A stretch of DNA of 64,000 bases, taken from Octopus vulgaris. Its lineage: Eukaryota. Within the stretch, counting starts at the first letter, position 1. Each line of letters begins with the position of its first letter. Positions 1-64,000 of the stretch are shown here, in pieces. Under the pieces are notes generated by a model that was not told the DNA's origin, searched no databases, and worked only from the letters and a program-made list of their open reading frames with translations. A program made the position numbers and the translations under genes. The stretch spans positions 44,764,001 through 44,828,000 of the forward strand of contig OX597814.1 of assembly GCA_951406725.2 (NCBI GenBank), in the 5' to 3' direction.

Positions 1-389
1 TTCCGTCGTTTTTTATTTTGATTTTACCTGCGTACCCTATGTTTCTTCCTTTATCTCATTCCATCTTTCTCATTTGTCATATACACCCTTCATTCTGTTA
101 CACACACACATACATACACACACACACACACACCATATACACATATCCCTCCTTTTCTATTTTCCTTTCTTATACTCTTTCTATCCACACCTGTTTCTCT
201 AAACGAATCAACGAATCCTTCCTCGTTCATTTTCTGTTTTCCTTATTCCCTCACAGAGACTTGCATTTCATGTTTTCTCACCTTTCTGTCCAGTTTTTAA
301 ATATTTTCTTTTTCAGATATTTCACCGTCCATTTCTTTTTAGGATGACACAGCGTTCTCAGCCACACTCATAATTTCGCTCTCTCCCTA

Positions 390-427
<38 letters not shown>

Positions 428-1256
428 TCGCTCTCATATTTCCTCATCGAGCCAAATTTTTATGACTAGTTTTCCAATACTAGCGCCTCCCCTCACACTC
501 AGTCGCTTTATCACTCAGTCTTCCGTATAACTTTTTCTCTTACATTATCTCCCTTTATCTCTAATCTTTTCTTTCTCTTTCACTATCACTTCATCTACCA
601 TATTCTCTATTTTGTTTTCTCTCTATTTTGCTACATAACCTTCTGCTTAATATCATACTTCTTTATCTTAAATCATTTAACATCTTTTCATTTTATACAC
701 TATCACTTCATCTAACATTTTCTCTGACGTATCGATGTTTTACTGTATATATTTCTGTCTAATATCTTCATATCTAATCGTTTAACATCTTTCCATTTTA
801 CACACTATCTCGCCATCAACCATCTTCTCCATCAGCTTGTCTCTCTCTTTCTCCGCTCCTTTCTATTGTATCACTTTGTAACTATTTTCTCCCCCATTCC
901 TGTCCGTGTACCTCCCTAATTTTTCTGTCATTTGCTCCCATTCGCAATATGTCATTTTCTTTTCATTTCTATCTTTCCTTTCATACATTTCTCATTTACT
1001 ATGCTTCGTATATTCGTTTTCTTCTTTCTCTCCCTGTCTATATCATTCGATTTCCATCTATGTACCTTACATTTTTTTTCACTTGCCACTTACCATCAAA
1101 AACCTGTCTTACATGTATTCATTCCACCTTTGTCAATTTCCCTTGTCTCGGACTCCATCTGTATACATTCTTGTTTCTTCTTCTTCTTCTTCTTTTTCTT
1201 CTTCTTCTATTACAACTACTACTTCTACTTCTTTTTCGGACTCTCTCCTTTCATAC

Positions 1257-1364
<108 letters not shown>

Positions 1365-1579
1365 CTATATTTATATTAATATTTATATATATAAATATAT
1401 ATATTTAAAATGAGGGTGAGAAATTGGTTATTAATTTAATTAAATTAACATCACTTTAAGACCAGTGGTCAAGCATATAACATCTGAAGGTTCAGTAAAC
1501 TGTATTATATACAAATGAGGGGCATAACCACGATGTGGACAACCCTTATGCTAGAAGTAGATCCGCTATGGTCTTAGTG

Positions 1580-1711
1580 GTATGTAGGTAGGTATGTAAG
1601 TAGGTATGTAGGTAGGTATGTAGGTATGTATGGTAGGTATATAGATAGGTAGGTAGGAAGGTAGGTAGGTAGGTAGGCAGGCAGGCGGGTAGCCAGGTAG
1701 GTAGATAGATC

Positions 1712-1801
<90 letters not shown>

Positions 1802-2170
1802 CATTTCGTTTTTTATTTGGTTTGCTAGATTCTTTATGTGAATTCGTGTGTTGAAGCATATTTTATTGTGCCTGGGTAAAGTCATTATGTTTTAATGCCT
1901 TTTTAAATTAACACACTCACCGGTTCGATTTCCACATGTTTGCTTATTTATTTTTTCTAAAATTTTCGCTGCTTCTTGCAACCTCTTCAATAGTCGTTGA
2001 TTCTGACCGTCATAGGTGCTGCGTAATTTTTTTGTCTGTTCGCATGTATGTACGTCAGTGTGTACATGTATACACATATGTATGTATGTATGTAGGTAGG
2101 TAGGTAGGTAGGTAGGTAGGTAGGTAGGTAGGTAGGTAGGTAGGTAGGTAGGTAGGTAGGTAGGTAGGTA
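1580..2170. repeat. Compound (GGTA)n/(GATA)n microsatellites
   Basis: GGTA/GATA runs at 1580-1801 and a GGTA run at about 2092-2170. Confidence 0.95.
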
Positions 2171-2535
2171 TGTGTGTATGCATGTATGTATGTATGTGTA
2201 TGCATATATATATATGTGTGTGTCTGTGCGTGTGTGTACACTTACTATGTATGTGTTCTGCACATTCATGTATTTTCATGGGCCTCTATGTTCATGTTTG
2301 TGTGATTTCATGCACGCGCGTGTGTGTGTGTGTGTGTGTTATGCAAATTACGTTGATGTAAAGAGCATGCGCTTTTGGCAGGAAGGGGAAGAGAGAGAAC
2401 GGCCATTCGGAATAACGTACAGAACAATGACTAAAAATTAGTTTCTTTGAACCAGGATTTACAGGTTATACATTACAATCGAAGAAGCTAATTTCTGAAA
2501 ATACACAATTGGGAAAAGGTGCAGAGCAGTCTATG

Positions 2536-2748
2536 CTCTTTACTCTTTTACTCTTTTATTTGTTTCAGTCATTTAACTGTGGCCGTGCTGGAGCACCACC
2601 TTTAGTCGACCCCAGGACTTATTCTCTGTAAGCCTAGTACTTATGCTATCGGTCTCTTTTGCCGAACCGCTAAGTTACGGGGGCGTAAACACACCAGCAT
2701 CGGTTCTCAAGCGATGTTGGAGGGCCAAACACAGACATGCAAATATAT

Positions 2749-2808
<60 letters not shown>

Positions 2809-2970
2809 GACGGGCTTCGTTCAGTTTCCGTCTACCAAATCCACTCACATGGCTTTGGTCTGCCCGAGGCTATAGCAGAAGATACTTGCCCAAGGTGCCA
2901 CGCAGTGGGACTGAACCCGGTACCATGTGGTTGGTAAGCAAGCTACTTACCACACACCCACTCCAACGCC
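2536..2970 (-). mobile_element. tRNA-derived SINE, family A (octopus-type), near full length with internal TA tract
   Basis: Minus strand has A-box/B-box-like GTGTGGTAAGTAG...GGGTTCAGTCCC and a (GAGTAAAA)-like tail; homologous copies at 30587, 37991 and 52489. Confidence 0.85.
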
Positions 2971-3006
2971 TATAGAGAAAAAAAATTGTGAAAGGATGTG
3001 AACGAT

Positions 3007-5418
3007 ATGGAAAGATACTTGAAACCTGACAGATTGAATGTAGACCCAAATTTTACAAATGCTAATAAAACTTTTAATCACTGGTTTAGAACTTTAACCG
3101 ACCTTATAGACTTACTACCAGGGCATAAAGGTATGATTATCGATAAACTCAATATTTTGATTAATTATGTAGAAAATGTATACGAGTTCATCACTGAAGC
3201 TAAGAACTACGGACAAGTTGTGAATACACTAAAGAGTGTGTACATTAAACTAAAGAACATCGTAATGGTACGCCATATTTCAGCCACAAGAAAACAGAAA
3301 CTAGGGTAATCTCTAGACCAGTGCTTAAACGAACTCAAAATACTAGCGAAAAACTGTGACTTTGTTGCAGTGAGTCTATAACCTCCATGGTTATACTGAA
3401 CAATATCTATAAAGCCAAAGCATTAATTGATAGCGGTAGCACTGACAAGAGCTTCATCAGTGAGAAGCTAGTGAATATACTCAACATCAAAACGGTCAAA
3501 TTGAAGAACGTCATTGGTATGGATTCTGCATTGAAGAACGTCATTGGTATGGCTTCTGCATCTCTTTTTGCGGAATCCGAGAGATACCGCACTGTTTCCC
3601 TATCCCTGATTAATCAGAAATACTACCATGTGAAGCTGTGCGTGCTCAAAAACATGTGCACTTACCTAATTCTGGGTACTGACTTCCAAGAACGGCATGA
3701 AAGTATGACCATACAATACGGAGGACAGAGATCACCATTAACATTTACTGCACTAACAGCTATGAAAAGTGATCCTCCAAAGCTATTCGCTCATCTCAGA
3801 GAGGACTGTTAACCTATTGCAGTCAAATCGCGGAAATACTCGGAACGTCATCAAGAGTTCATCGGGACAGAAGTACGCCGCTTAGCAGTTGCGAACATTA
3901 TTGAACCTAGTTACTCCCCTTGGAGATCGCAGGTGTTAGTTGTTAAAGAAGAAAAAAGCGAAGAATGGTGATTGACTAATCAGAGAAGATTAACAAATAT
4001 ACACAGCTTGATGCGTACCCACTTCCTAAAATTGATGAATTAATAAACACTATCGCCAAGTATAAAGTCTACAGTACTATGGACTTATGTTCGGTATACC
4101 ATCAGATTACTCTATCAGAGAAAGATCGTCAATTCACTGCCTTTGAAGCTGATGTTAAGTTATGGCATTATACTAGGATGCCATTCGGAGTAACTAACGG
4201 CAGCACATGTTTCCAACGTATAATGGACGACTTCGTGAGTAAATACAATCTGCGAGATACGTTCCCACTCATAGACAATTTAACCATATGTGGGAAAGAT
4301 CAAAATGACAACGATAAAGATTTTAGAAAAATTTGAAATTGCAGCAAAAAGTGAAGGGTTTACCATGAATGAAGACAAATGCGTTTACTCAGCAGCAACT
4401 CTTGACTTTCTTGGATACCGTATCTCACACAATACCCTCAGCCCTGGCCCAGAAAGGCTTGCTCCACACCTCAATCTTCCTACAATAACTGACGCGAAAT
4501 CATTAAGACGTATAGTCGGTATGTTTTCTTATGCTTAGTGGATCTCCAAATTTTCTGACAAAATATATCCTCTAAATAACGTATAAAAATTTCTTCTAGA
4601 CAGCGAACAAGTAAAAGCATTTGAGTCATTAAAGGTAGAACTAGCCAATGCTGCCATTCAAGTAATAGATGAGAACATTCCATTCACTGTTGAGACAGAT
4701 GCTTTGGATTTTGCCAAATCTGCGACACTAAATCAAGAAGGAAGACCTGTTGCATTCCATTCTTTCACACTGCAAGGTAGCGAACAGTACTACTCTCTTT
4801 GAAAATCGTGCCCTTCCAATATCTTCATGGCAAACAGTTCTTCCAGATGCATTGCATTCAATCAGATCTCTGCTTTGTATGTCCATTAACGCCACTCCTC
4901 ATGACCTCTTTTTAACTATCAAAGACGTTCAGCAACAGGAACATCTGTGCCAACATGGCTTCTTAACCCAAGACCTGTGCTTGTTCAAAGGAACAATCGC
5001 ACTAACAAGTATGACCTCTCATGGACCAAGTTGATTTAATCGAAGCCAACCCCCAATACGCACTCGTCCGTTACCCAGGCGGTCGCGAAACCACAGTATC
5101 CACAAGACAATTGGCATTACCAGGGAAGATTACCCCAACTGATAACCTAATCCAAACATCTGTCCCTCAAGAATCAGACAGAGCCAACTGAAATTTCTCC
5201 TACTCCTAGAGATTACCGCCAAGAACAAAATGAAGAATCCCTTCAACTGTGTCGTTCACAAAGGATTCGGAAAGCCCCGGAAGGCTTGATGTATGATTTT
5301 TTTCCTTCTTTTTCTAGGAGGGAGTGAATGTTATATGTGCCACCATATATGCCCTTGCCTGTCCGTATTAACTATGTACCCATCTACTTAACTGATTATT
5401 TTCATATCCCTTTACCTA

Positions 5419-5420
<2 letters not shown>
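3007..5420 (+). mobile_element. Decayed, internally deleted Ty3/Gypsy LTR retrotransposon (gag, protease, RT, partial RNase H, integrase C-terminus, PPT, start of 3' LTR)
   Basis: ALIDSGS protease motif; SPWRSQV, DAYPLPKIDE, MDLCSVYHQI, RMPFGVTNG and LIDNLTI RT motifs; FTVETDA RNase H; LHSIRSLLC..NATPH integrase; purine tract AGGAGGGAGTGAA at 5316-5328 followed by TGT. Multiple stops and frameshifts. Confidence 0.93.
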
Positions 5421-5457
<37 letters not shown>

Positions 5458-5480
5458 AGAAGCAACAAGAATGGATTAGT

Positions 5481-5571
5481 TTTTAGTACAATTGTTTCAT
5501 ACAAAGACAGGCTTTATTACAAGTTGCAAAAATTGCAGCAGATAAAAGTGGCCCGTACTCATCAGCTAAAA
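5481..5571 (-). ncRNA. Type I hammerhead ribozyme motif with an extended stem II
   Basis: Minus strand reads UUUUAG-CUGAUGA-GUAC...GUAU-GAAA-CAAUUG-UA-CUAAAA: 6-bp stem I, intact core, palindromic stem III, GUA cleavage triplet. Confidence 0.8.
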
Positions 5572-5859
5572 TACATATGAGTTCTCAAAACATCTTAGTG
5601 GGTGAGGCTATACTCATGAAGTATTGGAGATAATTTCATTAAAGGCAGATTTAGGTTGCAAACAGATTTCCAAAGTTCCTTAATGATGATGCACAGTCTT
5701 ATCACAGGTTCTTAAAAGCTGTTGTCGTGTTTTAGCAGACGTAACTAAAAACAATACCGTTTGTCAAGCGGTGGTTGAGGACAAACACAAGCATAAAGAC
5801 ATACACACATGCATGTATATGCAAATACATGCTGATAGATGGAGATCATAGTCTGCATA

Positions 5860-6780
5860 GTGGTGTAGAAGATATGTCTGAGATTCTGCAAAAGCAATAC
5901 TGCTCCACTTTCAGCAATCCAAGTATAATTAATCCTCACAGCATCGGTGAAACAAACACCGACACACTATCCGATATGTGATTTGGTACCTTCGGTATCA
6001 TAGTAGCTATTAACAAAATTACAAACAACTCAGCTGTAGGCTCCGACATGTTTCCCGTAAGAGTCATGAAGAAGTGCCACCATCAACTGGCATTCCCTCT
6101 GCTTATACTTCGGAGGAAATCACTAGACTGGTAATATTCCCAATGATTTACTATCCTGGTTGACTATCCCAGTTTTCGACGATGTTGACCACAGCACCCT
6201 CTTAAAGAAACTATAGAACATTGATGTCTTAAGAAAATTATTAAGGTGGATTGGGTGTTTTCTGGTCAACAGAACCCAGTATGTGGTGATAGATGGTGTT
6301 CGATCAAGTTCGACAAGAGTCATCACTGGAGTCTGACAAGACAATGTATTGTACCCACTCGTTTTCATTAGTTACATCAATGACATCATTCACGTCATCA
6401 AAGATAGCAGCATTTGAATTTTCGGGAATGACCCTAAGCTTCTTTACGTTGTCGACAGGGCAGCAAACCGAACTTATCCCGAATTGGATCTCTTATCCAA
6501 TGGGCGGAATAAAACACAATATGCAGCTAAACCAGAATAAGTTTGGATTAATTATTCGGCAAAGTGGGGCACTTAAACAACAATACGTTCTTCTCTCTGA
6601 TGAAAACTTCGGGACTGTAAACACCGTTAGGGATCCATGAATAACTCTCAACAACAACCTCAATTTGAGTGGCCAAACAACGAAGTCGACATGGCCCGCA
6701 TGGGCTTGCTCCTGGATTCTAAGGATCTTTTAATCTAGAGATGCTCCCATTTAATAAAACATCATCTTTTCCTATTCTGG
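5860..6780 (+). pseudogene. CR1/Jockey-group LINE ORF2 (RT) remnant
   Basis: Fragments LQKQYCSTFSNP, GSDMFPVRVMKKC..QLAFPL, FDDVDHSTLLKKL, QYVVIDG, NNMQLNQNKF, VRDP; heavily deleted and frameshifted. Confidence 0.75.
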
Positions 6781-6851
6781 TCGAAACTTATCTAAGTATC
6801 GTCTATGTGTATTGTGTGCGTCTATGTGTGTGAATAAAAGGCACATATAAT

Positions 6852-6908
<57 letters not shown>

Positions 6909-6958
6909 TTAATACACATGTATATATATGTGTGTGTGTATATATATATATATATCTA

Positions 6959-7008
<50 letters not shown>

Positions 7009-7031
7009 AATATAATATGTGACAATTATTC

Positions 7032-7069
<38 letters not shown>

Positions 7070-7200
7070 TATCTGAGAGGCACCACCATGCCGAAATAGC
7101 AGTCAAAACCCTGACTCTAAAAACCACCTAAAACGTTCATATCGCACCATGAGATAAGACAGGGGGACAAAATAAACTAGCAAAAAGAGTTTACTGGATA

Positions 7201-7258
7201 ATTCAAGATCCTGGATTTCTAGCTTTGCTTCAAATAGCTGTGCTTTGGTCAGTTGAAT
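7201..7258 (-). ncRNA. Degenerate hammerhead motif in the left arm (core CUGACCA)
   Basis: Minus strand AUUCAA-CUGACCA-...-GAAA-UCCAGGA-UC-UUGAAU; G8 is substituted. Confidence 0.55.
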
Positions 7259-7465
7259 ATACCAGATAGGCACATAAATACAAATATATATATAAAGAAC
7301 ATACGTTATACTTACATATACGAACGTCCAAACATACATATATATGCACGTATGTACACGGCCAGTCCAAATTGCCCCGCCAACCACCTTATATATACGT
7401 TCGTATATGTAAGTATAACGTATGTTCTTTATATATATATTTGTATTTATGTGCCTATCTGGTAT

Positions 7466-7524
7466 ATTCAACTGACGAAAGCAGAGCTTATTTGAAGCAA
7501 AGCTAGAAATCCAGAATCTTGAAT
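7466..7524 (+). ncRNA. Hammerhead motif in the right arm
   Basis: AUUCAA-CUGACGA-AAGC..[GCUU/AAGC]..GCUA-GAAA-UCCAGAA-UC-UUGAAU: 6-bp stem I and intact core, but mismatches at 10.1-11.1 and in stem III. Confidence 0.62.
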
Positions 7525-7759
7525 TATCCAGTAAAATCTTTTTGCTAGTTTATTTTGTCCCTTTGTCTTATCTCATGGTGCGATATGAACGTTTTAGGTG
7601 GTTTTTATAGTCAGGGTTTTGACTGCTATTTCGGTATGGTGGTGTCTCACAGATACCCTTATTTATAGTTGTAAAAAAAATTATTACCTTTGTATGGTAT
7701 TTATTCCCATGCTGGCCACTTGATAATATTGATATTTAAATATCGATATTATCCTTATT

Positions 7760-7796
<37 letters not shown>

Positions 7797-9413
7797 GTGT
7801 TCACATTTACTGTACTATTTTTTCGTCGTGATCCTTAAAGCACTTATTATCTGCATCTCTATTTTTATCATTCGTACTTTGTCCATCTTCTTCGCTAGCC
7901 TTTGCACTATTACTAGTTCCTTTTCTTCCATTCACCTCTTCCATTTATGCACTACTTTTTAAATGTCTTTCTAAATTTTGTATCTAATACATACATTTCC
8001 TTTTCCCCACACCCAACAACGCCACCATATGCTCACTTTCTCACTGGTCATTATTCTAACTTTCAGCTTTCCATCTCTTCCCTTAGTTTCACTAATCTCT
8101 TTTCCGATTAGTGACAATGTACTGAATATGTTATCTTCCTTTACTACCATTTTAATAACAAATATTGACACTCACGGAGGAGGTTGGGTTTTTTTTGTTG
8201 TTTTGCTTTTTGTTTTGTTTTTGAATTTTGCTGCTTTTGTTTTGTTTGTTTTTTTTGTATATTTCTATTGTCAATCTCTCTGATTTCACCGCAAGAGCAC
8301 TTCAACACATCGTTTCCATTCCTGAAGTCTTCGAGGAAATGTCAAGAGAATTCTATTACCAATTTTTCAGAATGAATGAAAAGGGACATTTCATGTATGT
8401 GGGAAATATATTTTCTTCTGTGCATACATTGATAAACACAGGCGGATGCACACACATTTACGTATACGTATGCAAAACTACTCTGTCATTTATATAGACA
8501 TATGCATCCAGCCCAGTCAAATACTCCACTCTTCTGTAGCCTCCTACACTTCTTCACCGAAGAAGAATTATCAGCATTTACGTTTGGAAATATGTAAATC
8601 CCGGGCAACAAATGCTGGTAAATGGCTTAAGAGAGGTAGCTTTTCAAATCCAGATTTACGGATAGCATTTTTGGCACTTGATTCGTCCGAGCTTTTGCAT
8701 GAGACCAGCACTGAACATTCCATGAGACTTTGTCTCGATGTAAATTCGCAGCTACCTTTTGAAATCAGTATTATAATCACTTGTAATTGTAGTCTGTAGG
8801 TTATAAAACCAATTAAAACCGCATATTGAGAATTGTAGAAGAATGAGCATATGATTTTTTTGCAGGGCGCCAAAGTTATAATTTGTTTTTCATCCTGGGA
8901 TCGTAGTGTTGGATCAAAGTCCCATCTCCGGGTATTAGTCACTATTTAAAGTGACGCCAGTTTTTATCTATAAGCATCCGAGTCACTATCCGAGACACCC
9001 AACGAGAGGAATCCTATGATATGAATAATTCCATTAACGGACATTAATCAACTGTGCCGTCTTCACCGTATTCCGTATTCAAGTGTACTTCTCCCTAACG
9101 ACACTTTGTAGCCTAATGTTTGATCACAGGGTATGACGGGTAGTCTTCGTGGAATGCAATTTGCATATAAGCGTTGATATCTCGCAACGCAATCTTCAAA
9201 AGCATCGCCAATTCAATAATAGCGCAATACTTCTATTTTCTGCTTCTGATATTCGTCAGTAATGGTCAACTACTTCAATTTCCTATTGGATCTCAAATGC
9301 AGATAACAAGAAAAATCTTTTAATTTTGTGACACATAATATACGCAATATATTTATAACAAGACAATAGAAAAGACAATAAATTGCCATATGTGGTGATC
9401 ATACTAAGATCAG

Positions 9414-9513
<100 letters not shown>

Positions 9514-10262
9514 CGTGCGGGAGAAAGTGAAATAAGTGTGATATCCACCACAAAGTAGTGCTCGGATAGATGCGAACTTCATCATGAGCGCATAACACCG
9601 TCATCCAAACTTAGCTATATGAACAAGTGTGTTCAAGCTGGTATGGGAATAGTAATAGAGATAATGTGTATATTTGCATTGGATACGGAATAAAGAAACA
9701 TAGTAAACAAGAGGAGTTAAGTATCAGTTTTAGTTCCAGAGCTGTTTCGGGAACATCAGAAGTTATGGCGTAACCACATTCATACATAATAAAGATCTAT
9801 GTTGCAGTAGGAGTATGTAATCACATAATATCCTATGGATCCGTTAAGCAAAGCAGTTTGCGACTTTCGTCCGAAAACGGACGTTACTGCATAACTCCTT
9901 TCACATACTTTGCTGTGCTATTCCATGTCCTGTATTTGGTTTTCCATTCGACCAAGTCCAAAACCACGCAGTTTCCAAGCGGATTTCGTGCGCTCGTATT
10001 AACGCACCCACGCTTGTGTGTACGTGTATGTGTGTGTAGGAGAGAAAGGCGAAGAGAAAGTGAGAGATTATAGTGGTCATGTTTGTGAATATCTCTCAGA
10101 GGGTACAAATTTCGTTCTTTACTACCTTTACTATACTCCGTCATTGGACTACAGATATAACATCACGTTTGAGCATTATAGTTAGACATATTAAGTCCAG
10201 TACACGCATTTATATTGGGTTGGCAACCAAGTTCCCGCCGGCTTTTTAAATTTTGGAATATA

Positions 10263-10650
10263 TATATATGTGTAAATTAATAAATTCTTTTTTAAAAATC
10301 TCCAGATGGAAGTATAAAAACGTTAAGACGTGCGTGTATAGGTAAAAAATATTGGAGTAAGTTTGAAGTGGTGATGGAAGCGAAGTAAAAGATACAATGA
10401 GGAGCGAAATTCAAATAATGGGTATTATATCCCTATACTTTCCCGCAATGAACACCCAGAAACGGCCGTTGGTGCCCTACTTCAATTTTAACTATCCCGA
10501 ATTTTAATTTTGCTCCTCATTGTATCTTTAATTTCGCTTCCATCACCACTTCAAACTTTCTCCAATATTTTTACTTATACACGCATGTATTAACGTTTTT
10601 GTACTTCCATCTGGAGATTTTTTTTAAATCTATTAAGTTACACATATATA
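10263..10650. mobile_element. Fold-back/MITE-like element, about 150-bp inverted arms, TA-flanked
   Basis: 10263-10416 versus reverse complement of 10500-10650 (e.g. AATCTCCAGATGGAAGTA / TACTTCCATCTGGAGATT). Confidence 0.85.
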
Positions 10651-11039
10651 TTTTTAATATATCTTTTTATTTATAGTGCTTTAAAACATATCTGTCTATT
10701 TATATATCATTCTATCATGTACATTTGTCTTTTAAATCTATCTCTAATCGGAGCCATGCTTGCGGATTGAATTACCTTGTTTCTTCACATTATACATTTA
10801 TATCTTTCGTCTCAAGTTACACTTGAGCACTTTTAAGTCCAAACCTCTACATTGTGAGAGAATTTCTAATCAATCTTCTTTCACAAAACAATTACATACA
10901 CACGCACACAATTGTCTATAGGCCCTGTCAGTGTATCTGTATACAATTATGCGCTTTGACTACATCATTAGAGCATTTTAGCTCTTGTTTCTAGCACTGT
11001 AGGTGTTTCTAACACCCCAGTCATATTTTCTGATGATTA

Positions 11040-11256
11040 TAGTTTTTCCTTTTGGTAGAACATTGCAGATCGCTGACTATATAGATCGCTAGTCACTACA
11101 CATTCTTTATTTACTCTCCTTGTTTCTTTCTGTGTTCCTTTCTGTGGAAGGGCGTAGGCTCGAAGCGTTAAAGACTTTTTCACTTCCCGAGCGTTATACT
11201 GATACAACTGTTTGTTGTCTACACTACCTGTCTTTGTCTTTTGTTTTATTTTCTCG
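11040..11256 (+). mobile_element. Penelope-LTR-like non-coding repeat with a degenerate hammerhead (11138-11173)
   Basis: CUUU-CUGUGGA-A-GGGC/GCUC-GAAG-CG-UU-AAAG; the downstream part resembles 44070-44185; ends at a TA tract. Confidence 0.55.
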
Positions 11257-11294
11257 ATATATATATGTGTGTGCGCGTGTGTGTGTGTGTGTAA

Positions 11295-11356
<62 letters not shown>

Positions 11357-11540
11357 CGGCAGAAGTGGGCTGGTCCACTACGAATAAATAGTTGACTGAC
11401 ACAGTCAGTAGGTCGGTCAACGATGGTACGCCGTTCGGACCAGTCCCGTAGAGACGATGAAATATGTCGTAATCATGGGACATACAATACACACACACAT
11501 ATACACACACATATATATACACATATATGCATACACACAC

Positions 11541-11593
<53 letters not shown>

Positions 11594-11626
11594 TGCATAC
11601 GTATATACATACACACATATATGCAT

Positions 11627-11710
<84 letters not shown>

Positions 11711-13596
11711 TCACTTAGCCATACCGATACTAATATACTACTGTTAGAATTCAATATACATATATACATGTGCTTCAGAACGAAGCGTCTGTACAGACCA
11801 GTAATAAGAAATTAGAATGACAAAGAAATATGCAATTATATTAAGGTACTTCATTAGCTTACGGCTGTTTCTGCTACAGAAGATGCAATGGAGTCATATT
11901 AGAATGCTTGAGTAGCATCCTATAGCTTCATGAGGCCATCAAACATGCACTCAAATATGAATGCATTTCAGTTCGTTGCAGAAACAGATGTAAGACAATA
12001 AATTTCATAACATAATTTTTTATTTATTTTTATTTCGTATATGTGTGTGTGTGTGTGTGTGTGTGTCTGTCAGTGTATACACACACACACACATACACAC
12101 ATATACACACACACATGCACATATACGTATTATAAAACTCGTGTTAACTGGAACATTAATTTTTATCTGATTGCTTAATCAACCAATCTGAATGGTTGAA
12201 TAAGCAATCAAGCGAAACTTAAAGCCAGAGTCAGAATGAGCTTTACACTAAATTTGACCCTATTTTCAGTGTTGTGACCTCACGTCAGTAAATGTTCTGT
12301 TAATAGTCTTAAACTTGTTTCCATAGTACAAACATATGCGCACGCAGTCATACAAACGCACACTCCATACAAACACTCACACACACATGCACATACACAC
12401 ACGTTTGTATGTGTTTACTTTAGTATATGTTCGTAAGTGTTAGATTTCTGATTATCCTTTAAATTATAATCATCTATATGCACACGCTCACATGCAAATA
12501 CACAAAAGCTTATGTATATGTATATTTATGTGTGTGTAAATATATATATATATATATATATATTTATTTATATATATATATATATATATAATCTCTCCTT
12601 ATCGCCCATTTCTCTCTATATCTATGTTTATTTCCATCTGTATAGAACACTATACGGAGTATGATATGTAGAAGAGAATCAGTGTTTAAAATCACAGCGA
12701 TATGATGAATTATATTAAACGAAAAAATGAATAAAAATTTTAATGATTAATATTGCAGGTGTCGAGTGAATAAATACCTAGGAAATTTTAACACAACGCA
12801 ACAGTACTTGTTTCAACATAAAATTTCAGAACAAATACACACATATAAATACACCCGTTTGCAGACACACGCACACTCGCATTCATGCACACGCTCACAC
12901 ATACACACATACACGCATAGATATATAATCGAATAGATATATATATGTATATGTATTCACGCATCCATTTATAGGTACATATATATTTATTTACTTATAT
13001 ATATATTACACGGCTTAAACGGATAGTGTAAACAGAATGTTTGCATCCATAGAATCACACACATAAGCGAACAGATTTGTAATCTTCATCGGTGCAATCA
13101 ATAAACTCAATCAACGTCAGACGATGAAGTTAGTGTGGATAGTTATAGCAATACGTTTCCATGGGGTTTTATCAAAATAACTGAAATATACGCATTTAGG
13201 AACAGATATTTAAATTCCTTTTTTTCTTTTATGCCGATGATATACAAAACAGCTTTCATTCAAACAACAAACCAATACTTCCTAAAAAAAAGTGTCCAAA
13301 ACACCAACGTTTATATTTATAAAAAGATACTGACTCTTCTACCCCATAAGAAACGTCACTCTATGGTGGAGGCCACAGTGTGGTCCTCAGATTGGTATTG
13401 GTATTCTATGACTACTTGTGTATCATATGATTGCAGGTATCGTACAATATATCATCAACTGCAAGTTATAAGCGTTGTTCAGATCTCTCAACCGTCTACA
13501 AACACGTCTCCATAAATCCTCCTGATTTCTCATACATTAGTAATTTTAAATAAAGCTTCCCAGTAGATGGGCTCCGCTTTTCAGTAAAAGAGTACA

Positions 13597-14127
13597 GGGG
13601 CAGGTGGAGCTATGTAATTAAGAAACTTGCTTCACAATCATGTGGACTTCGGTTCAGACCTTCTATATGGTATCTTATGGAAGTGTTTTCTATTATAACC
13701 CTGGGTCGACTAAAGCTTTTTAAATGGGTTTGGGAAATGGAAATTGATAGAAGCTCGTCATTTATATGTGTGAGTATGTGTGTATGTTTATGTGATAGTA
13801 TATCTTTCTACGTGCGTACGTGTGCTCGAACACATACACACATAAAGATGTAAGCGAATAAATATATATGTATGTATGCATGTATGTATATATGTGTATT
13901 GGGGCATCCACATATAGACACATGTATTTTACTCATACATATTTCAAGGCTAAATTACAATTTTGCTGCCTCTCCTGAACAATCTGGATCAGTAGAATGT
14001 TTTCCCACTGACAAAATAAGGTAGGTATAGGCTCATTTAAAAACCAAATATAGCAGGAGATTTTTTTAGGTGTGTTACATTTCAAAGTTCTTTAAATTAG
14101 CTAAGGGATTAAAATCTCTCTCTCTCT

Positions 14128-14179
<52 letters not shown>

Positions 14180-14645
14180 CATGTGCCTTTCACAAACAGG
14201 TGTTGACTATCATCATAGGTATTCTTGCCTAAGCCTGAAGATTTATGGCTTTCTTGGGAAACAGATTTGTTTTTCCGTTGACCTCTGCTGATTTCTCTAC
14301 AGTTCATTGTAATAACCTATTTTCATAAGCTTACTCTTGAGGAGTAAAGCTCATTTACTCCTCATACAGTATATCACACCATACTCACATTGTAATCATA
14401 CCCATTCTCTGGAGGGTCTATGAGACCCATATGTGTCTTTATGTTTGTGTTCGTCCCCTACCAACGTATGACAGTCGTTGTTGGTTAGTTTTAAGTCCCC
14501 ATAATTTAGTGGTTCGTCAAGAAGACACGATAGAGCAGTTACCAGGCTTTAAAAAAATGAGGGGTCGATTTGTTCAACTGAATCCTTCAAGTTGCTGTCC
14601 TAGCATGGTTGCAGTTCAAAGACGAAAACAAGTAAAATTTAAAAA
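13597..14645 (+). mobile_element. Old, split SINE family A fragments (head about 13597-13765, tail about 14430-14645)
   Basis: Diverged similarity to the 2536 and 30587 copies. Confidence 0.6.
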
Positions 14646-15489
14646 GATAGAATATATCTCCTCAGACTCTACGTACATTTATTGAGTTCTCGGTAAAAAA
14701 AAAAAAGAAAAGGCAAGAAACGTATGTAAATTCGATTCCGCATTTCGTTACAATCATTACACATCATTCTGTATGGCTACCCGTTCATGTTACAACTGCG
14801 ATAATCGAATACTTTTTGTTCTGCAATATACTTCCAAAATCTATAACATATCATCAATGCCATTGTTACAGCTGCCTCTCTCCCCCAAACCATACACTTA
14901 ATATTTGAAAACTTCTGGAACTCATAAATCGCCACACTATCCGTGCAAATAGCGACAGTTGAGAACTTCAGCCATCTTCAGTTTGTAATATATATACATG
15001 GATATGGACATGCGTGTGTTTATGTGTGTGCAAAATACGCCTATAAGCATAAGAAATGAGAAAGCTCGACAATACATTGCTGTGATTTAATAATGCAATG
15101 CAATCAACGCTGAGAATATCACTGTAGTTGGCTCTAGACTCTTGCGATTATGTAATAATTTCATAATATATTCATCAGATTATTCTAGAACTCAAAACAC
15201 AGTTTCCTTTCCCTTTGGACGAAAGTGGAAATTTTGGAATAAAAAGTTTTATGCATTCTCTATATAAATCAGAAGACGTCGGAGAAATGGAAAGAGAAAA
15301 GGGCGTAATACTCAGATACTCATCTAATAATTTATCTCACTTCACTTAAGAAAAACTGACAGAATGATGCAGGATGTGAGGAAGGTACGTAGATATAAAG
15401 ATAGATAAAAGTAAAGCGCAAAGAGAGATAAAAAGCCAGAAAAAAAAGGAAGAGCGAGCGGGGTATATTAACGAGGAAGAAAACAAAGC

Positions 15490-15583
15490 AAAAAGGTGGA
15501 AGGAAAGAAAGAAAAGAGGTAAAAGCGATGCAACAAAAGAAAGAAAGAAAGAACGAAAGAAAGAAACAAACAAACAAAGCAAG

Positions 15584-15624
<41 letters not shown>

Positions 15625-15676
15625 AACAAACAAACAAACAAACAAACAAAGAAACAAAGCAAGAAAGAAAGAACGA

Positions 15677-15751
<75 letters not shown>
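15490..15751. repeat. (GAAA)n/(GA)n/(CAAA)n purine-rich microsatellite
   Basis: Direct observation. Confidence 0.95.
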
Positions 15752-15753
<2 letters not shown>

Positions 15754-17429
15754 TATGAATAGATAAAATAGGTGGTAAGAAATATAGATCGATATTAGCA
15801 TGAGTGGGAATGGATAAATGTAACATCACCTGGTTTTCTCAATCCTACTCGCTTAATGTAAAATGTTATATAGCTAAAATGTTCCTCAAATTGGCAAGTA
15901 TTACCTGTTTCAGCCAATTATGTAGGAAACTAACATATAATCGTAATACAAACATGAAAGACGTCATTTTCATACAAACTCGCAACCTAAGGAAAGCTGT
16001 TTTTGCTTACTCAGCAATCCACCTCTATATTGAAGAGATTACCTCTCTAACAGAATGTTAGCAATAAAATTCCAATCAAGACAATACTATCATGCGATAT
16101 ATAAGGATGCGTGAAAGAAAATTTGCGAAACATTATAGCTCTTACAAACATTATGCTGGATATGATATTGAGACTCCAGCTCGGGATTTCAGAAGTTTTG
16201 CGGAATTACGCCTTAGCCACTACTACTCCTAGGTTCACTTTGGCCAGCAGCGATAGTACCTGCCAAAGACTCAAGTTGTGTGTAAAGTACACAGCATTCA
16301 GAAGTGAACTGAAACCCAAATAAGGGTCTTATGGGCATCATCAGATATCACGTGAACCAGTCCCTCTGCATGAGGAGTAAATAGACTCTATGTTTCAAAC
16401 GTAAGCTCGGGAAAATAGGAGATTATTACAATGAACTGTAAAGAAACCAGTAGTGGTCAACAGAAAAACAATCTTCAGACTTAGGCATAGAAATCTGATA
16501 GTCAATGCCTACTTCTGAATGACACGTGAAGAGAAAGAGAGAGATTTTAATCCCTTAGGTAATTTGAGGAAGTTTGAAATGTAACGCGCACCAAAAAACA
16601 CCTGCTGTATTTGGTTACTGAATGAATTGACACCTCATTTATTTTGTCAGGGGGAAAACATTATAATGATCTAGATTGTTCAGGAAAGGCAACAAAATTG
16701 TAATTTATTCACTGGTGATAAAAGAAGAATAATGAAGCATAATAAGATGCCTAATCCGAATCGATCAGGGATATATAATCTCGAAGGGAATTTCATGTCG
16801 CGAAACTGGTCCGAAATACAACAAACACAGACAAAAGTACCTCCATACCACTTTCCGGCAAAACATTTAATAAAATAACGTCCGTACTTCATATTATACT
16901 CCTATAATCGGCTTCAGAATTTAACACGTATATCCGCACATCTCCATTCGTTCAGACTCTTCATGTGCTATCCTTTCTTATACATTTACCTACCTTATTA
17001 ACTAACTATCGATATAATCTAGCGTTTTAATAGTTGATTGTATGACAAACTCGCACACACAAACGAATATATGCACACATAAAGCTCACTCAGAAAGACT
17101 TATACACTAGCAGCACTGTGTTTCCTGGGGCTAAATAGCAATTGCATTCTTCACTTTCCTGGGACTGCCACTCTATCGTGCTCAGAGAGAGACTGTATAA
17201 GTCTCTGTGAGAGACTGTATAGGTCTCTATGAGACATTTAGAAATGCAATATTTCTAATTTTGTACATCAGTGAATGTATTTCACTTGACATTCTATAAG
17301 TTTTCAGAGGCGAATAAGCATCGACAGCCACCAACCCACGTTTTTGTTGTTTTTTGAAGAACTGTAGCCGACTTTTTTGTGCAAAGCCACCGTTGTTGGG
17401 TGGTAATGAATAATTGAGAAAAATAAAAA

Positions 17430-18700
17430 GTTATGCACAAGATACTGGAGGTCGAGTTCCCCTAGACCCAAGTGTGCCGAAACACGAGATGGTATAGTGG
17501 AATGCAGAGCTGATAGAGAAATATAGTATTATGGTAGAGAACGAAGAGTCAAATATAAAACTGACGCTACCAGAGGAGGAAAAAGCGAAAATGGAAAAAA
17601 GATGGTCACATTCAGAACATTTTCAAATATAAACAGAAGAATTGAACACTCGCCGCCGGAAGAAATAGAAGAAATTTTGTAAAGACATACAGGAGACAGC
17701 ATAGTGTTCTTTACGAGAGGAAAGAGATATGCGTTTATAGTGGTAACCTTTGTATCAGTAGAGGGGGCGGAAGAAACTGCCAAGAGGATGATACAGAGAG
17801 AGGAATGGACATTGATGCCGAACTGTTTGGATAAATGAATGGTAAGAATTAAGGTGGGGAGAATCCCACCGTCAATAGAGTCAGAGAGGATAATAGCGGC
17901 GATTTTTTATTCGAAGATAAGGAAGGAAAGCGAAGACGTGAAGATGGGCATGATAAGCCGAAACCAACAAGTGAAGTGCTGGGGCAACGGATTAGAGATA
18001 ATTAGTACAGTGGGCCCGTAATATTACGACGAAATACCTGAAACTTTCGTTGGAGATAATGTTGGAGAGGAGACCTCGAAAGTGTTACGAATATGGTGAA
18101 AGAGGGCACTTGAGAAAGAAAGGGCCTAGAGCAATGGAAATTGTAGAGGAGAGTATTCAGGAGAATATAATAGTGGAGAAACAGCAGAAAAAGATAACAG
18201 AACAAGACGGGAATTTTGCGGAGGTGAAAGCAAGAAAAATAGATAGGAGGAAGTCACCAACGATAGTGGAATTGAAGAGGTACAAAGCAACGGAAGAGGT
18301 AACTCAACCTACGACAAGAAACAGTCGGATAACCAGTAGGATAATCAGTAAAGGACTTACAAGTACAGAAACATTCAGACCCACAGACATTCAAACACAC
18401 AGACATACAAACTCACAGAAGTGTAGACGAAAAGAAACGAGATAATTCAGAATTACGGAAACCTAAAAACATAGACGTACAGACGAAACACTCAGAATTA
18501 CAGTCAAACGAACACACAGACACACAAACACACAGACACAATCACAGGAAAGCCAAGAATTACGGAAATACAGAGCCAAAAAACAGAAACACGCAAGACA
18601 CAAACAGAAGTAAGGTTTATAATGAAATATAGGACACCTCAAAGTTAAAAGAATTTCAAAATTGAAAGACATTATGAAAGAGTGAATCCACTGGGGCCGG
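17430..18700 (+). pseudogene. L1/Tx1-like LINE ORF1 remnant
   Basis: VRIKVGRIPP and a degenerate zinc knuckle (RKCYEYGERGHLRKKGP); basic, repetitive C-terminus; stops present. Confidence 0.65.
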
Positions 18701-18869
18701 AGGTGGATGTTGAACCTCGCGCCTCGGTGGTGAATTATGTGGACGAAAAGGAGAAGATGAAGTGGTAAGTCGCGATTTATTTAAAAGACTGTGAAATATT
18801 TCGCTATTGCCCACTAGAGGCCGACAAAGATGAGAACAGCACAATCTGATTTGGGGTCAGATTTTCGAT

Positions 18870-20260
18870 ATGTAATTACAATGAAAATAAAGATAAAAAT
18901 TAAAGCATATATAAACGAACTTTTATACATTACAAACGGACAATACAAATACAGTGGTGTTTGAGTTCAGCCCCACCACTGATACGTTTTCACACTTTAT
19001 AGCATATTCACGAGGTTCCATTCACTCGTAACACTCATGCTACATACTCCCATCTTTCGTTGAACATTTTCTCCGACAGACACCTCTACTCCAGCTACAC
19101 TTACCTTTTCAGGTGAAAAGGGAAATACCCTTGCAAGGCGCGGCCGGAGATAAAGCTGCCTGCTTTGACTGCTTTCATCTTTGTCGTCCATACCTCCTCT
19201 TTCGCTATTGCTACTACGATGAGAAAGCAATTTTCCGGTCTCGAGCCAACACAATCTAAGCGCGCATCGCAGATAGTGTTAAAGTCTCCTAACAGAACTA
19301 AAGAATGCGACATGGCTAGAAATCTCCCTAGGTCACGGAAATATTCACTTTTTGGACTAATAAGTTTGGGTGCATAAACTGCAACCAGTCTGTCTTGTCG
19401 CAAGTCAAGTACAGAACGACCAGCTTGCCTTATAGATCAGAAAAAAACAACTTTTTTCGGAAACCCTGTTCCTTTTTAATAGGACCAACAACCCACTTCT
19501 ACCTCCCGCCCGACACGGAAAAGCGTATTTCTCGTGACCTCTCTTGGCCCTCTTAACTTGGTTTCTATAGCAACAATTACCTCTAAATCCCGCTACCTGA
19601 TGTCATTTAGGAAGCGTCTTTGCTTCCGGCTCAACATTAGGCCACGTACATTCAAGGAACCAATGTGAATAACCATAACGTTTTTTTTACCTTTTCAATT
19701 TGAATTATCAGGTGGAGGAGAAGTCTCCACCTTTTTCTTTTCTTCCTCTCGCGGGATCGGGGCCGGTAATTCATTAAATATAGAATTACTAAAGTTCATT
19801 CTCATTGTAGAAACTGCCTTAGGATATTTGTTCTGTAAAATTCTAAGTCTTATTTCGGACTTCATACACATAATAATTGGTAAATTTCTCCGAAATGTTA
19901 TCAATTTTTTTTTGCAGTCTTTAACAATTGAATGTGTCACATTAGCTCGGTATCTTTAGTATATATCGTTAATATGCCTTTTTCCTCTTTTTTTCTTCTG
20001 GCTGTTTTTTTTTTTTTTGGGGGGGGTCGTTGATCTGTAGTAGTCGCCGCTCTCGGTTGAGTTGCTGATTGTATTTTTCTTTTGTTTGTTTTTTCTTCTT
20101 TTTCGTTTTCGTTTTCCTCTTTTTCTTCTTCCTCTTTTTCTTCTTTCTTCTCTTCCTCCTCTTCCTTTCCTTGCAATTCTTTCGAATGTGGACTAATTGG
20201 CCACACACAAACAATATGAGGGCCTCGTCTATGAGAGGATCCATTACAACCGTTGGAAAA
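18870..20260 (-). mobile_element. Internally deleted L1/Tx1-like LINE: ORF1 end, ORF2 APE endonuclease, ORF2 C-terminus
   Basis: ORF2 ATG at 19676 gives MVIHIGSLNVRGL...IVAIETK; RLVAVYAP; LVLLGDFN; then a jump to KMFNERWEYVA near 19050. Confidence 0.8.
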
Positions 20261-21880
20261 AACATCAACTAAATAACAAAATCAAAGAGAGGTTATCTTC
20301 ATTACTTAGGAAAATAACCAGAGATTATGATAGAAAGAGAATCCAACAAGATCTAGAAAGTCATACATGAAAGAATTTGAAATGGTGAAGACACGCCAGA
20401 TTAAGAAGTTTATAAAACTCATAGGTCAGAGAATGAAGGCTGAAGTCCAATCACCCACCTGTGAAAGCAGTAATTAATGTAAGTAGCCGACATGTAGACA
20501 GCTCTGAAGAAGCAGTATTAAACAAAGGTCTCAAATTTGCGACAACCATTAAGCGCATTCCATGCTTGGACATAATAGCCCCTGTTGAAGAGATAGCCGT
20601 AAAGATACCAAGAGCTCAGGCAGATGAAGGTGGAAAGTGAGACAGGTACTAGAAAAAGCAAAACTACGCAAACTAAACATCACTAAGGAAGAAACATTCG
20701 CTAACAAAAAACTACAAAGTGAAAATTCCATCATAATATTTCCAGCAGAGAAGGGAAATGCTACAGTGGTGATAAACATGTCTGACTACTCGGAAAAACT
20801 GCCAAGTCTTAGAAGTGATGGTAGCTTTAAAATCAGAGGGGAAGTTGTCACAAATCTTGATCAAGAACAAGGATCACTTTTCTCTAAAGAAGTACAGACA
20901 AGTGACTCAACACTACAGTAAACTACCGCACACGTACGGTCTTCCTAAGATTCACAAGGATGGTATTCCATTAAGACCTATAGTGAGCAGCTGTAGAGGT
21001 TTAGCATGCCATCCACTGCGCCATTTCCTTGTGCATATAATCAGTACATTAGCAGGAAAGTCAACATCGTACGTAAAGAATTCCACCCACTTCACAGAAT
21101 TGATAAAGGATACCCCCATTGAATCCAACCAGATGGTGAGTCTAGATGTTCATCAAAGTCCCAACTGGTGAAGCACTATCGGTGATTCAAGAAAACCTAG
21201 TGACAGACACCCATCTAAAAGAACGCACTAGTATACCAATAAGAAACTTGATGTTTACCTGTGTAGAAACTACCTACTTCAGTATGGACGCTGATATATA
21301 TCGACAAGAAGAGAGTTTAGCTGGGATTTGATGGGCTTAGCTAAACCCTCTTCTTGTCGATATATAATTATCGATATATATCACCGATAATAGGCAATAT
21401 ATACATAGAATACTTTGAGTATTTAGCTTTAGGATCAACACCGCTAAAACCAACCCTATTGCTGCGATATGTTGATGCCACCTTCATACTCTGGCCCCGC
21501 CAGGAAGATGTTCAAGTGCTGTAAGATCATGTGAATTCAGTAAAGCCATCCATTAAGTTCGCAATTGAAAAAGAAAAAGACGATCAGCTAGGATTCCTGG
21601 ACATATTATTAACATGCACCAAGTTTGGATTCAGGATATCCGTATACCGCAAGCCGACTTTCACTGGACGATACCTCAACTTCAACTCCCACCATCCATA
21701 CAGTGTAAAGAGAGGGATTGCTCACTGCCTATAACATCGAGCAATGAATATAAGTAGCGATCGTGATACCCACCACGAAAATATGATCAAGATCAATAAC
21801 AGTCTATTAAGCAACAACTTCCCCCAAAACATACTATTCACTCCAATTATGAAGAAGATATGGGATGAAACCAATAAACT
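20230..21880 (+). pseudogene. Penelope-like element reverse transcriptase, decayed
   Basis: LNKGLKFA, IIIFPAEKGNATVV, YGLPKIHKDGIPLRPIVS, SYVKNS, LRYVDATF, IKFAIEKEKDDQLGFLDILL, SVYRKPTFTGRYLNFNSHHP are characteristic PLE RT/thumb motifs; frameshifts and stops. Confidence 0.93.
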
Positions 21881-21884
21881 GTGA

Positions 21885-23290
21885 ACTGTTATTTTTTACA
21901 CTTTACAGGTTATTTTTTCTGACAATTTTTTCTTGTCATTCGTGACAAGGTTTTTGAAAAAGTGTTGATATGGAATTTGGCTTCTCGTCAAAAAAGGACT
22001 TTCCCGAAATGGGAAAAGGAAATACAACCGTGAACCAGCGAGTTACCAAGGAGAAACAGAGTTTATCAGCTGCGGTAGACGGCAACGTTACGGAGCTTGA
22101 AGTAACTATGGACCAGTTTTTCAGGTTTAGAAACCTAATTAAAAAAAGTGGAGCGGATACCAAGTTGTTGTCACCCCTGAGACAGTACAAGCTATTAATG
22201 CGAGAACATTTGTGTACAAAAGGGAGGGAAGGGAAGAGAGGTAAAGAAAGGGAGGAAAGCCACTTGTCAGGCGCTCTGTTTGCTGCCAGGAACCGCTAAA
22301 GGGTGGGTTGGGGATGCGCAGGCATGCATTGAGGCTGAGACATCTCTGGCGTTACCAGGAGGGTGATAAGGTGTGGAATCTGCTGGCTGAGGAATGAATT
22401 CTTTCCGCGAATTTCGAGCGATATAAACTCGTGCTCATCCACAACACGGGCAAGGCTAGTAGTGGGAATACCACCTCGGTTTTGTATAGAGGGTTAGTAG
22501 AGCACAACAACAATGACGCCCCTAGGAGGGTCTCTAGGGTTCGGTGGGAACCAACTTACCAACCTGTTCAAAAAAACTTTCGGGCCAGGGTAATTGGATA
22601 ATTACCCAGAATCCCTGACCTGGCAGTGCCACAAGAGCGTTTTGCCTGTTCGCGATAAGTTATCCAGGCACGGAATGTCAGTGCCAACAACATGTCCAAG
22701 ATGTGGGCTGGACGATGAATCCGTCCAGCTTTTTTACGTTATCAGAAGCTGTCAGGCTCGGTGATTTACGTCGAACGCGTGTTGTCGCATCTGGGAAGAG
22801 TACAGCTCTCGGCTGAATCTATAATAAAGATTATGCCGCCAACTGGACTCTCGAAGGAAGGTGAGGTATGTTTTTCTCTACAGTTGCTGTGCTGAAAGAA
22901 TGTGCGTTGAAGACTAGAATGCAAGGACTCGTGATGAGATCCTTCAGCTCTGGCCTTGGTTTGCTACAATTCTTCAGATATCCTCTGAAGAGCAAGATGG
23001 GGCTGGAGAGAAGGATCCTGTCGTGAAGTGCGTTTGAGGAAAGATGGAAGGCTGTGTTAAGAAAGGTGGATGCAAGTAACCCTACTTAATCTGCATTAGA
23101 AAAAAAAATAGGGGTAGTCGCTGGGCCTTTGCGGCAACCGGGCATAATCCCCTTCCCAAAAGGAAAAAAGACTATAAATTAAAATTAATCATTTCATTAA
23201 AATTTTTAAATAAGAATCATTCGAATTCATATTAGCTTTTTTGTATGTGTCCTGTGCTGTACCATCTATGTGTAACACTTATTGTCTTGA
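21885..23290 (+). mobile_element. Internally deleted L1/Tx1-like LINE lying between the Penelope RT and its 3' repeat
   Basis: zf-RVT-like SLTWQCHKSVLPVRDKLSRHG...CPRCGLDDESVQ at about 22610-22730; C-terminus FEERWKAVLRK*; A-rich 3' region; ORF1-like start at 21970. Confidence 0.75.
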
Positions 23291-23321
23291 TCAAAAATTC
23301 AGATAGCCTGCCAAGCTACTC

Positions 23322-23360
23322 CAGACTGATGAAGAGCAATGACTCTGAAACTAGTCTCTG
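23322..23360 (+). ncRNA. Minimal Penelope-type type I hammerhead ribozyme
   Basis: CAGA-CUGAUGA-AGAG(CAAUGA)CUCU-GAAA-CUAG-UC-UCUG: all core nucleotides present, 4-bp stems I and II, palindromic CUAG loop in stem III, GUC cleavage; same strand as the upstream PLE RT. Confidence 0.9.
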
Positions 23361-23526
23361 ATTGTTGGCTTTATTGGATGGAGGTACTTATCTCCCCTGT
23401 TTGAAATCTTAAGGACACAGAGCGCTTGTGTCACATAGTATACGGTATACTTGGGGCTAAATAGCAGTAGCATTCTTCCCTTTCCTGGGTCTTCCATATT
23501 AATTTGGCAACAAACCATCTCTTTAT

Positions 23527-23738
<212 letters not shown>

Positions 23739-24478
23739 TCGGTCTATTCGTTTGACGTAAGCCCTTACTAGTAATCATGCGTTTGTTAGCAATATTTCCT
23801 GCACAGTTATAAAGGGTAATGGGTTCTTGATGAAATTCCCATAAGAATTTAAACTAATTGAGCTAATCCGTTTTCCATCAGTATTCGAAGTTAGTGCATA
23901 CAATGAAACGCTCTTTGTATCTGTCTATACGTACGACTTGGCTAAAAGCTCATGAAGCATCTTATAGTGCAATATACCATCGAAACAAACCATTCTATTT
24001 ACACACAAGCAATTTAAATGCATACATATAAATACTTACACACACAGATATACATATATAGGCACACACACACACGCGCGCGCATATATGTGTAGATATA
24101 CACATACACAAGCATAATCACATACACATGCAAATACGTTTGCATATAAGCGTGTGTGTCATGTTGTGGCGAAAGAGAAAACGAAATATATAAGTTTCCA
24201 AGCAGAAGAGAAAATAATTGGAATTCCGTAATGTGTCTCTGTTTTAATATTCAAAACAATTTAGCAGAAGTTAGGCTAATAAAATTGATATTCATAGCTA
24301 TAATCTCAGGAGTAAGCATGTAATTCTCTCTTAGGGCAATATAAGTCAATAACCGGTTTAAGAATTCCAAAAAGGAAATAAAAACTTTGTAAGAGCGTAT
24401 ACATGAAATATAGATAGAAAGGTTGATATATAAGTAAATATATATAAATACTCACAGAGACACACATATACACATACG

Positions 24479-24511
<33 letters not shown>

Positions 24512-24516
24512 GTATG

Positions 24517-24547
<31 letters not shown>

Positions 24548-24678
24548 ATGTATAACAGTATATATATATATATATATATATTCATATATAAAATTGTGTG
24601 CGTATATATATATATATATATATATATGTACATATATATAATATTCACACAGAGAGATAGGTATACTTATATATAGTC

Positions 24679-24737
<59 letters not shown>

Positions 24738-24768
24738 TTATATTTACAAATGTATAGGAATACATAAG

Positions 24769-24799
<31 letters not shown>

Positions 24800-25749
24800 A
24801 TTTATATATATATATATTTATATATATATATACATATTAGTACATATATGTGTGTGTGTGTGTGTGCGTGTGAATACAGACAAGCACACACAGACATACG
24901 TACGTACATACAAAGATATATATGCATATTTTAATGTGTAAATTTATGTATGTGTGCGAACGAGTGTGTGCGGAATAATTTGTGAGGGCACGTATGTATC
25001 TTTATATGTGCATGCAAGTCTTTGTTTGTATGACTTTGTGACTGCCAGGCAAATTCTGTTTAGATGTACATATATTTCCAAGCGTATGACAAGTTGTGTA
25101 TCTGTGAATATTTATATATATATATATGTATATATATATACCTGAACGAATATATAATGGCAGCTAGCGACAATTATACGCATATGCATTGACACAAACA
25201 AGCATACATACACGCACACATACACACTCTCTCTCTCTCACACACACACACTCTCTCACACACTCTCTCTCTCTCTCTCTCACACACACACTCTCTCTCT
25301 CTCTCTCACACACACTCTTTCTACATATCAATATATATACAGAGGGAGAGGGGAAGAGAGAAAATGAAAAACGAAAATATATATGAAATAATACGTTTGC
25401 TCTGAGGATATATACATGTTCGTGCGAACACAGACACACACACACACACATATACATACATACATACACACATACATACATACATATACATATATACAGT
25501 TGTGTCTGTATTTTTGTACGTATATACTATCATACATTCAGAGCTACGCACGCACACACACACAGACGCGCACACACACAGACGCACGTACACACACACA
25601 CACACACACAAACGCACACAATCTATTATGCTTGATAATTGATGTAGTAGTGAAAGAAATGAGTTATAAGTTGACGTCAAAAAGAATGAGAGGCATTTCA
25701 GTATGGTGTCGCTAACGTTGATTACCTTTTTACATGGCCATATATGTTT

Positions 25750-26490
25750 TTCGTTCGCTGTGAAATATCAATGCGTTTAAACAATTCATATACATAAGCA
25801 TGATGCGAGGTAATTCTAGGAGAACGAGGTTCTAGGAAGGAAATAAGGACTGCAGTGGTCAGTGTAATGCTTGAAAGTGGGGGGAACAATCTGGTGAACG
25901 AGGGTGGAAGACATGAGTTAGTTGGAAGTAATAGGACACCTACTATGTTAGTGATAGAAAATGCAAGGATAGGGGACAGATCAGCTATCGCCCAGGGTTT
26001 GTGGCGTTTTATTGAACAAATTCATGTTAATCAGTCGACAATCTTTCTTTACGATATCTGTGTTTGAATTTGCAATGCGACACTATCCTCAATGTGGGAA
26101 TTATGCTACATTGATGGTTTCACCTGACTTTTGACGAAGTCATTTTCTTTCTTTTTTTTTTTCTCTGAGGAGGAAGACCAGTTTTTATGATGTTCCGGGT
26201 GTACGATCACCAGGACATAGCTCCATTACCACTCGTTTCTATGGACAGGAAGCCATTCGTCCAAGAGAGAAGAGATAGACAGACGCACCTCTTCGTAGGC
26301 AGGTACATTTTCCAGAAAAATTGCATGCTACACACAACCAAATGCTTCTCTGAAGAGTTCTGATGTCAACAAAACCATTACCAAAGGCCCGGTTGATATT
26401 CTGTAGAGCCTCTGCAGCAGAATGACCCAGTTTGTACTCATACAAGAAAGTCACTCAACTTCGTTTTGTTGTTATCATTTTCATAAGGTC
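25750..26490 (-). pseudogene. Old mariner (Mos1/Hsmar-type) transposase relic
   Basis: FLYEYKLGHSAAEALQNINRAFG..VDIRTLQR helix-turn-helix; weaker KSGETIN and HPRSPD traces downstream. Confidence 0.65.
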
Positions 26491-27623
26491 TGTGGGTACA
26501 AATTTTGTATACTAGTATTGTTTGCAAAGAAAAAGAGTCAAGATTAAATGTAAGATTAAATGCAAGATTATGTGCAAAGGTATACATAATTGAGCTTTTA
26601 AATAACTGAAATAACAAGTAATTAAAAATGCGCCACTTCGTGTGTGACAACCTAATACTAACTAAATCGGGCTTGAGTATGCTACGCCAAAGAAATATTC
26701 CCGACCCATATCGATAGATATTCCCTTGAATGCAAACAAGCTTGTACATTAATTCTGTGAAATTAATTTTTATTCTTTTCAACATTTACCCTTTTTCTTA
26801 GAGAAGTCTAACGGTAACGTTACGTTTCCATTCTCTTTCTCCAGCAGAGAATAAAGTTTCAAATGACAGAGAATATTTTTAATTTATCATTTAGTACATC
26901 TCCATTTAACATATTTTCGGCATGCAATAATATTCCATATAGATCTTGCCTTAATATAAAGTATATGAATTACATCGATATTTTTTCATTGTCGATTATT
27001 TCAACACCAGAATAATCTGACAAGACAATATTTATAATTAATCATAAGGACTTTTAGTCGTGTTAACATGATCATTCAAAGATGATAAATGGTTTCTAAG
27101 ATTGCCGAGGAATAAATACATAACATTGCGATAGGAATGTTAAATTATAGTACGTATGTTCCGATATACATTCACATAACAGCGACACACGAACACATAT
27201 ATGCTTAGGAAATATAAAGAGGTATTTCTGAAAATATTTCGAGATGTATATATAATATATACTATTTCTTCCTCCCCCCAGTCCCTCTCTCTCTATATAT
27301 GTATCTTTCTCTTTCACTCTCTATCTCTCTCCCCCTCTCTCTCTCTCTCTTCTTAAAATAGAATAGATAAAGAGAGAAAATGAAATATTGAAAGACAGAA
27401 AGAGAGAGAAAGAGTGATAGAGAGAAGAATTGAGACATTACTAGTACTTTTTTTAACGACTCACAAAAGTGAAATTGAATTCGACGGGATTTGAACTCAG
27501 GCAGAAGAGGGTTCAATGTAATGTCATACGGTGTTCTATACAAAACTCTAACAAATCTGTCAACTCATGACCATTGTACACACACACCCATGCATACAAA
27601 CGCATACACACATACACGTACAT

Positions 27624-27844
27624 GCGAGGTGGTAACTGGAAAGTTCCTACCTTTTGACAAAAGAAATTACAAGAGCATTAGTTAATTATGATTATATTCA
27701 ACGTATTCAACTCACAGATTCACACACTTAATGCAGCAGCCCTTCAGTTTTTCTAAGCTCTGTAAAAGAACTCGGAAGCTTGAGAGACTCCAACCAGGCC
27801 TTTCGCGAAACCCTTAAAGCCAAGAACTTTTCAACACGCCCTCC
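27624..27844. mobile_element. Mariner-derived MITE
   Basis: Imperfect TIRs CGAGGTGGTAACTGGAAAGTTC / GAACTTTTCAACACGCCCTCC; about 220 bp. Confidence 0.55.
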
Positions 27845-27883
27845 TATATACAAAGAGACGTGCCTATACTGTATTTATGTAAA

Positions 27884-28112
27884 GGCGTCGAGCTGGCAGA
27901 AACGTTAGCAAGCCGGACGAAATGCTTTGTGGTATTTCGTCTACCGTTACGTACTGAGTTCAAATTCTGCCGAGGTCGACTTTGCCTTTCATCCTTTCGG
28001 GGTCGATAAATAAAGTACCAGTTACGCACTGAGGTCGATGTAATCGAATTAATTTCTTTGTCAGTCCTTGTTTGTCCTCTCTATGTTTAGCCCCTTGTAG
28101 GCAATAAAGAAA
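27884..28112 (+). mobile_element. tRNA-derived SINE family B monomer (central domain resembles MetaSINE)
   Basis: GGCGTCGAGCTGGCAGAA...GAGTTCAAATTC head; GTCGACTTTGCCTTTCATCCTTTCGGGGTCGATAAA core; several copies in the window. Confidence 0.85.
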
Positions 28113-29391
28113 TATATACTGTATTTATGTATGTAACGAAGAATTTACGCAAGTCCTGCTTCGTCCATCTCTCTAACACATTTTCTGTCTACCTGTCTTA
28201 CTATCAGTCGATCAGTTTCCCTGTTTCTACATTTTGCAAAATATGAATGAATGTGGGGGAGGGGGCACATATAAATTTCTTCTGAATCGCATAATTAAAT
28301 TAAGTTTTTCAATAAACATATTTTCAATGTATGTGTCTAAAATGACAATGAATTAAATTGAATTTGAATTTAAAGGTAAAAAAACAGCTAATTTAAATGT
28401 TTGCTAATGTTTAGACCAACCATGCATGTGTGTATGTATAGTGTATGTGTGTTTGTATAGTGTATGTGTGTATGTATGTACGTATGGATGTATGTATTTA
28501 TGAATGCACTTACACACACATTCGCACATACACACGCATATATGTAAACAAGCGTACCAATAGGAAGAGACACACAAACAGAAAAGGCGAATAAACCCAC
28601 GGATAGATAGACAGCAGGATATATACATACAATTCAAACTATGCATTATAAGTACTTTTGTATGTTTGGGTTAAAACGTGCGTATATGTGTGTGTAAACT
28701 CACGCTTATTTGTGTGTAATTAATTTGTACGATGGCTATGTCTCCATATGACAAGTCCAGTCAGATAGAAAATAAACAAAAAATAATTAATAAATAAATA
28801 AACAAATGACATCGAAAAACAGCTGCAATTATGTCAATCCTATTATTTGTTATGAACAAAATGGGCCACAATTTGTTGGAATAACAACAATATCAACTTT
28901 CAACAAATATGTCAGTTTCTTATAGCATTTGTAGTGGAATATAACAACATACGTACAGAAAGAGCGTACTAGTTATTTCCGTGATATGTATCTAATTCAT
29001 AAAGAAAAATTGTTTTATATGCAGCCGCTGCCAAGATGCTGACGCTCAACAATTCAACATTTCAAATCTGACAGTAAATTTTACCTGGAGATAAATAACA
29101 TTTCTCTGCTGTAGAATGATACACATTCGGTTTCCTTTTGTCCCTGGCTCTCACTGGAACATTGGGAAATGAAATATCTTGCAAATATAACGCCTCAAGC
29201 AGTGTTCCATGTAGATCTCATTTATTTAGCGTTTTCACCGGATATAGCTTTCGATATCCTATAGTTATTTTCACTGTCTTTTACTGCTCACTCATATGAC
29301 TACCAATTCTTTGCCTTCATGTGTCTCAATGATTTCTAAATGAAACCAGTGTAATATATCATCTTGAACAAGAGCAGTCAACAGTGGTGTT

Positions 29392-29430
<39 letters not shown>

Positions 29431-29465
29431 CAGTCTGTCTCTATATGCATACAAGTTATACATAA

Positions 29466-29496
<31 letters not shown>

Positions 29497-30123
29497 CATA
29501 CATACATACATACATATATACATACATACATATATACATACAGACAGACAGACATACATACATACATACATACAGACAGACAGACAGACATACGAACTAT
29601 AGAGAAATTTACAGTTAAGTTATCCAGATTACGAGTTCAGCTTTATATCTATAATTATTGAGGCACTGGGATAGGTAACACACTGCCTAAGAACCAATCT
29701 AGAGAAATTAGGCTTCTCAAAACCAGAAGGGAGAAATCTGATTCGAAACCTTGAGATCCAAGCCATCACTGGAACTGTAAATATTTGTAAAACTTTCCAG
29801 AAGTTTATCATTTAAGTATATATGAGAATATCTAAATATACAACTATATGCACGAGAAGGCATACATAAAACAAAAGATACGAATGTGCACATATGCATA
29901 TATACATACAAATCTGCACATATAAATATCTGCATGCATGCATTCAAACATTCATACATACGTAAATGTATACATGCATTCATATATACATACATAATAC
30001 ATGCATATATGCATGCATACATACATATATACATACATACAAACATACATACATACATACATGCATACATACATACATACGTCCGTACAAATCACCCACA
30101 AGCGTATGACAGCTAATGTCATA

Positions 30124-30460
30124 TACGTGATCTGATCAATAAATATACAAACTGTTGCCATAGTAATAAAGCTAAAGCACTCAGAGTAAAGTCTCTTGGC
30201 ACAGATTGACCTTGAACTCTGCTGTGCATGTGCACTAAGTTGTAATGCTCTAGCCCTCTTCTGCTCTTCAGAGCAGTGCTTGGGAGTAACGTGTGTAATG
30301 TGTGATCGTTGCATTGACCATGACATAGAAATTTGAGCAGAGAATCTGCATCAAATTTTGCCGAAAGTTTGGCGATATCTGCTCAGAGGCCTACGCAAAG
30401 TTTTCAAAAATTTTTATCGTTTCTGACATAATCAAGGAGATATTGTACGACTGGAACTTA
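30124..30460 (+). mobile_element. Non-autonomous mariner-like fragment
   Basis: KFEQRICIKFCRKFGDICSEAY at about 30328-30395 matches a mariner transposase N-terminus. Confidence 0.55.
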
Positions 30461-30469
30461 TATGTTTAA

Positions 30470-30508
<39 letters not shown>

Positions 30509-30586
30509 TGTATACGTGTGTGTATGCGTGCGTGTGTGTGTGTGTGTGTTTGTGTGTGGGGATATAAGAGATATCCTACAACATAC

Positions 30587-30614
30587 AGACGAAAACTGAA
30601 AGAAGCCCGTTGTA

Positions 30615-30663
<49 letters not shown>

Positions 30664-30881
30664 TTGTATGTCTGTGTTTGTTCCCCTAGCATTGCTTGAC
30701 AACCAATGCTGGTGTGTTTATGTCCCTGTTACTTAGCGGTTCAGCAAAAGAGACCGTTAGAATAAGTACTGGGCTTACAAAAAGAATAAGTCCCGGGGTC
30801 GAGTTGCTCGATTAAAGGCGGTGCTCCAGCATGGCCGCAGTCAAATGACTGAAACAAGTAAAAGAGTAAAGAGTAAAAGAG
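30587..30881 (+). mobile_element. 5'-truncated SINE family A
   Basis: High similarity to 2536-2830 and 37991-38260. Confidence 0.85.
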
Positions 30882-31509
30882 TATGACACTATGATGTTAT
30901 ATTTCTTCATTCGTTTCTTAGTAATTGTACTTACATATCTATGATTCACTGTTAGCATAATCTCTGAATGTAATTCTCTTAAAAGTCACGTGTTGACAAG
31001 GTATGCAATCTATTTGCAATTGCTTTGCTTCTTCATTTGTTTTTCACTCGCACTTCTGTATCTTTGAATTTATACTTTCCAAACTCTTTTTCAGCCTCAG
31101 GTGCGAATGAAATTGTATTGAAGACAAAGATTAACTATAAAATTTTAATACAGTGCCTTTAAACTGTTGCTCAACGTACGACAAATAACTTCAAAATTTT
31201 TATGAAACCATATCTGAGAGATTATTTAGATGTTCGATACAACTGCGGAACATAACAACTGTTGAGACATTGCGGTCTAAATAGATAGATAACAGTCCTG
31301 ATTATAGAAACACCGTAACTATAGAAAACATGGTATGGCTATGGCTGAAAGAGAGAGCTAGCTTGCAGGTAAACAGCTGTAAGGAAGTTCACAGAGGAGA
31401 ATATAATCCTTGATATTAAACAAAAGAAGGCTTGTAAGACACTTGAGTATACACCTATACACCTGGTTGATCAGAGTGGACGAGATTATCAATATCATCA
31501 TCATCAATG

Positions 31510-31894
31510 GAAGCACTCCGTCGGTTACGACGACGAGGGTTCCGGTTGATCCGAAACAACGGAACAGCCTGCTCGTGAAATTAACGTGTAAGTGGCTGAG
31601 CACTCCACAGACACGTGTACCCTTAACGTAGTTCTCGGGGATATTCAGCGTGACACAGAGAGTGACAAGGCCGGCCCTTTGAAATACAGGTACAACAGAA
31701 ACAGGAAGTAAGAGTGAGAGAAAGTTGTGGTGAAAGAGTACAGCAGGGATCACCACCATCCCCTGCCGGAGCCTCGTGGAGTTTTTTAGGTGTTTTCGCT
31801 CAATAAACACTCACAACGCCCGGTCTGGGAATCGAAACCGCGATCCTATGACCACGAGTCCGCTGCCCTAACCACTGGGCCATTGCGCCTCCAC
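31510..31894 (-). mobile_element. tRNA-headed SINE family C with a 12-bp target-site duplication
   Basis: Head GTGGAGGCGCAATGGCCCAGTGGTTAGG...GGTTTCGATTCCC; TCATCATCAATG at 31498-31509 and 31895-31906. Confidence 0.88.
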
Positions 31895-32037
31895 TCATCA
31901 TCAATGTTCAACATAACAATTACAATTCTCCGTCAGACTAATTCTTTCCCTCACTCTTTCTCTGTCTGTTTCTGTTTCTCTTCGTTTCTTTCTACTCTGT
32001 TTCTCAGTCTGTATTTCTCTCTCATTTTTTCTTTTCC

Positions 32038-32088
<51 letters not shown>

Positions 32089-32227
32089 TTATGGTTTGTG
32101 TCCCTATTTCTCCTGGTTTTGTTCTTTCTATGTCCAGCTTACGACAATGTTTTACCTTTCTACGTCTGGCTACCATTCCATTAATGAAGCACATAAGCAC
32201 ACACATACACACACATACTCACACACA

Positions 32228-32261
<34 letters not shown>

Positions 32262-32282
32262 CACACACACACACACACACAT

Positions 32283-32324
<42 letters not shown>

Positions 32325-32622
32325 AAATTTCTGAAACAAATCTAGAATATTTTTCAGTTGCTGACACGAAAACGTTAGTTTACTCTTTATCTCTCACTTA
32401 CTTTCCCTTTCGTCCCATCTTTGGTTCCGACTTCCCCTCTCTGCCTCCTTCAGTGTGTGTGTGCGTGTTAACATGTGTGTGTGTTTGTGGTTGCATGCGT
32501 GCAATCTACATACATATACAGTTGCATTGTAACATCTTACTAACCTCGACATTTTCACTTTACTTACTCTTGTATCATCGAAGACTGATCTCTTTCTCAT
32601 TCTCTCCTCCACTTTCTTTCAT

Positions 32623-32679
<57 letters not shown>

Positions 32680-33929
32680 GTTTCTCCCCTTCACTCTCAT
32701 AAGCCCTCCCAAACACGATATTGCTCAAACAGTTTGTCTTACTTATCACGCTCTATTTTCTTTCTTTTTTTTTTAACGGTTACCCTACTTGTTATCTCAA
32801 GTTAATTAATACACTATTGTTACATTGGCTTTCCAGTTTGACAAAATTTCCTTAATCAACTGACCGCTTTGCCACTGAATTTTTAATGTGAGAAATGGGA
32901 AATCATATTATTGGAATTAGCACCTCTTTTATGGAAGGTCACGAACAAAAATGTCTAAAACAATCTACAGTATACTATTGCCACTGAATTAAATTAGAAA
33001 ATTAGGCAACAATAGGTAAAGCTAAAGGGTTCTTTTGTTAAGTTTCCAATTCATAGAACTGTCCCTGAAGGTATATGTTAGCATTGATTGCCGAGTGGTT
33101 AAGAACTTCACATTGCAACCATGTGAATTCTGGCTCGATCCCAATATGCTGCACTTAAGGCATATATATATATATTTTTTTTTTTTATGTAACCTTCAAG
33201 TGATAAACACCCCATGAGTAAGATTTGACAGGTGGAACAGGTGAAATGCAGAGCGGCAAGAGACTAACGCAACCAAAATAATGTTTTTTTTATTTCCCAC
33301 AAAGGGATAACACAGAAAAGGATAACACAATCTGACTGGGATCAGATGGACGAATTGATATTACATTAACCAAAATAATGTGTGTGTATGTGTGTGTGTA
33401 CTATTGGGGGCATTGATTAGTGTAATGACCGTTGCTTCCATCATTCGTCGCCCTTTTTAACGGGTGGAATTCTGTTGAGCATAGGTGAGTCTTCTAATGT
33501 GTTTATGTACATTTGATAATGTTGTGAAACAGAATATGTTACAATTAATCTTTGTACCTTGTTTTATGTGCAACAGCGAAATTGTGACTTTTTTATGTGG
33601 CCAATACAAAAGTTGGAAAAATGAAGTTTACAGCTAACTCTTTTCCAATTAAAATGGTCAATAGTTACTTGTCGACTGAGTCATGTAGAATAATTAACGC
33701 ATTGCTAGTACCTTTTAACATGTAGTATCTAATGCATCTGTTGCAAATTATTTTTGGTTCTATTGTTGTATGTCTTGATCTATTAGTTCATTTTGAAAAC
33801 CACAGACATAACTCGCAACTAGCATGACCTTGTATATCATGTTTTCATTAACTGTTTTAGGTCCCTATGTAGTCGCGAGCAAACATAGATAGGATCTCGG
33901 CCCTTCCATTCTTGATCCAGGATATGGTA

Positions 33930-34090
33930 GCTGGCGATAGAGCAGGCTGCTCCATCACTTGGCTGCCACCCATTTTCAATGAGTCGACTGAAGCAACGTA
34001 AAAGTATTTGCCTAGCTCAAGGACACAACGCATTCCCGCTGTAGGAATCAAGCCCACCTCCTTATGATCATGAGCACTAGGTCCTAAATA
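33930..34090 (-). mobile_element. Old SINE fragment related to the 62736 copy
   Basis: GACTGAAGCAACG...GCTCAAGGACACAACG...GGAATCAAGCCC. Confidence 0.6.
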
Positions 34091-34776
34091 ATAGACTGAC
34101 GTTCCTGATTAGTGCCTTTTGTTCCATGGATTTATTTACTTACTCTACGTTCCTGGAAGAGAATTCAAAGATTCTTCTAAGTCTGGAATTTACCACAAAA
34201 ATGCTTTAATTTAGTGGCGGGGGGGTATTTGCTTTCTCCGTGTAAGTATACTTATTTATTCGTGTGTTTGATGTAAATGACATGGTGCATCTGAAATCTC
34301 AATCTCTAGAAGTCATTTTATTGTGTGCATGCCTATGTGTGTGTGTGTATGTGTGTGCATAAATGTTAAGAGAAGAATGAGAGAACGATAGAGAAAAGGA
34401 GGCAGTATAAGCTAATATATCAAACTATATCTTCGCTTTTCTGCTATACATTGCAACTCCCACTCTTTATTCTTCTATAGTCAACGCCGTCTCTTCTCAA
34501 ATTCCTTTGCGCACAATAACACCCTAAGCGCTTTTCTTATTTATGAGACTTTTTTTTTTTACTCTGTATGATGAACTTATTTGTTACCGATAACGGTGTT
34601 AATTATAATACTATTGACGTAATGGCTTTTCAGTATAGCAATATTTCATTAATCAACTGACCGCTCGCCATTGAATTTTTAATGCAAGTCGTAAGAAATA
34701 ATTTTCTGAATAGCACCTAACCTAGTATATGATGATCCACGCGTAAAAATTTCTAAAACACCATACTGCTTACTAA

Positions 34777-35570
34777 GGCGGCGAGGTAGCAGAAACGTTA
34801 GCACACCGGGCGAAATGCATAGCGGTATTTCGTCTGCTATTACGTTCTGAGTTCAAATTCTGCCAAGGTCGACTTTGCCTTTCATCCTTTCGGGGTCGAT
34901 TAAATAAGTACCAGTTACGCACTGGGGTCAGTATAATCGACTTCATCCGTTTGTCTGTCCTTGTTTGTCCTCTCTGTGTTTAGCCCTTTGTGGGTAGTAA
35001 AGAAATAGGTATTTCGTCTGCCGCTACGTTCTGAGTTCAAATTGCACCGGGGTCGACTTTGCCTTTCATACTTACGTGGTCGATAAATTAAGTACCAGTT
35101 GCACACTGGGATGGATATAATCGACTTAATCCGTCTGTCTGTCTGTTCTTGTTTGTTTCCTCTGTGTTTAGCCCCTTGTGGGTAGTAAAGAAATAGGTAT
35201 TTCGTCTGCCGTTACGTTCTGAGTTCAAATTACGCCGAGGTCGACTTTGCCTTTCATCCTTTCGAGGTCGATAAATTAAGTACCAGTTACGCACTGGGGT
35301 CGATACAATCTACTTAATCCGTTTGTCTGTTCTTGTTTGTCCTCTCTGTGTTTAACCCCTTGTGGGTAGTAAAGAAATAGGTATTTCGTCCGCCGTTACG
35401 TTCTGAGTTCAAATTCCGCCGAGATCGACTTTGCCTTTCATCCTTTCGGGATAGATAAATTAAGTACCAGTTACGCACTGAAGTCGATGTAATCGACTTC
35501 ATCCGTTTGTCTGTCCTTGTTTGTCCTCTCTGTGTTTAGCCCCTTGTGTGTAGTAACGAAATAGGTATTT
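34777..35570 (+). mobile_element. SINE family B head plus four head-to-tail body units of 184-188 bp
   Basis: Units start at 34825, 35009, 35197 and 35381, with a fifth GTATTT at 35565. Confidence 0.93.
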
Positions 35571-36007
35571 TGCTCCTCTCACTACTACTGCTGCGGCTGC
35601 TGCTGTTGTCATTCCTACCGCTGTTAGTGTTTCCTCTACTGTTGTTATTACTGTTCGTTGTACTTCGTACCATGACAATCTTGTTCTTCTCCTCCTCCCC
35701 TTCCCCTGTATTGTTGCCCGTCATAGATTGAAGGGGAAAAAGTCATCATCTATTACCGTATTGGTAGAAGGATTTGTTTTGTTTTTCCTCAACTCTCAAA
35801 ACGTGCTTTGCCATCTTGCTGAGTTGTATTGATTCCATTAAATTTTAACGCCCACCGAATTTATTTGGTGGGCTGAAGATCGCGCCTCTATTCACGACTT
35901 GGAATAAAAAGGTTATTGCAAAAAGACACCAGACAGGGTGTAAATAAATATTTTAAACTGAACTTACTTGGAGCGGTCGAAAACACTTTCGATGTGTTCC
36001 GCAGGAA

Positions 36008-37032
<1,025 letters not shown>

Positions 37033-37199
37033 AATAATAATAATAATAGTAATATATAATATATTATATGTAATATATAATATATGATATTATATCATTA
37101 ATGTAAAGAATAATGGCATAATGTCAACAACAATATTAGTAGTAGAATTTGTAGTATCAAAAGTAACAGGAACAAGATAATCTCTGCAACATTAATACC

Positions 37200-37985
37200 A
37201 AACATTATAACTAGTAGTTTTCTCTGAATACATTCCAAGGGAATTGACTACAGCAGTCAAGTAAGTAAAAACAATAATAATCTTGTCAATTGTCAGCCTA
37301 CTTTCTAAACTTCTAATATTATCATACGGAATTCCAACTGGGCACGTGGAAACTATAATATCGGAGATATGAGGGAATATGGTTAACCTTCGCACCGTTG
37401 ATTGCATAGCTATAACACTTATAATTGCACTTATTCTTATGTAGTTGTAGATTATGCAAATATTCACGACCGCACCAGCTGTCCTAGCTCCCACGGCCCT
37501 AATAATAATATTGTTAATAATGATATTAGTCATAATGCCCATTACGAAATATTGAGCAGTTTACAAAAAATTGTTGGTTTTGGCTATAATCAACGCTCTC
37601 TACCGTGCTTAACTGGTACTAATTATGCTGGCAGACAATCGTCTCCTAAATTGAGTAACTTCAAAAATAAATCTTTATGTCCTTTTAACAGCTTGTGCTT
37701 GACACAAAATATTATATATAAATGTGATATACTAATTGATACAAATACTTTCACTTATATAGGCTCAACCTCATGTAACTTCAAGTAGAGACTTTACAGC
37801 ATTTCTTTTTCCTTTAAAAATCGAGATATTGTTTGTTTGCCACTTGCAGGAAAAGTGTAGGAATTGAAAGATAAGAAAAACATTCAGTCCCACATTTCCT
37901 GAAATATTATGAGAAAAGGAACACCAAACACAAATGAAGGCACGGTTGCACACATTGCTGCGCCAAATTGTGGGAAATCCTCAAA
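37200..37985 (+). pseudogene. Penelope-like element C-terminal GIY-YIG endonuclease remnant
   Basis: NKSLCPFNSLCLTQNIIYKCDI...TFTYIGSTSCNFK*R; truncated by the SINE at 37991. Confidence 0.8.
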
Positions 37986-37990
37986 CGTAT

Positions 37991-38203
37991 CTCTTTTACT
38001 CTTTTTTTTCTCTTTTTACTTGTTTCAGTCATTTGACTGCGGCCATGCTGGAGCACCACCTTTAGTCGAGCAAATCGACCCCGGGACTTATTCTTTGTAA
38101 GCCCAGTACTTATTCTATCGGTTTCTTTTGCCGAACCGCTAAGTGACGGGGACGTAAACACACCAGCATCAGTTGTCAAGCAATGCTAGAGGGACAAACA
38201 CAA

Positions 38204-38234
<31 letters not shown>

Positions 38235-38397
38235 CATATATACGACAGGCTTCTTTCAGTTTCCATCTACCAAATCCACTCACAAGGCATTGGTCGGCCC
38301 GGGGCTATAGCAGAGGACACTTGCCCAAGATGCCACGCAGTGGGACTGAACCCGGAACCATGTGGTTGGTTAGCAAGCTACTTACCACACAGCCACT
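37991..38397 (-). mobile_element. SINE family A, near full length
   Basis: Homologous to 2536-2970. Confidence 0.88.
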
Positions 38398-38603
38398 GTT
38401 CTTAATAAATCGAGGGTGCTAAGGAAAAGTGCTTGCATAATATTAACGTATATCCGCATACTTTAAACTTGTTACGGAATCTGCCTCTTGCAGCGCGCCC
38501 AAACCTTATATATGTATCCACTGTCGTAGCTGTATATATTATCTAATTCTTTGAGTGGCTTCCTTCTTGCTGCTCTGCCATATTAGCCAAGTTAGTGGAG
38601 ATA

Positions 38604-39868
38604 CGAGGGACGTTCAATAAGTAATGCCCCTGACTCACTTGCGTTTGTTTGATCTAGCTGAAATTTTGCATGTGCACTTATTTATACCTCTATAAATTAA
38701 GTGGCGAATTACAGCTCTAATTGTGGTTTCTGATTTACAGGTGTTTGAACTGAGTCAAGTGTGAAATGGAGCCTGTTGAGTGTCGAGCAGTGATCTGGTT
38801 TTTGTATTTGAAAGGACGCACACCACGGGAGACTTTTGATGAAATGAATGTAACTTATGGTGATGATGCCCCATCATATGACCTTGTAAAACGCTGGCAT
38901 TGTGAATTCAAACATTGTCGGAATTATGTGGAAACAGCTCCCAGATCTGGTCGTCCCCTTCTGCCGTTGATGAGACGTCTGTCCGTCAAGTTGAGGCTGC
39001 CATTTTTGAAGGTCAACGCATAACTATTCGCCAAATAGCCCATAAGGTCAAGATTAGTACCGGGTCTGTGGAAACTATCATTCATGACCATTTGCATATG
39101 CAAAAGGTGTCTGCCAGATGGATTTCCAGGTTGCTCACACCTTTCCAGAAGCAAGAACGCGTTGAGTGCTCGAGGATGAATTTGGAGATGTGCCAAGAAG
39201 ATGAGTCAAAATTTTTCAAAAGACTGATCACACAGGATGAAACCTGTGTCCATCACTATGATCCATAGACCAAAGCCCAGTCAATGCAGTGAAAGCACCG
39301 TGACTGACCTCCTCCAAAGAAGGCAAGGGTGCAGCCCTCCGCTGACAAGGTTATGCTCACAGTCTTCTGGGACCAGGACGGAGTAGTGATGACAGATTTA
39401 CTGGCAAAGGGTACCACAATTACAGCAGCCTATTATGCTTCACTTTTGAGGAAATTAAGAGGAGCTATCAAAATCAAGAGGCGGGGCAAGATCAGCAAAG
39501 GCATCCTCCTCCTGCAGGACAACGCTCCGGTCCACAACTCGCGTGTCGCCAGATCAGAAGCACAGGCGTGCAGCTATGAACTCCTCCCCTTGCACCCTCT
39601 GATTTTCACCTCTTCCCAGCCATGAAGTTGATTTTGAAAGGAAAGCGTTTCCCAGATGATGCAGCCTTGATTTCTGAAGTCACGTCGTGGTTGGAGGACC
39701 AAGCTGGGGTCTTCTACAAAAACGGTCTCCAGAGCTGTATCAAACGATGGGAGAAATGCATAACTCTGGGTAGTTCCTATGTAGGAAAAGACTAATAACT
39801 GTGCCAAGTGTCGTTGCTCTACTGCTATGGGAAGTGGGTCAGGGGCATTACTTATTGAACGCCCCTAG
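38604..39868 (+). mobile_element. Full-length mariner transposon (1265 bp) with TIRs and a TA duplication
   Basis: TA|CGAGGGACGTTCAATAAGTAATGCCCCTGAC ... GTCAGGGGCATTACTTATTGAACGCCCCTAG|TA. Confidence 0.96.
38766..39795 (+). pseudogene. Mariner D,D34D-type transposase, inactivated
   Basis: KVSARWISRLLT, ITQDETCVHHYDP, KVMLTVFWD, LLQDNAPVH, LAPSDFHLF; frameshift near 38955, stops, and deletion of the HPPYSPD motif. Confidence 0.93.
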
Positions 39869-40291
39869 TACCTGACAGCTGTTCTGGGACTGACATCAAT
39901 TTGTTCTGCTATGTAATAGGCTTTACAATGAGGATTATCGTCCACTCTTCACTTAACAAGCCAAAGGGTGCTGTCAGAGGGCCCTGGTCGACGTGGCCAA
40001 GGTGATGTTGACTCCTTCTGCTTTGGGGTAAATTACACAATCACCCTATTTACTGTAGAAAACGGAATCCTAAGGTTTTCGGCGATTTCACCATCAGATT
40101 GCCCTGCAGTATGGTCTCTTTGAAATTTGAACAGTTCCAAGACTTCTTTTGTCCGTGGCATGATTAAACAGTCACATACGGAACCTGAAGCATAAAAATG
40201 TCCATTAATAAAAATATAAACATTTTCAAGTTAAGATAAACAAAATAATGTTTTATAGGGTATCCATTTACTTCTGTAATGTCTGTGTATT

Positions 40292-40339
<48 letters not shown>

Positions 40340-41080
40340 TAAGCGTGTGTGTTTGTGTGTATTTGTATGTGTGCGTGCGTGTGTATGTGTGTGTTTGTGT
40401 ATGTGCATGTGTCTGTGTGCAAATTTACACGTCTTCACTTGTGTATGTGTACATAGATAAGTATACATAGATAAGTAGAATATGAACTCAAACACATAAG
40501 CAGGAACATGGAAATGTGTGACTGGTTATGGATTGAAATAAATTTACAAATGTAGCTAGTATGTATATATATATATGTGTACATATATGTGTGCATACGT
40601 ATGTACTTGTATGAATGTCTATATTTACATACATACACACATACATAAGTGGGTACATATAGACATGAGTGTAAATAAATGTATATTCAAAGGTATGTCT
40701 GTGCATATGAGTGCATGTGAGTGTTCTTACCTATAGGCATGCATGTATATCAGTGTAAGTACATATCCATATATAGATTACTTAAGTAAGTTAGCAAATG
40801 TATCTATGTATAAGTGTATATAGATATATGAACGGATACTTTTAAGTGCGCGCGCGCATGTATACATATGTGTGTATATGTGTAAATGAATTTATATATA
40901 TATAATAACAAAGGGTAAAATTAAATAATTCAGAAGTAATCAGTAATTTCACCAAGTAGAATTCGGCATGAAAAAGACCATTTCATGGTAAGCTTAACTA
41001 ATACTCTATAATTAGGGTTCAGCATTGACTGCTATTTCTAAACGTCGGTATGTGGTGACGAAAATCTTTGCTGAACCCTA

Positions 41081-41125
<45 letters not shown>

Positions 41126-41127
41126 TG

Positions 41128-41166
<39 letters not shown>

Positions 41167-41778
41167 GGACAGACACTTGTGTATGTGTGTATCTATATGT
41201 GTTTGTGTGTGTGTGTGTGCGCGCACACATGTGTTCACGTTGATGCATGTACTTATACGATTATATAGGCGTATGTCATGATATACTGATGACCTCATAT
41301 TTGTATATCAATAAGCTGAATGGATATATGTATGCGCAAGGTCATTGCCTAATAATATCTATCGATAAACATTATGATTTATTGTATATGTCTAAGAGTT
41401 TGTGTGTGTTCTAGGGTAGGATAAATGGCAACAGTCCCTGCTTCCTCTATAGTCTGATGTTTGTACGACCTTCTTGAATTTGTTCTTTCATATTTATTTT
41501 ATATAACTGAGCATGATCCCTGACCATTGGAGAAGCGTATTGAAAAATAGGATACTTTTGAGCTAATTGCTTGCTGAAAAAGGAACTCGTCACCTACTAT
41601 TGCCACTATCCCGATTTATATGTTTAGAATTTACGAGCTAAATGGCAAGTTTTTTTACCATGATGGAATCTAAAAATGCACCAATAAAATGCTACCGAAA
41701 CAGCTGTTATGAATTTAAAACCCCACTTACGTCGTTGTTTTATATATATGTATGTATGTATATATATATGTATGTATG

Positions 41779-41845
<67 letters not shown>

Positions 41846-41856
41846 GTGTGTATGTA

Positions 41857-41891
<35 letters not shown>

Positions 41892-41896
<5 letters not shown>

Positions 41897-42100
41897 ATCC
41901 AAACAAGAAAACACAGAAAAAAACACAGCAACGCGAGGATATGGAACAATTAAAGTATTATTTGACGCTCAGGAAAGAAGGGAAGGAGGGTTTAACGTTT
42001 CGAGCGGAGCTCTTCGTCGGAAACAAGGAGAAGGAAAGATCCCGAGAAGGGAAGACAGAGGAAAAAAATATTTTTGCTGGTGGTGCTCAAGAGATCACAT
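41892..42100 (-). mobile_element. Penelope-LTR-like repeat with hammerhead variant (41990-42024)
   Basis: Minus strand GUUU-CCGACGA-A-GAGC(UCC)GCUC-GAAA-CG-UU-AAAC; abuts (TA)n; inverted copy at 44206-44414. Confidence 0.75.
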
Positions 42101-42921
42101 GTTACAGAGAGAGGGTGTGTGTGAGAGAGAAGGAGAGAGGGAGAGACAATACAACACATACTCACATATATACACACGCCTATTCACACCTCAAACTAAC
42201 ATGTATGATATATGTTACGTATATACTAGGGTCGTTACAAGAAAAAGATACAGAGCATCACCGCCTAATATACCAGTACCACGTATACTTGTGTGAACAG
42301 CTTTGTTATGGAACTTCTACTAGCCATCACGTGAAGAACTTCATGTTTACCGGACTGTATGGTTCATTTAAATGGTTTCACCATCTGAAAGAATTTATAT
42401 GTTAGTTTCTACGCGAAAAGTTCATATATTCTAAACATAAGGAGCAGGTTTTCTCAGTTTTACATATATAAATATATACATACATACAAACATACATACA
42501 AACGTACGTGCGTGCATACATACATACATACATACATACATACATACATACATACATACATACATACATACATACATACATACATACATACATACACACA
42601 TACACATACTATTTGTACTGATAACAAACTAACTTTATCTTGACATTTTTCATAGTCTGATAGAATCGAATTTGTGAGAAGGTAAAGAGATATTTGTTAA
42701 AGATATCGAAATTGACCTATAACACTAAGTTTTGTCTGTTATATAACACAATGATATTCGCCGACAATGAACAATAACATATAAGCGAACTAGCTACCTG
42801 TCAAAAGCACGTTCATCCTCAATAACCATGTTCACATAAACGTATGGTTGCTTAGGAATTTATCTTTCTGTGTGTGTGTGTGTGTAATGCAGACACATAC
42901 GTAATATCACAAACATATATG

Positions 42922-42957
<36 letters not shown>

Positions 42958-43082
42958 CCCACAAGTCTACATAATGCAAGCACATACATAAATACACTTA
43001 TATATGTACATACATACATACATACATACATACATACATACATACGTACGTACGTACGTATATATGTATGTATGTATGTATG

Positions 43083-43116
<34 letters not shown>

Positions 43117-43180
43117 TGTATGTATGTATGTATGTATATATATATATATATATATGTACATATATGTATATATATGTATA

Positions 43181-43230
<50 letters not shown>

Positions 43231-44205
43231 GACAGACAGGAGGAACGAGAAAGAAAAAGTGTGACGTGAAGAGAAAATGAATGCGAAGTGGGACAAATAC
43301 AGAGGCAGTGAAAGAGAGGGAGAATGGGGAAAAAGCTATTTAAGTTTAACAGTTTGTCGAAATGAAAAAAATTATTCATGGAGAAATTTGCTTATTAACG
43401 AGAGCTCTGGGACTATCATTAGAGGCTGAAACAATCATATACGTCTCAAAGTTCTGAGTGAAATGAATCAAATAAACATAGGCAAACAGAAAACTAGAGA
43501 TACTTCACTAATAATGTCGATCTTTTCTATTATTGTTTTAAAGACGGGCAAGTTGGGGGAATACTCTCAGTCAGTAGTAAATGCTATTAAATAGTCTCTT
43601 CGAAATAAGCTATCCAAATTTCTGACATGCTTCCAGGAGTTCGAAAATCACTTTAGCAATCTCTTCATATAACTGATTCTGGATTTTACTCTCAATATCC
43701 ATATTCACTTCCCCTCTAAATGATTCCGATTCTCTATCGCTGTGTTCTCTGTCTGCCTATCACATTGTATGTATGTATGTATGTATGTATGTATGTGTAT
43801 GAGTCGAAACAGGGGCAGCTGAAGAAGGGGAATTTTTTTTTTGTATTGCTTGTCTTCTACTCTGTTTTTTCGTTGTTAAAAAAAGTCCGTTTCCTTGTTT
43901 GATTTTATGTTTTCGTTTCTCGTTGTATTCTACGTTTATTTGTGGTGTCCTGTACTCATGTATGCATGTATATATACATATAGATGTAGGTATGTACATA
44001 TATATATGTATATGTTTTATTTATCAAATTGTTATTATATATATACATATTTTGTTTTATTTATATTTATATTTCCTGAGCGCCATACTAATACAATTGT
44101 TTGTTTGTATTCCACCTGTCTTCGTCTTTTGTTTATTTCCGTAAACCTGCCTTCGTCTTTTGTCTATTTTCATAAAGCTTCCCGTTATATATATATATAT
44201 ACAAA

Positions 44206-44411
44206 ATGTGACCTCGTGTGTACCGTTGGCGATTTTTTTTCCTCTGTCATCCCTTCTCTGGATCTTTCCTTCTCCTATGTTTCCGACGAAGAGCTCCGCC
44301 CGAAACGTTAAACCCTCCTTCTTTCCTTCTTTGCTGAGCGTCCAATAATACTATATTTGTTCCACGTCCTCGCGTTGTTGTGTTTTTTTTTGTGCTTTCT
44401 TGTTTGGATTA

Positions 44412-44414
<3 letters not shown>
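44206..44414 (+). mobile_element. Penelope-LTR-like repeat with hammerhead variant (44279-44313)
   Basis: GUUU-CCGACGA-A-GAGC(UCC)GCCC-GAAA-CG-UU-AAAC; (TA)n on both sides. Confidence 0.75.
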
Positions 44415-44475
<61 letters not shown>

Positions 44476-44839
44476 CATATTCAGAAGTCAAACAGCTATA
44501 GTAATAAACAAACGGACGGAAAATATATACTAAGTTCACTCAATACACAGACGAACGGAGAACAAGCACAGAAGGCAACGGAAGATAGAATGATACCGCC
44601 TTAGATCGTGACCGACCACGTGGTAGTCGGAGGAGGGAGGAAGAGTCAGAGTGGATAGAGAGCAGCTGAGAGGGAAAAAGTAAGGCAGAATGAAAAAGAG
44701 AAAGGCCAGATCGGTCACACTTCTCTGTACTCCTTACTCCACCTTTCTCTTGTGTTTGTTTAGTCCTATGGGATAGTTTTTATTTCTCCTTTGCGTTACT
44801 CCGCACTTGTCAATCTGCTAGCCCACGGCTTTTTATGAT

Positions 44840-44841
<2 letters not shown>

Positions 44842-44918
<77 letters not shown>

Positions 44919-44930
44919 TTTTATTATTAT
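44842..44930. repeat. (ATT)n microsatellite
   Basis: Direct observation. Confidence 0.97.
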
Positions 44931-45565
44931 TCTGTCTTCGCCAGACTCTAAGGCCATATTTTGTTTATCTATTTCGTTTTCGTTTTTCATTTTTTTTTTT
45001 GGCTCGCTTTCCTCCTTGACTGTCCGTCTTGTTTTGTTATGTTTTGGCCGCATTCCCAGCAAGCTCTCTTGCTGGTTGCCTCCAGGGTAGATGCAATATT
45101 ATCGATAATGGCACGAAATTGCGCTCGACACTTTGGCCGATACCTGACGATGAAGTGGGGACCTTCTGTGTTTGTTCCCCAGTCGTTTGCGCATTCATTG
45201 CACTTAGTATATGTTTTTCCCTCCACTTGTTTATTATTATACATGTTTGACTTCTGACAATATCATTCACTTAACGCACTCCTTATTTTTTACCTATATA
45301 TATTTATATTAAGCAGATGCCAGAGAGTAACTTAAAGGCCAAGCGTTTCGTGTGTTTGTACTTATTTGTGTGAACTAGTTTGATAAGTGTCAATGCTCGA
45401 ACCTCTTGGCTCTTGAGTCACTCTGATGCTTCTATTAATGCTAAGTATTAATAAAAATATACATATACTCATGATTTTAGCTCTATTTTTTCAGCATACC
45501 TATTTATATATACATATGTGTGTATATTATGTATACATATATATAATATAATATAATATATACAA

Positions 45566-45627
<62 letters not shown>

Positions 45628-45640
45628 AAGCACCACTATT

Positions 45641-45678
<38 letters not shown>

Positions 45679-46345
45679 ATTTGCTTTTATCAGCACTATC
45701 CTATAATCGCCCAACCTGACAGAATATGTTGTTGTTAACAGGATGGAGATATTCGTCCTCGACTTATGTGGCAGTGTACTAAAACTCTGACCTGGTCTTA
45801 GCATAACTCTCTTAGAATCTGAACATCACTCTCTTTCACTCCTTCTTTGTTTCTCCCTTTCACTCCTACTCTTCCTCTGCTTCAACTCCCCCCACCCGCC
45901 CACGCACACACACCACATCTGGAGCACTTTCGGCGTCATCCCTTCACACACTCACATGAATTTTCCATGTTGAATTGTTTACGCTCGCTCCCCCAACAAA
46001 ATCGCAATTCAGATATCATTTCCTCGTGTCTTATTTTAGCCTACCCGAAAGACGATGTTTCTTTCTTACTTCATCTATGTTTATTTTCTATTCATGATTA
46101 TCCTTCTGGCAACTTTTTAAATCTACAACTTACCTTTATTGTTACAGAAAAACTAATTAACATCGGTAGCTTTTATATTTCCAATAAGGATGCCGCGACA
46201 AGCTAATTAATTGCTTCAGGATTTAAAATAGGCTCGATGTAGGAACTAGTATTGCAAATTATCCATATCTTTGTATTCCTCTCCTTTAGTAAAAGCTATG
46301 AAAACGACTATAGCTTATATATGCGCGCGCATGTGTGTATGTGTG

Positions 46346-46383
<38 letters not shown>

Positions 46384-46437
46384 TGTGTGGGTGTATGTGT
46401 GCGTGCAATATGATTATTAAGTTATTATCTTTAATAA

Positions 46438-46660
46438 GGTGCCGAAATGGCAGAAATTTTAGCACACCGGGAAAAATGCTTGGCAGTATTTCGCCCGTCG
46501 CTACGGTCTCAGTTCAAATTCCGCCGCGGTCGACTTTGCCTTTCATCCTTTCGGGGTCGATAAATCAAGTACCAATGAAACACTGGGGGCGATGTAATCG
46601 ACTAGTCCCACCCCACCAAATTTCAACCCTTATGTCTTTATTAGAAAGGATTATTATTAT
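46438..46660 (+). mobile_element. SINE family B, older copy with an alternative tail
   Basis: Core GTCGACTTTGCCTTTCATCCTTTCGGGGTCGATAAA; ends in (ATT)n. Confidence 0.8.
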
Positions 46661-47537
46661 CTTTGATTTATATATGATTCGGCCTCATGCAAATTAAAGT
46701 TTTCGTAGGCTTCTTATATAGACTTGGGGCCAAAGCAACCTGTTTCAAATAATAACATGTATAACCCTTGCTAAATAAGTTTTATGACTCTTTCTTTCGT
46801 CCGATTATTTCTATGTCCCCGCGCATGATACAGCCTTAAGACATACATACATACATACATACATACATACATACATACATACATACATACATACATACAT
46901 ACATACATAGCATGTTCTATATTTCCACTAGGTCTGAAAACAGTTAACCGGGGATGGAGAAAGCGGTACTGCATCATAACCAACTACTTTTATAGGAGGG
47001 GTAGTAATTTGCTCGATTTGGGATAGCCAGATCTTACTACAACATACATGTGACATGCAGGTCATATAATATTCTAGCTGGTTGCAAGTAACGTCGAAGT
47101 GAAGAAATTTCCTGAAGTAGAGAGCTCTTTGACCTGGCTTTCATTCTAAACCGTCGGTGTTGGTGGCCTATAAAAAGCTTCAGGTTTTATTCTTCTCTTA
47201 GAAATAACATTGCTACATAGAATCTTGTCAGCGGTAGATGTATATATTAATTTTAGAAATCGAAAGAGTTGTGAGATAGAGGTAAACGCACAACTATTTT
47301 CATATGGTTGGATATGTCTATATATGTCTATAATTTTACGAAGTTGCACTAACACAGGCTCGAATATATAAACACATGTGTAGGTACATATATATGTCCG
47401 TGTGCGTTTTCCCAGTAATTTATGCTGAGGTATTCATCGGATCAACAAAGCGGCAGTTATATATCAGAATATATTAATACTTTTATAAAGCAGAGGCACC
47501 CAACAGAATAACATGCAAACTATATATATATATATCT

Positions 47538-47975
47538 AAGTTGGCAGACACGTTATATATATATATATCTGAGTTGGCAGACTCGTTAGCGCGCCGGGCG
47601 AAATGCTTAGCGGTATTTCGTCTGCCGTTACGTTCTGAGTTCAAATTCCGCCGAGGTCAACTTTGCCTTTCATCCTTTCGGGGTCGATAAATTAAGGACT
47701 AGTTACGCACTGGGGTCGATATAATCGACTTAATCCGTTTGTCTGTCCTTGTTTGTCCTCTCTGTGTTTAGCCCCTTGTGGGTAGTAAAGAAATAGGTAT
47801 TTCGTCTGTCGTTACGTTCTGAGTTCAAATTCCGCCGAGGTCGACTTTACCTTTCATTCTTTCGGGTCGATAAATAAAGTACCAGTTTCGCACTGGGGTC
47901 GATGTAATCGACTTAATCCCTTTGTCTGTCCTTGTTTGTCCCCTCTATGTTTAGCCCCTTGCGGGCAATAAAGAA

Positions 47976-47977
<2 letters not shown>
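47538..47977 (+). mobile_element. SINE family B dimer inside (TA)n
   Basis: Units start at 47613 and 47797; short duplicated 5' piece at 47536-47555. Confidence 0.9.
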
Positions 47978-48017
<40 letters not shown>

Positions 48018-48031
48018 AATAACATATAAAG

Positions 48032-48136
<105 letters not shown>

Positions 48137-49219
48137 TACATTAATGTGGGCAGCTGGGTGCTTTATAAACCGCATAGGCAAAATTTAATCGTCACTAATC
48201 GTGATTGTATGTGTTATAAGGATATATATTGCTAGAAATAAGAGTTGAACCACTTATGACTGTGCAAAAGCACATTTATATATACTGACAGGGTAGATAA
48301 CTCCCCCATGAGCAAATCGAAGCCAGAACAATGGACAGTTTCATTCAGATGGGAATTGTCAACAAAGTCCCTCCATCGTTTGCATGGCAGAGTTGACATA
48401 CATACATACATACATACATACATAAAAAAGTTCTTAATCAGTTACACACACATGCTAGAAGCTTCCAAATTGTGAAGACACTCTTCCTTAGAAACAGAAC
48501 ATGACTGGGTTTATAAAGGAACCCGTGTAGCAACAGAAAATTATCATTCTTACTGTCAAGCTTTATCTCTCGTTGGTACTTATCGACGAAATAAATAGCA
48601 ACGCATCCAATGAAGTGTTACGAATCCATATAACTGCATATGCAATTACCGGCTAAAAAATTAATCTTAAATTACCAATATTACCTGTAATATTCAATTG
48701 TGTTTTATCTCCTGTTACTTTGAACTTGCGCCGTCATTCATGTTTAACTGCTGTACATGTAAACATGCAGCTTCATACAAATGCTACATTACACTCACAC
48801 ACACTATACCCATATATATATATGATCCGTTGGTGTTCCAGATTTAGTTTGGATGATATTAGGAGAATATATACCTGTTAAGACAGAAGCTTAATATGGA
48901 TCCCTAGCTCCAGCCTCAGCTGTGAACTTTCAACCTAAAGGATGACCAATTATAGCACTTGGTCACTGTATCTCTTTGTTTAGATTACCAGTGAACTAAA
49001 CCCCTCATAATATATATATATATAAGCACGCATGTATAATATACATATACATATATTTTTTTGCAGGCATACATACATACATCATAGACGCATTGAGAAA
49101 AACTCGGTTTCACGGAGAAAAAGCAGAAGAAATTGACATAATGAAGGAAAAATGGAGATTTGAAAGACCTTCCAAAATATCTGCATTTGATATTCTCAAG
49201 TGTATATATGCACAAACAA

Positions 49220-49620
49220 GGCGGCGAGCTGGCAGAAGCGTTAGCACGCCGGACGAAATTCTTAGCGATATTTCGTCTGTCTATACGTTCTGAGTTCAAA
49301 TTTTGCCGATATCGACTTTGCCTTTCCTCCTTTCGAGGTCGATACATTAAGTACCATTTACGCACTGGGGTCGATATAATCGACTTAACCCGTCTGCCTG
49401 TCCTTGTTTGTCTCCTCTGTGTTTAGCCCCTTGTGGGTAGTAAAGAAATAGGTATTTCGTCTGTTGCTACATTCTTATTTCAAATTCCGCCGAAGTCGAC
49501 TTTGCCTTTCCTCCTTTCGGGGTCGATTAAATAAGTACCAGTTGTGTACTTGGGTCGATCTAATTGATTAGCGCTCTCCCCAAAAATTTCGGGCATTTTG
49601 CCTAGAGTAGCAAAGAATAA
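49220..49620 (+). mobile_element. SINE family B dimer; second unit has a different tail
   Basis: Junction GAAATAG|GTATTTCG at 49451/49452. Confidence 0.88.
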
Positions 49621-49867
49621 GCCCCCTACATGTAGAAAGAACACCAATCCTCGACAAGGTTAAAATACAATTGACATTTCTACTGCTGCAGATGATGGAG
49701 CTAGAGTGAGTTGGTATTCATTTTTAGCTGAGTATACTCGAGGAACTTAAACTGAAGTAGATTACTCAAGAACACGACGGCCAACCGGTGAAGGATCGAA
49801 CCCACGATCTCATACTTGTCATCCCACGGACTTTCACGCGCAGATAGAAACATACATACCTAAACAG

Positions 49868-49881
49868 ATAGATAGATAGAC

Positions 49882-49961
<80 letters not shown>
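49868..49961. repeat. (GATA)n microsatellite
   Basis: Direct observation. Confidence 0.97.
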
Positions 49962-49962
<1 letters not shown>

Positions 49963-50330
49963 TTGTTCTGAATATACCGATATACCGTTTCAGACTTGAA
50001 TAATAACAAAAAATAGTTTTAACAATACATACAGCACTCGATATAGTGATGTAGGGTAATGTATTTGTATTTGTAAAGCAAAATTGAGTCAACTTATCAC
50101 GTTAGTTCGGTCTTCACGAACTGCTTATCTCAACATGGTATTTTAGAATATTTTTCTATGCCATCTGGAGATAAGCGGGTCCTAAAGACGGAAACAGCAA
50201 TATCATTACCTGCCTACACAAGAAGTTAATTCGTATCGTATTGGTTATATGAATCTATGTATCTATATATGTGTGAATTTATCTATGTACACATATGTAT
50301 GTATATATGTATACACACACACACACACAC

Positions 50331-50399
<69 letters not shown>

Positions 50400-50529
50400 T
50401 ATATACATATATATATATATATGTATATACTGATATATACATATGCAATGTATTCATATATATACACTTATATATTATATATATGCACATATGTATACGT
50501 ATGCATATATGTATAGTCGTGTTATTGCA

Positions 50530-50590
<61 letters not shown>

Positions 50591-51301
50591 GTATGCGCAT
50601 ATACAAGCGTTCATACTTATATAGGGACTTAGGGAATGCATGTGTATATACCAGCATATGAATGTATTTGAGTATATGTATAATTATACAAACGCACCCA
50701 ACGGTGGATATATTGTAATAATATTTTGTAATCATTGTTCTATTTTTCTTTCCTTCAAATAGATGTTTCAAAAATTAAAAAAAAATTATCTTGACAGATT
50801 TTCGAGATGGAAAGAAATGATTTTCGTAGTATATATTATTTTTATCTGCGTATTGCTTTCTTTTAAAATCTTAGTTTTGTTTTCCATTTTAACTAAAATT
50901 GACAAGAAGAAATATAAAAACACGGATGAATTCCATTAGGAGAAATAAAATGAAAAGTTTAAAAATAACGTACAAAGAAACACGAAGCATACAATTAAAA
51001 AGAGTGACTTATCTTGCAAGAAGATACACACATACACACACACACACACACATACACGCATACATATATGTATATAAATGCATATATATGTTGTATAACT
51101 GTATACACATATATGTGTGAGCATACTTATATATACGAGCATCTATACATATAAACACACACATATATGTATGTAAGCACACACATATATGTATATATGC
51201 ATATGTTTATTTATGTGTGTATATATATATATGTATATATGTATATATACATATATGCGTGTGTGTGTGTATGTATTTATGTGTATGCATATATATATGT
51301 A

Positions 51302-51341
<40 letters not shown>

Positions 51342-52488
51342 CATGTATATGCATATATATACATATATATATATATATACATGTATACGCATATATGTAT
51401 ATCTATGTGGATGGGTGGATGTGTTTATGTATATGTGTGTAAATATGTAGACATGTGTGTATGCATATTTTACTTGATATCTTCATTAGAAATATATCTA
51501 TTCAGAAATATTCTTGTTTAATCTATTATTGTTTATTCTTAGTTTTTCAAGCGAGATGCTGAAAAATGTTTTGAGAAGATATAAACTAACGAGATGAACC
51601 AGTTATATTTAATCACTGTTTTCTGTCTTTAAGCAACTCTACCATCACCTGCTCTCAAATTCTTATTGCATGGCCAGCTGCAAGTTTCTTACACGTCACG
51701 TTTCCTGATTCAAAAATAATAACTTTCAAAGCGATTTTTTTTTCTCTCTTGTAATGATTACTTTACAAGATAAGTGTATATTGGTTTCTTTTCTGTAATA
51801 TTGTAAAACAAGCTTTCAGCCATTTAGTGAACGTTTCAAATGACGGAAAGAATAAGATAGGAATATATCTATAATATTTTATAGTTTTTGCTTGAAAATG
51901 CATGGTCTCATATAACTAGTTTCTATGTAATTGAATGATTAGTTTCGAAAATTATTCTTTCTCATGGTTCAGGTAGCAATAGGAAGACATGTTTAATGAT
52001 TTAAAAGCGTATTCAGAACGACTACCTTCAACCGATTTACAGAACAATCTACTTGCTTAAATCCATCATAACCTATTTCATATTTTCCATATCAGAACAC
52101 AGACGATAAAAAATATGCAAACGCGTTAATATTTAACGATTTAGTATGACGTAAAGTACACTTTTAGTTTAAAGTCTGTAACACACTAACTTGCTTTCTG
52201 AATGTGGTGCGAGAAAGTAGGATAAATTAGTGTTAAGTTATAGGAAATATACATGAATAGAAATGTTATTGCATGCTTGTTCAGCAATGCTATTTGCTTA
52301 AGAAATAAACAGAGCATCTACATACATACATATGCAAACATACTTATATATGTATAGGTATATGTATAGTATATATGGGGTATGCATAAGAGTTGGTTAT
52401 ACTGGAAAATATATTCAGCAGAGTAATACCAAAACAGGAAGTTGGAAATTACAACCAAAAATTTTCCAATCGCCATTTTTGATATATA

Positions 52489-52842
52489 ACTTTTACTTGT
52501 TTCAATCATTAGACTGCGGCTATGCTTGGGCACCGTCTTGAAGAATTCTTTTGTCAAATGTATCGACACCAGTACTTATTTTTTAAAGCATAGTACTCAT
52601 TCTATCACTCAGTTTTGCTGAACGGTTCTCAAGTGGTGATGGGAACAAACACAGACAAGAACACACACACACGGATATACGACATACTTCTTTCAGTTTC
52701 CGTCTACCAAATCCACTCACAAGTATTTAGTCTGCCCGAGGCTATAGTGGAAGATATTTGCCCAAGTTGCAACTCAATAGGACTGAACTCAGCGCCATGT
52801 GGTAGCGAAGCAAACTCCTTACCACACAGCCACGCGTTCGCC
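52489..52842 (-). mobile_element. Diverged SINE family A
   Basis: TTTCAGTTTCCGTCTACCAAATCCACTCACAAG and flanking homology. Confidence 0.8.
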
Positions 52843-53574
52843 TAAAAGAATATATATATCCCCTTCTCCCCCTTTCGTTTTTTGTGTCTCTCATCCTTTC
52901 TCTAATTTTTTCCTCTCCATTTCGCCGTTCTCTGTCTGTCTCCTGTCAGAGCTTGTTCCTTCAGCGTTCACCACTTCGCCTCATTGAGGCTTAGCAGTCC
53001 TTCCTGTTTGTTTTCACTGTCCTGTTTTTCTTTACTAACTTTGACCCTCCGCAAAATCCCAAATCTGTCGTGAATTGCTAGAAATACGGAGTAGAAAAAC
53101 AGCCGACATTTGATGAAGGGTCGTTCTTTATGTTGCTTGTCTTATTTTCCCTTTGTTTCTTTTCTTTCGTAGTCGCAAAAAAATGCTCGTATTCCATGTT
53201 TTCGTATTCCGTATCTCATGTTCTTTACGTTCTGTGACGTCCTGTGTCCATATATGCCAATGCATATACAATATATATGTAAGTATGTACATATATGTAT
53301 GTATATATGCCTATATATATATACATATATATCTACATATTTATATTTATATATATATATGTAGATATATATATATATTTATATATATATACATATATAT
53401 ATGTGTGTGTGTGTATATATATAAATATATGTGTGTGTGTATATATATATATATATATTACTACGGCACTCTCTCTATATACATATATATATATATACAT
53501 ATATATATGCATATATATATGTAGATATATACATACATATATACATATATATATACATATATACATATATATAC

Positions 53575-53630
<56 letters not shown>

Positions 53631-53689
53631 ATATATACATGTGTGTGTGTATACTTAGATTACTTAGATAAATTAGCTATGGCTATGTT

Positions 53690-55370
53690 TCCACAACGAT
53701 TAGTCCAGGCCATGTCTAACTTAATAGCACCACTTGATAGGATTAGTTAAATCCTTTTTATGTCAAGTTTTGTGGTATCATGGTCAATTCAAGTAGGGGA
53801 TTCTTTGGTAAGTGAGTTATAGATGGTTTATCTGGTATTCCTTGAAGAAATGTGTCCAAATTCCGTTTAAAGTTGATGATATTCTTTCCCTCTTTCGCAA
53901 TGCTGGTAGTATATTTTGCACACCGTACAAATGATGTATCGCTCACCGCGACGCTGGAGAGAATAGAGTTTCAATTTTACATGAATAGAAATGCCATTGC
54001 ATTAAGTTTGGTTAACATGTTTGTTAAGCAATACCATTTGTTTAAGAAATAAACAGAGCATCTATATACATACACGAGCAAAACGCCCCCCGTCCAATGG
54101 GCGGTGCTGAGTTGTCAAACATTTAAACCAAAATTTCTCAAAACAACTTGTCCGACCGTCCCATAGGCCTCTGCTTTGAGAAATACTGATTTAACCTAAA
54201 TTTGAGACACCAGCAAAAGAAGAAATAAAGATAGATTTTTTCTTCTATTCCAAGAAAAACGATTATACAAATGTACGTTCCCACGGCTTTATCGATCGCA
54301 TTCTCACCTGGTATCGATTTTTGTAATTATTTCACAACTTATAATACACGGCCTGATACCGTCGGTATCTACATATCAAATTTGAGCGCAGTTGGATGGA
54401 GGATGCCTGATATCTTAGACGACACACACACAAACAGACAGAACGGATTTTATATAATAGATACGCAATTATACTTATGTATGTATAGAATGTAGATCAC
54501 GTTAAAATCCAAGTTGTCCTCTCAAGCACGTCTGCTTATGTCAGTGTTGTATTATTTCAGTATTCTAAATCTGTATATAATTGATATATTTGTATGGAAT
54601 ATGCACATGAGTCAGATATACTGGGAAATATTTTCAGCAGAGTAATATCAAAACAATGCTTTAAGGCGGTCCCAGTAATCGAGATCAGTCATACTCTTAA
54701 TGCTTTTAGTGAATGATCTTTGGGGTGATTCAATTTACGAAATGTTTTGTTTTGTACGGGGAGATGTGGCCGTACAAAGGAGGAGAAAGGATGTATGATG
54801 ACAACTTGTGCTCTGAAACGGAAGGTTCTTAGGATCCAAGAGCTCCTCTTACATATCATGTCAACCTTATTCTTGATGTGGGCATTCCAACTGAGATTGT
54901 TGTCAACAATTACTCCTATGTCTCTGATATTATTAAATGCTGTGATTGGTTCCCCTGAAGGAAGAGAGTATAGCTGTCTTAGCATAGCCCTTCTTCCACA
55001 ATACATCAGCTTCAAATTTCATTCCTTTAGTTGCATTTTGATTTACTCACAGCATCAGACTGGAGTTCAGTTTGTCTTCTTCATTGATAATTTTCTAGAG
55101 CTTTGATTCATCAGCGAATATTTTTCACTTCGCTGTGTTTTATGACGCTGGAGCGGTCGTTTATTATATAGATTATAAAGAGAACCTGGGTCCAAGACAA
55201 TCCCCTGAGGGACACCACTGGTGATTTTTACTGGGGTCGAGTGGATTCCACCGATCACGACATATGCTCTCTTCTCCAGGAAATACTCAATCCAGAGTAG
55301 TAGTTTTCCACGGATTCTAACATTTGACAGTTTTGTCAGTAGGATATTATGGTCGACTGTGTCGAGGATT
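53690..55370 (-). pseudogene. CR1-like LINE RT remnant, split by an insert at about 53960-54600
   Basis: DTVDHNILLTKL, ITSGVPQGIVLDP, IRDIGVIVDNNLSWNAHI, WILRTFR, VRPHL, FKRNLDTFLQGIPDKP. Confidence 0.85.
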
Positions 55371-56972
55371 ATTTATGGTCCTTGATTACTAGTTTTAAGC
55401 TCTATTGTAAACTGTTTAAGTTTATCTTAATTCGTAGCAAATAGGTTTTATTACTTTCGTTTTAAATAAATTGCTAGCTGCCAATTGCGTTGTATATATG
55501 TCAATTGCTTTGTATATTTATAACCACTTACCATCGATATTTTTTCTTTTTCTTATTCAAAATTATAGTAATGATCACCAAGTCTGTCACTGTCCATAGC
55601 AATGTAATAGGATATCAGATTTCTTTACACCTGATACTCTAAACCCTGCACGACGCGACAACGATGGCTTAAGGTTGATGACTTAAAATAGATGACTTAG
55701 TTCTATAATAATGCTATATTGATCAAAGTCCTTTGTTCCTTTTTCTTTGGCAGTTGATTTTTTTTTTTTTGCGGTTTTGAAGACGATATTGTAGGGTTGC
55801 GGTTCTATATTTTCATTTGAACTATCGATCGAGGGATAAGACTAAGCCATGAAACCACCCAAACGAATATCTTAAACAGTTCTACATCTGAAACAGTTCT
55901 AATTGTGTATAACTCATTATTTCTGCCTATTTTAGGACCTAGTCTTTCTTATTTGCAAAATAACCACCACCACCCCCACCTTAATTTTGCTCAGATCGCT
56001 TTCAATTTTGGTGTATCGATGCAACTCTGGTTACGATCAACCAGTTCCTTTATTTCGTAAATTAAAGAATCTGATATTATTTAGCATTAAGGTTAGGAAA
56101 TTTGGGTAATTTTAGCCAATAAAAAGACATCGTGGCATTAGCAGCTTGTTACCATGACAACCACACGCTGCGTTGTGGTTCACTGTTGTCTGTGCCGGGA
56201 TTGTCTATGTTGATTTTTCTCACTTAATTGTTCAAAACACGAGATTCTTTTCACCCGTGTGTATTGTTTTAATTTTTCTGTATATTAGTATATTACATAT
56301 TTTTCTGTGCTTCTTTCTGTATGTTAATAGTTTTCGGTGCTTTTTTTCTTCGTGTTAGTATTTTAAATACTAAGTTGACCCCCGACTTGGTTGGCTATCT
56401 ACGCCTATTTATACCGAGCACAAACTTGCATGAAGTACAGACGTCTGCGTGTTGTTTAATATACATTTCAAGAAAAACAGCATTCTTATATTCAATAAGC
56501 TTTGTGGCACCCTGGTGGATAACGTAAAACCGCCTATAATTGTATAGTTATATATATTAAATACCAGGGTGACCCACGACTTGACTGGTTATCCACGCCG
56601 GTTATATCGAGCATAAACTTACACGGTGTGCCTGTATGAAGACATGGCTGAGGTGGAAATGTGTGGCAATCATGCATTTCTTAAATGAGAAAGAACTAAC
56701 ACGCCATCGCGATTTTTCCACGTTTCTTTTCAATTGTTTAACGTTAATTGTCACGACAACGAAACTTCTAAGGAAGAAAACGTCCACAAAACCCAACGTC
56801 CAAAGTACATGTGGTGTATATATAAACAATATATAAATATATATATCGTCACGTATGTTTGCCATTTAAATATGGCTAACCCCTAGGGGTGGATGCTACT
56901 TTAGTTTGTAGCCCCAGGAGGACACCTCCTCCAGCTGGCTATAGACACACTTTCTGTGCCCTATCAGTATCT

Positions 56973-57013
<41 letters not shown>

Positions 57014-57108
57014 CCATGGTAAAAAAAATATGTGTAAATTGTTAAAATATAGCTTTCTTAATCGTGCGTGTTTCCCACCCACCACCGAGAAATTAAGTTA
57101 GGATATAA

Positions 57109-57109
<1 letters not shown>

Positions 57110-57181
<72 letters not shown>

Positions 57182-57192
57182 TGTGTGTGTGT
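57110..57192. repeat. (GT)n microsatellite
   Basis: Direct observation. Confidence 0.97.
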
Positions 57193-58789
57193 GCATGTTT
57201 CTTCCAACATGATATTCACTTTTTCAACATTTGGGTTCTTAAGACATTTCTTATTACCTTCATTGTTTTAAAGTATTTTTATTGCCAATTAAGGGGATTT
57301 CCCCCCCCCCAACATTAATTGATGTAAATATAATCAATAATTCAGCATTAATAATATAAGGCGCGTTGCTAATTAAGAACATTTCGAAAAACATATAAGA
57401 TACATGTATTCTTTTTCTTCGGACAAATTCTTTGTTAACAAGTGTTATTCTTACCGTAGTTTACAAATCCAAGCATGAAATTTTAACTCAACTTTGAAGT
57501 CTTTGAGACAGACGCCTCTCCTTCACGCACACACGCACACACACACATGCACTTATATATTAATGATATACACAAATACATGACAGGTTATCATAATACT
57601 GAAACAAGCATAGAGTAAACACATGCAGACAAATATATTGATATTACAAAGTTACAGAAATAATAAAACCATACAATCAATGAAGAGACAAAAGAAACAT
57701 TAAGACGATACATGTTGACTTTATTAGGTATTTCTGTTATCTAGAAACCTACAATGAACAGGTCTAAACTCTAAATTTCAGATGCTAAACTATAAATTTC
57801 TCAGAGTACAGTCTTAAAGTTGACACCGCTCTACAAAACGCAGAAAATTGCTGTCTCGCTATTGGCTAAAAATATACAGTTTTTCCGATTTTTAAACCTC
57901 CGTAAATTTTTTCTCCACAGCATCATACCTTCAAAGCAATGAGACTGGAAGGCTACATTATTATAGTCGATTTTCAGATTTTTTACTGTCTTTTGCGAAT
58001 GAAAAAAACTATACCTATTTTGCATGAATGTGTGTGTGTGTGTGTATTCTTCTCCTTACGGCGTATGTGTGTTCATAACAGACTCACTTCACTTGTACAA
58101 AGGATTTTTTGATACCAGGATTTCTTGATACATGTGTATCTCTCGTTAGTCAATAACATCCTGGACTAATGAATCAATTAAGAACCGAAGGTTCTGTTTA
58201 TAATTTAAGCCAACCAGACTAACGGCGAGTTTGGTAAGGATAGGTTCTAGCAGTCACGTACGTTGTTAGAGAGCAAAGTAATAAAGCATGTGACAGAGTC
58301 TTAAGTGGTCTGAAGAGTCTAGAGGAACATTATCATGTGACACATATATGCACGTAGTGGTGAACTAGACTGAATAAGATGGTTTATTTGGATGTGATTT
58401 ACGTGGATATGAACCGAATAGTACCTGTGAGGGTATTCTACGTGAGAGCAATTCTTATGAAGCCATCATGTATGATGTGCGGTGGACAAGTGCCTTCCAA
58501 GTTGAAGATTCTTTTTTGCGAGGAATCATCAGAAAGATCAGCAACATTGTTGTAGGCGGTGTGGGAGGGTCTTGTAGGTTGTATGACGATAGAAATCATA
58601 TCAGATATTTGAGATGATGGTATATTAGAGATAGCAGCTGACTTATCTTTAATGCAGGTGCCACTTTCTTAATAAGGATTACAAACATTGAATAATATTG
58701 ACAAATATAAATCCGATTATCACAATTGAAATGCTTTTACTTTAAGTTTCTTTCTGCCAGTGCTCATCTAGAACTAAAAAAAAAATTCA

Positions 58790-59232
58790 GAGAGAAATGT
58801 GAGTGCCAAGAATGCTTCTAAAAATTTAGATCCTCCTAAATAATGCAATGGGGCGAGGTTGATTGTGAAGACATTATCACCTAATGTGACAGAAGCTACT
58901 ATAATCACTGGATGTGCCTCTGGCGCAGAGGTTTTCATTCCAAGAATTCCAATAAAGGCAACAGACATGCCATTTGAAGTACAATTCCCAGTGCGACTTT
59001 GCTTTGCAATGACTATTGATAAAGCTCATGGCCAGTCTTTGAAATCTACTGGCTTGCTTTTCTCATGGTTGCTCCAGGGTAGGTGGTTTGTAAGACTTAT
59101 TTGTCTATGCTCCAAACCAGAAAACAAAGTATGTTGTCTACTCAGAAGCTCTTAAGTTGTTTCTTTAGTAGAATTTATCTGTAGTAGAATTTATCTCCTT
59201 TCATAAAAGCGATAAATTTTGTATTTTTCTTA

Positions 59233-59325
<93 letters not shown>

Positions 59326-59492
59326 ATTATTATTATTACTATTACTATTATTTTATATTATGAATTCAGAATCGATTTCTCAATTAAAGAATAAATTGTA
59401 TCCCAATTGAAGAATAAATTAAATTTAGAATAGCAAATTTCTATACAGCATATTTTGCTTCTTCTTCCAATAACGGCGGGTGCCTCTGCTAG
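58790..59492 (+). mobile_element. Helitron 3' portion: PIF1-like helicase C-terminus and CTAG end
   Basis: NLDPPK*CNGARLIVK, EVFIPRIP, QFPVRLCFAMTIDKAHGQSL, FSHG..SRVG; terminus AACGGCGGGTGCCTCTGCTAG|T at 59492. Confidence 0.88.
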
Positions 59493-60419
59493 TGTAACAT
59501 ATAAGATTATTTTATCTTGGAGATAAACAGAATGTATGCATACGTGTTTGTAGAAGGTGATGATTTGTGTCCACATTGGACCGGAATAAACGAAAGTTCG
59601 ACAAAAGAAGGGATTGTTTATCAGTAGGCTGAACATTTCAATAAGTTTCGAGTTATTGTTGTTTGTTTTTGTTTGTTTGCATTAAGTTACTTGGAAGATG
59701 GAACCAAGAGTTGTTACTAAAAACAAGTTTGATACTTATATGTTGTCCATTGATACTTATATGTTGTCCATTGACCTGCGTAGGGTTCTGGAAGATTTGC
59801 ACCCTCTGAAACACCAGTAAGTAGCTGTAGAAAGAAAAGGGCGCAAGATTATGCGACAGCTAAGGCAGCTTCCGTAAACGTTAATTCCTGGACTACATTT
59901 TTGAAGTATCTTAACAGGATCTGTTGAGAAAACTTTTGTGCCTGTGCCTCAAGAGAATACAGTGTCACAAGATCGTATTGTTTTACAAAGGAGATACTTA
60001 GTCCAATTTCTTGTAAGAAATATAACTTTGCTAAAAGCATGCAAAAGACAGGTCAGTTCATGTGCCACATCTGTCGGAACTTCGACTCACGAGTCGTTAA
60101 CAATCTTGGCATTTTTACAATATTTCGTTCCGTCTTTTCTGTTAAATTTGCTTATCAAACATGATGATGTCTACTGCTACAAAAAACACGCGGCGCCAAT
60201 TCGTTAAAATACACGTCTCGACAAACTCTCAGCGAAGAAAGGTTGTCAGATGTGGCACATGAACTGACATGATTCATCTTTAAAGCCATCGTTGTAATCT
60301 TTAAACTCGAACTCATTTTTGACTGTTAGAATATATGTCACTTAAGTCAGAGGTCTCAATGTCTTAGAATAATCATGATTTTAACGTCAAGGTATGCTTC
60401 TGAACCTGAAAAGACGGTC

Positions 60420-60760
60420 AGCGGTGTAATCCTAATCTGTTTCAAAATGTGTAGGTGTTTCAACTGCCTTAGGGCAGAAGTTGTATATTGATTTTAATTT
60501 GTTATTACTATCTCTCAAGCGACTGCAACTTTGAAGTAACCCTATTGTAGATCCAATTTAATGAAACAATTGCTTTCATTCATTTTCAGAAAATAGGTTT
60601 TCTGCAATGAGCAGAAGATACTAGCTTTCCTTTAAGTGCAATTATAAAGCCATGGAGTAATCAGCTCGGAAACAGAACATTTCCACTGGGATTCTTCATT
60701 ATGTCAATATTCTCAGCTCAAGATAGCTGATTCATGGATTTTATATTATCAAGATTTATC
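60420..60760 (-). pseudogene. Very old Gypsy-type RT trace
   Basis: IMKNPSGNV, ADYSMAL, YLL.IAENLF, CFIKLDLQ*GYFKV across frames resemble VKKPNG..ADFS.GLN..YPLP..F.KLDL..GY.Q. Confidence 0.5.
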
Positions 60761-61899
60761 AGTTCATTTCTACTTTGCTTTCAATGCAGCAAGTAAAATG
60801 TTTCTAGATTTATATACTGGTTTAGCTGAAGTACAGCGTTATGATGCTTGTGAAATTGTGTTGTATAAGATACCGTCGTGACGCGTATTTTTACGAATTG
60901 GCGCCGAATGTTTCTTGTAGCGGTTAATGTCATGTTTGAGTAATTGACGTCAAATCGATCGTTTAAAGGCCTTTTTGAAGAGTTCAATAAGTCTTTCAAT
61001 ATGTTCTTAGGAAACTGACCGATTGATACCACAAAACGACAATTGAAAAGAACACTTATTCACACACAAACTTATATACCGGCTGCGGCTCTTCTTTGGA
61101 TGTTTTCTCTCTTTGCGACTCCGTTTTCGTTTTATATGTTTTCACTTTTCAATTTCTTGTTCTCACCTCACCATCCGAACTTCAATTCACGAGTCGTTAA
61201 CAATCTTGGCGTTTTTACAATATTGCGTTCCGTGTTTTCTTTTAAATTTGCTAATCTTATCAAACATGATGACGCCAACTGCTACAAAAAACACGCGGCG
61301 CCAATTCGTTAAAACACGCGTTACGACAAACTCTCAGCGACGAAAAGTTGTCAGATATGGCACATTAACTGACAACAAACTTATTTTTAAAAATATTTCA
61401 TTTTCTCTAAATTTATCTACTCTCTAACTTTGTCCAATCTTATGGCTTCTTCCTCCTGTTTCCTTTCCACATCCTGCTGAAGTATGCGATCTAGATCAAG
61501 AATTTTCAACCGACGCCTCCCCTAACTCCTACGATTTCTTTGTCTGAAGAGATAGGTAGTTCTTCTTCAAATTGGTCTTTATCAAAGGTACTATCTGCCA
61601 ACATATCTGAAGGCTTGGTATCACTTGAAAGCAGTTAATCCTCGGCAAGGTCTTCCAGAGAAGTTTTATCAGAGAGCAAAGAATACCCATCTGGATTGGT
61701 GGTGCTTAAGAAGACATGTGTTAATGCTACATTAGATGTGTCTGATTCTTTCTCATCCATGTTGTCTGTAGTATGTTCACTTTTAATAATATCTTCAGTA
61801 GATTGGTTTTCTTCCAGATAGTTCTCTTCACAGAAAGCCTCAATGTTTACCAAGGCAGCTAGATGTTCTGATTTCTCTTCACTTCCTTCGGTACTTTGA

Positions 61900-62710
61900 T
61901 GATTTTCCTCACTTTTCAGAGCCTTTGCACTTGCATCGTAAACATCTCACAATCTTGTGTGTACTGGTTTGCTTCAGTACAAGATGGTGTATTAAATAAT
62001 GAACCTTCTCGGTTACTTCTTTCGAGGCTTCTTCAATATTTCCCACGCGAATTTGATTTTCAAAGAATTCGTCATATTCCTTGAATAGTTTTTGGTCTGA
62101 TGTCAGTCGTTGATAAAGCTGTTTCAAAAGATTGATAGTCAATCCACGATTAGTAGGTAATTTCGGGTAGCGCGGTTTCCAGAGGTATTGAACTTAAAAT
62201 CTACCTGTGATTTCATTGAAACGAATAGTAGTCATCAGATATTTGCGGCTTGTCCACGATCCACAAAATTTCTAGCTTCCATAGACTTCTGCAACTCAGT
62301 GTTAAAATTTTCCTCACTACTTGGGCATTTCCTTTCTGTAATTCTGTTTCCAAAAAGGTGTTGCAAGGACTTTTTTTTTTGGCAATTATTTTCCTGAGCG
62401 GTTGGGGATTTTCATTGGTCGATCAGATGCTTCTCAGCTGCCTTTGCAATTCGCGTTTAATAGTTGCATTTTACCCGTAGCGCTCTTTCAAAAGTTCACT
62501 TGCGAGCTCAAAGATTTTAGCCATTATATTCAAACCACCGATCGTTTCTTTTGTTTCACCTTTGATCAAACCGTACAAATAACTGAACTTCTGAACTTTA
62601 GGTAGCTCGTATTCGGAAGCGTCATGAACTGCTGATTTCAAAAGTAACTAAATAGTTGGCCATTCGAGTTGGTCGCCATTGAAAGTTCGTAATCGTATCT
62701 CCGGTAAGCT
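61900..62710 (-). pseudogene. BEL/Pao LTR retrotransposon relic (gag DUF1759-like region plus RT N-terminal region)
   Basis: PEIRLRTFNGDQLEWPT...SAVH; LFKEYDEFFENQIRVGNIEE...VHYLIHHLVLK. Confidence 0.8.
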
Positions 62711-62735
62711 TATTCAGGTCGCAGACTGACATAAT

Positions 62736-62990
62736 AAAATAATAAATGCGCCCTTTTAAAGCCTAGCCTGGGTCATGGGCCCGGCTTCTCGGTTTATATG
62801 GCGTATGTGTTCCCCAGTTGGACGGGACGCCAGTCCATCACAGCGTTGCTCATTTTTGCCGACTGAGTGGACTGGAGCAACGTGAAATAAAGTGTTTTGC
62901 TCAAGAACACGTCGCCAGGTCCAGAAATCGAAACCACAATCTTACGATCATGGTGCTGACACCCTAACCACTAAGCCTCGCGCCTCCACA
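62736..62990 (-). mobile_element. tRNA-headed SINE (CORE-like) with a 14-bp target-site duplication
   Basis: CAGACTGACATAAT at 62722-62735 versus CAGACTGATATAAT at 62991-63004; tRNA-like head GTGGAGGCGCGAGGCTTAGTGGTTAGG. Confidence 0.85.
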
Positions 62991-63718
62991 CAGACTGATA
63001 TAATGCTTCAGAAAAATAATGTATCTCCGTATATACCAGTTGTACTGATTCTTTCCGAAGTCTTCTTGAGTAGCTAATGAATATGCATCGTTTATATGCT
63101 GATTAAGAAATATAATCATATTCTCAACATTGTAATTTCGTCGATGGTTACCATGAAAGAAACTTGTAATCATCTTGAGACACATCTTTAGTTGGGTATG
63201 ACAATGCCATTCTGATCATAATCAATTGTTGGACTCATCTAGATTGATTGTGCTATGTCACGCTAAGTCTTTCTATCTGAAACAAGCATAAAAGGCAATA
63301 TTGTATCTAGATACAATTCTTAGTTGTTAAGTATTCCGTTCAGGATATATACATCCTGTGGTAGTTGAAGCCCGGAAGAAAGATTTAAGTAATACAATTG
63401 AGCGCAATATTCAAAATTCCTCACAATCGTATTCTGAATTTGAAAGGTGATGAACGATTCCTTAAGATGTGTTTAGCAGAAAACGAGAATTGAATTTAGA
63501 GAATCTACATAGATTTCTCCTTTACGACTTGCTGGTAGGGATGTATTTAGGAAGGGTACAAAACAGAAACGAAAGTTTATCTTTGTTTTAATAGTACGTC
63601 GCAAGCATGCTATATTTGATGCTTAGTTGGCCAATACCACATCAGTTATGTTTAACTATTTCATGCGTTCTCAACCTATTTTGTGTCCATGTAGTGTTAA
63701 CAGTAGAGTATATATGCC

Positions 63719-63779
<61 letters not shown>

Positions 63780-63835
63780 TGATGGAAAACACTCGGCGAG
63801 AAACGGAAGAAAATTTGAAGAAAGAAGGAAAAAAC

Positions 63836-63882
<47 letters not shown>

Positions 63883-64000
63883 CATAATAATAATAATCCG
63901 TTCTACTATAGGCACAAGGCCTGAAATCTAGGGGAACGGGGTTAATCGATTACATCGACACCAGTGCTCATTTTATCGACCCTGAAATGGTGAAAGGCAA
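63719..64000 (-). repeat. (AAT)n tracts plus the 3' part of a family B SINE running off the window
   Basis: AAT runs at 63719-63897; minus strand TTGCCTTTCACC...GGGTCGATAAAA. Confidence 0.75.

What the first reader, a model, noticed from the sequence alone, without database searches (positions are those of the whole stretch)
7069..7656. Palindromic element with hammerhead motifs of both polarities in each arm
Seen: each 260-bp arm has an inner, outward-reading HHR (7201-7258 minus, 7466-7524 plus). Each also has an outer, inward-reading HHR-like motif (7069-7110: CUGAGA-GGCA/UGCC-GAAA-UAGCAG-UC, mirrored at 7616-7656). Inference: cleavage at both sites would release a 414-nt, largely hairpin RNA from either strand (7105-7518, or 7620-7207), which recalls ambisense viroid-like or retrozyme RNAs. 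Caveat: the outer cores have 6 nt rather than 7 and a weak stem I, and each inner copy has defects, so this copy may be dead. Inverted pLTR formation by Penelope elements is the simpler explanation.
Basis: partly seen in the sequence, partly recalled or inferred. Interest (0 to 1): 0.75.

Follow-up and report, generated by a model that had tools for sequence, protein, structure and literature searches.

The report
Back-to-back retrozyme insertion; one real hammerhead
The palindrome is two back-to-back partial copies of a common 487-base jumping repeat, likely pasted in one step by a Penelope-type enzyme; one of its two self-cutting-RNA motifs is conserved across related repeats, while the opposite-strand one is probably a look-alike, so a viroid-like two-way RNA is unlikely.

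Summary
The 270-bp inverted repeat and all four motifs lie where stated. They are not one unit: they are two 5'-truncated copies of a dispersed, circularly permuted 487-bp non-coding repeat (family A; hundreds to thousands of copies), joined head to head in (TA)n. The 'spacer' is more of the left copy. Of 81 position-sampled loci, 48 have such a junction, at variable points, and 33 are single arms; 40 of 49 junctions pair a short with a long fixed 3' end, as do 6 of 6 inverted insertions of a protein-coding Penelope-like element. The inner type I hammerhead keeps core and helices, with compensatory changes, in four sister families; cleavage is untested. The outer motif has a 6-nt core, almost no stems I or III, a stem II that is perfect in 7 genomic matches against 437 mismatched, overlaps a conserved hairpin, and is lost in all three sister families; it is, however, rare in shuffles (1-8 of 3000). 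The 414-nt product is unlikely: both minus-strand cores are mutated and arm pairing masks the plus-strand inner ribozyme. Verdict: new member of the known retrozyme/Penelope class. The scan noted the same two-end pattern before, on other DNA of this genome.

The parts
7035..7066 (.). (TA)n target tract at the 3' end of the left copy
   Evidence: sequence
7067..7393 (-). Left copy of family A: unit positions 57 to about 383-392, ending at the short 3' end (E1); 93% identical to the consensus
7073..7104 (+). Outer hammerhead look-alike, antisense to the element: 6-nt core, stem II perfect only through a substitution at 7080; overlaps the hairpin just before E1
7201..7258 (-). Inner type I hammerhead of the left copy, broken: G8C at 7247 and a 1-nt deletion in stem II
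7328..7393 (-). Apparent 'spacer': unit 57-121, present only in the left copy
7394..7396 (.). 3-nt junction where the two 5' ends meet
7397..7764 (+). Right copy of family A: unit 122-487, ending at the long 3' end (E2); 95% identical to the consensus
7466..7524 (+). Inner type I hammerhead of the right copy: core intact, stem III mismatch at 7515, predicted cut after 7518; extra A before GAAA as in the family consensus
7621..7652 (-). Outer look-alike in the right copy, core CUGUGA (A6U at 7649), stem II mismatched
7668..7764 (+). About 95-nt 'tail' between E1 and E2, with hairpins and an 18-nt motif shared by sister families
7765..7795 (.). (TA)n target tract at the 3' end of the right copy
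   Evidence: sequence

Best explanation
The palindrome is one insertion of a non-coding, hammerhead-bearing 487-bp repeat (retrozyme type) into a TA microsatellite, likely made when a Penelope-like protein primed cDNA from both nicked target strands at two fixed start points, giving two truncated copies joined head to head; the outer 'antisense hammerhead' is probably a chance look-alike on the back of a conserved hairpin. Shown here: dispersed family, circularly permuted unit, two fixed 3' ends, variable 5' ends, short/long pairing of inverted arms, the same pattern in a protein-coding element, conserved sense hammerhead fold. Inferred: trans-mobilisation by a Penelope-like RT/endonuclease, priming from both strands, one source RNA (circular or multimeric) for both arms, dimer-assisted self-cleavage in source elements. 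This copy is probably dead as a ribozyme cassette.
For: Family: 2395 first-look candidates (not a copy number), 437 exact matches to one 24-mer, 2245 to the shared tail 18-mer. Unit 487 bp, copies run through the unit end into the next unit, no ORF found attached. 81 loci behind the first 100 listed matches: 48 with a head-to-head junction, 33 single; of 49 junctions 40 E1/E2, 1 E1/E1, 8 with an internal end, 4 of these at unit 458-459. Sister families: B 9 E1/E2 of 12 head-to-head junctions, C 15 of 16. 899-aa element: 6 of 6 chosen inverted insertions E1/E2. Arms of one insertion are closer to each other than the median to other copies in 16 of 16 family-A cases; the window arms share 9 non-consensus bases. 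Inner core kept in A 47 of 61, B 28 of 34, C 10 of 12; helices 93-97% paired in parsed copies, with stem I pair states A-U (A), U-A (C), C-G (D) and distal stem II U-A (A) versus A-U (C, D). Outer motif: 0 of 42 B and 0 of 37 C; D core reads CUAAGAGA in 29 of 37, C has GCC for GUC in 30 of 37; structure 60% paired, 404 of 500 shuffles as high; competing hairpin 90% paired, its variable pair G-U 26, G-C 24, A-U 6, unpaired 1 of 57 parsed when read on the sense strand. Literature: inverted 5'-truncated copies, optional tail and (TA)n bias in PLEs (PMC8557442); opposite-strand HHR pairs 100-700 bp apart (PMC4209133); both target strands cut and extended, two internal RT starts bounding the tail (PMC11167929).
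Against: No autonomous parent with a homologous terminal repeat was found among 30+20 GIY-YIG loci and 30 loci of the 899-aa family. The tail is about 95 nt, not 30-40. In vitro PAc showed no difference in RT start between strands, so the short/long rule is not explained by that work. Exceptions: L316 (E1/E1) and L139 (E2 with an arm 13 nt short of E2). Arm kinship is weak in family B. No 5'-end peak at the predicted cut (5 of 38, p 0.40); Rfam does not recognise the inner motif, which has an extra A before GAAA in A, C and D. For the outer motif: rare in shuffles and its 12 core positions vary 1.9% in family A, with 231 of 10000 base-matched sets as conserved (the inner core scored 1577 of 10000, so the test does not discriminate well). 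Covariation counts reflect a few events between related families, not many independent ones.
Confidence: 0.85

Rival explanations
1. Family A is an ambisense retrozyme: a weak second hammerhead arose on the antisense strand of the 487-nt unit and would process minus-strand multimers, as in ribozyme-bearing viroids.
For: Core-like string kept in 62-64 of 77-78 A copies; 1-8 of 3000 shuffles give the motif; core positions free of common variants.
Against: No 7-nt core in 0 of 78; stem II mismatched 437 to 7; stem I probability 0.0000 and CUGA held in a hairpin (P 0.38 and 0.999 in the two commonest variants); lost in B, C, D; sense strand folds far better than antisense in A (z -8.0 against -3.3); no held paper with 'CUGAGA' and hammerhead.
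Confidence: 0.04
2. The palindrome itself is a functional cassette that releases a 414-nt hairpin RNA from either strand.
For: Coordinates add up to 414 on both strands; the product would be 72% paired.
Against: Symmetry is forced by any inversion of the unit; spans between mirrored outer motifs are 101-433 bp in 15 pairs against 568 here (read); only 5-6 of 81 loci have whole inner HHRs on both strands (the script rule missed L006); minus-strand cores are mutated; inner-right helices have P 0.0 once the left arm is transcribed.
Confidence: 0.01
3. The inversion arose at DNA level (fold-back or template switch during repair or second-strand synthesis), not by priming from both target strands.
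For: Arms share derived bases, which fold-back also predicts; junction gaps and overlaps are short.
Against: Each arm holds sequence the other lacks (left unit 57-121, right 393-487); arms end at two different fixed ends in TA tracts in 40 of 49 junctions. A switch onto a longer cDNA followed by trimming at E1 is not excluded.
Confidence: 0.07
4. The copies are solo terminal repeats of an autonomous Penelope-like element rather than a separate non-autonomous retrozyme.
For: Same end structure as coding elements; Xenopus retrozymes are homologous to pLTRs (bioRxiv 10.64898/2026.07.22.740005).
Against: Copies longer than one unit continue into the next unit, not into an ORF; no ORF-linked copy seen.
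Confidence: 0.03

Closest known systems
Metazoan non-LTR retrozymes (Cervera and de la Pena 2020, PMC7229834: passages and section 14 read; review PMC7761336: passages; Li, Clavereau, Pollet 2026, bioRxiv 10.64898/2026.07.22.740005: parts 1-3 of 5 read)
   Same: Non-coding unit with one type I hammerhead, low GC, self-paired sense fold, copies longer than one unit, coexistence with Penelope-like elements.
   Different: 487 nt, above the 170-400 nt of tested circles but within the 51-972 bp consensus range; mostly dispersed truncated and inverted copies, two same-strand HHRs in only 4 of 47 loci; cleavage and circles untested here.
EN+ Penelope-like elements and their inverted pLTR structures (Craig et al. 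2021, PMC8557442: passages; Cervera and de la Pena 2014, PMC4209133: parts 1-2 of 4; PAc study PMC11167929: section 3 read whole)
   Same: 5' truncation, partial tandems, adjacent inverted copy, optional tail between two 3' ends, (TA)n targets, HHR with near-palindromic stem III, opposite-strand HHR pairs.
   Different: No ORF; no sequence-related parent found; tail about 95 nt; near-strict short/long pairing of arms, which I did not find stated in the passages read or searches.
Ribozyme-bearing viroids and viroid-like circular RNAs with ribozymes in both polarities (search listing and abstract starts; passage in PMC7761336)
   Same: Size range, hairpin-rich fold, a hammerhead motif.
   Different: DNA-encoded and spread by retrotransposition; the second-polarity motif fails structure and conservation tests; no evidence of RNA-RNA replication.
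LINE-1 twin priming (recalled; only a search listing seen)
   Same: Inversion made by priming from both target strands.
   Different: There the inverted and direct parts do not overlap; here 270 bp are duplicated and each arm has its own fixed 3' end.

Membership tests
Metazoan non-LTR retrozyme | Type I hammerhead motif in a short non-coding unit | tested here: met
   Rfam miss and extra A before GAAA noted
Metazoan non-LTR retrozyme | Tandem or more-than-unit organisation | tested here: met
   pieces up to 829 bp (A) and 1112 bp (B); two same-strand HHRs in 4 of 47 A loci; no long array seen
Metazoan non-LTR retrozyme | No protein-coding region | tested here: met
   no ORF attached in the loci scanned
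Metazoan non-LTR retrozyme | Stable self-paired fold of the monomer | tested here: met
   circular sense fold -148 kcal/mol, 69% paired, z -8.0 against 25 base shuffles
Metazoan non-LTR retrozyme | Self-cleavage and circular RNA in vivo | not testable with these tools
   only assembled contigs of runs guessed to be RNA were offered
Penelope-like element (autonomous) | RT plus GIY-YIG ORF | tested here: not met
   none in the element; so it is not an autonomous PLE
Penelope-like element (insertion signature) | 5' truncation, inverted adjacent copy, two 3' ends with optional tail, microsatellite target | tested here: met
Penelope-like element (insertion signature) | Terminal repeat homologous to an autonomous element of the same genome | tested here: inconclusive
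   not found in the loci examined, a small part of 6136 and 17697 candidates
Ambisense viroid-like RNA | Well-formed ribozyme in both polarities of one unit | tested here: not met
Ambisense viroid-like RNA | Conserved unit with fixed boundaries | tested here: not met
   palindrome span and junction vary
Ambisense viroid-like RNA | RNA-to-RNA replication, both strands present as circles | not testable with these tools
   no stranded raw reads offered

The most novel reading that the evidence does not exclude
Family A is a genome-encoded retrozyme that has newly evolved a second, 6-nt-core hammerhead on its antisense strand, making it an animal retroelement with ribozymes in both polarities and a living intermediate between retrozymes and viroids.
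Probability: 0.04. Interest if true: 0.85.

Novelty: new member of a known kind. Interest (0 to 1): 0.25.

Why it matters
As judged most likely it is ordinary in kind: one more retrozyme family moved by Penelope-type machinery. What is useful is the footprint: the near-strict pairing of a short and a long 3' end in inverted insertions (40 of 49 junctions, 1 same-end) is a testable constraint on how Penelope enzymes make inverted repeats, which Craig et al. list as an open point, and it supports the proposed Penelope-retrozyme partnership. It also warns that opposite-strand hammerhead pairs in such genomes are an insertion by-product. If the outer motif did cleave, it would be the first ambisense genomic retrozyme known to me and would bear on viroid origins.

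Tried and rejected
Rfam scans: no hammerhead family in 20 matches on 7000-7750; whole-window list showed 150 of 237, all low-complexity-type. Sequencing runs: no RNA holder listed on record; four guessed-RNA contig sets hold short family pieces but show no strand, ends or circle; no contig bridged the window junction in four runs; none of this is used as evidence. Search for the parent element: PF01541 loci and the 899-aa family have other terminal repeats; A-D-like pieces there (L072/L091, L107, L201) look like separate insertions into flanking TA tracts. A three-family alignment was not structurally in register and was not used for pair counts; families were parsed separately and 12 A plus 5 D rows counted. 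The stem I probabilities for the inner motifs used wrong coordinates; one search replaces them. 5'-end enrichment at the cut site: not found. My first idea that outer 'stem II' is a sense-strand G-U hairpin was dropped: it does not hold in family C. Look-ups of earlier notes by sequence found nothing relevant. Two papers were not held (PMC5850863, PMC5785218), so hammerhead variants described there, and all supplements, were not seen; they may bear on whether a 6-nt core or the extra A is tolerated.

Full report
1. Observation. The window is AT-rich, microsatellite-laden DNA from a 2.8-Gb animal genome. The longest inverted repeat in it is the one reported. Local alignment gives arms 7058-7327 and 7397-7667 with one indel. 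The four motifs are present; cuts after 7104 and 7518 (plus) or 7621 and 7207 (minus) give 414 nt. In this copy the plus strand has outer core CUGAGA and inner core CUGACGA with a stem III mismatch; the minus strand has outer CUGUGA and inner CUGACCA, both with a conserved core base changed. Rfam finds no hammerhead here.

2. It is a repeat family. A DNA search of the own genome with the left arm gave 2395 candidates, 40 scored, full-length hits 88-95% identical. Alignment of 28 of the 30 fetched loci gave a 487-bp unit that is circularly permuted: copies run through its end into its start. On the inner-hammerhead strand copies end at two fixed places in TA tracts, E1 (unit about 392-398) and E2 (unit end), while 5' ends scatter. 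The window is left copy unit 57 to E1, inverted, then 3 nt, then right copy unit 122 to E2. So the arms are the overlap of two truncated copies and the spacer is the part only the left copy reached.

3. Unit or by-product? I took all 81 loci behind the first 100 listed of 437 exact matches to a family 24-mer. 48 have a head-to-head junction and 33 a single arm at my thresholds; of 49 junctions 40 join an E1 arm to an E2 arm, 1 is E1/E1, 8 have an internal end. Mirrored outer motifs lie 101-433 bp apart in 15 pairs of that list, against 568 here (read). Whole inner hammerheads on both strands occur in 5 loci by the script rule, 6 with L006 which it missed. Sister families B and C show the same pairing (9 of 12 and 15 of 16 head-to-head junctions; their queries fixed one arm near E2). 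Six inverted insertions of a young 899-aa element, chosen as likely inversions, all pair its short with its long end. That protein has no Pfam hit, 21% identity to the RT of a 781-aa RT/GIY-YIG element (E 0.005) and Atlas neighbours carrying RVT_1 or HTH_animal; 'Hydra-like' and 'Neptune-like' are my inferred labels, with no tree built. The two arms of an insertion are closer than the median to other copies in 16 of 16 family-A cases, with 9 shared non-consensus bases in the window; the signal is weak in B.

4. Which hammerhead is real? Three sister families were pulled from flanks: B (477 bp), C (491 bp, 76% to A), D. The inner core is kept in A 47 of 61, B 28 of 34, C 10 of 12; 7 of 10 D copies parsed; parsed copies are 93-97% paired, with different pair types between families in stems I and II and a near-palindromic stem III. 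On 12 A and 5 D rows, 96.9% of cells pair and 15 cells change on both sides, 0 of 500 shuffles, a control that relatedness inflates. A, C and D carry an extra A before GAAA; B is canonical; activity is untested. The outer motif is complete in 64 of 78 A copies but 0 of 42 B and 0 of 37 C; D reads CUAAGAGA in 29 of 37, C has GCC for GUC in 30 of 37. Its structure is 60% paired on 16 A plus 16 C rows, no better than shuffles. The perfect stem II is a rare variant, 7 against 437. Its CUGA lies in a 7-bp hairpin just before E1 (90% paired); G5 is a loop base that varies between families, and the variable stem pair is G-U, G-C or A-U on the sense strand in 56 of 57 parsed A copies, while G-U becomes A-C on the antisense strand. 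Predicted stem I probability is 0.0000. In its favour: the relaxed motif appears in only 8 of 3000 unit shuffles, 1 with three stem II pairs, and its core positions are a little more conserved than matched sets (231 of 10000; the inner core gave 1577). The pattern was chosen after the fact, the same pattern has two other hits in the window, and the positions overlap structure next to a reverse-transcription start, so I read this as coincidence plus sense-strand constraint. Perreault et al. report low activity for changes around A6-N7 (PMC3088659, passages); no held paper contains 'CUGAGA' with hammerhead.

5. The 414-nt product. It needs the doubtful outer motif, and the inner-right helices have probability 0.0 in transcripts that include the left arm (equilibrium folding). 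The minus-strand route has two mutated cores. RNA data on offer were contigs only and say nothing either way.

6. Mechanism. Inferred: source elements are transcribed as multimers or circles; a Penelope-like protein binds the structured tail, nicks both strands of a TA tract and primes cDNA at E1 on one strand and E2 on the other; both cDNAs stop early and are joined at their truncated ends. Basis: PAc protein cuts and extends both strands, starts internally at two sites bounding the tail and is predicted to be a dimer (PMC11167929, section 3); inverted 5'-truncated copies and tails are typical of PLEs (PMC8557442, passages); opposite-strand HHR pairs 100-700 bp apart were noted in 2014 (PMC4209133); retrozymes are proposed non-autonomous PLE derivatives. 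Not shown: the partner enzyme (not found), cleavage, circles. No 5'-end peak at the cut was seen, in line with PAc, where cleavage was not needed for insertion.

7. Novelty. A new member of a known kind. The short/long pairing was not found in print in three searches, but earlier notes of this scan describe it for other repeats of this genome; I had stated that reading before seeing them, and they are not independent support. Interest 0.25.

Noticed in passing
window 23318-23370 (+), core at 23326: A separate minimal hammerhead-like motif with a 7-nt core, 4-bp stem II, palindromic ACUAGU stem III and 4-bp stem I, about 1.5 kb downstream of a decayed Penelope-like RT; possibly its terminal repeat.
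   Followed up: no
window 20709-21860 (+): Broken Penelope-like RT fragments, 23-38% identical to the 781-aa protein, best E 1e-15.
   Followed up: partly
window 38906-39625 (+): Two ORF pieces that look like a split mariner-type transposase (recalled resemblance).
   Followed up: no
window 6000-6800: Decayed LINE-like RT sequence just upstream of the TA tract (recalled resemblance).
   Followed up: no
L023:1906-2265 / L031:1469-1801: A family-B copy sits inside the AT-rich tail hairpin of a family-A copy, with an apparent 9-bp duplication, suggesting the tail itself is an endonuclease target.
   Followed up: no
L091-L107 (e.g. L102:1939-5300): Young intact 781-aa RT/GIY-YIG element, many near-identical copies, ends in (TA)n; its 3' repeat has a hammerhead-like motif with a U3-A8 core.
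   Followed up: partly
L196-L231 (e.g. L226:1735-5170): Very young 899-aa element, roughly 100 of 150 scored matches identical over 133 aa, with its own hammerhead and two 3' ends about 155 nt apart; missed by Pfam.
   Followed up: partly
L091:5540-5991: A fifth related family, 76-78% identical to B, also as a head-to-head insertion.
   Followed up: no
inner hammerhead of families A, C, D: A conserved extra A between stem II and GAAA, absent in B; effect on cleavage unknown.
   Followed up: partly
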